A DNA stretch of 30,456 nucleotides, from the NCBI GenBank assembly GCA_964536035.1, contig CAZHWL010000001.1, positions 1 to 30,456 on the forward strand, given 5' to 3'. The notes below the pieces were generated by a model that saw nothing but the letters and a program-made list of their open reading frames with translations, had not been told where the DNA came from and ran no database searches. Each line of letters starts with the position of its first letter. Within the stretch, counting starts at the first letter, position 1. The stretch comes from an uncultured Candidatus Bathyarchaeia archaeon (GTDB lineage Archaea > Thermoproteota > Bathyarchaeia > Bathyarchaeales > Bathycorpusculaceae). The position numbers were made by a program, and so were the translations under genes. Positions 1-30,456 of this stretch are shown here, one piece after another.

Positions 1-213
1 TCTGTTCCAAACTCTTTTATATTGTCTTTAAGTAGCTTTATTTGGCTACAAGAGTATGTTACTTAATTCACCCAATTTTCGACAACATCGAACTGGTCCG
101 TATACTTCGACCCAAGATTCAGAAGCCTCCTCACATGCAAGCCTCACTGTGAAACCATCATTTCAAAAACTCTTCATGCCTTGAAGCCTCACCATCTAAG
201 GATCGATGAGAAA

Positions 214-1053
214 TTGATTAAAACCGTCGGTTTAGTCGCTCGGTATGACAAAAAGAAGGCTATGGAGCTTGCTGAAGGCCTCACAGAATATCTGAGAAGC
301 CATGATGTGAAAGTCTACATCGAAGACACGCTTAGCAAGAAAGTGAAGGCAAAAGCAGAGTTTGTTCCACTTGAGCGAATGAAAACCGACCTCATAATAA
401 CAATGGGCGGAGACGGCACGATCCTGAGAACCAGCGTCAAGATCCCAAAGCCTGAACCGCCGATACTGGCAATAAACATGGGGGTCAGAGGCTTCCTCAC
501 GGAAATCGAGCCGAAGCAAGCCTTCGAAGCGGTAGACAAGTGCCTGAAAGGAGAATACCGCTTGGAGAAATGCATGAAGCTCGCCGCCACTGCAGACGGC
601 AAAGTTTTTCCAGACGCGCTCAACGAAGTTGTAGTCACACATGATGAACCTGCAAAGCTGCTTTACATGCGAATTCTGAAAGACAAAGAACCCATCCTCA
701 CATGCGAAGCAGACACACTCATAATATCCACGCAAACAGGCTCAACAGGCTACTCACTGTCCGCAAGAGGCCCAGTCTTGGACCCAGAAGTCGCCGCATT
801 TGTCCTCACACCCATATGCCCGCTGACCGACTTCCACCCAGTCGTTGTTCCAGCAGACACAAAACTAACTGTTCAAGTAGAACGACCAAAAAAGATGCTC
901 GTGCTCATCGATGGCCGATACAGCCAGCTCGTAAGGGCTAAACTTCCAAGCGTAACCGTAACACGATCAAAACATGAAGCCTCATTCATAAGATTTGGAG
1001 AGAACTTCTACACTCGATTGAGAAGCAGACTCCTCTTTAAGGGAATGGGGTGA
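214..1053 (+). CDS. nadK: NAD kinase (ATP-NAD kinase)
   Basis: Contains the GGDGT motif, INMGVRGFL, ALNEVVV, and STQTGSTGYSLSARGP (variant of TPTGSTAYSLSAGGP). The ORF track starts at TTG 181; TTG 214 (LIKTVGLVAR) fits the family N-terminus better. Confidence 0.93.
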   Translation: MIKTVGLVARYDKKKAMELAEGLTEYLRSHDVKVYIEDTLSKKVKAKAEFVPLERMKTDLIITMGGDGTILRTSVKIPKPEPPILAINMGVRGFLTEIEPKQAFEAVDKCLKGEYRLEKCMKLAATADGKVFPDALNEVVVTHDEPAKLLYMRILKDKEPILTCEADTLIISTQTGSTGYSLSARGPVLDPEVAAFVLTPICPLTDFHPVVVPADTKLTVQVERPKKMLVLIDGRYSQLVRAKLPSVTVTRSKHEASFIRFGENFYTRLRSRLLFKGMG

Positions 1054-1057
1054 AAGA

Positions 1058-1594
1058 TTGGCGGAAGAACCTGCGAGAAAGGTCACAATACTGGACACGT
1101 CTGCCTTCATAGCAGGCTTCGACCCATTCTCAATAGGCGGCGAACAGTACACCGTGCCTCTTGTCAAGGACGAAATAGCCGAGAAATCGATGCCCAGCGT
1201 CAGACTGGAAGCAGCTGTGGAAAATGGAAAACTGAGAATAAGGACACCGAACGACTTGTTCTTGAGCAAAGTAAAAACTGCTGCGACACAAGTGGGCGAC
1301 ACACTGTTCTTGTCAGAAACAGACCTGCAACTGCTTGCGCTAGCTTTAGAACTGAAGACAGGCGGCTACTCACCCCTGATCATCACAGATGACTACTCAA
1401 TACAAAATGTTGCTAACCAAATGGGCATCGAGTTCGCTTCGCTGGCAACTTTTGGCATACGCCGCCGCTGGCAATGGATAAGATACTGCCCAGCTTGCCA
1501 CAAGCAGTACCCAACAGACAGCAACATCAGGAAATGCCAAGTCTGTGGCACAGAATTGAAACGAAAGCCTCAAAAAAAGAGCAGCCTACATTAG
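1058..1594 (+). CDS. nob1: Nob1-type PIN endonuclease with Zn ribbon (rRNA maturation)
   Basis: PIN acidic motifs ILDTSAF, LSETD and TDDYSIQNVA; C-terminal CPAC...CQVCG zinc ribbon. Confidence 0.9.
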   Translation: MAEEPARKVTILDTSAFIAGFDPFSIGGEQYTVPLVKDEIAEKSMPSVRLEAAVENGKLRIRTPNDLFLSKVKTAATQVGDTLFLSETDLQLLALALELKTGGYSPLIITDDYSIQNVANQMGIEFASLATFGIRRRWQWIRYCPACHKQYPTDSNIRKCQVCGTELKRKPQKKSSLH

Positions 1595-1640
1595 GGGCAT
1601 TCCCAAAAACCCTAAGGCAAACGTCAATTGGTGATAAATC

Positions 1641-2216
1641 ATGAGCGCGGAAGAAAAGAAAACGACATACTTCAGTGAACCGGGAAATCAGAACACGGAC
1701 ACTTTACTGAAGACAGCCAAAGAATATGCTTCGAAAGAGAAGATCACAGACGTAATTGTTGCCTCAACCACAGGTGAGACCGGAGCCAAAGCCGCCAAAC
1801 TGTTCAAAGACTGTAATGTTGTTGTCGTCACTCATGCTTTCGGTTTTCAAGAACCCGGTAAAACAGAACTGAAGGAAGAGTACAGACAGGAGATACTGGC
1901 AAGTGGCGCCAAAATCTTCACTGGCACTCACGCGTTGAGCAGTGCAGAAAGGGCGATACGGAAGGACTTTGGCACAATACAGCCTTTAGAGCTTATAGCC
2001 AATACACTTAGGTTGATGGGAGAAGGAACCAAGGTCTGCGTTGAAATAACGTTGATGGCGGCAGACGCTGGACTGATCCCTGTAGACAGAGACGTTGTCG
2101 CCATAGGCGGGACAGGCAAAGGCGCAGACACCGCGCTCAGAATACATCCATCTCACGCGGCCAAATTCTTTGCGCTGAGAATAAGAGAGGTAATAGCGAA
2201 ACCAAGCAACTTTTAG
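1641..2216 (+). CDS. Standalone pyruvate kinase C-terminal (alpha/beta) domain protein, MTH1675/DUF1867-like
   Basis: YFSEPGNQNT, IVASTTGETG, VVVTH, GEGTKVCVEITLMAADAG and IGGTGKGADTA motifs are typical of this archaeal family. Confidence 0.85.
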   Translation: MSAEEKKTTYFSEPGNQNTDTLLKTAKEYASKEKITDVIVASTTGETGAKAAKLFKDCNVVVVTHAFGFQEPGKTELKEEYRQEILASGAKIFTGTHALSSAERAIRKDFGTIQPLELIANTLRLMGEGTKVCVEITLMAADAGLIPVDRDVVAIGGTGKGADTALRIHPSHAAKFFALRIREVIAKPSNF

Positions 2217-2308
2217 ACATCAAGTAGCCAGTCGCGCTTTCATAGAATCTTTATTAGAAACACTCACCAAAGAGGATAGGCTCTTTCCAATTATGGAGGC
2301 GGAAACTA

Positions 2309-3586
2309 TTGAGACTAGTAGAGAGGTTGAAGACAGAATTCTCGTTTTTCAGAGGCAACTACCTCATACTAGTCATGAGCTGGATACTGATGGATTTCGG
2401 CAACGAACTGCCAGGAACCTATTACCCGGACTACGTGACTGGACAATTAGGCGGAAGCGCCACCATCTTAGGCATGATAATGTTCGTCTCAATGATCTCG
2501 CTGGCCTCTGTCCAGTTTCTAGGCGGATACCTCGCAGACAAATACGGCAGACGCGTACTCGTCTCAACACTAACCTTCGGCGTCGCCTTCTCATACATCT
2601 TCTTTGCAGCAGCCCCCAGCTGGCACTACATAATGCTCGGAGCCGCCGTGCAAAACATTTGTCTACTTTACCAACCTGCTTTGTTCGCTTTAATGTCCGA
2701 CTCTGTACCTCCTGAAAAACGAGGAATGGGTTTCTCCATATTGAACTTGATAATGAGCGTATCAACAACACCAGGCCCATTAGTAGCGCTCATGCTTGTG
2801 GCAACATACGGTCCTAACTGGGGCATGAGGATAGCATACATGATCGTTATGATACTTTACGTCTCTGCAGCTATAGTTCGACTGAAACTCAAGGAAAGCA
2901 TAAAGAACCCCGAAAAAATCAGCATAAGAGCAGCACTTCGCGCCTATCCTCAAGCCTTTAAAGAGGGTCTACGCGTCTGGAAAGTGGTGCCCGCCTCGAC
3001 GCGATTTCTGTTCTTTTCTGAACTCATAATGCGGTTTGCATTAGCTTTGACCCAGGTATTATTCTTGGTCTACGCGTTCAATGTGCTTCAAATCGGAGGA
3101 GGCCCTGCTCTTGACCCAGACTTTCAAACGGCGCGCATCAGATGGGGTTACATCATGACGGCACTGTTCATGTGCATGATATTTGCGTCTTTTCCTGTGG
3201 GAAAGCTTCTTGACAAAATAGGCAGAAAAATCCCGCTCATACTGTCAGGTGTGTTAACCATTCCAGCGACCTTGCTGTTTGTCTACGGAAACTACGTGAC
3301 CGTTTTTGTAGCCATGCCTCTGGTCGGTTTCGCAATGCTGCTCGGATTTTCCTCCTACCTAACACTGTTTGCAGATCTGATTCCGCAGGAACAACGTGGA
3401 AAAGCTACGGGTTCACTGAATTTCTTTGCCAATATCTTCATGGCCATCGGCGGGGCAACAGGAGGCTTCCTCTATGACGCTACCACACCACAGTTCCCGT
3501 TCCTTCTATCAATCGTCTTGGTAATTCCATCAACTGCCTTGCTGTACTTTGTGCGTGAGCCCAAACCTGAAGAGCGTCAAGTCTAA
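2309..3586 (+). CDS. MFS transporter
   Basis: About 12 hydrophobic segments; motif A GGYLADKYGRR and its repeat GKLLDKIGRK; GGAGG RBS upstream of TTG. Confidence 0.92.
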   Translation: MRLVERLKTEFSFFRGNYLILVMSWILMDFGNELPGTYYPDYVTGQLGGSATILGMIMFVSMISLASVQFLGGYLADKYGRRVLVSTLTFGVAFSYIFFAAAPSWHYIMLGAAVQNICLLYQPALFALMSDSVPPEKRGMGFSILNLIMSVSTTPGPLVALMLVATYGPNWGMRIAYMIVMILYVSAAIVRLKLKESIKNPEKISIRAALRAYPQAFKEGLRVWKVVPASTRFLFFSELIMRFALALTQVLFLVYAFNVLQIGGGPALDPDFQTARIRWGYIMTALFMCMIFASFPVGKLLDKIGRKIPLILSGVLTIPATLLFVYGNYVTVFVAMPLVGFAMLLGFSSYLTLFADLIPQEQRGKATGSLNFFANIFMAIGGATGGFLYDATTPQFPFLLSIVLVIPSTALLYFVREPKPEERQV

Positions 3587-3614
3587 ATCGACGCTTTTTG
3601 AGCGAGTGAAAATG

Positions 3615-4043
3615 TTAAATGTCTTCGCTATCTCGTTTGCTGAAGTAAGCTATGTCTCTGTTCTCAGTGTAACCGCAGTGTTTGAACAGGTGCTTTGAGA
3701 CCAAGTTATCTTCTTCAATCAACGCGCAGAACAGCTTCAAGCCTCGGTTTCCAAAAATCTTTTCCGCCTCAGCAATCAGAACACGTGCGACCCCGCGCCG
3801 CCTGTACTCAGGATCTACTGCTAAACGGTTGATCCAGCCCTTTCGCAGGTCACAACTGAGAACCGCCATGCCAATCAAGTTGTCATCTTCAAAGGCTCCT
3901 ACAAAAAAATCAGGGTTTGCCGCCATCTCAGCGGCTATTGCCTCTTGACTGTCTCTTCCATGTGGCTTGAAAGGCAGCTTGGCTTTCGTCCACAGACTCG
4001 TTATAGCTTCATAGTCGTCTATCGTAAGTTTTCGAAGTTCCAC
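3615..4043 (-). CDS. GNAT family N-acetyltransferase (YpeA-like)
   Basis: Acetyl-CoA motif LAVDPEYRRRGVA, GWINRL, and a C-terminal N...LF...GY motif. Confidence 0.88.
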   Translation of the reverse strand: MELRKLTIDDYEAITSLWTKAKLPFKPHGRDSQEAIAAEMAANPDFFVGAFEDDNLIGMAVLSCDLRKGWINRLAVDPEYRRRGVARVLIAEAEKIFGNRGLKLFCALIEEDNLVSKHLFKHCGYTENRDIAYFSKRDSEDI

Positions 4044-4056
4044 GCAGATACGCGGC

Positions 4057-5394
4057 TTAAGCTTCTTTTTCGACTTCCTTTATTGAAGTCTCAAGTATGT
4101 TCAAAGCTGAGTCAACTAGTTCTCTGGTGATTACCAGTGGCGGCGCGATTCTGATCGTTGAAGCTCCGCATGTGATAACGTTGACGCCACGTTTCCACGA
4201 TCGCATCATGATCTCGCTAGCTTTCTGAGGAGCTGGTTTCTTGCTATCCTTGTTCTCCACTATTTCGACGCCGATCATCAAGCCTTTTCCTCTGACGTCG
4301 CCTATGATTTCACTCTTGTCTTTCAGTTCGCCGAACCTCTTCATGATGTAGGCGCCTTGCTTGGTCGCGTTGTCAAGAAGCTTCTCTTCCTGTATCGCGT
4401 CTATGACAGCGCTTGCTGCGACGCATGAGAGCGGGTTTCCGCCGAAAGTGCTTGCGTGTGAACCTGGAACCCAGTCCATCACTTTGGATTTGGCAATTGT
4501 TGCGCCTAAAGGCATGCCTGATGCAAGTCCTTTTGCGCTACAAACAATGTCCGGCTCAACACCCCAGTGTTCGATAGCCCACCACTTCCCTGTTCTGCCA
4601 ACTCCTGCTTGAACCTCGTCCACGATAAATAGCATACCGTACTTGTCAGTGATCTTCTTTAGACGCTGGAAGTATTCTGGAGGTGGGACAACGTAGCCGC
4701 CCTCGCCCTGTATTGGCTCCACCAATATCGCAGCGGTGTCTTCGGGCGGCACATACTTCTGCAAAACATATTCATCAATGAAGTCAACGCACCAGTAGTG
4801 GCAACTTGGATAGCTCAGCTTGAACGGGCAACGGTAGCAGTACGGGTAAGGCACGTGAGTGACTCCAGGCATCAGCGGGAAGAAGTAGCGTTTCTGAGTA
4901 AGTTTGCTTGCAGTGAATGAAAGAGCGCCGATCGTGCGGCCGTGAAAGGCGCTGATGAACCCGATGAACAGTTGTCTGCGGCTGTGCCACTTGGCAATTT
5001 TGATGGCTCCTTCAACGGCTTCAGCTCCGCTGTTGCCGAAGTAGACTTTCTTGTCAGGTGATCCGGGAGTGATCTGGGCAAGCCTTTCAGCTAACTCGAT
5101 GACTTCTCGGTAGTAAAAGTCCGTGTTGGAGTAGTGCAAGAAGCGGTCGCACTGGTTTTTTATGGCCGACACAACCTTTGGATGATTGTGTCCGACGTTC
5201 ATGCACACTAGCCCTGAGTTGAAGTCTATGAACTCGTTTCCATCAACGTCCTTGACTATGCAGCCTTTTCCTGATTCAACGACAAGCGGATAAAACCGTC
5301 CATAGGATGGCGATATCAGTTGTTCGTCTTTCTTGACAAGTTCTCTTGCTTTAGGTCCTGGCGGCGTAACTACAATCTTCGGGTAATTGCTCAT
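4057..5394 (-). CDS. Class III PLP aminotransferase (4-aminobutyrate/ornithine/acetylornithine type)
   Basis: DVDGNEFIDF, FGNSGAEAVE, FHGRT, EPIQGEGG, DEVQAG, SAKGLASG (PLP lysine), STFGGNP and IRIAPPL motifs; GGTGA RBS. Confidence 0.95.
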   Translation of the reverse strand: MSNYPKIVVTPPGPKARELVKKDEQLISPSYGRFYPLVVESGKGCIVKDVDGNEFIDFNSGLVCMNVGHNHPKVVSAIKNQCDRFLHYSNTDFYYREVIELAERLAQITPGSPDKKVYFGNSGAEAVEGAIKIAKWHSRRQLFIGFISAFHGRTIGALSFTASKLTQKRYFFPLMPGVTHVPYPYCYRCPFKLSYPSCHYWCVDFIDEYVLQKYVPPEDTAAILVEPIQGEGGYVVPPPEYFQRLKKITDKYGMLFIVDEVQAGVGRTGKWWAIEHWGVEPDIVCSAKGLASGMPLGATIAKSKVMDWVPGSHASTFGGNPLSCVAASAVIDAIQEEKLLDNATKQGAYIMKRFGELKDKSEIIGDVRGKGLMIGVEIVENKDSKKPAPQKASEIMMRSWKRGVNVITCGASTIRIAPPLVITRELVDSALNILETSIKEVEKEA

Positions 5395-5400
5395 GTCACA

Positions 5401-5442
5401 TCACCGATTGGAGATTACGGTTAGAAAAGACGGTTTTATATA
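5401..5442 (-). promoter_or_regulatory. Putative TATA box (TATATAAA) and GGTGA RBS for the aminotransferase-GNAT operon
   Basis: On the minus strand, TATATAAA at 5435-5442 is about 40 bp upstream of the ATG, with GGTGA at 5401-5405. Confidence 0.5.
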
Positions 5443-5543
5443 GCTACCGATGTGTCTCCGTTGAAAAGAAACATGAACAACTGGAATGATAGCAACACGT
5501 AACCTATCGACAGACACACTTTGTTTTTAGCAAGAAAAACGTT

Positions 5544-5897
5544 CTAGGGCTTTGTCAATGTGATCTCGATGGCTGAAACGTTAGATTTTCGATCGCCTTC
5601 TCGGGTAACCTGTTCGGTGCAGATTTTGATTTCCTGCAGCTGCACATCCTTCATGAATGCTCGTCTCAACACCTCAAATGTGTCAACAGCTTTGCATATC
5701 GCGCGTCCTCTAGCTTTGATAACTATTTGGTTTGAGCCGCCAGTGAATGCCGTCATGCAGGCAATTACGTAGTTCTTCACAGGTTTTTGACCGACTAACA
5801 CAGCCTTGTCACTGGCCTCTGTTTTCGACGTGTTTCTCGCAGGTGTTAATGTTTTCTCTTTTCTCTCAGGTTCTTTCTTCTGTTTTGGTTCTGTCAT
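5544..5897 (-). CDS. albA: Alba (Sso10b/Sac10b) nucleic-acid-binding protein, divergent, with charged N-terminal extension
   Basis: VLVGQKPVKNYV, IKARGRAICKAVD and VSAIEITL motifs. Confidence 0.92.
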   Translation of the reverse strand: MTEPKQKKEPERKEKTLTPARNTSKTEASDKAVLVGQKPVKNYVIACMTAFTGGSNQIVIKARGRAICKAVDTFEVLRRAFMKDVQLQEIKICTEQVTREGDRKSNVSAIEITLTKP

Positions 5898-6039
5898 GCA
5901 ATACCACTATCACTTGTTTTTGACAGCGCTGTTCGATGTAAAGCAGTTTGTATCACTGATTTAGACTTCTTATATCTTTCCGTATAGTGTGCAAACAGAC
6001 GCACAGCTGACTACGCAAAATTTCATATCAACACAAGGT

Positions 6040-6609
6040 CTAGCTCGTTGCCTTGTTGACGAATTTCATTCCTTCCTCGAAAGCCCGAACATTAGCCTCA
6101 AATGCGTCAAGCTTCTTCCCAAACAACTCTTTCAAACCTGTGATTATGCTCTCTTTGGCGACAGCCTTCGTTAGTGCGACATAGGCTCCAAGCATAACCA
6201 TGTTTGCCGCTTTTTCGTTCCCTGCAGAAGCAGCAAGTTCGCTTGCAGGAACGGCAATGGCTCTCACGTCACTACGTGTTACTGGGCGATTGATCAGCGA
6301 GCTGCTGATAAGAAGCAATCCGTTGTTTTGCAGTTTCGGTTCAAAAGCTTCCATGGAAGGATTGTTCATGACAATTACTGAGCGCGGGCGAGGCGTTGTA
6401 GGCGATCCGATTTCATCGCTTGAAACTATCACGGTACAGTTAGCTGTTCCGCCGCGCATCTCAGGGCCATACGAGGGAATCCAAGTAACATTTCTTCCTT
6501 CTTTCATAGCACTGTAAGCCAGAAGCTTGCCGATGAACATCAAACCTTGACCGCCGAAACCAGCCATCACGACATCTTCATAAAAAACTGTCTTGTCTAA
6601 CTTTGCCAT
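6040..6609 (-). CDS. 2-oxoacid:ferredoxin oxidoreductase gamma subunit
   Basis: AGFGGQG, PSYGPEMRGGTA and ANMVMLGA motifs; last gene of the four-gene operon. Confidence 0.93.
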   Translation of the reverse strand: MAKLDKTVFYEDVVMAGFGGQGLMFIGKLLAYSAMKEGRNVTWIPSYGPEMRGGTANCTVIVSSDEIGSPTTPRPRSVIVMNNPSMEAFEPKLQNNGLLLISSSLINRPVTRSDVRAIAVPASELAASAGNEKAANMVMLGAYVALTKAVAKESIITGLKELFGKKLDAFEANVRAFEEGMKFVNKATS

Positions 6610-6612
6610 GCT

Positions 6613-7362
6613 TTATCTCTCCTTTGGAGTTTTAAACTCCCCCAGCGGGTAGTAAGAAGCCATCTTTTCGTCAACCCATTTCAATGATTCCATTGTAGTC
6701 AGATGCCAGTTTGTTGGGCACTGAGACAAAACCTCGACCAAAGAGAAACCCAAACCTTTGATCTGAGTCTCAAACGCTTTCTTTATGGCTTTTTTGGCTT
6801 GAACCACGTTCTTTGGGCTACTCACGCTGACCCTCGCTATGTAGACGGCGCCTTCACATGTGGAAAGCATCTCGCATACGCGAATCGGATAACCAGCTTT
6901 TTCTGCTACTCTGCCCATCGGCGTCGTGGTACTCTTCTGCCCAATCAATGTTGTGGGAGCCATTTGGCCTGCAGTCATTCCATAGATCGCATTATTAACG
7001 AATATCGTGGTGATCTTTTCTCCTCGGGTTGCAGCGTGAACAATTTCTGCTGTACCAATAGCAGCCAGATCGCCGTCTCCCTGATATGTGAAAACCACAG
7101 CTTCTGGATGAACTCTCCTGCAGCCTGTCGCAATAGCTGGTGCACGACCATGAGCCGCTTCATACGCATCTAAGTCAAAGTAGTTGTAAAGTAGAACAGC
7201 GCAACCCACCGGAGCCACGACCACTGTCTTCTCGCGTATCCCAAGTTCATCAATAACTTCAGCTACCAACCTGTGTACTACTCCATGGCCACAGCCTGGG
7301 CAATAGTGCGTATTTGCTTGAGTAAGAGTCTTCGGTCTCTGAAAGACAACTTCCATTTTCAT
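6613..7362 (-). CDS. 2-oxoacid:ferredoxin oxidoreductase beta subunit (TPP-binding)
   Basis: [22 protein letters not shown]...NN TPP motif and SQCPT. Confidence 0.94.
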
Positions 7363-8423
7363 CTTGCCTCCTTAGTGATTTTCTCAACTTCGGAAATAAT
7401 TTCCTCGTAGCTTGGAACCATCCCACCGACTCGGTTGTAGAAGTGAATCCTGCTTTTTCCACACATTCCGAGTTTTACATCCTCAATCATCTGACCCATG
7501 CTCATCTCAACTACCAAGAAATCTTTCACTCTCTCTGCCATTTGAGCAAAAGCTTGATATGGAAACGGGTAGAGTGAGATAGGTCTCAACAACCCGACTT
7601 TCAAGCCTTTTTCACGCAACACTTTGATTGCTGTTTTGGCAATTCTAGCGACAGTTCCATAAGCTGCAATGACTATCTGCGCATCTTCAGTCATGAACGA
7701 TTCAAAGCGCACTTCGTTCTTTACTGCCTCACACAACTTCTGGTGAATCGCAAGATTTCGCTTTTCCAAGATGACTGGGTCAAGATACAATGTTTTGATC
7801 AGATTCCGCTTTCTGCCTGACTCGGCAGTAATTGCCCAATCTTTCCTTGGAAGAGTAACCGTTTTTTCTTGAGGTTTAAACTCTATGGACTCCATCATCT
7901 GGCCTATGTTGCCGTCGCCCAAAATCATGACAGGATTCCTGTATTTGTCAGCAAGATCAAACGCCAGCATTGTAAGAGCTACAGCTTCTTGACCAGTGGA
8001 GGGAGCCAACACAAGCAGATGATAATCACCGTGGCCTCCGCCTTTGGTTGCTTGGAAGTAGTCTGATTGTGACGGGTGTATTCCTCCAAGTCCTGGGCCG
8101 CCTCTCATCATGTTCACAATAACACAGGGGATTTCGGCTGCAGCAATGTAGGATATTCCTTCTTGCATGAGGCTGATTCCTGGGCTTGATGAAGACGTCA
8201 TCACTCTTGCCCCTGCACCTGCAGCTCCGAATACCATGTATATTGCAGCCACTTCGCTCTCTGCCTGAAGGAAAGTTCCTCCGACTTCTGGAAGCCTCCA
8301 AGACATGTATTCGCCGATCTCGTTCTGCGGCGTTATTGGATACCCAAAATAGTATCGGCATCCTGCTAAAACCGCTGCTTCGGCAATCGCTTCATTTCCA
8401 GCCATAAACTTCTTTTCAGTCAT
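7359..8423 (-). CDS. vorB: 2-oxoacid:ferredoxin oxidoreductase alpha subunit, VorB-like (probably branched-chain 2-oxoacids)
   Basis: [36 protein letters not shown] and GGGHGDY motifs; 4-nt overlaps with both neighbours. Confidence 0.88.
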
Positions 8424-8653
8424 TTCTTCTCACCAACCGTCTTCTTCTCTCGATAAACTGTGATAGCAGCATCGGGACAAACGAGAGCACACAATGTACA
8501 CCCTGAACATTTGCCGTGAGGGTCATAAAATTCCGCAGGACGATATCCTTGTTTGCTCACATGCTCTGCTACTCGGATACATTTCTGCGGACAAAAATTA
8601 ATGCAAAGCGTGCAACCTTTACAGAATTTCTCATCTATTTCAATCTTGCCCAT
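8420..8653 (-). CDS. 2x[4Fe-4S] ferredoxin, delta subunit of the oxidoreductase
   Basis: CKGCTLCINFCP and CSGCTLCALVCP clusters. Confidence 0.93.
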   Translation of the reverse strand: MGKIEIDEKFCKGCTLCINFCPQKCIRVAEHVSKQGYRPAEFYDPHGKCSGCTLCALVCPDAAITVYREKKTVGEKK

Positions 8654-8776
8654 ACTGTTCCGCCTCTTCCGATTCTAAACCGCTCGTTTTCGCCTCTTGC
8701 TTCTGAAATGTGGAACCGATAGGCACGGCTTAGACTCAAATGAGACCTCTAAAAGTTCTGCCATATTAATATTGGG

Positions 8777-10666
8777 TTAAACAAGCAGCAAAAACAACAT
8801 CAAGAGAACACCACTGCCAACACAAATTGGCCCTATGATTTTTTTTGCCCTCTGCAGTGCCGTGTCGGTGAGAAGAGACAAAGTCTCCAGTCGCTCTTCA
8901 CCAATCACCTTGATGTTTGGTATGACGATGCTACGACAGCCAGCTTTCACATATTCAAGTCTTGATAAAGCAGTCCGTGTCGCTTCTTTGATGTATTCGA
9001 TCAGTTTCTCATGCGGAATCGCTTCTCCTACTGGGTGATATCCGCGTCTTCCAAGAATCACGGCGTTGACTGAATGCGTGTCGGTAGTGTAAACTTCGCC
9101 CGCGTCAATACCAAAGCCATGAAGAGCGGACAGAATTTTCTCACGAAGTCCAGAAATCATGTTATTACCATCAATAACCACGTAAGCAGTCTTCTGGTTG
9201 CTGACTTTAACCACAGTCACGGTTATCCCTCCGTCTCCCATGCCATCCTGTAATCGAAATTCCTTCGGACACAACGTAGACGCTCCGACCTCGAATGTTG
9301 ACTGCTTCATAGATGAAGCTTTCTCCAAACACTTAGCAGCCGCATCTTTCAACGAGTCTAAGACTTCGTTCACGTTGTTGACGCCATTGATGCTGTTATG
9401 CGCATTGACGACGATACAGCATTTCAAACCATGTTTTTCGGCTTCTTGCTGGACAAATACTCCCAACTCTTGCGGAAAGTCTTCCGTTGTGCTTGGAGAC
9501 AGAGTGATTGAAAGAAAAGCGGAATTGCCAAAGATTTGACAACAGGCAATAGCCACACCATTGCTTACTGTAGTGAAGGGCGACGCTTTTGCAGCGGTAG
9601 CCTCAAAGGTCACTCCTTCAACGACATGTCTAATTATGCTTTGATTCTGAAGCTGCGAAGCCAAATCAAGTTCGTGACCAAACAACCCATGCGGAGCGCA
9701 TGCAATGCATCCAAACTCCTTTTCAACCGCGTTCTTAAGCAATGCAGGTAGAATACTGCTTCCAATGTTCTTGAAAGGACCAGGATGGACAGAAGGAATT
9801 ATCATAACCGCTTTAGGCTTATCAGAGGCAAATTTCATCAGCGAAACCTCGACATCTTGCTCTTCCCCAAGCTCTTCCAAAAACTGCTCAAAGGGGTCGT
9901 TCAAGTTCTCTATCCAATTCAGCAAAAATGCCTTGAAAAGCTTCAAAGAGGGAATACCGAGAGAATTCTTTCCAACTTGGTTGACAAGATGAAGGAAAGC
10001 ATAGCTTGCAACGATCCCTACAACAGAAGCGAAAAGCAGAAAAAATATCAGTTGGGCACTTATCGAGAAACCAAGCGCAACCCAGAGCGTTAATAATGGA
10101 GCTAAGAGGCTGTAAGGTTGAACAAATGCGGCAAAAAGCAGTTTTCCGTTGTCGTCATCTGAACTAGCGTTGAAAACTATCAACCTGAAGATTAATACTG
10201 CTGAAAACCCCAAAAGACAAAGCCTCATCCACCATGCAGACTCAACCGCGTAGAGCGTTATTACATCGCCAACAAGGACGAATGCAAACCATAGGCCCAA
10301 ACCGAAAAGAGACACCACGGCAGTTCGTCTCAAATCGTAGATGGGGTTATGTCTCCGTATCAATTTGCTGATGGCAAGGTCAAGTAGGAGATTTGCAAGA
10401 AGCATAGAACACCCAAGCAGGACTCCATCGATCAATCCCTTCTGAGAGGGAGAGAGAACTGTCGTGGATAACAAGCTGCCTCCAACGCAAATCAGAGCCT
10501 GAAACAGCACAACTCTTGTATATGATGGAAGCTTGAAGAGTGAAGCATAATGCTTCACTGCGTTGTCCATCGACTCATTGAGAGAGACTTTTGTCAAACT
10601 TCCATCCTCTGAAACGGACTTTCTAGAAAGTAGCGAGGAGAATATTAAATTATTGTGAAAACACAT
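8777..10666 (-). CDS. DUF2070 membrane protein (COG3356, predicted membrane lipid hydrolase)
   Basis: Multi-TM N-terminal half; soluble domain with HPGPF, HG..GH, NAHNS, DGNNM and TTDTH; C-terminal TM helix. Start is uncertain; ATG 10570 (MDNAVKHY) is plausible. Confidence 0.88.
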   Translation of the reverse strand: MCFHNNLIFSSLLSRKSVSEDGSLTKVSLNESMDNAVKHYASLFKLPSYTRVVLFQALICVGGSLLSTTVLSPSQKGLIDGVLLGCSMLLANLLLDLAISKLIRRHNPIYDLRRTAVVSLFGLGLWFAFVLVGDVITLYAVESAWWMRLCLLGFSAVLIFRLIVFNASSDDDNGKLLFAAFVQPYSLLAPLLTLWVALGFSISAQLIFFLLFASVVGIVASYAFLHLVNQVGKNSLGIPSLKLFKAFLLNWIENLNDPFEQFLEELGEEQDVEVSLMKFASDKPKAVMIIPSVHPGPFKNIGSSILPALLKNAVEKEFGCIACAPHGLFGHELDLASQLQNQSIIRHVVEGVTFEATAAKASPFTTVSNGVAIACCQIFGNSAFLSITLSPSTTEDFPQELGVFVQQEAEKHGLKCCIVVNAHNSINGVNNVNEVLDSLKDAAAKCLEKASSMKQSTFEVGASTLCPKEFRLQDGMGDGGITVTVVKVSNQKTAYVVIDGNNMISGLREKILSALHGFGIDAGEVYTTDTHSVNAVILGRRGYHPVGEAIPHEKLIEYIKEATRTALSRLEYVKAGCRSIVIPNIKVIGEERLETLSLLTDTALQRAKKIIGPICVGSGVLLMLFLLLV

Positions 10667-10848
10667 GAAAATACCTCAGGTTTCTAGCTGGCGTACGAAG
10701 TGGAATGTCCATAATATGCAGATTTTTGAGGCACAATCATACGAGTCATATTCCTGGATTTAACACTTGATTACATTGTCACCACATGGTTTAAGAAGGA
10801 CAACCGTTTAATCTTTTAACCGTCAATTACTGAGGTTTTGCGGAATCT

Positions 10849-11139
10849 ATGCCAGAGCAAGGGCCACCCTTAACGATCTTTCACATGCTTGAAAAGAATA
10901 TGGGAAAAGAGATACGGGTGATCTTGGACCCATCATATGGTTTCGAAGGAACTCTCGCTGCAGTTACAACAGAGCCTGCAGGCATATGGCTTTCAGATGC
11001 TGAGGCAGTTATATTGCGAGCAACGATAGCTCAGCCAATACCTCAAGTTGCAAGCCGTGAAGAGAGAAGCGAGATATTTGTACACCTTAATTCTGTTCAA
11101 AGAATAGAAGTGCTTCATGCGCCTCTGCCAAGGCGCTAG
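10849..11139 (+). CDS. Divergent Sm/LSm-fold protein
   Basis: Helix followed by IRVIL-GFEGTL-IWLSDAE, a long loop, then IFVHLNSV-RIEVL. This matches Sm topology, but the canonical RNA-binding residues are absent. Confidence 0.6.
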   Translation: MPEQGPPLTIFHMLEKNMGKEIRVILDPSYGFEGTLAAVTTEPAGIWLSDAEAVILRATIAQPIPQVASREERSEIFVHLNSVQRIEVLHAPLPRR

Positions 11140-11151
11140 ATGTTCCTTTTC

Positions 11152-11328
11152 TCAGACTGTCGGGAAGAACTTCTGGGCCAGAATACACACGACTATCATG
11201 GCGACCGAGGCAATCATAAGTATCTCAGGTCTAATCTTGATGCCGTTGGTTTCTTCCTCAAAGAAACGCATTAAGCCGGCGCTAGCAGCGGGCATTGGTC
11301 CCGATGATTCCTTCTTTTTTTTGCTCAT
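11152..11328 (-). CDS. secG: Preprotein translocase subunit Sec61beta (not in the ORF track; 58 aa)
   Basis: Hand translation gives MSKKKKESSGPMPAASAGLMRFFEEETNGIKIRPEILMIASVAMIVVCILAQKFFPTV*: the AGL(M)RFFEE signature, KI.P and one TM helix; GGTGA RBS upstream. Confidence 0.93.
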   Translation of the reverse strand: MSKKKKESSGPMPAASAGLMRFFEEETNGIKIRPEILMIASVAMIVVCILAQKFFPTV

Positions 11329-11449
11329 TTAAAGCTCACCGCATACTCTTAACACAACTGCTACCGTTTTCTCCATTATTAATGTTATGTTAGCCCAAAA
11401 GAGTTTTTATTTGCCTACAATTGATACAGTCTATACAAAGGTGTCGGCA

Positions 11450-12766
11450 ATGGCAAGTAACCGAGATGAATACAATCAAGTTTTCAACCTTCTTGAACAA
11501 CACCACAAATGGTTCCAAGAAAGCATTCCACTCATCGCAAGTGAGAACATCCCGAGCCCTGCAGTGCGTGAAGCAATAATAACCGATTTCGGAAACCGAT
11601 ACGCAGAGGGCTGGCCTGGGGAGAGAGTCTACGCCGGTTGCCGATTCATAGATCAGGTTGAATTCAAATGCATCGATCTAATGAAGAAAATGTACGGCGC
11701 AGAGTTCGTGGACGTCAGACCAATCTCAGGCGTCGTGGCAAATCTGGCAGTATATACGGCTTTCACTGAACCCGGCGACACCCTATTGGCACTATCAATA
11801 CCCTGTGGAGGTCATATCACTTCGGGCAAGAAGGAGCTAGGCGGAACAGCAGGAGCAGTCAAAGGATTAGTCGTAGAGTATCTTCCCCTAGACTACAAAG
11901 AACTCAACATAGATGTAGATAAAGCAAAGAACAAAATCCAAGAATTGGCAGCAAAAGGGAAAGCACCGAAATTTGTGATGTTCGGCGCAAGCGTTTTTCC
12001 CTTTCCACATCCAGTAAAGGAACTGGTTGAATCTGTTCATTCAGTTGGCGCTACAGTAGGATACGATGCTGCACATGTGGCTGGACTCATTGCAGGCAGG
12101 CAATTCCAAGATCCGTTGAAAGAAGGCGCAGACGTTGTCAGCCTGAGCACGCACAAGACATTCTTTGGACCTCAACATGGCGGAATACTGTCATGGGAAA
12201 AGAACGCTGAGAAACTAAAGAAAGCAACATTCCCAGGAATGGTCAGCAACCATCATCTACATTCTGTCGCGGGTTTAGCTATAGCTTGCGCAGAAATGCT
12301 CGAGTTCGGTAAAGACTATGCAAGCCAAGTGGTGAGAAACGCTAAAGCCTTGGCTCAAGCGCTGTATGAGCGCGGTTTCAACGTTCTGGCTGAACACAAA
12401 GGTTTCACGCAGTCACATGTGATCTTGATCGACATCACAAAACATGGCGACGGAGGAACAATTGAAGAGACGCTGGAAAAAGCCAACGTGATAATAAACA
12501 GAAACCTATTGCCTTGGGACATCAAAGAAGGCAGACACTTCATGCATCCAGGCGGAATAAGAATAGGCGTCTCAGAAGTGACAAGACTCGGAATGAGAGA
12601 ACCACAGATGACAGAGATAGCAGAGTTCATTAAACGAATCATAATCGACAAAGAATCACTGGAAAAAGTGAGAACAGACGTAACAGAATTCAGAAAGAAC
12701 TACCAACGCGTTCACTACTGCTTCGAAAACACAACAGAAGCCTACAAATACATTAAAGTCCGCTAA
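11450..12766 (+). CDS. glyA: Serine hydroxymethyltransferase, archaeal type
   Basis: LIASEN, RYAEG, YDAAH, STHKTFFGPQ (PLP lysine), SNHH and GIRIG motifs. Start moved from 11387 to ATG 11450. Confidence 0.96.
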   Translation: MASNRDEYNQVFNLLEQHHKWFQESIPLIASENIPSPAVREAIITDFGNRYAEGWPGERVYAGCRFIDQVEFKCIDLMKKMYGAEFVDVRPISGVVANLAVYTAFTEPGDTLLALSIPCGGHITSGKKELGGTAGAVKGLVVEYLPLDYKELNIDVDKAKNKIQELAAKGKAPKFVMFGASVFPFPHPVKELVESVHSVGATVGYDAAHVAGLIAGRQFQDPLKEGADVVSLSTHKTFFGPQHGGILSWEKNAEKLKKATFPGMVSNHHLHSVAGLAIACAEMLEFGKDYASQVVRNAKALAQALYERGFNVLAEHKGFTQSHVILIDITKHGDGGTIEETLEKANVIINRNLLPWDIKEGRHFMHPGGIRIGVSEVTRLGMREPQMTEIAEFIKRIIIDKESLEKVRTDVTEFRKNYQRVHYCFENTTEAYKYIKVR

Positions 12767-12846
12767 ACATCCTTCGCTCCTTCTTCTTGCGCAGATAACA
12801 GTTGAGCATGACTTTCTGAAACCGGGATTAGATTGCCAGAAGTGGT

Positions 12847-13173
12847 TTGATGAAAATACGTGAATTTCAGGAATTGATGAAAATTCTATACTTTTCAAGA
12901 GATTCTAAACGCGGCGCCAAAGCAACCTATGAATGGCTAGTTGATGAAGTTCGTGAACTTGGAGAAGCATTGGAAAAAGGAGACAGGTATGAATTGGAAG
13001 GAGAGTTTGCAGACGTCATCGCTTGGCTGGCATCATTGGCAAATGTTGTTCATCTAGACCTTGAAGCCGCAACCCTCAAGAAGTACAGGGACAAGTGCCC
13101 TAAGTGTAGGCAGTCGCCTTGCCAATGCCCATTCAGGACGAGTTCAAAAGCCGTTTTTGACCAGCACCAGTAA
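12847..13173 (+). CDS. MazG-like nucleotide pyrophosphohydrolase with C-terminal Cys cluster
   Basis: DEVRELGEA...GEFADVIAWL acidic motif; CPKC....CQC tail. Confidence 0.88.
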   Translation: MMKIREFQELMKILYFSRDSKRGAKATYEWLVDEVRELGEALEKGDRYELEGEFADVIAWLASLANVVHLDLEAATLKKYRDKCPKCRQSPCQCPFRTSSKAVFDQHQ

Positions 13174-13408
13174 GCATCCACAGATATTGTTTTCTACTGC
13201 CTTTTCGCTCCACGATTCCTTCAGCCATCAGAAGCTTAAGGTGATGAGTTACAACTCTGTAATGCATTCCGTTTTCGGTAGCAAGGGTTTTGGCGTCAGA
13301 GGATTGTTTCTCCAATGTCGCCAGTATCTGAGTTCTGTCTTTTAAGCCGAGTTTGATGTTCCTGATTTTTGACAAGAAGGCATTAGGATGGAAAGTTTCT
13401 TTGGTCAT
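13133..13408 (-). CDS. Small winged-helix (ArsR-like) DNA-binding protein
   Basis: RTQILATL...AKTLA...HYRVVTHHLKLL..EGIVER HTH pattern; lies 43 bp downstream of polC on the same strand. Confidence 0.8.
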   Translation of the reverse strand: MTKETFHPNAFLSKIRNIKLGLKDRTQILATLEKQSSDAKTLATENGMHYRVVTHHLKLLMAEGIVERKGSRKQYLWMLTGAGQKRLLNSS

Positions 13409-13451
13409 TCTTATCAGATGTAAATACAGCTTTCATGTAGAAAAATCTTGT

Positions 13452-16400
13452 TTATGCAAAATCTGTCAGGCTTTTTTGTTTCGGCTTCTTGCTGCTCGCG
13501 AACATTGCGTTAATTTCTTCTTTCATCAAGGTAATTCTCTGTCCATAGTATGAGGGCAAATGATACTTCTCAATTATGTGCTGCGCGACTTCCAAGTATT
13601 TCTCTATACCACCACGATACACAGTCAAAGTCAATTGTCCACCGCACATTGGACACTTGCCGCGTAACGGCAATCGTCGATAACGTTTGTTACATGACTT
13701 GCATCTGAAAGCTTGAGTTGAAAAGGCGCGCAGGTTTCCAGCTATGTCCCTCATGAAATGTGTGTTTAAAACCTTCAAAGCTACTCGCCTAGCGTCAACA
13801 GCATCAATTTTTTCCGCTAACCCAAGTTGACCATCAAGCTTATCCACCATGGCCTTGAAACGTTTGTAAACGCTCTCAGAATTGCCCAAATTAACATTTG
13901 ACACAGGAGTCGTAAAGCCGAATCCTTCAAACTGAGCCTCCGTGCCAAGTCTCGATCCAACAAGGTCTATTATTTGGCTGACCTGTCTGGATTCAGCTTT
14001 TTCCAAAGTTTTCCCAAAGAATTCTGCTGAATAGGTTTTGGCAACGTCAAAATCATGCGCCTGTCGTTGTACTTCCTTCGTATTTACAACTGGAATCAGG
14101 AGAAGCGGGGCATCCATTATTCCGCCAATTCGTGCGGGTAAATATTCGCGCGAGAAGTTGACCAAAGTATCCAGTGCAAGCATTACAGCATCTTCATCTC
14201 CATCGCAGTCTCTGCGCTTAGCTGAATGCCAGATGGGATGGGCGTAGCAGAGGCTTAAGCTTGTAAATCCGATGATGCGACCAAGAATGCCTGCACAAGT
14301 GTGTGGTGCCAAACCAACAATCAAGTGTCCTACCAGATCATCTACGTTTTTCACATTGTAGTAAGGTTGAAGACCATAGACCTTTGTCAAAAGTTCGTCT
14401 ATGAAACTTGCGACTTGCACAAAATATTCCGCGTTTTTGACAGGAATAACGATATCTTGCAGCTTCAACTCGCACACTTGATCTGGATCGGTCAAATTTG
14501 CGCCATCCATAGCACAGGTATAACCCAAACGTCTCAATCTCTCAACAGAAACTCCTATTTCCGCAGGCCTAAAATGGGTCAAAGGCGCGTTCGTAGCATC
14601 AAAACGGATAGTACCATCCTTATATACAGATAACTCGTGTTTCGCCCGAAGCACTCCTTTCTCAATTACTTCTGGGGTCTTGGACTCATTTGTCAACCCT
14701 TTGACACCTTTAAGAATTTTTGGGACAGAGACCCTTAAGTTGCTACAGGCGCTGTTAACGAGATCCTTAAAATTGGCAGGCTGTTTCTCATACTGTTTAG
14801 CAGGAATCCTGCAGACAGAGCACTCATTGTCTTTCAGGCTCTTGCCACACCGAGGGCAACTCTTTTCAGAAATCGTTTCCGAACCACATACAGGACACTT
14901 CACTCTTGCCGTAAATGTCTTGCAGTTTGGACACTTGCGTTTCACGATCTCAATGAATGCTGGGCCACGAGTTGCCGCCTCAATAAAATCTCTGCGAGAG
15001 CCCCCGGCCAGGCCAACAGGGAAAAGTACATGCACGAGCGGTTTCATCTCTCGTCGTTTTGCCTTCTCAGGTCTTCCCATTCTTGCGCCGACGAAAGTCG
15101 GAGCTTTTTCCCTGATCTGGAACCCCGAAAGGATACAGAGTTCATCCAAAATGGATTTGGCGGAAGCAATGCTTACTTCTTGAGATCTATGGAAGCCGAG
15201 ACAACAAGCAAAGGCTTGAGCGTCTTCACCTTCGACTATGATCTTGCCCTCAGTAACTTTGTGGGGCAGGTAGATCTTCTCCATTGCTTTCTTTACGTTC
15301 TCGTCCATGTCTCCAGTGAGCTTACAGACAATTTGATCTTGATTTTGGACTTCACACTTGTGAAGCCACTTTCTCATCTGCTCAAGATCGTCTAGTGAAG
15401 AAAGATTTGTCCAAAAAAACGTGAAGCGTGGATGCAAAGGAACCCCCAAGTTTGCAGACAGAGCGACTGCTTCGGATACGCTTGGCATTTTGCTGAATGG
15501 GTCTCCTAGCATCTCTTCTAGTCTCTGAGGCTGGATGTTCAGAATTCTTGCAACATCTTCTAGGTTTCCATTGGATTTTTCACCGATGGTTCGGCGAAGG
15601 TCTTCAATCCACCACTCTTCAACATATCCGGAGGGTGAGAGAGGTTTATTGTTATAGAGAAAATCGCCAAAACTGATCAATATGTCGCCTAGAAACAGAA
15701 TTCTATCAATCTCTGTTTTCAGTTTGCCGTAGTTTTCAACACTTACACGAAGAACTGAACCGTTTTTGAGTTTCACAACCGGAGGTTCAACTGAGTCAAC
15801 AGGAACAACAATTCCGCCTTTTCCAGGCAATTCCAAGCGGAGCTGCGTGCCTCCAGCCAGAAATCCTTGGAGAGTCAACATAGTTGCTGGGTGAATCCCT
15901 ACTGCCGATAAGCCAGTGTTACGCGATCTGCCGTATCTCAGACGAAAACCGCCACGTGTGGAAGGGAAAGAGAAGATTGGGCGTCCAGCGATAACATCAT
16001 CCATGAAGCCTGCGGTCTTCTTTTCAGATTTTCTTCTGACGTCTCTGAGCCAGTCCCAGCCCTGGAAACCAAGTTTTTCGATCACTGTTAAAACTTTTGG
16101 AGCGCGGCCCACAATGCCGTCATTTACAACCCTCAGAGCCCCACCACGTATGCGATTGGTCTCCACTCGTGGAAGATTCCTGAATGAAGACACTTCAATA
16201 GGGTCAGATTCTGTTCCGGTCACTTCAACAGGAATCCACTGCAATGCTTTGCGCAGTTCATCATCTGAAATATGGTATTGGAAACGTGTCACGGATCTCT
16301 CATACAATCGAACTTCTTCAATGAACCGCGATATCTCCTCCTCTGTTGGCTTGTAGCGATCCAACCCCAAGAGGCGACGGATAAAGTCTCCGACAACCAA

Positions 16401-16871
16401 CGTTAAGGCCTGATCGGTTCCTCCTGCTGAACGCATCGGACCAGCGAAGTATATTGCAAGATATTTCGTCCGGTCATTGTTTGTCTTGATGATTACTTTG
16501 GCCACTCCTTGCAATGGTGCAGCAGTAAGACCCTCAGTGAATATTGCGAGAGCACTGCGTATCGCTTGGTCAGCTGCAGCCTCCGGTTCCATGTGACCGA
16601 ATTTGCCGTAGACAATTTCTTCAGTGATCTTAAACGCCAGCTCTTCCCTTGGAAGTTTCGAACTAAGCTCTCTAATGCTTGCAGCTACTCCCTTAGGCCC
16701 AACAAGGCCTTCCACAAGATCAGCCAAGTCTTTAGCGATCTTGCATTCGGTCCTCAGTGAAGGATCAAACCCCTTCTCACGAGCCCTATCACTAATCTCA
16801 TACAATCTCCCAAGTTCATTCTCCAAGCTTTCCACATAACGCTGATAAGCTTCGCTCATCTGTCCATTCAA
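13452..16871 (-). CDS. polC: DNA polymerase II (PolD) large subunit DP2
   Basis: GGTDQAL, GFRLRYGRSRNTG, IGARMGRPEK-like VGARMGRPEKA, catalytic RRDCDGDED, and Zn fingers (CPNC/CPVC/CPRC/CSVC; CKSC/CPMC). No intein. Confidence 0.98.
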   Translation of the reverse strand: MNGQMSEAYQRYVESLENELGRLYEISDRAREKGFDPSLRTECKIAKDLADLVEGLVGPKGVAASIRELSSKLPREELAFKITEEIVYGKFGHMEPEAAADQAIRSALAIFTEGLTAAPLQGVAKVIIKTNNDRTKYLAIYFAGPMRSAGGTDQALTLVVGDFIRRLLGLDRYKPTEEEISRFIEEVRLYERSVTRFQYHISDDELRKALQWIPVEVTGTESDPIEVSSFRNLPRVETNRIRGGALRVVNDGIVGRAPKVLTVIEKLGFQGWDWLRDVRRKSEKKTAGFMDDVIAGRPIFSFPSTRGGFRLRYGRSRNTGLSAVGIHPATMLTLQGFLAGGTQLRLELPGKGGIVVPVDSVEPPVVKLKNGSVLRVSVENYGKLKTEIDRILFLGDILISFGDFLYNNKPLSPSGYVEEWWIEDLRRTIGEKSNGNLEDVARILNIQPQRLEEMLGDPFSKMPSVSEAVALSANLGVPLHPRFTFFWTNLSSLDDLEQMRKWLHKCEVQNQDQIVCKLTGDMDENVKKAMEKIYLPHKVTEGKIIVEGEDAQAFACCLGFHRSQEVSIASAKSILDELCILSGFQIREKAPTFVGARMGRPEKAKRREMKPLVHVLFPVGLAGGSRRDFIEAATRGPAFIEIVKRKCPNCKTFTARVKCPVCGSETISEKSCPRCGKSLKDNECSVCRIPAKQYEKQPANFKDLVNSACSNLRVSVPKILKGVKGLTNESKTPEVIEKGVLRAKHELSVYKDGTIRFDATNAPLTHFRPAEIGVSVERLRRLGYTCAMDGANLTDPDQVCELKLQDIVIPVKNAEYFVQVASFIDELLTKVYGLQPYYNVKNVDDLVGHLIVGLAPHTCAGILGRIIGFTSLSLCYAHPIWHSAKRRDCDGDEDAVMLALDTLVNFSREYLPARIGGIMDAPLLLIPVVNTKEVQRQAHDFDVAKTYSAEFFGKTLEKAESRQVSQIIDLVGSRLGTEAQFEGFGFTTPVSNVNLGNSESVYKRFKAMVDKLDGQLGLAEKIDAVDARRVALKVLNTHFMRDIAGNLRAFSTQAFRCKSCNKRYRRLPLRGKCPMCGGQLTLTVYRGGIEKYLEVAQHIIEKYHLPSYYGQRITLMKEEINAMFASSKKPKQKSLTDFA

Positions 16872-17019
16872 ACAGTGCCCCTCTAAAACCCTAAAGCGCT
16901 TCAGAGTTTATTTCTGTTTTCTGACACGAAGAAATCAAAATAAGCTTACGACTACGCATGCAAACCGTTTGAATTCTACATGAAGCCGCCACAAAAGCGA
17001 TACCGATTACAGCGGCCTC

Positions 17020-17772
17020 TCAGATTCTACGATGCCTCAAACCCTCAATAATCTCCGAGACTTTGCGGCGCACTCCATTATTTTCTACAACGTTTCCTGT
17101 GACTATTATGTCAGCGCCTGCAGAAGCCGCAGCCAGTGCTTGTCCTCTTGAGCGTATGCCGCCACCAACGATCAGCGGCACATCAAGGTATTGTCTTACC
17201 GCGCGAATCATGTCAGGAGGCACAGGTTCTTTTGCACCTGATCCTGCCTCAAGGTAGATAAAGCGCATGCCCAAGTATTGCCCTGCCAAGGCGTGGGCGA
17301 CCACGAGTTCAGGTTTATTGTATGGCACAGCTATTGCTTTACCCACTACGCCTGCCGTGCCGCCTTCACCGACAATTATGTATCCCATAGGTATAGGTTC
17401 TAGACCATATCTCTTGATAAGGGGGGCTCCTAAGACTTGGGCACCCATTATGAAGTACGGGTCAGCTGAGTTCAACAAAGACATAAACCATATGGCATCA
17501 GCATAGCGGCTTATGCCAGTCACGTTGTTCGGAAACAAGATCACAGGTATCTTGACGGTGCGCTTGATAATTCTCACAACATCATCTAAGTGTTTTGAGG
17601 AGACAAATGTTGAGCCACCGATCATTATGGCTGTTGTACCACTAGTTCGTGCTTTACTCGCGATTTGAGAGGCTTGTGGTGGCGTGACCTTTTCAGGATC
17701 AATCAGTGTGATATGTATGGAGCCTTCTGCTTCAATCTTTTCTAATAGGCGCTTCTCAACAGAACCTACCAT
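17020..17772 (-). CDS. Geranylgeranylglyceryl phosphate synthase (group II, archaeal)
   Basis: TLIDPEK, IGGS, FMSLLNS, YLEAGSGA, VGGGIR and VTGN motifs. Confidence 0.95.
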   Translation of the reverse strand: MVGSVEKRLLEKIEAEGSIHITLIDPEKVTPPQASQIASKARTSGTTAIMIGGSTFVSSKHLDDVVRIIKRTVKIPVILFPNNVTGISRYADAIWFMSLLNSADPYFIMGAQVLGAPLIKRYGLEPIPMGYIIVGEGGTAGVVGKAIAVPYNKPELVVAHALAGQYLGMRFIYLEAGSGAKEPVPPDMIRAVRQYLDVPLIVGGGIRSRGQALAAASAGADIIVTGNVVENNGVRRKVSEIIEGLRHRRI

Positions 17773-17788
17773 GAACAAGTCAACCTAG

Positions 17789-18055
17789 CTAAGCGCTACT
17801 GATCTGAGGAGTTGAAGGCTTCCTTGGGCTTCCGTAGAATTTGTCCGTAAACATACAGTAGACATCTATCTCGCCTTGCGCAGGCTTCACAGGAAACTCG
17901 TCTTTGACACCACAGCTTCCGCAACCCACGGTAGCTCGGCCATCATCACGGTATATCTCAACGCGAACAGTTTCCTTACCACATTTGGGACAAGAGAAGA
18001 GTTTAGGCAACTTCTTCTTAGGAATACGGACGACTTTCCTTCTTCTTCGCCCCAT
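17789..18055 (-). CDS. elf1: Transcription elongation factor Elf1
   Basis: MGRRRRK basic N-terminus, FSCPKCG...CGSCG zinc ribbon, and IDVYCMFTD. Confidence 0.93.
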
Positions 18056-18156
18056 TTCACTGATCCTTCTATACGGTACGAATCACAGTGTTCCAGTATT
18101 TTATGTTTGTCCTTAAATACTTGCGTATTGCCATAGGGCATTGAGGCAGTAGCTCC

Positions 18157-18993
18157 TTGAAATTGACGTCTTCTGTCTTGGATCTAGACTGGCTAGACGT
18201 AGAAACCAAGATAACACGGTTCATCAGTGACTATGTGGATAAAATCAAAGCAAAGGGCATAATTGTTGGATTGTCTGGCGGAATTGACAGTTGCGTTGTA
18301 GGAGCACTTTCAGCGAAAGCTATTGGCGGAAACAGAGTTCTTGGACTGATGCTTCCAGAGAAAGAAACAAGAAATGAGGAAGACATTCGTCACGCCAAGC
18401 TTGTGATAAAGAAGTTCAAACTCAGATCACAGCTCTGTGACATCACGTCAACTCTCGAAGCGATTTACACCTCAATTCCCATATTTGACACAGAAGACAG
18501 AGTGTGCAAAGGCAACATAAAAGCCCGCACAAGAATGCTATACAACTACTACTGTGCGAATAAACTTAACATGCTTGTTTGCGGAAGCTCAGATAAGTCT
18601 GAGACTATGATGGGATACTTCACGAAGTGGGGTGATGTCGCTGCAGACATCTCCCCAATAATGGATCTCTATAAAACCCAAGTCAAAAAACTTGCCAACC
18701 ACATTGGCATTCCGAAAACAATCATTGCCAAACCATCAACTCCGGCATTGTGGCCAGGCCAGACTGCAGAAGGAGAACTGGGCATCGGATATGAAACTCT
18801 TGATCTCATACTCTATGGTTTGGAACACTTTATGACCGTGGAGGAGATCTCAGAACAATTACTCATGAAGCCCAGCATTATAAAGAAGGCAAAACAAAGA
18901 TGGCTGGGAGCCGAACACAAAAGGCGCATGCTATTAACAACTAAACTTGAATACAGAACAGTGGGAACAGATTTTAGACTCAGAAGAGGATGA
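18157..18993 (+). CDS. nadE: NAD+ synthetase, single synthetase domain
   Basis: GLSGGIDS P-loop, GNIKARTRM, SDKSE, GYFTKWGD, DLYKTQV and PSTPALWPGQT motifs. Confidence 0.96.
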   Translation: MKLTSSVLDLDWLDVETKITRFISDYVDKIKAKGIIVGLSGGIDSCVVGALSAKAIGGNRVLGLMLPEKETRNEEDIRHAKLVIKKFKLRSQLCDITSTLEAIYTSIPIFDTEDRVCKGNIKARTRMLYNYYCANKLNMLVCGSSDKSETMMGYFTKWGDVAADISPIMDLYKTQVKKLANHIGIPKTIIAKPSTPALWPGQTAEGELGIGYETLDLILYGLEHFMTVEEISEQLLMKPSIIKKAKQRWLGAEHKRRMLLTTKLEYRTVGTDFRLRRG

Positions 18994-19000
18994 TGCAAAA

Positions 19001-19834
19001 ATGAAGCAGAAATTCAAGGTAGCACTAGCGCAGATCAGCTGTACGGTAGGAGAGAAGACCAAAAACCTGGAAACAATCGAAAGAGCAGTAACAGCTGCAA
19101 AAACGAATAACGCAGATATCGTGATTTTCCCAGAACTCTCGTTGACAGGCTATGTTGTTAGAGATCAGATTTACGAACTGGCTGAAACTATTCCTGGCCC
19201 CTCAACAACTGCGATAGAGAAAATAGCTCGCAAGACCAAGTCATACATAGTTTTTGGAATGCCTGAGCTTAGCGAAAAAACTCAGGCCACAATCTTCAAT
19301 GCAGCGGTTCTCGTAGGGCCAGAAGGCTTCATCGGTAAATATCGCAAGATGTATTTACCAACACACAGCGTATTCGAAGAAAAAAGATATTTCCGTCCAG
19401 GATATCAAACAGCAGTCTTTGACACGAACCTAGGAAAGATCGGTCTGATCATATGTTATGACATCTTCTTCCCAGAAGTGAGCAGACTAACGCGGCTGGA
19501 AGGCGCACAGCTGATCATTTGCATCTCCGCTTCACCTGCAGTAAGACGTACATTTTTTGAAACTCTGATATCAGCAAGGGCTATAGAAAATACTGCATTC
19601 ATAGCATACGTGAATCTAGTCGGCATTGAAGACGGCCTACAGTTTTGGGGAGGAAGCAGAATAGCAGGACCGCAGGGAAGAGTTATAGCCAAAGCGAAGT
19701 ATGATGAAGAAGACTTTGTAGTAGGTGAAATAGACTATTCAGATATTAGAGCTGTTGAAACGTTTGTGCCTACTTTAAGAGACTTGCGACCGGAAATCTT
19801 TGACAAGATGAAGGAAAGCGCTGAAAAACTGTAG
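19001..19834 (+). CDS. Nitrilase-superfamily carbon-nitrogen hydrolase (possible glutaminase subunit for NadE)
   Basis: Glu-Lys-Cys triad in FPEL, YRK and ICYD. Starts 7 nt after the nadE stop; start moved from 18947 to ATG 19001. Confidence 0.92.
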   Translation: MKQKFKVALAQISCTVGEKTKNLETIERAVTAAKTNNADIVIFPELSLTGYVVRDQIYELAETIPGPSTTAIEKIARKTKSYIVFGMPELSEKTQATIFNAAVLVGPEGFIGKYRKMYLPTHSVFEEKRYFRPGYQTAVFDTNLGKIGLIICYDIFFPEVSRLTRLEGAQLIICISASPAVRRTFFETLISARAIENTAFIAYVNLVGIEDGLQFWGGSRIAGPQGRVIAKAKYDEEDFVVGEIDYSDIRAVETFVPTLRDLRPEIFDKMKESAEKL

Positions 19835-19842
19835 AACTTTCT

Positions 19843-21015
19843 TCACTTGATCTCTTTCACTGCTCTTTCTATTCGGTCCAAAGCTTCTTCCAGCTTTTCA
19901 TAAGCAGATGCGTAGGAAATTCTGATGTATCCTTCACCATATTTGCCGAAAGCTGAGCCTGGAACCGTGACTACATGAGCTTTTTTTATTAGAAATTCTG
20001 AAAACTCTTCTGAGGATTTTCCCAGTTCCCTAATATTTGGGAAAGCATAGAAAGCTCCTTTAGGCAGTGAACAATGGAGACCTCTGATCTCATTAAGTCT
20101 TTTATGGACAAGGTGTCGTCGCCTGTCAAACTCTTTAACCATATCTTTGACAAAGTCTTGTTGCACCTTTAACGCCTTCAGCGCGGTATATTGCGAGATG
20201 CTGTTTACACAAGCCACTGCGTATTGATGTACAAGCCAGAGTGCTGAAATAAGTTCTTTAGGACCGTAGACATATCCGATCCGCAGGCCAGTCATAGCGT
20301 AAGTTTTCGAGAAAGAGGAAACAACTAGTGTGCGTTCACGCATCTCAGGCAATGTTGCCGCGCAATGGTGTTTCAGTCCGTCGTAGATCATTTTCTCATA
20401 CACTTCGTCAGATATCACTATCAAGTCATGTTCAACCGCAACCTTTGCCAAAGCTGCCATGTCACTATGTGACAGAACCCCGCCTGTAGGGTTGTTTGGA
20501 TAATTCAGGATTATCGCGCGTGACTTGTCTGTGATTAGCGATGTCACATCATCCAGTGATACCTTGAAGTCTCTTTCTTCCAAGAGTGGAACAGAAGTAG
20601 GCACACCGCCTGCAAGTCGAACCCCTGGCTCATAGAGTACAAATCCTGGGTTGGGAACGAGAACCTCGTCACCAGGATTTATCAAACCGAAGAGTGCACA
20701 GAAAATTGCCTCGGTTCCACCCACAGTAATCAGTATTTCAGAGCTTGGGTCATACTTCAAGCCGTATTCTTTGAAGGCTTTCTGAGCTAGCGCCTCACGC
20801 AACTCGGGAACACCATTCGTTGGTTCGTAGTGAGTTTTACCTTCTTTTGCTGCTTCACAACCTGCGTTCAGAACTTCTTTCGGTGGGCAAAAATCTGGTT
20901 CCCCGATACTTAAATTGATGGAATCCGGCATTTCGTTAGCCATTGCGAAGAAACGGCGTATTCCAGACGGCTTTATCCATTTTAGTCTTTCTGCTGGTCC
21001 GAATGGTGAATTCAC
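19843..21015 (-). CDS. Class I/II PLP aminotransferase (aspartate aminotransferase-like)
   Basis: LSIGEPDF, NYPNNPTG, SDEVYE, SSFSKTYAMTGLRIG and YIRISYA motifs. Start is GTG 21015 with a GAGGAG RBS, not 21135. Confidence 0.95.
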   Translation of the reverse strand: MNSPFGPAERLKWIKPSGIRRFFAMANEMPDSINLSIGEPDFCPPKEVLNAGCEAAKEGKTHYEPTNGVPELREALAQKAFKEYGLKYDPSSEILITVGGTEAIFCALFGLINPGDEVLVPNPGFVLYEPGVRLAGGVPTSVPLLEERDFKVSLDDVTSLITDKSRAIILNYPNNPTGGVLSHSDMAALAKVAVEHDLIVISDEVYEKMIYDGLKHHCAATLPEMRERTLVVSSFSKTYAMTGLRIGYVYGPKELISALWLVHQYAVACVNSISQYTALKALKVQQDFVKDMVKEFDRRRHLVHKRLNEIRGLHCSLPKGAFYAFPNIRELGKSSEEFSEFLIKKAHVVTVPGSAFGKYGEGYIRISYASAYEKLEEALDRIERAVKEIK

Positions 21016-21160
21016 TTTATTCTCCTCATTAAGCAATGCAGACATTTCAATAAATCGTTTGTGCCTGTACCGCGTGCTTTCTCGCATAAAGGCGACAGTC
21101 TTAAAAGCGGAGCCTGTATACAGAACCGTATCCATTCAGCATAATCCGGGGAGTCAAAGT

Positions 21161-21640
21161 TTGAAGCTAAAAGAAAGCGTTCAGGCATGGTTGCAGGGCT
21201 CAGTTAGTGACCCCATTGTGGCAATACTTGCTAAAAATAGCCATTTAACGCGAACGCAGCTTGAAACACTGCTCATTGACATTTTATCGGAGAATTTCTC
21301 AGGCAAACAGCTAAAATATGATGAAAAAGCCAAATTAAGGCTAACAAAGGCACAAATAAGCCGCGGTGCGTTCAATAGGACATTAAAACAGGCTAAGGAT
21401 AACGTAATAAAATCAATCTATACCGTCTTACTTCTGGGCTATTTGGGAGTATTCGAGGACACAACTCTTGACCCGTACCTTGAGGTGGCAAACAAATTGC
21501 ATACATACGTGGAGGCATACAAAGACATACCAAATAAGAATGCAGAACTGAGTGACCATCTAAAAGTCATAGAAATGATCAGAGAAGAGCTTGAAACGAG
21601 CCTAAAACAGCTTTCCAGTCCATCAGAAGGCATGACGTGA
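21161..21640 (+). CDS. Conserved hypothetical protein with probable HTH (159 aa)
   Basis: LTRTQLETL...KAKLR...ISRGAFNRTLKQA resembles a sigma-region-4/Tfx-type HTH. The 20915 start overlaps the aminotransferase, so TTG 21161 was chosen. Confidence 0.72.
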   Translation: MKLKESVQAWLQGSVSDPIVAILAKNSHLTRTQLETLLIDILSENFSGKQLKYDEKAKLRLTKAQISRGAFNRTLKQAKDNVIKSIYTVLLLGYLGVFEDTTLDPYLEVANKLHTYVEAYKDIPNKNAELSDHLKVIEMIREELETSLKQLSSPSEGMT

Positions 21641-21932
21641 TATCACAAATCACGCAAAAAAAGCGCAAAGTGTGACATGAGAAGAGCACCGTCTGGAAAG
21701 GGGTATAAATCGCTTTTTTATCAAAACAAAGCCAAAAATGAGAAGATTCAAGAAAGAGTCATCATGTGTTGAGTTGGCTTTACTTTCACGGAAACTGTGA
21801 CGTGTGACGTCATAGAACCATGGCCTAATGGAAGAGACCATAAGATTTAAATGAAATATCATGAGATTGTGATGTGTGATGCAACAGTGGCAGTGTCACA
21901 TATAATCACGTCGAAATCACAGGAGTTCGTGA
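21636..21932. repeat. Array of 13 YGTGA/TCACR motifs in both orientations (operator- or centromere-like)
   Basis: Counted by hand at 21636, 21643, 21650, 21671, 21786, 21796, 21803, 21868, 21875, 21896, 21906, 21917 and 21928. Includes tandem heptamers TGTGACG x2 and TGTGATG x2 and palindromes GTGATATCAC and TGACGTCA. Confidence 0.8.
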
Positions 21933-21933
21933 G

Positions 21934-22644
21934 ATGGAGTATCTTCTAGCACTTGTAGGAATTTTGCTTGGAATTACGGCTATTATGGCGGGTGTGTGCT
22001 ACAGATTGCTACGTAAAGCGAAAAGAGATTATGAGAAAGCAAAAGACGCTGTCAAAGACATTGTTCTAAGCTTCAATAGGCAGATTAGAAATGAAGCCGA
22101 GAAGATTGCACTTGTCGCATATAAAATGGAAGCCCTCTCGTCGAAGAGCGATAGTGCTCTAAAAAAAGCAGATGAGGCGGTTAAGGTAGCTCAGACAATG
22201 GAAGCTAAAGTCACTTCAGTGTTGGAAGCAAGAGACAAAATGTTGACGAGACTTGACGAGGTTGACAAAAAAGTGTGTGATGTCACCACGTCACAATCTT
22301 CAATCTCTGCAAAGATCACAAGTTTGGAAAACCAAGCAAGGCAGTTTGCACTTGCTCCTGAACCAAATGTTGAGGCGGTAATCCCCATCAAAAGAGATAA
22401 AGCTCTCGCGCCTCTCACGGAGACAGAGTTATCTGTCCTAGAAATGTTAACCTCTGAAGGACCGAAGACTGCTCCTGAGACCAAAGACAGAGTAAAACTA
22501 AGCAGAGAACATACCGCTCGCCTCATGAAGAAACTCTATGAGGGAGGTTACCTGGAAAGAGAAACAGGAAAAATTCCTTTCAAATATAGCGTCAAGAAGG
22601 AAATGGAGAAACTGCTAAAGAAGGTTGAGGATCAAGCATCATAG
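21934..22644 (+). CDS. Membrane-anchored coiled-coil protein with C-terminal winged helix
   Basis: N-terminal TM (YLLALVGILLGITAIMAGVCY) followed by RLLRKAKR; about 110 aa of heptad-rich helix; LTETELSVLEML...LSREHTARLMKKLYEGGYLER wHTH; GGAG RBS. Confidence 0.85.
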   Translation: MEYLLALVGILLGITAIMAGVCYRLLRKAKRDYEKAKDAVKDIVLSFNRQIRNEAEKIALVAYKMEALSSKSDSALKKADEAVKVAQTMEAKVTSVLEARDKMLTRLDEVDKKVCDVTTSQSSISAKITSLENQARQFALAPEPNVEAVIPIKRDKALAPLTETELSVLEMLTSEGPKTAPETKDRVKLSREHTARLMKKLYEGGYLERETGKIPFKYSVKKEMEKLLKKVEDQAS

Positions 22645-22711
22645 GTTACACTAACGACGGTTTTTTCTGTGTTTTAAGCTCTCTCGATTGCCTTTCCTTA
22701 CTAGAGAGCCG

Positions 22712-23257
22712 CTACGTTTCAGGGACGTCATAATCTGGTCTTCTGCTTCTCTCCAAGTATTCTGGATAATGTGTTACTTTTATGGATACTGCGAACCTTA
22801 TTTTTGGTTCAGATATCAATAATGCTTCGCCCGAGAGAAGAGTTAAAGCTGTCTGGCTTTCCATTTCAATCCTAAAATCTTGCAGGTAACTCCTGTGTAC
22901 ATGTGCATTTCCAACAGCTGTACAGATTCGCTCGCCATAACCCCAATTAACATTGCGTCCTTCTACGATTGCATGTAGAATGCATGAGGTATACTCACCA
23001 GTTGTTTGCCCGCTTAAGCGTCCTTGTCGCGCAGTCAACAGCCAAGAAACTTCCAGAGAAGTAGCCTGTTTTTTTAAAGGTTTTATTAGGGTAACATCTG
23101 CCTTCGTGTTTACTGGTGGCTCTTCTTTGGTCTCAATGGGACCTGCAATTCGGCCATTATTAACATAGGTCTTGAGCTTTCGCTCCAGATCAAAGAAGTC
23201 TCTTTTAACAGTCCGGTCTATCGATCTCCCCTCAGCAGATAGTGGGGTAGTCTCCAA
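22712..23257 (-). CDS. Hypothetical protein (181 aa), no recognisable family
   Basis: An open frame filling the gap between two genes, co-oriented with 23300..23755 (42 bp gap); TTG start. Confidence 0.55.
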   Translation of the reverse strand: METTPLSAEGRSIDRTVKRDFFDLERKLKTYVNNGRIAGPIETKEEPPVNTKADVTLIKPLKKQATSLEVSWLLTARQGRLSGQTTGEYTSCILHAIVEGRNVNWGYGERICTAVGNAHVHRSYLQDFRIEMESQTALTLLSGEALLISEPKIRFAVSIKVTHYPEYLERSRRPDYDVPET

Positions 23258-23299
23258 CTATAAAATTGTTGCACTTTTGATTACCGTTTCTGCTCGAGT

Positions 23300-23755
23300 C
23301 TAGTTTTCTGGTAAATCTTTCTGTACGGGCATCGGTTGTTTGAATTGTATTTGCGGGGCCTTTTGAGCCAAATGATACTTCAGACTGTTCGCTGCGCCAG
23401 CCTTAACGAGCATGCCTTTCAAGGCCATCCGTGAGAGATATGTAGCCGCCGTGCTTAATCCTATGGGTTCCCTGAGCTCCTGCTCATACGCTGATTGTAA
23501 GTCCTTTGAAGAAAACCAAATAAGTTGGAAGTTTCTCTGAACAACCATACGAACCTTTTCACATTTAGACAGCTTCGGATCTACAATTGTTTGTTTTTGC
23601 TCAGTGTTGATGTTTTCGTTTGGCACTCCACCTAGAAGTTCTACTAGATCTAAGAGCCGGACAGCCTTGTCTCTAGTTATCTGGCCTTCGAAGGCTATTG
23701 TGTATCGATTGCCTTCGCTGTCGAATAGCTCTACACGCATTTTTCTTGCAGGCAT
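23300..23755 (-). CDS. Hypothetical two-domain protein with C-terminal winged helix, divergent from oriC
   Basis: Small N-terminal beta/alpha domain (MRVELFDSEGNRYTIAFEG...LLDLVELL), a polar linker, then FSSKDLQSAYEQ...IGLSTAATYLSRM..KGMLVK.G wHTH. Confidence 0.8.
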   Translation of the reverse strand: MPARKMRVELFDSEGNRYTIAFEGQITRDKAVRLLDLVELLGGVPNENINTEQKQTIVDPKLSKCEKVRMVVQRNFQLIWFSSKDLQSAYEQELREPIGLSTAATYLSRMALKGMLVKAGAANSLKYHLAQKAPQIQFKQPMPVQKDLPEN

Positions 23756-23954
23756 CTATACTGCCCATCTCTTCAAAGTGTTCACAACTTTACAATTCAC
23801 ATGTTATAGGTGTTGCGGTGAACGCACCATATCTAAAAAAGGCCGTAAAGAAACAGAAAAGGCAAAACGGGCAGATTTTGCAAAGACTTTGTCTAAACTA
23901 ACTTCACTACGGTTTTAGAATTTAAAAAAAAGTAAAACATGTGGCGCCCCGGTG

Positions 23955-24407
23955 TCTCCAGAAGAAATGAAGGGGTGGTTAGTTCACACAGAAGAAGCAT
24001 GAAAAACTCAAGAATTCTCAAAAGGAATTCAAAAACATTCACTAAAAAATCAACTTCACAAAGGCTTCACAAAAAAGTGAACTAAAGTGAATAGCCGCAG
24101 ATCAGCAATCACTAACCGTTTTAAAGCTAAACTACTTTGGTAGCTATTTGGCATTTCAGTTTTATGCTTATCACTAAAAAATTGGTGACAGGTTATGGGC
24201 CACCCCTTCATTTCTATTGGAAAGTGCGGAGTGCACATCACTTCAAAAAAACGCAGTGCAAACTTTTGTTAGTTCATCTAAATTCTTTAACAATCACAAT
24301 TATATCTTGTTTAATGTACTGACCTACTAGAGTATATTTATCAAGAAAGTAAATTAGCATTAATTCTCAACATCAAGAAAGGTTTTCCACTGGAATTATT
24401 GGGGTGG
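23955..24407. other. Probable chromosomal replication origin (oriC): ORB elements and AT-rich unwinding region
   Basis: ORB1 (+) TCCAGAAGAAATGAAGGGGTGG at 23957-23978; ORB2 (-) TCCAATAGAAATGAAGGGGTGG at 24200-24221, 20/22 identical to ORB1 and inverted; ORB3 (+) TCCACTGGAATTATTGGGGTGG at 24386-24407; AT-rich spacer; adjacent to cdc6. Confidence 0.88.
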
Positions 24408-24554
24408 GGCTACCATTGAAATAGATATTTGGGAGGCGCCATTATCCTTCTGTAAGATTGTCAACACGCGAATCGATTTTTTTGTACGGTATGACTTATT
24501 TTCTCCACACGAAGAAGAGGCGTTACCTTTGAAATTAGAGGGAGGAAGACGTGG

Positions 24555-25805
24555 TTGCAAGAAACAAATATCTTAGATGGCGTGTTTGAACGGTTTGTTA
24601 GTGAAGCGAGAGTGTTCAGAGATAGAGAAGTTCTTCGGCATGACTATTTGCCTAACCGATTACCTCATAGGGAGGAGCAAATTAGACAGCTTGGTGAGAC
24701 AGTGGCTCCGGTTTTGAAAGGAGCGCGCAGTTCGAACATTTTTATTTATGGCAAGACTGGCACGGGCAAAACAGCTGTGACAAAGTATGTTTTGAATCAT
24801 CTAGAAATTAAGGCGAAGGAACTCGGCGCGCCAATTAGGTTTTGTTATGTTAACTGCAGAATGGTGGGTTCTGAGTATAGGATCTTTGCAAGCCTATGCC
24901 AGACAATAGGAATCTCTGTCCCATTCACAGGCTTGTCCGTGGGTGAAGTTTTTGAGAGATTCCGCGCTGGCCTGGAGACTTCGCGGATTATTCTGATAAT
25001 AGTCTTGGATGAAGCGGATGCGTTGATAAAGGATCGCGGTGATGGCTTGCTTTATGAGTTGACGAGAATAAATGAGTCTTTACGGAGTAGTAAGGTATCG
25101 CTTATTGGAATCTCTAATGATCTCAGGCTCAAGGAATTTTTGGATCCACGGGTCTTGAGTTCACTTAGTGAGGAAGAAATGGTTTTCAGGCCTTATGATG
25201 CTGCTGAACTGAAACGTATTCTTTCTGAACGTGTAGCTACAGCTTTCTGCAAGGATGCCTTATCTGACTCAGCTCTAAGCTTGTGCTCAGCTTTGGCGGC
25301 GGCAGAACATGGTGACGCGCGGCGTGCGCTGGACTTGTTGCGGGTCGCTGGAGAGGTTGCAGAGCGGGCCAATGCTACTGTCGTGGTTGAGGATCATGTG
25401 CGGGAAGCTGAGAAGCGCATTGAGCACAACCGCGTCTTCGAAGGGCTGAAGAATCTGACTTTGCATTCGAAACTTGTGGTCTTAAGTGTTTATCACCTTA
25501 ACCGTGCAGAGGTTCATCGAGCAATTACTGGAGAGATCTTTGAAGTGTACAGTGAGGTCTGCGGGTTCATAGGGATGACACCATTAACACAACGCAGACT
25601 AGGCTCATTAGTTAACGAGCTTGATTCTATGGGCCTTCTGAACGCAAAAGTCGTGAGCATGGGTAGATATGGTCGAACCAAAAAAATCAGACTGGAAGTC
25701 TCCAGAGGAATAGTTAAAGATGTTTTTGGCACCGACGATAGGCTTGGGCGCTTAATCGAGTACGAACCAAAATGTCTAAAGAAAGGTGCAGATCGCGGCA
25801 AATAA
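24555..25805 (+). CDS. cdc6: Orc1/Cdc6 replication initiator
   Basis: LPHREEQI, Walker A GKTGTGKT, YVNC, Walker B VLDEAD, GDARRALDLL, and a C-terminal wH (GRYGRTK); GGAGG RBS. Confidence 0.97.
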   Translation: MQETNILDGVFERFVSEARVFRDREVLRHDYLPNRLPHREEQIRQLGETVAPVLKGARSSNIFIYGKTGTGKTAVTKYVLNHLEIKAKELGAPIRFCYVNCRMVGSEYRIFASLCQTIGISVPFTGLSVGEVFERFRAGLETSRIILIIVLDEADALIKDRGDGLLYELTRINESLRSSKVSLIGISNDLRLKEFLDPRVLSSLSEEEMVFRPYDAAELKRILSERVATAFCKDALSDSALSLCSALAAAEHGDARRALDLLRVAGEVAERANATVVVEDHVREAEKRIEHNRVFEGLKNLTLHSKLVVLSVYHLNRAEVHRAITGEIFEVYSEVCGFIGMTPLTQRRLGSLVNELDSMGLLNAKVVSMGRYGRTKKIRLEVSRGIVKDVFGTDDRLGRLIEYEPKCLKKGADRGK

Positions 25806-25831
25806 CCATTTGTTAATCAAACAGTGATGAG

Positions 25832-27400
25832 CTAGTTGAATGGGACAACCGACGTCTCCATCGTTTGGAGATTGACAACAGGTACCTTTCCAGGTGTCGG
25901 TATAAAGCCAAGCCTCTGCATGTACTCGGTTTGCTCCTGCCAGCCCCCAGAGTTGACTATCATGACGCCTCGATAGTTGCATTGTCCTATTGCGTGAATG
26001 TGTCCTGCGTGGAAGATATCTGGGACGTGATCTATAACTAGGAAGTCTCTGTTTTCTGGCGAAAGTGTTGTCTTCCCACCGTATATTGGTGCCAGATGAC
26101 GGCATTGGAGAAGCAGTTTCATGGCCTTCTCTGGGTTATTGTTACTCATCTCTGGCACTGTGGATATTACGTCATCAAGGCTGCGCCCATGGTACATCAA
26201 GACTTCAACTCCATGGAGGCTCACGTCACATGGGTTCCCGAGAGAATAAACATTTCTTGATTCTTGAAGTAACTCTAGAAAACTATCTGCTATTGCTGGC
26301 TGGGGCAAAGCCTTTCTTGGTACATCATGATTTCCAGGGATTATTATTATGTCTATGTAATCTGGGATTTGTTCGATGTATTTTGCGGCGAGGCGGTACT
26401 GCTTGTAAACATCTCTAATTACGAGTTCCTTCACTTGGTTAGGGTAGATCCCTACTCCGTCGACGATGTCTCCTGCGACAAGGACGTATTTGACGTGACT
26501 TGCCATTTCTCTCATTTGTGCGTTGCCGTATTTGCCATTCAACCATAGTATGAAGCGGTGGAATGATTCTTTTTGGAATTTTGCGCTACCCACGTGCATG
26601 TCTGAGGTTAATGCTGCGTAGACTAGTTCAGGAGCTCTATGCTGGGTTCTTTGCCCGACTTCTGGATAGATTATATCTTCAGCAACAAGAAGCGTGCTTC
26701 TCGTTTTTACTACACTAAGGCAGACAACTTGATCCAGCAACAGCATACAAACTTTCTTTCGAAGTTCTTCTGAGGCGTTCTGGGGAACAAGAACAGTGAT
26801 GTTTGCCTGTAAATCCTCAACCATAAGTATCGTTCTGTTCTTGGATTCTCGCTTTTCAGTTATCATGCCGATAATTTTGAGTCGTGTGTTTGGTGGAGTT
26901 TTCAAAGCGTCTATTATTGAAGCGGCGCTCTTAACGTCCATTCTCTGTCTGAGTAGGCGCTCTGTCCGTTTGAATCTATCTTGGAAATATCCCAAGAAGT
27001 CTTGGATTGTACCGTTTGTGTTCAATTTCGTGCTTGGATCTTCGATCACATGAACGTTTGACTCAACTTCCTTTGCATATGGATGAAAAGCTGTCTTCCC
27101 ATCGAGCATCTGAACTTCTTGCAGTTCAGAAAGTTTTTGTGGCTTCTCCAACGAGATATCAAGATTGACTACTTCCTTCGTCGGTGTGTTCTCCTCTAGT
27201 AATTGTTCTAGAAACGGTCTGTCTATGAACATTGGTTTCTCGCTGGTGCTTTCTAACTTCTTTATGATTTTAACCATGATTTCGGAAGGATCCTCTGTAG
27301 CTGCGAGCGTTGACAATAGTCCGAAGGCATCCGGATTTAGCTGATATCCTGCTGACATTGTTAGCTCGATTGCTCTGCGAAGTTTTTCCAGTTCACTCAT
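25832..27400 (-). CDS. polB: DNA polymerase II (PolD) small subunit DP1 (3'-5' exonuclease)
   Basis: OB fold plus phosphoesterase motifs SDMHVGS, AGDIVDG, PGNHD, YHG and GHIH. ATG 27400 overlaps the upstream stop as ATGA. Confidence 0.96.
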   Translation of the reverse strand: MSELEKLRRAIELTMSAGYQLNPDAFGLLSTLAATEDPSEIMVKIIKKLESTSEKPMFIDRPFLEQLLEENTPTKEVVNLDISLEKPQKLSELQEVQMLDGKTAFHPYAKEVESNVHVIEDPSTKLNTNGTIQDFLGYFQDRFKRTERLLRQRMDVKSAASIIDALKTPPNTRLKIIGMITEKRESKNRTILMVEDLQANITVLVPQNASEELRKKVCMLLLDQVVCLSVVKTRSTLLVAEDIIYPEVGQRTQHRAPELVYAALTSDMHVGSAKFQKESFHRFILWLNGKYGNAQMREMASHVKYVLVAGDIVDGVGIYPNQVKELVIRDVYKQYRLAAKYIEQIPDYIDIIIIPGNHDVPRKALPQPAIADSFLELLQESRNVYSLGNPCDVSLHGVEVLMYHGRSLDDVISTVPEMSNNNPEKAMKLLLQCRHLAPIYGGKTTLSPENRDFLVIDHVPDIFHAGHIHAIGQCNYRGVMIVNSGGWQEQTEYMQRLGFIPTPGKVPVVNLQTMETSVVPFN

Positions 27401-27992
27401 AACCTGATAGTTCTCCAAACCATTCCGTTCGGGATAATTACGTAGCCTTCTTCTTTGTCTCCGATCGCTTCAGTTTGATGCGTTGAATGTAGACAAACAG
27501 TCGGTGTTGCTGTTGTCGCATCGATCTCGCGATTCGTTAAGAACCGTCGTGTTATCTCTTCTTTCAGTCGCATGCGTTGCAGGATCATTTTGTATACTTC
27601 TCCAGTCTTTCAGTGACATGCCTAGTAGCTTTCGTGTTGATGTTTGATGTACTTCTATTGTTCATTATCTTTCTCTGCTATTAACCTGTTCAGTCCTATA
27701 ACACGTTCTCTGAGCTTTCGTTATTGGAAACGTTGGCAGAAAAATTCTGAGTCCTCTACTGACCATTTGCCCATCTGCTTTCCTCAAGGAACCAGTTGCT
27801 GGAAGACTGAGAGGAGCATCTATGACTGTTAATGCGGATCTTGCAGAAATGAGACTTTCTAGAATCTCGACGCCTTTATGAAGGAGGCATGTTTCCAAGA
27901 CTTTGTTGCGTAGGGACCGCCCATCCTGTTGGGTTGTTCGGGTTTGCCGCAAGGTCTATACCAACAAAAACGTCTTCTTTCAATTCTAACAT
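27397..27992 (-). pseudogene. DUF429 / COG2410 predicted RNase H-fold nuclease, with four frameshifts
   Basis: Five reading-frame segments join up: MLELKEDVFVGIDLAANPNNPTGWAV / LRNKVLETCLL...IDAPLSLP..GSLRKAD...PTFP / KLRERVIGLNRLIAEK / TIEVHQTSTRKLLGM..KDWRSIQ / MILQ...REIDATTA...GDKEEGYVIIP. Frameshifts at about 27914, 27717, 27662 and 27590. Confidence 0.85.
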
Positions 27993-28076
27993 GTGTGCCT
28001 AAATCTATATATTGGCGCCGCGTTTAAATGTGTCAATATTCCAGTTTCGAATAGTGACTTGTCGATGGTGGTATAG

Positions 28077-29060
28077 TTGAACACTGTCCGTAAGATTCAA
28101 AGTACGCCCAGTGGGACGGTTTTTGTTTGCCTGCCTAAGGCTTGGGCTGAGCAGTACTCTGTGAATAAGGGCTCTTTTGTGGCTATAAGTGAAACTGAAG
28201 GGGGCAAACTTGTTATTGACCCAAGACACGATGTTGAGCCATTGCCGCACTCGATAACACTGACTCCTGGGCCATATCTGAATCGTGAGATCATAGGCAC
28301 ATACTTGTTGGGCTTCGACATAATTCGGGTTGAACCGAAAACGCGCATCAGTTTCGAAGTTAGGGACACTGTTAAGAGTGCAGTTAATCGTTTGATTGGG
28401 TTGGAGATTGTTGAGGAAGACAACTCCAAGATCGTTCTGCAGTGTTTGTTAGAGCCGTCAAGCTTTCCGCCTGAGAAAATTCTGCGCCGAGGCTACTCTA
28501 TAGCCGCTGGTATGCATCGCGATGTTACTAACGCCTTTTTGGATGGAGACGTACAGTTGGCTCGAAATGTTGTGGCTCGTGATGATGAAGGAAACAGGCT
28601 CTACTTTCTTCTAGTTCGTATTCTGCGAACGATTGTACAGAACCCCGGTCTGAGTGAGAAGTTGGGCGCGACTCCTATTGAATGCCTTGACTATCGTCTG
28701 GTTGCAAGTTTGGTTGAGGCAATTGGTGATGAGGGAGTGCGCATAGCACGAAAGGTAATTGAACTGAAAGGTGTGAAATTGGCTGAGGAGTTGCGGAAAC
28801 AGTTTGTCGATTTTCACTTGGCCTGTTTCGAGACCCACGAAGGTGCTTTGAACGCGTTCCTGACGAGCAATGTGGAGTTAGCTGAAGGGGTCAGGGCAAA
28901 GCATGAGAAAATGGAAAAGACGTTCACTAATATTGAAAAAATTGCAAGGGAGCAGTCGCTTGATGTTGTTCCGCAGATCCTTGCAGTTGCCTCTTTCCTG
29001 AGACAGATCTATGAGCATAGCGTAGATATTGCAGATTTGGTAATTCCAAAAAAAGACTGA
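28077..29060 (+). CDS. phoU: AbrB-PhoU fusion phosphate uptake regulator
   Basis: N-terminal AbrB-like GTVFVCLPKAWA segment, LIGLEIVEE, then PhoU repeats (RDDEGNRLYFLLVR, EAIGDEG, IYEHSVDIADL). Confidence 0.9.
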   Translation: MNTVRKIQSTPSGTVFVCLPKAWAEQYSVNKGSFVAISETEGGKLVIDPRHDVEPLPHSITLTPGPYLNREIIGTYLLGFDIIRVEPKTRISFEVRDTVKSAVNRLIGLEIVEEDNSKIVLQCLLEPSSFPPEKILRRGYSIAAGMHRDVTNAFLDGDVQLARNVVARDDEGNRLYFLLVRILRTIVQNPGLSEKLGATPIECLDYRLVASLVEAIGDEGVRIARKVIELKGVKLAEELRKQFVDFHLACFETHEGALNAFLTSNVELAEGVRAKHEKMEKTFTNIEKIAREQSLDVVPQILAVASFLRQIYEHSVDIADLVIPKKD

Positions 29061-29068
29061 CGACGTTC

Positions 29069-30289
29069 CTAAAAGGGGAGCTTGTCAACCTTCACTGGTG
29101 CCTTTGCCATTGAGACATTGGCATCTGCTCTCAATTCATGAGTGTACTGAATTTCACCCGCTATGTTGCAATCAGATTCTATTGTAATCTCCTCTCCATA
29201 GACGTTCGCTACAGATGCCCCTCTTCTCAGAAGTATCCTTTTTCCAAACACGTTTTCTGCCTGAGCATCTTTCCCGATTAATACTTCATCTGCTCTCAGA
29301 TCGCCGCGAACCTCGCCTCTTCTTCCTATTTCAACAAAAACTGCAGTAAGGCCTTGAACTGTTCTTATTGAGCCACCAACTTCAACACGGTTTGAAGCTG
29401 CAACCTTTTGAGCCTCTAACACTCCCCCTATTTCGATATCTTCGGCTGAAAGTTCCTTTCCGATTTCAGCTTTTCCTCCGACTTCCAAATCCCCGGAAAG
29501 TTTAAGCGAACCCTCAATCTCCACTTTTCCTCCAACCTCTATTTCTCTGCCTTCAGCTGATTCCGAGATTTTCACTTTGCCACCTACATCGATTTTCCCG
29601 AACTTCAAGTTTCCTTTGACTTCCAAAACTCCTCCTATATCCACATCTCCGCCTTTACAGTTGCCAGCCAATCGAACTATTCCTCCCACTTCTATCTCTT
29701 CGAACTCGAGCGAACCGTTGGATTCAAAGCTGCCTCCGACGTCTATGTTTCTGATTTTTCCGCCATGTACTCTGGCTGTTCCGCCAACATCTAGGTGTTC
29801 TATTACGACGTTTAATTCAGCTGAGAAGCTGCCGCCAATGTCGACGTCTTCCGCTTCAACTTCTCCTTTTGCTCTGAAGCTGCCTCCGACGTCTATGCTT
29901 CTGGCTTTGGTTTTTTCGACGACTTCGAGGCGCCCTCCCACTTCAACGGTTTCTGCTGTCAACCACTTTCCTACGTACAAAGCCTCGTCCACATCTACTT
30001 GTTTTGCTGACAGAGACCCTTGCACCTCTAGCCGGCCGTCTTCAGCCCTTACTTCATCGTGGATGTTCAAATTGCCATTTATTCTGACGTCTCTTTCTGT
30101 CTGTAATCGCTCTGCTGATAGGTCACACTCGAAAGTGTTATGCCCTCTGCAATGTACCGTGCCTGAGACTTTGACTGTTGATGGCGACCCCGTTCCCTTG
30201 ATGACTGTATGTTCTTCCACTATGAGATCTCCGTTCACTGAGTCCAGTGTCACGGTGCTTCTGGACGGAATTGTTGTTCTGTTGTTCAT
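29069..30289 (-). CDS. Long bactofilin-like (polymer-forming cytoskeletal) beta-helix protein
   Basis: Twelve x[DE][VI]GG repeats at about 17-aa spacing plus V/I-G-rich beta-solenoid ends; start at ATG 30289 after a GAGGAAGG RBS. Confidence 0.85.
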   Translation of the reverse strand: MNNRTTIPSRSTVTLDSVNGDLIVEEHTVIKGTGSPSTVKVSGTVHCRGHNTFECDLSAERLQTERDVRINGNLNIHDEVRAEDGRLEVQGSLSAKQVDVDEALYVGKWLTAETVEVGGRLEVVEKTKARSIDVGGSFRAKGEVEAEDVDIGGSFSAELNVVIEHLDVGGTARVHGGKIRNIDVGGSFESNGSLEFEEIEVGGIVRLAGNCKGGDVDIGGVLEVKGNLKFGKIDVGGKVKISESAEGREIEVGGKVEIEGSLKLSGDLEVGGKAEIGKELSAEDIEIGGVLEAQKVAASNRVEVGGSIRTVQGLTAVFVEIGRRGEVRGDLRADEVLIGKDAQAENVFGKRILLRRGASVANVYGEEITIESDCNIAGEIQYTHELRADANVSMAKAPVKVDKLPF

Positions 30290-30456
30290 TTGCCCTTCCT
30301 CGTTACACATTTATTGTTGACTGTTTAAAAGGAATACTCACGTCTGGTGACTATCTGCAGCGCAAGAGTTCTTTCAGCTATTGCTATGTTCCCTACTGCT
30401 CTTGTTTTTCCACGCCAATTCTCTTCATGTTTTATTTGATGTTCCATTCTTACCAC

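Follow-up and report, generated by a model that had tools for sequence, protein, structure and literature searches.

A candidate DNA-binding module conserved beside a predicted replication origin in Bathyarchaeia and other Thermoproteota

The window analysed here, a 30,456-nucleotide stretch of a Bathyarchaeia genome, contains a compact block of genes that adjoins a predicted ORB-type replication origin and the initiator gene cdc6, and we consider that this block probably represents a conserved, undescribed origin-flanking DNA-binding module composed of two protein–motif pairs and a helical partner. Its open reading frames lie at 21161-21640 (g1) and 21934-22644 (g2) on the forward strand, and at 22712-23257 (g3) and 23300-23755 (g4) on the reverse strand. 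We propose g4 as the factor for a set of TTCACA boxes, and g2 is probably a membrane-anchored, autoregulated binder of a TGTGAY repeat array; both pairings of protein and motif rest on co-occurrence among related, non-independent genomes. Profile searches with g1, g2 and g4 identified no Pfam or NCBIfam family except generic winged helix-turn-helix (wHTH) families, and g1 and g4 were assigned to no known function, in keeping with the first-pass annotation, which had suspected an undescribed origin-linked tethering or initiation-control system.

The gene order amt-g1-g2-(cassette)-g4-oriC-cdc6 is kept in all 20 order-level loci fetched. The gene for the small subunit of DNA polymerase D (DP1; 25832-27418, reverse strand; Pfam DNA_pol_E_B, 68.5 bits) belongs to the same conserved origin neighbourhood and is present wherever the fetched order-level stretch extended to its place. 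In other Bathyarchaeia orders, 15 of 20 loci have g4 directly next to cdc6 in divergent orientation, the remaining five have it about 3.5 kb away or less, and g1 is nearby in 18. The full block is also found in Nitrosopumilaceae, including Ca. Nitrosotalea devanaterra, where all three proteins carry an unknown-function annotation, and g1, g2 and g4 are origin-syntenic in Bathyarchaeia, in Nitrosopumilaceae and in further families of the Thermoproteota, such that the suspected linkage to origins extends far beyond close relatives. Four further lineages have g4 beside ORB clusters although cdc6 is not encoded within 7 kb. Orthologues of g1, g2 and g4 are present in 55, 53 and 54 of 61 relatives respectively; at class level g4 occurs in 91 of 151 genomes, and of the 251 genomes sampled across the phylum 166 have g4 and 131 have g1. 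Six class-level genomes from g4-poor families (g4 absent or nearly so) are also without an orthologue of this cdc6 at E <= 1e-60.

The origin is predicted from its ORBs, its AT richness and its adjacency to cdc6 (24555-25805, forward strand; Pfam Cdc6_C, 91.9 bits, Cdc6_lid, 81.7 bits, and AAA domains). ORB-like elements are located at 23957, 24203 (inverted) and 24386, and these three form the only such cluster in the assembly. Within 23944-23988 (forward strand), ORB1 and its G-string are followed 4 nt on by a TTCACA box at 23983, and this juxtaposition recurs in other classes. ORB2 (24200-24234, reverse strand), identified with an ORB regular expression, is inverted relative to ORB1 and coincides with an inverted repeat, I1 (35 nt, 77% complementary); ORB3 (24384-24411, forward strand), formed by TTCCACTGGAA, a spacer and GGGGTGGGG, adjoins cdc6. 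Two further TTCACA boxes, at 23781 and 23796 (23781-23801, forward strand), are situated between the predicted g4 TATA box (CTATAAC, reverse strand) and the g4 start codon, a layout that is kept in the order-level loci. Another two, at 24055 and 24066, occupy the AT-rich centre of the origin together with facing GTGAA motifs at 24077 and 24087 (24055-24092, forward strand), and relatives have a pair or triple of boxes at the equivalent place.

TTCACA is present at a mean of 4.95 copies per origin in 21 order-level loci (0.5 expected, about 10-fold). The mean is 3.7 over 14 class-level loci and 4.4 over five loci from other families of the phylum, and the Nitrosopumilaceae origins have TTAACA instead, at 9-12 copies each versus 0.6 expected. 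About ten other places in the assembly have four TTCACA per 500 bp, and those examined are coding and may be chance occurrences. The enrichment of a TCAC core in the origin noted at first holds as a count (15 in 541 bp), but the repeated unit there is the hexamer TTCACA, distinct from the TGTGAY of the g1-g2 spacer, and the composite GTGAnnnGTGA is missing from 20 of 21 related origins.

In three genomes the distance between g4 and cdc6 is 20 kb, 22 kb and 505 kb, and the cdc6-adjacent origin still has boxes in the same places. Boxes are absent from all seven g4-negative cdc6-upstream regions examined, four of which contain ORBs (three in Bathyarchaeia family f17, one in family f53); loss of g4 with retention of ORBs is thus seen in one Bathyarchaeia family and one distant lineage only. 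The f53 locus contains a lone TGTGAA about 400 bp outside the ORB region and, in place of the boxes, a sequence closely matching the Sulfolobus ucm element, TTATACAAACTC. Two genomes that do encode g4 (G202 and G363) have neither ORBs nor boxes upstream of cdc6, and therefore either the link between g4 and the origin is not universal or their origins lie elsewhere.

The 151-residue g4 is transcribed away from the origin, as first annotated, and is predicted to be a wHTH protein. A structure model (pLDDT 76) has a beta-hairpin and helix that form a novel beta-beta-alpha N-domain, a disordered linker and a C-terminal wHTH, and fold searches returned solely generic wHTH matches. The nearest fold and profile neighbours of its wHTH are BlaI/MecI (Penicillinase_R) and the DNA-binding domains of Fur, with all profile matches below the family threshold; the N-domain and linker of g4 have no counterpart in these proteins, and g4 lacks a metal-binding or dimerisation domain of the Fur/MecI kind. 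The TTCACA lineages have Thr at residue 102, within the predicted recognition helix, and Val, Ile or Ala stands there in Nitrosopumilaceae and in lineages L025 and L032, all of which favour TTAACA; lineages L024 and L026 are exceptions, with mixed boxes yet Thr102 retained. The positions of the boxes resemble that of ucm in the Sulfolobales, a short and specific motif, distinct from the ORBs, that lies between them where the origin unwinds. It is recognised by UBP (a beta-rich saddle protein of 111 aa, motif ATTATACAAAC), a small DNA-binding protein that is not an initiator but is needed for origin function and also binds other genome sites (Dhanaraju et al. 2025, PMC12141716). In contrast to UBP, g4 is built of an N-domain and a wHTH with TTCACA or TTAACA as its predicted motif, and it is usually encoded beside the origin, whereas the UBP gene is not reported to be origin-adjacent (PMC12141716).

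The 159-residue g1, with a TTG start at 21161 that is backed by ortholog alignments, is conserved, of unknown family, and contains an invariant motif, SRGAFxRT..QA..N....T.LLLGY.G. Its structure model is all-helical with moderate confidence (pLDDT 67), and a fold search with this model found no match beyond g1's own family. Because g1 also matches no HTH family, helix-turn-helix domains are demonstrated in only two of the three proteins for which they had been claimed, g2 and g4.

The description of g2 as a membrane-anchored wHTH protein is borne out by profiles and hydropathy, which indicate that its 236 residues begin with a membrane anchor, continue as a long helical stalk and end in a wHTH of the MarR/TrmB type. 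The single hydrophobic segment (residues 4-22, Kyte-Doolittle 2.57) is followed by seven K/R residues and aligns in nearly all of 27 orthologues, and residues 25-140 include no Pro or Gly and are 35% charged. The wHTH matches Pfam TrmB exactly at the cut-off, the L011 orthologue exceeds the cut-off for MarR, and REHTxRxxKKL, its recognition helix, is unchanged from Bathyarchaeia through to Nitrosotalea. The C-terminal domain is thus like those of the MarR/TrmB/Lrs14-type archaeal regulators, but the MarR and Lrs14 proteins are soluble and about 100-150 aa long (TrmB is larger), and g2 differs in its added anchor and long stalk, and in its conserved origin synteny.

The spacer between g1 and g2 contains a repeat array (21637-21932) with a TGTGAY core and 12-13 GTGA/TCAC copies. 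The 13 copies first reported are real (21630-21935, with 12 in the 293-bp spacer 21641-21933), and against a window background of 2.5 per 300 bp (SD 1.9, 99.9th percentile 11) the array is the window maximum; it is also the densest GTGA/TCAC cluster of the whole 1.155-Mb assembly. Its architecture is shared by about 18 of 20 relatives. Site 1, TCACAAATCAC (21642-21653, reverse strand), begins 2 nt past the g1 stop codon, and 17 of 21 loci have TCACnnnTCAC at spacer position 3. Operator pair 1, TGTGAC G TGTGAC (21796-21809, forward strand), is about 37 bp upstream of the predicted g2 TATA box (about 50 bp start to start), and most family-level loci have GTGAnnnGTGA at spacer position ~157-162. 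The TATA box, TTTAAAT (21846-21852, forward strand), with a conserved CCATAA just before it, corresponds to a conserved YTTAART at spacer position ~204-211, and we infer that this element functions as the g2 promoter. Operator pair 2, TGTGAT G TGTGAT (21868-21881, forward strand), starts 22 nt after the TATA start, within the expected transcription-start zone, and three TCAC half-sites in the g2 leader (21896, 21906 and 21917, spaced by 10 and 11 nt; 21895-21921, reverse strand) precede a GGAG, with a matching trio in relatives at spacer positions ~256, 266 and 277. The succession of site 1, pair 1, TATA, pair 2, TCAC trio and start codon is stereotyped across loci. The pairs at the g2 promoter and the boxes at the g4 promoter fit ordinary autoregulation equally well.

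The array accompanies g2 everywhere, including in Nitrosopumilaceae and in loci lacking g4, and it is gone from seven loci that have g1 and g4 but not g2. In these comparisons the array goes with g2 and the boxes go with g4, and the two behave as independent motif systems, not as the single TCAC array common to spacer and origin that had been supposed.

Judged by the open reading frames of its relatives, g3 is the scar of a deleted NurA-HerA pair and lies outside the system; what had been listed as an orphan gene is a fusion of about 146 aa of NurA-like N-terminus and about 60 aa of HerA-like C-terminus. Residues 5-146 match the start of a ~350-aa reading frame in relatives and residues 122-181 the end of a ~520-aa one, the intact partner genes there being NurA-like and HerA/DUF87. 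No intact NurA/HerA pair was found in the assembly, only the g3 remnants, and in a same-genus genome g3 is interrupted by stop codons. The four genes therefore do not make up one system, and because relatives keep a HerA-type ATPase within the block, the term 'ATPase-independent' that was given to the locus fits this genome and not the locus generally.

A simpler account, to which we give a lesser but appreciable chance, is that g2 and g4 are ordinary autoregulated transcription factors, each repressing its own promoter and perhaps cdc6 or nearby genes, and that they lie near the origin through inherited gene order, without contributing to replication or chromosome positioning. Archaeal repression usually involves operators overlapping the TATA box and start site, and both the TGTGAY pairs and the TTCACA boxes overlap core promoters. 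The array occurs once in the genome, as expected of an autoregulatory operator. The autoregulated operon offered as an alternative by the first-pass annotation stands at least for the array, laid out as operators around the g2 TATA box. Moreover, an unrelated aminotransferase gene is as syntenic as the module at order level, such that gene order here is generally stable. However, the aminotransferase was not detected in fetched loci beyond the order, whereas g4, g2 and g1 are origin-linked into Nitrosopumilaceae, and g4 also borders ORB clusters that have no cdc6 nearby. Of the five boxes in the origin, three are away from any promoter (beside ORB1, and in the AT-rich centre that the inverted ORBs flank), boxes persist with g4 encoded 20-505 kb off, and five site clusters over 290 bp exceed the needs of simple autoregulation.

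We regard as improbable a dedicated ATPase-independent system for origin–membrane tethering or segregation, in which the array would be centromere-like, g2 the anchor and the other proteins adaptors. Such a system would draw on the union of membrane anchor, long stalk and wHTH in g2, which appears to have the parts required for DNA–membrane bridging, on a multi-site array that is unique in the genome, 1.8 kb from the origin and paired with g2 across classes, and on the lack of a ParA-like gene in the window. Comparable bridging is known for Bacillus RacA/DivIVA and Noc. A bacterial precedent is RicO of Staphylococcus aureus, which combines sequence-specific DNA binding (N-terminal domain) and membrane binding (C-terminal amphipathic helix) in one protein and bridges several origin-proximal ricS sites to the membrane (bioRxiv 10.64898/2026.03.06.710092). 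Unlike RicO, g2 has an N-terminal transmembrane helix, a ~115-residue stalk, a C-terminal wHTH and one array, on its own promoter, and no sequence or family relation was found. The array is laid out like promoter operators, the TCAC core is not common to array and origin, and g3 as a scar is no component. The repeated loss of g2 while g1, g4 and the origin persist indicates that g2 is dispensable in many lineages. The module is like SegAB and WhiP in that these are winged-helix or DNA-binding proteins of archaeal origins or segregation encoded beside their sites. SegB, though, partners the ParA-like SegA encoded beside it, and the window is, as first noted, without a ParA/SegA-like or SMC gene; ParA/MinD-like ATPases and SMC are encoded elsewhere in the genome (contigs C50/C43 and C2).

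It is very unlikely that g4 is a second initiator of this origin, like WhiP at Sulfolobus oriC3. Its gene mirrors cdc6 across the origin, archaeal initiators are often encoded next to their own origins, its boxes are situated in this one and its wHTH is weakly similar to Orc1/Cdc6 C-terminal domains (below-threshold Pfam Cdc6_C matches in 6 of 32 members; a weak, wHTH-level AFDB match to ORC1-type protein 9, E = 1e-3). Against this, g4 has a single small wHTH and no ATPase, classical ORBs and Orc1/Cdc6 are already at the same origin, and ORB origins survive in genomes that lost g4. The Cdt1-like WhiP is also a larger protein, similar to the winged-helix region of Cdt1.

In the conserved origin-flanking module that we favour, g4 would bind the TTCACA boxes over its own core promoter and, because they cover it, silence its own transcription. 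It would also occupy the boxes inside the origin, beside ORB1 and in the AT-rich stretch that the inverted ORBs flank, and from there would assist or regulate origin function, a role parallel to that of the Sulfolobus ucm/UBP pair with an unrelated fold. The single N-terminal helix of g2 would fix it in the membrane, with the stalk presenting the wHTH in the cytoplasm to bind the TGTGAY array; since the pairs bracket the TATA box and transcription-start zone of g2, the array would primarily be its operator set. With a membrane-fixed binder and an array 0.5-3.5 kb from the origin, binding would at the same time keep the DNA near the origin at the membrane, and g2 may in this way tether the origin region. 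The strongly conserved, helical g1 travels with g4 and/or g2 and would be their partner. Of the two roles first suggested for this locus, origin-linked initiation control, acting through g4, is better supported than the tether.

The window is from an uncultured Bathyarchaeia archaeon, and a Cdc6 near-identical to the one encoded here bears the name 'Candidatus Bathyarchaeota'. The four genes under study, g1 (21161-21640, +), g2 (21934-22644, +), g3 (22712-23257, -) and g4 (23300-23755, -), are open reading frames located between an aminotransferase gene (19843-21135, -) and an orc1/cdc6 gene (24555-25805, +; Pfam domains Cdc6_C, Cdc6_lid and AAA), which is followed in the region to 27.4 kb by the leftwards-transcribed gene for the DNA polymerase D small subunit. 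A 293 bp spacer with a repeat array separates g1 from g2, and a 799 bp AT-rich spacer separates g4 from orc1/cdc6 (GC content 0.34 over 24001-24500). The larger spacer contains three elements resembling origin recognition boxes (ORBs) with G-strings, at 23957 (+), 24203 (-) and 24386 (+), and its AT-rich centre is flanked by two of these in mutually inverted orientation. An Orc1/Cdc6 gene, an AT-rich region and flanking inverted ORBs with G-strings are thus all present, as in Orc1/Cdc6-ORB origins. The strict ORB pattern has no match elsewhere in the window and no second cluster was found in the 1.155 Mb assembly, and we therefore accept this spacer as the predicted origin. The assembly also encodes a second, divergent Orc1/Cdc6 paralog (G000:C82:3954-5066; 30% identity), as do nearly all of the relatives.

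The longest g1 frame opens at 20915, overlapping the aminotransferase gene on the opposite strand; orthologs place the true start at a TTG codon at 21161. With only 25 bp between this codon and the annotated start of the aminotransferase gene, two divergent promoters would have to fit into very little space, unless the latter gene begins further in. Metatranscriptome contigs from four RNA libraries span the entire region, origin included, at 90-99% identity, although they are strandless, have no end information and may include DNA, so that transcript boundaries are unreadable. Those in the origin spacer are X19 (23824-24015, 23987-24103 and 24308-24538) and X17 (23554-23910 and 23973-24305), and they could reflect either transcription across the origin or DNA carry-over.

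The first-pass annotation proposed that these genes are linked to origins, and this is borne out in many relatives. Of 61 relatives searched, 54 have g4, 53 have g2 and 55 have g1, nearly always in single copy, and gene order through to cdc6 is identical in all 20 order-level loci fetched; these are counts of related genomes and not independent trials. Among 20 loci sampled from other orders of Bathyarchaeia, 15 have g4 and cdc6 transcribed divergently and the remaining five have g4 no more than about 3.5 kb from cdc6, with g1 nearby in 18 and g2 in ten. The block polD-cdc6-origin-g4-g2-g1 is intact in a family taken as Nitrosopumilaceae, of which Candidatus Nitrosotalea devanaterra is the sole member identified here, and a profile search of a phylum sample recovered g4 in 166 and g1 in 131 of 251 genomes. 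In four other lineages two to four ORB-like elements adjoin g4 and there is no cdc6 gene within 7 kb, and three lineages have g4 and cdc6 separated by 20 kb to 505 kb. In six genomes of Bathyarchaeia families with no or almost no g4, an ortholog of this cdc6 is likewise missing at E <= 1e-60, and in two g4-bearing genomes the region upstream of cdc6 contains nothing recognisable as an origin. An insertion of ~3.3 kb lies between g4 and cdc6 at three Bathyarchaeia loci, L036, L044 and L048, from which g2 is also missing.

In the source records g1, g2 and g4 are named 'hypothetical' or 'conserved protein of unknown function' (g2 sometimes MarR-family or winged-helix); they have no Pfam or NCBIfam annotation beyond the generic winged helix-turn-helix, and full-text literature searches found no description of the module. 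The observation is genuine and extends further than could be seen from the window alone: the genes form an origin-flanking module that is deeply conserved and unannotated, with two predicted pairs of protein and DNA motif. The origin-side module of the first-pass annotation stands in this sense, with parts and logic unlike the single four-gene tether envisaged there.

The first predicted pair is g4 and a set of hexamers in the origin. The g4 model (pLDDT 76) has a beta-hairpin and helix (residues 1-42), a disordered linker and a winged helix-turn-helix (wHTH) at residues 63-130, whose neighbours in fold searches are generic (Fur DNA-binding domain, Z 8.7; MecI/BlaI; RosR; the Cdc6 winged helix). 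Although 25 of 32 g4 family members match Pfam Penicillinase_R, all do so below threshold (best seen 20.8 bits against a cut-off of 22.6) and the window g4 has no hit, so that BlaI/MecI membership fails on threshold. Neither g1 nor g4 had a hit in profile searches of PDB sequences. A defence-island reading of the locus was dropped, since PADLOC gives no defence-system match for g1 or g4 and only weak wHTH and coiled-coil hits for g2.

The window origin contains five copies of TTCACA in the same orientation: two between the g4 TATA and the g4 start codon, one 4 nt past the ORB1 G-string, and two in the AT-rich centre, opposed by two GTGAA. The mean number per origin is 4.95 at 21 order-level loci, 3.7 at 14 class-level loci and 4.4 at five loci from other families of the phylum, against an expectation of about 0.4-0.5, and Nitrosopumilaceae origins have 9-12 copies of TTAACA in place of TTCACA. 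In three genomes with g4 distant from cdc6, the boxes are still found beside ORB1 and between ORBs at the cdc6-adjacent origin. Three Bathyarchaeia genomes of one family have lost g4 while retaining cdc6, ORBs, g2 and g1, and here the origins have no TTCACA and the g1-g2 spacers are still dense in GTGAY, a comparison that involves few independent loss events. TTCACA lineages have Thr at residue 102 of g4, where the recognition helix begins; three lineages favouring TTAACA have Val, Ile or Ala at this position, and two mixed-box cases still have Thr. The residue appears to track box type, which we regard as a lead, not proof. Further clusters of TGTGAY and TTCACA, on contigs C2, C24 and C132 of the assembly, fall within coding regions and are set aside as probable chance occurrences.

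One lineage without g4 has clear ORBs and an origin free of boxes, in which a near-exact copy of the Sulfolobus ucm is present instead. At its locus (L079, cdc6 upstream; G221:C22:240200-241900) there are two tandem ORBs, and TTATACAAACTC, which nearly matches the ucm targeted by the Sulfolobales protein UBP, lies between ORB-like elements; some lineages may use g4/TTCACA and others UBP/ucm as alternative solutions. At two loci of g4-negative Bathyarchaeia (L069:7403-7951 and L072:7437-8101), a small ORF of ~100-115 aa that includes an HTH-like stretch separates the ORB pair from cdc6, on the side of the origin opposite to that of g4 in other lineages.

The second predicted pair is g2 and the array upstream of it. 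The C-terminal domain of g2 is a wHTH of the MarR/TrmB/Lrs14 type (TrmB, 25.6 bits at a Pfam cut-off of 25.6; in the ortholog at order-level locus L011, MarR, 28.8 bits against 24.6, and HTH_27, 27.2 against 22.2). Unlike soluble MarR/TrmB proteins, g2 has an N-terminal hydrophobic segment (residues 4-22, Kyte-Doolittle 2.57, then seven K/R), aligned in nearly all orthologs, and a stalk of ~115 residues free of Pro and Gly that extends to about residue 140. It belongs to this superfamily through its C-terminal domain only, and the stalk is a putative coiled coil, judged from composition and weak profile hits rather than by a dedicated predictor.

The repeat array noted in the first-pass annotation is genuine and not a chance cluster. 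There are 12 copies of GTGA/TCAC in the g1-g2 spacer and 13 in 21630-21935, compared to a window mean of 2.5 per 300 bp and a 99.9th percentile of 11, making this the densest such cluster of the assembly; the eight TGTGAY per 275 bp are likewise the genome maximum. The layout is uniform across the order. TCACnnnTCAC begins 2 nt past the g1 stop codon and is followed by ~150 bp of variable sequence, a TGTGAY-N-TGTGAY pair and, ~37 bp beyond this first pair, a conserved CCATAA..TTTAAAT that is a predicted BRE/TATA. A second TGTGAY pair lies 22-23 nt past the TATA start, in the expected transcription-start zone, and the g2 leader has three TCAC at 10-11 nt spacing, then GGAG, then the start codon. 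A structured RNA in the spacer is without support, as an Rfam scan of the window has no match and the middle of the spacer is not conserved in sequence. GTGA arrays also precede g2 in Nitrosopumilaceae and in the g2-g4 loci of two other families, and the g2 recognition helix is invariant across the classes concerned. Seven loci with g1, g4 and boxes and no g2 lack the TGTGAY array. Other families of the phylum have, at three loci (L065:8927-9736, L066:8342-9132 and L068:6264-6896), an extra gene between g1 and g2, encoding an XRE-type HTH with an apparent CBS domain and preceded by GTGA/TCAC sites.

A single TCAC core common to array and origin, as the first-pass annotation had it, is rejected: the composite GTGAnnnGTGA is missing from 20 of 21 related origins, and array and boxes are lost independently. 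Motif positions relative to promoters and ORBs, and motif co-occurrence with g4 or g2, are read directly from the sequences, and the reading that we consider somewhat more probable than its competitors together is one of two origin-associated pairs. In this, g4 would bind the TTCACA boxes and repress its own promoter, and would have an accessory or regulatory role at the unwinding region; membrane-fixed g2 would bind the TGTGAY array and repress its own promoter, and would thereby also hold at the membrane DNA that lies 0.5-3.5 kb from the origin. That the proteins are plain autoregulated factors whose gene order has been conserved passively, with which the copies of both motifs at promoters would agree and the boxes at ORBs distant from g4 would not, is a serious possibility that is on balance unlikely.

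In the two-pair reading g1 would be a partner protein. Its model is all-helical (pLDDT 67) with a strongly conserved motif, and Foldseek searches of the PDB and AFDB clusters recover nothing outside its own family apart from weak similarities to helical proteins. Members of its alignment match no consistent Pfam family, and a Sigma70_r4 lead (ESM Atlas score 0.79) is too weak for use. Complex prediction of g1 with the cytoplasmic part of g2 and with g4 (score 0.00) is uninformative either way.

The gene at 22712, g3, was first viewed as an orphan component, and a lineage-specific orphan is rejected. Residues 5-146 align with the start of an ORF of ~350 aa located after g4 in many relatives, and residues 122-181 with the end of an ORF of ~520 aa adjoining g2. 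The longer protein is a HerA/FtsK-type ATPase (L011:4078-5637; DUF87, 44.1 bits against a Pfam cut-off of 23.2) with partial matches to NCBIfam HerA/CedD and PADLOC HerA; the window retains only the equivalent of its residues 438-518. The shorter has no Pfam hit at E <= 0.1, and all 100 of 100 ESM Atlas feature hits are to NurA clusters (top score 0.95). NurA genes are usually paired with HerA, as this NurA-like gene is in the cassette of the relatives. The intact pair is present in about half of the order, with nothing between g4 and g2 in others; this assembly retains only the two remnants, and in a same-genus genome the g3 fusion is interrupted by stop codons. g3 is therefore a deletion product and the absence of an ATPase is peculiar to this genome, so that the 'ATPase-independent' description holds here and does not extend to the half of the order with an intact HerA-type pair. 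Where present (L011:3054-5637 and equivalents in about half of the order-level loci), the pair is directly downstream of g4 in the same direction, beginning 58 bp past it with the two ORFs overlapping, and therefore may be co-transcribed with g4, the wHTH gene next to the origin; the fetched stretch showed no genes for Mre11-Rad50.

A dedicated tether or segregation system, as first framed, is improbable. Membrane-anchored g2 and its array would suit such a role; g3 is a deletion scar, and the locus differs from SegAB and ParABS in having no ParA-type ATPase gene adjacent to a DNA-binding partner and its sites. As first reported, no ParA-type gene is present in the window: Pfam AAA_31 has no hit on this contig and hits only on C50, C43 and C49. 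WhiP/Cdt1-like initiators have a Cdt1-like winged-helix region and are larger than g4, which is modelled as a single wHTH (63-130) after a beta-beta-alpha domain; fold searches with g4 gave no Cdt1 or WhiP match. That g4 is a second initiator is, despite its position at the origin, very improbable.

The functionally closest known systems appear to be ucm/UBP and RicO, neither of them related in fold or architecture. The Sulfolobales ucm is a non-ORB motif in the unwinding region, bound by the small non-initiator protein UBP, which has a beta-rich saddle fold with DNA-binding beta-hairpins and the target motif ATTATACAAAC (PMC12141716), whereas g4 is modelled as a wHTH and the origin boxes are TTCACA. 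RicO of Staphylococcus aureus, of a Firmicutes family, combines DNA binding with a membrane element and so anchors sites near the origin (bioRxiv 10.64898/2026.03.06.710092); in the architecture described there, an N-terminal DNA-binding domain precedes a C-terminal amphipathic membrane helix, whereas the order in g2 is reversed, with a transmembrane helix and then the wHTH.

A broader proposal, which is tentative and which we think unlikely to hold in full, is that g4, g2 and g1 constitute an ancient Thermoproteota origin-organising system, its genes being seen in Bathyarchaeia, in Nitrosopumilaceae, which are ammonia oxidisers, and in other families. In this, g4 would mark the origin through TTCACA/TTAACA boxes and modulate unwinding or MCM loading, array-bound, membrane-anchored g2 would keep the origin region at the cell envelope once it has been newly replicated, and g1 would join both. 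DNA segregation in archaea is not understood (Archaeal Cell Cycle review, PMC7617429), and control of origin firing and chromosome positioning is little known outside Sulfolobales and haloarchaea. The locus offers three concrete testable candidates in Bathyarchaeia and Nitrosopumilaceae, the latter including cultivated ammonia oxidisers, with predicted DNA motifs for two of the three (TTCACA/TTAACA boxes for g4 and TGTGAY arrays for g2), and g4 with its boxes is a practical origin marker in metagenome-assembled genomes, even without an adjacent cdc6. If g4 proves to be UBP-like, the binding of boxes in the unwinding region by factors other than initiators would look general to archaeal origins, by way of unrelated folds; and the origin-organising proposal, if true, would represent ParA-independent positioning or control of origins and a counterpart to the ucm/UBP of Sulfolobales.

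Follow-up and report, generated by a model that had tools for sequence, protein, structure and literature searches.

The TrmBL1/Tgr regulators of Thermococcales read the TGM, an element of the form TATCAC-N5-GTGATA (PMC4158304). In archaea, a regulator that occupies the start site, downstream of the BRE/TATA elements, blocks polymerase recruitment, upstream sites can activate, and Lrs14 autoregulates by binding at the start site (PMC4158304). The parS site of plasmid pSM19035 consists of 7–10 contiguous heptads, at least 4 of which are needed, and works with the RHH dimer omega and a ParA ATPase (PMC9499535). In Sulfolobales, the ucm element lies within the origin, and UBP is a nucleoid protein with hundreds of sites that contacts DNA through beta-hairpins (PMC12141716). 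A literature search found no published description of the locus reported here.

The locus lies in a stretch of 30,456 bp (the window, contig C1) of an 86%-complete Bathyarchaeia MAG (1.155 Mb, 179 contigs), in a 293-bp spacer separating two genes of the + strand, P2 and P1. The proteins of the window have close homologues under Bathyarchaeia names. An array of 13 YGTGA/TCACR copies was found within 297 bp, where 1.1–1.3 are expected, at positions 21636 (+), 21643 (-), 21650 (-), 21671 (+), 21786 (-), 21796 (+), 21803 (+), 21868 (+), 21875 (+), 21896 (-), 21906 (-), 21917 (-) and 21928 (+). The window contains 132 copies (1.29 per 297 bp) and the assembly 4323 (1.11 per 297 bp); the Poisson probability of at least 13 copies is 2e-10 to 1e-9, and when 30-kb sequences were simulated 300 times with a first-order Markov model, counts per 297 bp peaked at 8. 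In a base-by-base sliding scan of all 179 contigs, no second 297-bp stretch with at least 8 copies was detected, leaving the array as the sole peak of motif density. Because no other stretch of this length reaches 8 copies, equal frequency of the word elsewhere, an objection foreseen in the first-pass annotation of this DNA, was not seen. That annotation had listed 13 copies against about one expected, and all 13 coordinates are correct. The features it had picked out are also present, namely i) the tandem pairs TGTGACG x2 at 21796–21809 and TGTGATG x2 at 21868–21881, ii) the palindrome GTGATATCAC at 21637–21646, iii) a phased trio with 10/11-bp spacing, and iv) a possible TATA, ATTTAAAT, at 21845–21852.

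Twenty more genera of the family yielded the P2-spacer-P1 arrangement, with spacers of similar length, which were aligned with MAFFT. Column identity was 0.93 in the motif versus 0.57 in the rest of the spacer; the words are conserved and the intervening spacers drift. At the aligned position, 17–18 of 18 other genera retain nine of the 13 copies, and 9 of 18 retain copy 21896. Copies 21671, 21786 and 21928, retained by none of the 18, seem to be lineage-specific or to have arisen by chance. The sites are retained in orthologous P2-P1 spacers, a point on which the original proposal had been staked.

Three of the sites (a, b and d, each read on its proper strand) form an 18-bp composite, TGTGAYNTGTGAYRTCAY, made of a heptad, a second heptad and an inverted heptad, beyond which there are 2–3 phased ATCAC words. 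With at most one mismatch, the composite was found in 55 of 61 family genomes, including 35 of the 36 of high quality, almost always at this locus alone and nearly always no more than 1.3 kb from P2; the reversed pattern, used as a control, gave 1 match. Class-wide, the composite was detected in 56 of 151 genomes, versus 6 control matches. Examples fetched from other Bathyarchaeia orders again contained P2, an array peak, P1, a gene for a 151-aa protein and cdc6 together, with peaks of 6–17 copies per 300 bp (at least 12 in 10 of 20) located mostly in or beside the P2-P1 spacer. Within the family, 20 of 20 genera share the gene order PcrB-NadE-nitrilase-(aminotransferase)-P2-array-P1-(variable insert)-151-aa gene-oriC-cdc6-PolD. 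These are genuine sites, unique to this place in the genome and under purifying selection; their geometry is fixed relative to a promoter-like block, and they are inherited together with P1 and P2.

Site a (21636–21654, - strand) is a composite lying across the P2 stop codon, with the palindrome inside it; 17–18 of 18 genera keep each of its three copies, and the corresponding island in aligned relatives reads GTGAyGTCACAAATCAC. It is followed by a variable spacer (21655–21795), A-rich on the + strand and holding the lineage-specific copies 21671 and 21786, whose length is conserved (mostly 140–147 bp) and whose sequence is not. Site b (21796–21813, + strand) is a perfect 18-bp composite, TGTGACGTGTGACGTCAT, with the island TGTGATGTGTGACGTCAT in aligned relatives, and ends 23 bp upstream of a BRE/TATA block, ACCATAAnnTTTAAAT (21837–21852, + strand), which is present in 26 genera and is presumed to be the P1 promoter. 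Site d (21868–21885, + strand) consists of the tandem TGTGATG TGTGATG and a degenerate third unit (GCAAC), its island being TGTGATGTGTGATGCAAC in aligned relatives; 14–17 bp separate the end of the TATA from the start of site d in 19 genera. The usual archaeal TATA-to-start distance is about 26 bp, and measured from the TATA at 21846–21852 the P1 transcription start is predicted near 21875, under site d. Site e (21895–21921, - strand) comprises three RTCACR words with spacings of 10 and 11 bp in the predicted 5' leader; 6 of 26 genera lack the first word and have a clean 10-bp gap in its place. Site e is followed by a Shine-Dalgarno-like GGAG and the P1 start.

The geometry of these sites is narrow, with a-b distances mostly of 155–164 bp and b-d distances of 67–76 bp. 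Helical phasing of the a-b distance was considered and rejected, the lengths clustering around 160 bp and the outliers failing to fall at multiples of 10.5 bp; AA/TT periodicity in the a-b spacer is weak. Among metatranscriptome contigs from four RNA runs covering 20400–23000, P2 pieces were present in two runs and P1 pieces in one of those; in these two runs no intergenic P2-P1 pieces were seen, and the contigs lack usable transcript ends. One 4-kb metatranscriptome contig covers the whole 20400–23000 stretch and may be DNA or derive from a relative.

P1 (21934–22644, + strand; 236 aa) is predicted to contain an N-terminal transmembrane (TM) helix at residues 3–23, preceded by two residues and followed by RLLRKAKR, a stalk of about 115 residues, a linker and a C-terminal wHTH domain. 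In the structural model, residues 2–139 form a single helix (TM plus stalk), which leads through a low-confidence linker to the wHTH with its wing and a last helix. The wHTH is of the MarR/Lrs14 type: it matches the Pfam families TrmB (exactly at the cut-off, 25.6 bits), MarR and HTH_27, matches the NCBIfam families Lrs14 and Sta1 below their cut-offs, and among PDB entries matches MarR-type proteins and the Sulfolobus regulator 2d1h. As predicted, therefore, P1 joins a DNA-binding domain to membrane attachment in one protein. It carries no effector domain, and the two residues preceding the predicted anchor would leave no room for a sensor domain on the outside. Across 41 orthologues from the whole class the stalk drifts, whereas the predicted recognition helix, SREHTARLMKKLY, remains at least 90% invariant.

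P1 is followed by two small minus-strand ORFs, an oriC-like spacer, orc1/cdc6 (24555–25805) and the gene for the PolD small subunit; the gene for the PolD large subunit is located upstream. The 151-aa gene (23300–23755) abuts oriC (23756–24554), which contains three canonical ORB elements (TCCAGTAGAA...GGGGTG) and a recurrent word, TTCACA/GTGAA. The array lies 1.8–2.9 kb from oriC in the source genome, and its sites are confined to the origin-proximal region; among genera the distance varies from 1.2 to 4 kb, owing to insertions. Upstream of P2 (21161–21640, + strand; 159 aa, TTG start), a likely TATA box, GTATACAGAA, was found at 21117–21126 (+ strand), about 35 nt before the start codon. It likely acts as a promoter, and genera that no longer have the overlapping aminotransferase start still conserve the block GTATACAAAAnnGTATCCAT.

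The word is not confined to the spacer. A profile of copy density across 21 genera showed three peaks: the spacer, a region 900–1300 bp upstream of the P2 stop and another 600–700 bp downstream. The upstream peak contains cluster U (20513–20559), located inside the aminotransferase coding sequence about 1100 bp upstream of the P2 stop, with the form TCACryGTGAy-N7-GTGAyaaGTGAyrTCACa in relatives; it is partly eroded in the source genome, where GTGA at 20520 and TGTGATTAGCGATGTCAC at 20530–20547 remain. Six genera have lost the aminotransferase, and five of these retain cluster U in non-coding DNA with spacing changes that would break the frame, the sixth retaining it partially. Since it is kept after loss of the gene, cluster U appears to be selected as DNA. 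This is a stronger argument than a synonymous-site test on the aminotransferase, in which several codons never vary versus a gene mean of 0.44, a suggestive result from a gappy alignment. Within P1, a further site at 22276–22295 (TGTGATGTCAC..TCACA; GTGAY-N10-TCACA in relatives) lies where the residue before an Asp varies (R/C/G/S) with its codon always NGT, and where the Ser codon is always TCA; as these codons are invariant, this site also appears to be constrained at the DNA level. A palindrome in nadE (18437) was rejected as a site, because only some 8 of 21 genera have it and it tracks a Cys-Asp-Ile-Thr coding variant. When the source genome was searched for a regulon with the tandem pair, palindrome and phased patterns, a handful of other matches was obtained. 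One of them lies in a divergent PadR/PAS-histidine-kinase promoter on contig C8.

A comparable locus was found in Nitrosopumilus, with the gene order PolD-cdc6-oriC-151-aa gene-P1-array-P2-PcrB. The strongest GTGA/TCAC peak in this genus lies between P1 and P2 (7–12 per 300 bp versus about 1.1 expected), and 16 Nitrosopumilus loci have a common layout in which i) a tandem GTGAT is located at the P2 stop, ii) a tandem pair precedes a TATA-like block, and iii) TCACgataaaTCAC precedes the P1 start. The words are spaced by 9, 10 and 12 bp rather than 7, which suggests that the conserved unit is the word GTGAY and not the heptad. The Nitrosopumilus P1 recognition helix, SREHTSRLMKKLF, is nearly identical to that of Bathyarchaeia, the domains as a whole being 38% identical.

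These data suggest that the array most likely holds docking sites of the membrane-anchored P1 around the P1 promoter. That they serve as operator sites through which P1, aided by the auxiliary clusters, represses the promoter of its own gene is the explanation we lean towards, somewhat more inclined to accept it than to doubt it. The sites would be built from one short word with the core GTGAY, here mostly in the form of TGTGAYR heptads, and P1 would be a membrane-anchored dimeric stalk carrying two winged-helix heads on flexible linkers, each head reading a single GTGAY word. Such linkers could account for the tolerance of direct, inverted, 7-bp and 10/11-bp arrangements alike, although two heads 7 bp apart may clash sterically. 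Occupation of site d over the start and of site e in the leader would exclude RNA polymerase from the BRE/TATA, and P1 would thereby limit its own synthesis. Sites b and a, cluster U and the intragenic P1 site would be auxiliary, raising local occupancy through cooperative binding or looping. The identity of P1 as the binder, the direction of regulation and the looping are what we infer from sequence and predicted structure.

Several features of the locus argue for this autoregulatory operator. Autoregulation of P1 through multiple sites is best supported because the predicted start lies in site d, site e in the leader and site b upstream. The sites are unique, footprinted by conservation, specific to the locus and fixed in geometry, and DNA-level selection reaches outside the spacer, into the aminotransferase remnant and the synonymous positions of P1. 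P1 is favoured as the reader because no other neighbour has a recognised DNA-binding domain and because the invariance of its recognition helix parallels that of the word. Two readings offered in the first-pass annotation, a cooperative platform for a neighbouring HTH protein and an operator flanking the TATA, agree with the conserved words, the BRE/TATA geometry and the joint inheritance of the genes; its third, a centromere resembling that of omega and pSM19035, is at odds with runs of at most 3 units and with the lack of RHH and ParA proteins nearby. Two features do not sit easily with simple autoregulation. Strong sites at a single locus, fixation to the membrane and the lack of a sensor domain are odd for a pure transcription factor, and clusters 1.1 kb upstream and within coding sequence exceed what autoregulation needs.

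The array might instead be a tether, in which about 15–20 words over about 1.8 kb, bound by P1 dimers, would fasten the origin-adjacent chromosome to the cytoplasmic membrane. Origin positioning or segregation would thereby be aided, with repression of the P1 promoter as a side effect, much as for ParB, omega or KorB. The TM anchor without sensor domain, the stalk of about 115 residues with its heads on flexible linkers, the uniqueness of the array in the genome, and the clusters that reach into coding DNA and span P2 all fit such a role. So does the linkage of P2, array, P1, 151-aa gene, oriC and cdc6, which holds in 20 of 20 family genera, in other Bathyarchaeia orders and in Nitrosopumilus, and there are bacterial precedents, RocS and RicO, that join origin DNA to the membrane (10.1101/359943; 10.64898/2026.03.06.710092). 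However, no partition ATPase is present in the 30-kb window, the distance to oriC varies (1.2–4 kb), and the strictest conservation is that of the geometry at the promoter, for which a pure anchor has no need. We consider a tethering role possible but unlikely, although it and the operator are not mutually exclusive. Were it to apply, the tether could tentatively be viewed as inherited from before the split between Bathyarchaeia and the ammonia-oxidising Nitrososphaeria, and as the first system of its kind to be described in archaea.

The words might also be read by P2 or by the 151-aa protein, with P1 as the regulated target and not the regulator; both proteins are conserved, possibly DNA-binding and always linked to the array. 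P2 is nearly universal in Bathyarchaeia, with a single copy in 86 of 94 high-quality genomes, and clusters U and a bracket its gene. Shorter relatives were detected elsewhere in the phylum, in several families; one of these, identified as Nitrosopumilaceae, has them in 28 of 28 genomes. P2 has an invariant polar helix start, SRGAFNRTLxQA, and is all-alpha in the model (pLDDT 89), in which residues 26–100 may form a LuxR/sigma-r4-like HTH: a wide VIA search returned generic helical hairpins and, weakly (Z 6.2), one LuxR-type domain over this segment. No Pfam or NCBIfam family was assigned to P2, Foldseek detected no significant PDB match (best E 1.3) to a DNA-binding protein or any other, a PDB profile search gave no match, and its relatives in the AlphaFold DB clusters are all uncharacterised. 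Since the candidate helix is poorly conserved between the two classes (25% identity overall between Bathyarchaeia and Nitrosopumilus), whereas the DNA word is unchanged, P1 is favoured over P2. The 151-aa protein keeps the motif LSxxSTYLSR from Bathyarchaeia to Nitrosopumilus, but its gene faces oriC, where the different word TTCACA/GTGAA is conserved. A reader other than P1 thus seems doubtful.

It is very improbable that the TGTGAU/AUCACA words of the P1 leader form an RNA hairpin controlling translation or stability. RNAalifold does pair site d with site e across 26 genera, but the covariation term is -0.36, a double change occurs in 1 of 13 pairs, the paired words never vary, and no Rfam family matches. 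Moreover, site d is cut by the predicted transcription start, and such pairing is impossible for the further copies of these words that lie upstream of the TATA, at the P2 stop, within P1 and, antisense, in the aminotransferase. Least credible of all, to the point of being negligible, is that the array reflects chance or compositional clustering, for which the shortness of the word could be cited but which is refuted by the positional conservation and contradicted by the probability of about 1e-9 and the uniqueness of the cluster in the genome, or that it is part of a replication origin (ORB or iteron-like), since, near as oriC is, the canonical oriC at 23756–24554 is separate, with TTCACA and not RTCACA as its recurrent word and with all three ORBs, none of which lies inside the array.

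Bathyarchaeia are abundant in sediments, and almost nothing is known of their gene regulation and chromosome handling, or of origin positioning in any archaeon. The locus offers a precise cis-element (word, composite, spacing and promoter context) together with three candidate readers, and its conservation reaches Nitrosopumilus, a genus with cultured members. Even if the array is merely an autoregulatory operator, the retention over such distances of a sensor-less factor that is fixed to the membrane and acts at one locus needs explaining, and the sensor-less anchor, the unique array, its spread into coding DNA and the old linkage to oriC go beyond the needs of plain autoregulation. If the tether exists, a sensor-less stalk protein would fix the origin-proximal chromosome to the cell envelope through a genome-unique array near oriC.

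Among the described systems, omega of pSM19035 shares with the array the 7-bp units, the ATCAC core, direct and inverted arrangements, overlap with a promoter and the presence of more than one cluster near the system's genes (PMC9499535). Of 10 conserved copies, only 2 match the omega heptad WATCACW exactly, and the rest depart from it in one or both of the letters beside the common ATCAC/GTCAC core. The array cannot be assigned to the omega/parS type because its runs stop at three contiguous units (sites a, b and d), with clusters 50–160 bp apart, and because neither partner protein is found nearby: no RHH protein was detected by Pfam in the window, the neighbours being the all-alpha P2 and the wHTH protein P1, and no member of the ParA/MinD family was found among 26 window ORFs of at least 100 aa (all the long non-overlapping ones). 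Moreover, pSM19035 parS belongs to a plasmid, whereas the array is a chromosomal locus conserved across classes. Like ucm, the array is built from a short conserved non-ORB word near an archaeal origin, presumably with a small dedicated reader. Unlike ucm, it is sited beyond oriC and at a single place in the genome, and no sequence match to UBP was found in P1, P2 or the 151-aa protein.

In Bacillus subtilis, RacA, with its ram sites, is a DNA-binding protein with membrane attachment that acts on origin-proximal DNA. RocS of Streptococcus pneumoniae and RicO of Staphylococcus aureus likewise combine a DNA-binding head with membrane attachment and act on origin-proximal DNA, as predicted for P1; that P1 also serves as a tether we hold to be conceivable rather than probable. 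None of these proteins has a sequence relationship to P1, and they bind many or non-specific sites; RocS has a C-terminal amphipathic membrane-targeting sequence, whereas P1 has an N-terminal TM helix followed by a stalk. Compared with the TGM, the array consists of abutting palindromes (GTGAYRTCAC), 7-bp tandems and 10/11-bp phased repeats and has no N5 inverted repeat, and its strong sites are at a single locus, whereas the TGM occurs across a regulon. P1 also differs from TrmB in architecture, its wHTH being C-terminal after the TM helix and stalk with no sugar-binding domain, whereas TrmB has an N-terminal wHTH, a coiled coil and a C-terminal effector domain. What the array shares with the TrmB/TGM system is the half-site hexamer with ATCAC/GTGAT, a candidate wHTH reader at the Pfam TrmB cut-off and, in common with Lrs14 as well, a putative regulator gene adjoining its own sites, and as in those systems sites are placed both over the transcription start (d), as predicted here, and upstream (b).

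The GTGAY words were not confined to the array between the P2 gene (159-aa all-alpha protein) and the P1 gene (TM-stalk-wHTH protein). A cis-element composed of a cluster of such words lies within the coding sequence of the aminotransferase gene upstream of P2 (window 20513-20559, coding ...DDVTSLITDKSR...). In genera lacking the aminotransferase (L022, L026, L027, L028 and L033), this element is kept as non-coding DNA immediately 3' of the stop codon of the nitrilase gene, and all that is left of the aminotransferase gene is one short remnant, solely around the cis-element. A second block, GTATACAAAAnnGTATCCAT (window 21117-21137), overlaps the start codon of the minus-strand aminotransferase gene. 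Since it is still conserved in relatives without that gene, the block is probably the promoter/TATA of P2.

In more distant relatives, words of this kind were found inside or around P2 and P1. The P2 gene of Nitrosopumilus (L068, 4289-4681; L077-L093) carries 4-6 GTGAT words in its 3' third, each coding for Val-Ile or Ser-Asp-Ile; the array of this genus therefore extends into coding sequence. In two loci from another family of the phylum (L071 and L073), P2 is nearly contiguous with a short P1 consisting of a TM helix, a short linker and a wHTH, and GTGAY/TCAC words are located 5' of P2, within P2 and directly after the TM segment of P1. These positions indicate that the words track the P2/P1 gene pair and not a single promoter.

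The sole other strong look-alike site in the assembly of the window (G000) is GTGACGTCACAGTCACA, on contig C8 at 10110-10126 (L061, about 1611-1627), in the promoter region that separates a divergent gene pair, one coding for a PadR-family regulator and the other for a 1479-aa multi-PAS/GAF histidine kinase. In the same assembly, an identical stretch of 300 bp or more, part of a 530-aa ORF, occurs on contig C41 (about 3680-3990) and again on contig C115 (about 2456-2766), so that either the assembly is redundant here or the bin contains two strains. A 95%-complete MAG of the same family (G062) contains the array locus in three separate copies (contigs C4, C29 and C51), suggesting that its bin is a mixture of strains.

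Between P1 and the gene for a 151-aa protein lies a variable slot (same place in L021, L023, L024, L027, L033, L037 and L038). In the window (22712-23257) it holds a 181-aa ORF that belongs to no family and is weakly conserved; in several genera it is filled instead by a 2-3 kb insert. Farther along the window, a 413-aa protein (29069-30310) contains one segment that resembles bactofilin and gives a weak FapA-like match; the neighbouring protein (28077-29060) has a PhoU domain, and its N-terminus is MazE/AbrB-like.

The region between the 151-aa gene and orc1/cdc6 (window 23756-24554) is a canonical archaeal oriC, with three ORB elements (TCCAGTAGAA...GGGGTG), one of them inverted. A second conserved short word, TTCACA/GTGAA, adjoins the ORBs and also occurs between them. 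Because its flanking base differs from that of the array word, RTCACA, the oriC word may have a reader other than that of the array, for example the 151-aa protein.

Follow-up and report, generated by a model that had tools for sequence, protein, structure and literature searches.

Gene organization at the locus

The window analysed here, a 30,456-nt stretch of a Bathyarchaeia contig, contains on the forward strand at 21934–22644 a gene whose reading frame, checked by translation, starts with ATG and encodes a 236 aa protein (P0001) with a membrane anchor, a coiled coil and a winged helix. A GGAG is found 5' of the reading frame at 21922–25, a T6 run begins 17 nt past its stop, and the gene is present as a single copy in its own genome. 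Upstream (21161–21640, forward strand) is the gene for up160, a conserved protein of ~159 aa with an HTH-like S-R-G-A-F-N-R-T-L motif, for which no Pfam or PDB match was obtained and a PDB profile search yielded nothing meaningful. Downstream, on the reverse strand and facing the replication origin, is dn151 (23300–23755), encoding a conserved protein of ~140–150 aa made up of a small beta-beta-alpha domain, a linker and a winged helix, for which the PDB profile search returned weak matches only. No curated NCBIfam family was found to fit P0001, up160 or dn151.

The oriC core (23944–24407) was recognized by the inverted repeats I1 and I3 and an ORB-like TCCA..GAAAT..GGGGTGG pattern, and carries three ORB elements (23944–23978 and 24384–24407 on the forward strand, 24200–24234 on the reverse strand). 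It is followed by the orc1/cdc6 initiator gene (24555–25805, forward strand; Pfam Cdc6_C, Cdc6_lid and AAA). The first ORB, at 23944, lies 1300 bp past the stop of the P0001 gene, in agreement with the distance of about 1.3 kb given in a preliminary description of this DNA, and the repeat array in front of the P0001 gene is about 2 kb from oriC. The origin spacer contains five TTCACA on one strand, a density of 6.3 per kb vs 0.77 per kb. No ParA, SegA or ParM motor gene was found among the scanned proteins of the window. A HerA-like ATPase adjoins the gene in some relatives; its presence is variable, and a fusion remnant is found in this genome.

Metatranscriptomic contigs that cover the P0001 gene come from two libraries of one study, the longest of them (4,010 nt) matching 21100–22711 at about 98% identity and shorter pieces matching 22198–22348 and 22540–22676. 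These contigs carry no strand, end or level information, and DNA carry-over is possible because the 4,010-nt contig also spans opposite-strand genes; they give a weak hint that a close relative of P0001 is expressed.

Membrane anchor, stalk and winged-helix head of P0001

The domain order of P0001 was confirmed. An N-out/C-in anchor comes first, followed by a coiled coil with unbroken heptads, a linker that is disordered and a winged helix of MarR/TrmB type. The anchor (aa 3–23; 21940–22002, forward strand) has a mean Kyte-Doolittle hydropathy of 2.2 and is modelled as helix with pLDDT above 93. Across 36 family members the flank that precedes the segment averages 3 aa, with a single K/R in total and D/E in 33/36, while the 15 aa that follow contain a mean of 5.1 K/R and never fewer than 3; the positive-inside rule is obeyed throughout these members. 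A cleaved Sec signal peptide was considered and rejected, since the n-region is without positive charge and mostly acidic. From these charges aa 3–23 is predicted to be a signal anchor (N-out, C-in) rather than a signal peptide, and the predicted topology leaves only 2 residues outside the membrane.

The cytoplasmic stalk (aa 24–139; 22003–22350, forward strand) was assigned as a coiled coil from its periodicity, single register and continuous helix. Its alignment-averaged hydropathy has the strongest period at exactly 3.5 residues with a power of 120.9, a value reached in 0/2000 shuffles (mean 6, maximum 41.5). A single heptad register, free of G and P, covers aa 31–139, and the AlphaFold2 model draws aa 2–139 as one helix with pLDDT above 93. 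At 0.148 nm per residue the 116 residues correspond to about 17 nm, where about 110 aa and 15 nm had been proposed earlier. The profile of the stalk matches tropomyosin, MCP and SMC coiled coils, and its juxtamembrane part carries a conserved motif in the alignment (Y-Y..I-R.A..E-Y-E.A-K..V.D-I-V.S-F-N-R-Q-L). Prediction of a homodimer from two copies of P0001 gave a score of 0.15 (mark 0.42), which counts neither for nor against dimerisation. The stalk is joined to the head by a flexible linker (aa 140–160; 22351–22413, forward strand) with a conserved V-I-P-I-K-R-D/E-K-A-L motif, in which aa 141–154 have pLDDT below 50 in the model.

The head consists of a MarR/TrmB-type winged helix (aa 161–220) and a C-terminal helix (aa 222–235) encoded at 22414–22638 on the forward strand. 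Pfam TrmB (PF01978) matches aa 161–220 with 25.6 bits (E 1.2e-5), exactly at its gathering score of 25.6 and so counted as a match, while MarR (PF01047) reaches 22.7 bits, below its gathering score of 24.6. In the AlphaFold2 model helices at 163–175, 180–187 and 191–203 are followed by a two-strand wing and the helix at 222–235; the MarR-type embedding of the wHTH between dimerisation helices was not seen, as a disordered linker precedes it and one helix follows. Neither Pfam nor the model gave any TrmB C-terminal effector (sugar)-binding domain, and P0001 stops 16 aa past the wing. The nearest curated NCBIfam model is Lrs14 (NF040939), at 25.2 bits vs a cut-off of 90, so that P0001 is not a member. 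Foldseek matches of the head are DNA-binding MarR/ArsR proteins, which include DNA complexes of ZitR, AbfR and the archaeal centromere binder AspA (PDB 5k5q); ST1889 is also among the fold matches.

The recognition helix (aa 191–203; 22504–22542, forward strand), placed by the model and the alignment, reads S/T-R-E-H-T-A-R..K-K-L and is invariant across Bathyarchaeia. Invariant head residues in the alignment are R191, E192, H193, R196, K199, L201, G205, R209, P215 and Y218. Recognition helix and wing are invariant in the 36 members, which span 24–65% identity, whereas the sequence of the stalk is free to vary across them, and this implies one conserved target.

The preliminary description had drawn the same architecture, that is a transmembrane segment at aa 3–23 with a positive patch behind it, a long coiled coil, a linker and a MarR/TrmB-like wHTH with no extracellular sensor domain, and all of these parts were borne out; the AlphaFold2 model, which it had proposed as a check, gave both the continuous helix and the wHTH fold. 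It had also named two outcomes that would speak against it, a winged helix of the protein-interaction kind and cleavage of the transmembrane segment. Neither was found, the head being a DNA-binding-type MarR/ArsR winged helix by Foldseek and the segment lacking a basic n-region while obeying the positive-inside rule.

A TGTGAY array at the P0001 promoter

The interval 21636–21921 holds an array of TGTGAY/RTCACA units, identified by motif density, genome rank and conservation in relatives, which ends 13 nt before the start codon of the P0001 gene, the gene having been described beforehand as lying directly after a repeat array. The array comprises a palindrome, CGTGATATCACA, at the stop of up160, tandem doublets at 21796–21808 and 21868–21880, and inverted units at 21895, 21905 and 21916; 5' of the start codon there is an RTCACR-N5-ATCACA pair (ATCACG-N5-ATCACA). 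The array holds 8 copies of TGTGAY in 280 bp, the genome-wide density being 0.91 per kb, and no cluster in the 1.16 Mb genome is denser, a rank that applies to the assembled part only since the genome is 86% complete. All three YGTGAY-N1-YGTGAY doublets of the genome (e.g. TGTGAYNTGTGAY) are at the array, as are 4/5 and 3/3 of the doublets of two further Bathyarchaeia genomes at this locus. Three further TGTGAY units (TGTGATGTCACCACGTCACA...) are found within the coding region at 22276–22320. Tandem Repeats Finder sees only the 7-nt doublet, the array being a cluster of dispersed hexamers and no tandem repeat, and as scans of the whole window with Rfam (gathering thresholds) and for tRNAs found nothing, the array does not correspond to any known RNA gene.

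Between the two doublets is a putative BRE/TATA element, ccataagatTTTAAAT (21838–21852, forward strand), read from the sequence and conserved in relatives as CCATAA-N3-TTAAAT. The downstream doublet at 21868–21880 would then be placed at the expected transcription start, and the layout of the array appears to be that of an ordinary archaeal autorepressor.

Genome-wide scanning with the motif revealed no second array beyond the P0001 promoter. An isolated composite site, TGTGACGTCACAGTCACA, is found in front of a PAS sensor gene on another contig (C8) and hints at a small regulon; apart from this site the own locus is the only evident target, as no other array was seen. The second-best TGTGAY cluster (5 copies, contig C2) falls within the Rrp4 gene of the exosome, all on one strand, and was treated as a coding coincidence.

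Family distribution and conserved gene neighbourhood

A total of 4329 relatives of P0001 were found at E<=1e-3, most with a precomputed PF01978 or PF01047 assignment and labelled 'MarR family' at NCBI. P0001 is a member of a large unnamed family, present in most Bathyarchaeia and reaching Nitrosopumilus (ABX13693.1 in N. maritimus) and Aigarchaeota. Of the 272/301 genomes counted phylum-wide, many were picked up through weak matches to generic wHTH proteins (E 1e-4 to 1e-7), and the figure does not give the number of orthologues. The anchor is missing from relatives in Methanomethylicia, Nezhaarchaeales, Culexarchaeia and a 'Thermoprotei' MAG; these relatives keep the coiled coil and the head, and in the Methanomethylicia the promoter array is kept as well; the core job of the family therefore needs no membrane. 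Literature searches aimed at the origins of Bathyarchaeota and at membrane-anchored winged-helix proteins of archaea turned up no paper on this family, and the accession ABX13693.1 and guessed N. maritimus locus tags led to none either.

An array is present within 330 bp upstream at 34/43 family loci and is also found at the N. maritimus locus, and TGTGAY units remain beside the gene in Aigarchaeota. In Methanomethylicia the array is a TGTGA(G/Y) variant, and the recognition helix is altered there to A-R-E-H-V-A-R-T-L. The up160 gene adjoins the P0001-family gene in 19/20 distant Bathyarchaeia loci and was not found in five anchor-less genomes (95–99% complete), three of them Methanomethylicia. 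Since the Methanomethylicia keep the array without the upstream HTH gene, the array follows the P0001-type gene and not up160, and up160 was largely rejected as the array binder. The dn151 gene is adjacent at 12/20 loci of the class and 16/20 loci outside it, and is present in all lineages tested, in Aigarchaeota at 13–490 kb from the gene.

Gene order beside oriC/orc1/PolD is kept at 14/20 distant Bathyarchaeia loci and in Nitrosopumilaceae, and the distance from the locus to oriC/orc1 is 0.5–4 kb here and in most anchor-bearing lineages. PcrB and NAD synthase, which are unrelated genes, also belong to this conserved neighbourhood, and the synteny may for that reason be inherited and not functional. 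In one Bathyarchaeia family (f18) the locus is separated by 290–343 kb from the only orc1 homologue found, or the two are on different contigs, and ORBs were not seen within 10 kb of the locus; no orc1 was found within 10 kb of the locus in Aigarchaeota and the anchor-less lineages. In the neighbourhoods of homologs, which had been suggested for inspection, the gene order beside oriC/orc1 is kept from Bathyarchaeia to Nitrosopumilus, and adjacency to orc1 is lost in family f18.

Proposed role of P0001 and alternative explanations

We know of no established mechanism by which most archaea position and segregate their chromosomes, nor of any protein described as joining an archaeal origin region to the membrane, and our literature searches found no protein making such a link. 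The reading that we tentatively prefer, with slightly less than even confidence, is that P0001 is a membrane-fixed, self-repressing DNA binder which holds its origin-proximal locus at the membrane. The N-terminal signal anchor would insert P0001 in the cytoplasmic membrane with 2 residues outside, and the unbroken coiled coil of about 116 residues and about 17 nm would probably bring about dimerisation, so presenting two MarR/TrmB-type winged helices on flexible linkers of about 20 residues each. These heads would have as their targets the TGTGAY units that lie beside and over their own gene's TATA box, start site and 5' leader, and binding there would lead to self-repression. As P0001 could not leave the membrane, the occupied sites would at the same time hold the chromosomal locus there, and with the locus 0.5–4 kb from oriC/orc1 P0001 would be tethering origin-proximal DNA, much as RocS, RicO and RacA do in bacteria. 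The array may in this way serve as operator and docking site at once, as parC does for ParR. We infer that P0001 would dimerise, would itself, rather than a neighbour, bind the array, would repress its own gene and would act in origin positioning or segregation. An obligate role as origin tether is argued against by the anchor-less relatives, which keep the array, and by family f18 with its orc1 about 300 kb away.

A wider reading, which we consider possible but on the doubtful side, is that the system is an ancient, motor-less archaeal counterpart of the attachment postulated in the replicon model, in which a membrane-integral protein on a centromere-like array would, together with dn151, fix newly replicated origins. 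Cell growth or Cdv-driven division would then partition the membrane-fixed chromosomes in Bathyarchaeia and ammonia-oxidising Thaumarchaeota, and a soluble, ancestral DNA-bridging form would be seen in the anchor-less relatives from other TACK lineages.

About as probable as this wider reading, and the alternative that survives best, is an ordinary sensor-less transmembrane regulator, autorepressed and of MarR/TrmB type, with a small regulon and an oriC proximity that reflects inherited gene order. The preliminary description had preferred a tether partly because no sensor is present, and this argument proved weak, since a DNA-binding domain with one membrane segment is the commonest architecture among catalogued transmembrane regulators and about 57% of these proteins are without a further domain (PMC10269533); archaeal examples are ArnR and ArnR1 (PMC6396743). 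Sites that overlap the TATA box and start site, the isolated site upstream of the PAS sensor gene, retention of the array by anchor-less relatives and loss of origin adjacency in family f18 are all as a regulator would have them. Residence in the membrane could make the activity of such a regulator responsive to the state of the membrane, to a partner protein or to regulated proteolysis. However, no array other than that at the P0001 promoter was seen in the genome, and a single locus as the evident target, apart from the site on contig C8, is more in keeping with a structural binder than with a regulator. A rigid, length-conserved stalk of about 17 nm would be superfluous for regulation, a class-wide invariant recognition helix is unusual for a one-component regulator, and the extracellular part is essentially nil. 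The preference for a tether is sustained by helix invariance, the array, synteny and the bacterial analogues, which are circumstantial.

It is decidedly unlikely, in our estimate, that the array is read by a neighbour, dn151 or up160, in a three-protein module in which P0001 binds bulk nucleoid DNA, the TTCACA repeats of the origin or the neighbour itself. Both neighbours equal the P0001 gene in conservation and synteny, the winged helix of dn151 is of DNA-binding type and occurs in all lineages tested, and the five TTCACA of the origin spacer would offer a second target. But the array is always positioned at the promoter of the P0001-family gene, and it still precedes the coiled-coil gene in the three Methanomethylicia among the five genomes that are missing up160. 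In Aigarchaeota the TGTGAY units have stayed beside the P0001-family gene with dn151 far away, and the change in the motif (Y to G at position 6) occurs in the same lineage as the change in the recognition helix.

We regard as improbable a head that serves as a protein-interaction module, comparable to those of ESCRT-III/CdvB tails or Cdc6, and that brings Orc1 or dn151 to the membrane with no DNA binding. Winged helices can bind proteins, motif conservation in the juxtamembrane part and the linker suggests contacts with a partner, and dn151 is constantly adjacent, but all of the best structural matches bind DNA sequence-specifically, R191, H193, R196, K199 and R209 are invariant on the recognition helix and wing, and a matching conserved DNA motif is present in cis. 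A cleaved signal peptide on a secreted or surface-exposed coiled-coil protein, suggested by the single N-terminal hydrophobic segment, is scarcely credible given the missing basic n-region, the strong basic cluster behind the segment, the lack of a small-x-small cleavage motif in the P0001 sequence as read by eye and a DNA-binding head that would be senseless outside the cell.

The proposed tethering by P0001 is open to bench work because a family member is present in cultured Nitrosopumilus, and in-vitro and heterologous tests are made simple by a compact, defined and conserved candidate DNA target. Even if P0001 were merely an autoregulated membrane regulator, a three-gene DNA-binding module is kept beside oriC/PolD over much of the TACK archaea and its array is conserved from Bathyarchaeia to Thaumarchaeota; together, module and array define a protein family and a cis-element that are new, widespread and unnamed.

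Comparison with known systems

The Lrs14 proteins, whose model is the nearest in NCBIfam to the P0001 head, are autoregulating, small and soluble, with about 100–120 aa. The TrmB family provides the best Pfam match of the head, and the array units share a GTGA/TCAC core with the TGM motif TATCAC-N5-GTGATA, that is GTGA half-sites, read by TrmBL1 of this family (PMC4706686). Unlike TrmB proteins P0001 has no C-terminal sugar-binding domain, carries an anchor and a long coiled coil, and has one locus and not a metabolic regulon as its evident target, and its array consists mostly of direct repeats and 7-bp doublets, not of one palindrome as for TrmBL1.

In ToxR-type regulators the head is N-terminal and near the membrane, with a sensor in the periplasm, whereas the head of P0001 is C-terminal on a 17 nm stalk and 2 residues are outside. 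With a DNA-binding domain and at least one transmembrane region, P0001 qualifies as a transmembrane transcription regulator by the definition used in a census of these proteins (PMC10269533), alongside ToxR, CadC, TcpP, ArnR and ArnR1; it differs from them in having no evident array beyond its own promoter.

P0001 also resembles the centromere binders of segregation systems, the archaeal AspA of pNOB8 being represented by its DNA complex among the Foldseek matches. In ParR/parC of plasmid R1, and likewise with AspA and the archaeal SegB, the centromere sites that the protein binds also act as the operator of its own operon. As with parC, iterated short repeats flank the promoter of the P0001 gene, and autoregulation combined with a structural role is predicted. 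In contrast to ParR, AspA and SegB, no ParM, ParA or SegA motor gene accompanies P0001 in the window, and unlike ParR, P0001 would be membrane-fixed and has a fold unlike the ribbon-helix-helix.

In the origin-to-membrane or pole anchors of bacteria, RocS (S. pneumoniae), RicO (S. aureus) and RacA (B. subtilis), a domain that binds DNA sequence-specifically is combined with a central coiled coil that interacts with itself, a disordered stretch and a membrane attachment, and the target motifs of these anchors are concentrated near oriC (10.64898/2026.03.06.710092). P0001 belongs to another domain of life, shows no sequence homology to these proteins and has a predicted role. Its order is mirrored, with the anchor N-terminal and the head C-terminal, its anchor is an integral membrane helix and not an amphipathic helix or DivIVA contact, its head is of MarR/TrmB type where that of RocS is of MerR type, and its sites form one compact array on its own promoter while theirs are dispersed over hundreds of kb. 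What P0001 has in common with the three bacterial proteins is the combination of a DNA-binding domain, a coiled coil and membrane attachment.

Architecture of the coiled-coil winged-helix protein

The open reading frame named in the preliminary description (21934-22644, + strand) was present and encodes 236 aa from an ATG start, with GGAG 8 nt 5' of the ATG and a T6 run 17 nt past the stop codon. A hydrophobic stretch was observed at aa 3-23, and the basic cluster reported to follow it was found within the next 15 residues. Over 36 family members the N-terminal flank had a mean length of 3 residues, contained one K/R in total and was acidic in 33 of the 36, while the 15 residues after the membrane segment contained a mean of 5.1 K/R. 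A cleavable signal peptide was ruled out by this charge distribution, and aa 3-23 are predicted to be a signal anchor which leaves most of the protein in the cytoplasm.

An AlphaFold2 model based on the 36-member alignment contained a single continuous helix from aa 2 to 139 (pLDDT above 93), a disordered segment (aa 141-154), a winged helix of three helices and two strands (H163-175, H180-187, H191-203, E207-210, E217-220) and a final helix (aa 222-235). For aa 24-139, the hydropathy averaged over the alignment had its strongest periodicity at exactly 3.5 (power 120.9 vs a shuffle maximum of 41.5; 0/2000 shuffles reached 120.9), and aa 31-139 followed one heptad register throughout without Gly or Pro. 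The long coiled-coil stalk that had been described was thus borne out as canonical and uninterrupted, with a length of about 17 nm. Pfam TrmB matched aa 161-220 exactly at its gathering score, while MarR scored just under its own. Foldseek matches of the head were exclusively DNA-binding MarR/ArsR-type proteins, several as DNA complexes, and included the archaeal centromere binder AspA. The assignment of a terminal MarR/TrmB-like winged helix was therefore supported by Pfam, the AlphaFold2 model and Foldseek alike.

Distribution and conservation of the family

The gene is single-copy in its source genome, a 1.16-Mb Bathyarchaeia MAG with 86% completeness. Searches returned 4329 protein matches at E<=1e-3, nearly all between 220 and 245 aa long and either annotated as 'MarR family' or not named. 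The gene was present in 144/201 sampled Bathyarchaeia genomes (94/120 of the high-quality ones), usually as one full-length copy per genome with 26-64% identity. In the 36-member alignment the stalk varied freely in sequence and kept its length. Conservation was strongest in the recognition helix and wing and was also seen in the 30 juxtamembrane residues and in a V-I-P-I-K-R motif of the linker; the invariant residues were T164, E165, L169, R191, E192, H193, R196, K199, L201, G205, R209, P215 and Y218. None of the curated NCBIfam models fits (nearest Lrs14, 25 bits vs a cut-off of 90), and literature searches on the family found no paper.

A profile search of Thermoproteota also recovered clear relatives beyond Bathyarchaeia, which were named by reading ORFs and exact-sequence look-up. 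Nitrosopumilaceae members (N. zosterae NZNM25_17740; N. maritimus ABX13693.1/WP_012216179.1, 200 aa) have the anchor, a shorter coiled coil, a long linker and the head, and the Aigarchaeota form, of about 130-145 aa, also has the anchor. In Methanomethylicia (Methanosuratincola), Nezhaarchaeales, Culexarchaeum and a 'Thermoprotei' MAG an N-terminal coiled coil, linker and head occur without a membrane segment. Since that segment is missing in some lineages, the constant core is the coiled coil, the linker and the R-E-H-x-A/S-R winged helix, and the membrane anchor is lineage-specific.

Gene neighbourhood and the replication origin

Up to the gene the window reads PolD DP2, PcrB, NAD synthase, nitrilase, aminotransferase, the conserved HTH-like protein up160 and the TGTGAY array; a 181-aa remnant, the winged-helix protein dn151, three ORB elements, orc1/cdc6 and PolD DP1 follow it. 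The closeness to ORB1 noted previously was confirmed, with the gene end 1.3 kb and the array 2.3 kb away. This order was kept in relatives at about 65% identity and in Nitrosopumilaceae, including N. maritimus. At 20 distant Bathyarchaeia loci up160 was found in 19, DP1 in 18 and orc1 within 4 kb in 14. No orc1 was found within 10 kb of the gene in Aigarchaeota and the anchor-less lineages; the orc1-adjacent cases in the sampled lineages, which are few and not independent, all carry the anchor. Bathyarchaeia family f18 (G174, G123, G162, G135; loci L036-L039, L049, L050) kept the up160-array-gene-DP1 block, with no ORB seen within 10 kb of it, and the only orc1 homologue found was 290-343 kb off or on another contig and about 33% identical. 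The initiator gene has thus been moved or replaced in this family, as perhaps has the origin.

The up160 gene (21161-21640, +) encodes a conserved family that carries an HTH-like motif (S-R-G-A-F-N-R-T-L-x-Q-A) and had no counterpart in Pfam, NCBIfam or PDB. TTG 21161 is its probable start, since the longer ORF beginning at 20915 would run into the aminotransferase gene. Five genomes of Methanomethylicia, Culexarchaeia and Nezhaarchaeales yielded no up160. The dn151 protein (23300-23755, -) folds into a small beta-beta-alpha domain at aa 4-41, which a disordered linker connects to a C-terminal winged helix similar to the DNA-binding domains of Fur and RosR; it matched no Pfam or NCBIfam family. 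It adjoins the coiled-coil gene at 12/20 loci of the class and 16/20 outside it, anchor-less lineages included. A deletion-fusion remnant, the 181-aa ORF at 22712-23257 (-), separates the two; its aa 13-148 align with the N-terminal 137 aa of a 337-aa protein, and its aa 122-181 correspond to the final ~60 aa of a HerA-like DUF87 ATPase. Both occur as full genes at the same spot in loci L001, L004 and L041, and the pair is variable, being absent in L003.

The TGTGAY array

Eight TGTGAY copies lie in 21642-21921, the densest cluster of the assembled genome (runner-up, 5 copies; genome mean, 0.91 per kb), and the genome's only three YGTGAY-N1-YGTGAY doublets sit at the array; in two other Bathyarchaeia genomes 4/5 and 3/3 doublets were at the orthologous locus. 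At least 5 copies were found within 330 bp upstream in 34 of 43 family loci, and loci with a zero count had the cluster slightly farther upstream. Members of the family share the arrangement of individual sites, which starts with a palindrome overlying the upstream gene's stop codon and continues with a doublet, a BRE/TATA-like element (CCATAA-N3-TTAAAT), a second doublet at the predicted transcription start, and a RTCACR-N4/5-ATCACA pair directly before the ribosome-binding site. The N. maritimus scheme matches it. Methanomethylicia, which lack anchor and up160 and have a different recognition helix (A-R-E-H-V-A-R-T-L), retain TGTGA(G/Y) units and CTCACA beside the TATA-like box of the gene, and in Aigarchaeota TGTGAY units remain with the gene though dn151 is 13-490 kb distant. 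The array therefore travels with the coiled-coil gene, and its binding by the encoded protein would be the most economical reading. TrmBL1 reads GTGA half-sites (PMC4706686), which is consistent with such self-binding.

Related sites were also observed elsewhere. The coiled-coil coding region contains another three TGTGAY units (22276-22320), TGTGATGTCACCACGTCACA among them, and a small YGTGAY cluster, ATCACAGCTCTGTGACATCACG, lies inside the NAD synthase gene (18426-18447), 3.2 kb upstream of the array. The 799-bp oriC spacer contains five TTCACA copies on one strand (23781-24072; 6.3 per kb vs 0.77 genome-wide), which have the TCACA core in common with the array units. An isolated composite site of the same genome, TGTGACGTCACAGTCACA (G000 contig C8:10109-10126; L077 1510-1527), has the form of the distal array element of relatives and lies between divergent genes for a PadR-like regulator and a double-PAS sensor, about 20 bp before the start of the latter; it is a possible second target. 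In three loci of genus g4 (L014, L015, L030) no ATG, GTG or TTG precedes the membrane segment, and the codon aligned with the ATG of the window gene is ACG (ATC ACG GTC GAT...), pointing to ACG as the start codon; this ACG falls within an ATCACG operator-like unit in L014 and L030 and within AGCACG in L015.

Proposed function and comparison with known systems

We propose that the protein would insert in the membrane and dimerize through its stalk, and that its two flexibly linked heads would bind TGTGAY units, which would both repress its own gene and fix the origin-proximal locus to the membrane. The protein's own locus is the only evident target besides the composite site of contig C8, and this, together with the conserved stalk length, makes a structural DNA-membrane link fit better than a signalling regulator. 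Membrane tethering of the locus is nevertheless put forward tentatively, as a reading with slightly less than an even chance: anchor-less relatives keep the array, closeness to the origin is not universal, and dn151 is a candidate alternative binder of the array. A plain membrane-bound autoregulator, by which the array would act as operator, we judge less probable than the tether, although sensor-less, single-pass forms were common in a census of transmembrane regulators (PMC10269533) and a small regulon is hinted at by the site before the gene of the PAS sensor. The remaining alternatives, even taken together, are less probable again.

The putative function of the family would be of kinds already known, namely transmembrane wHTH regulators and origin anchors. 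In the ParR/parC system the repeats surrounding a promoter serve as operator and centromere alike. RocS, RicO and RacA, which anchor the origin in Firmicutes, share the same parts list (10.64898/2026.03.06.710092) with the window protein, a candidate origin anchor.
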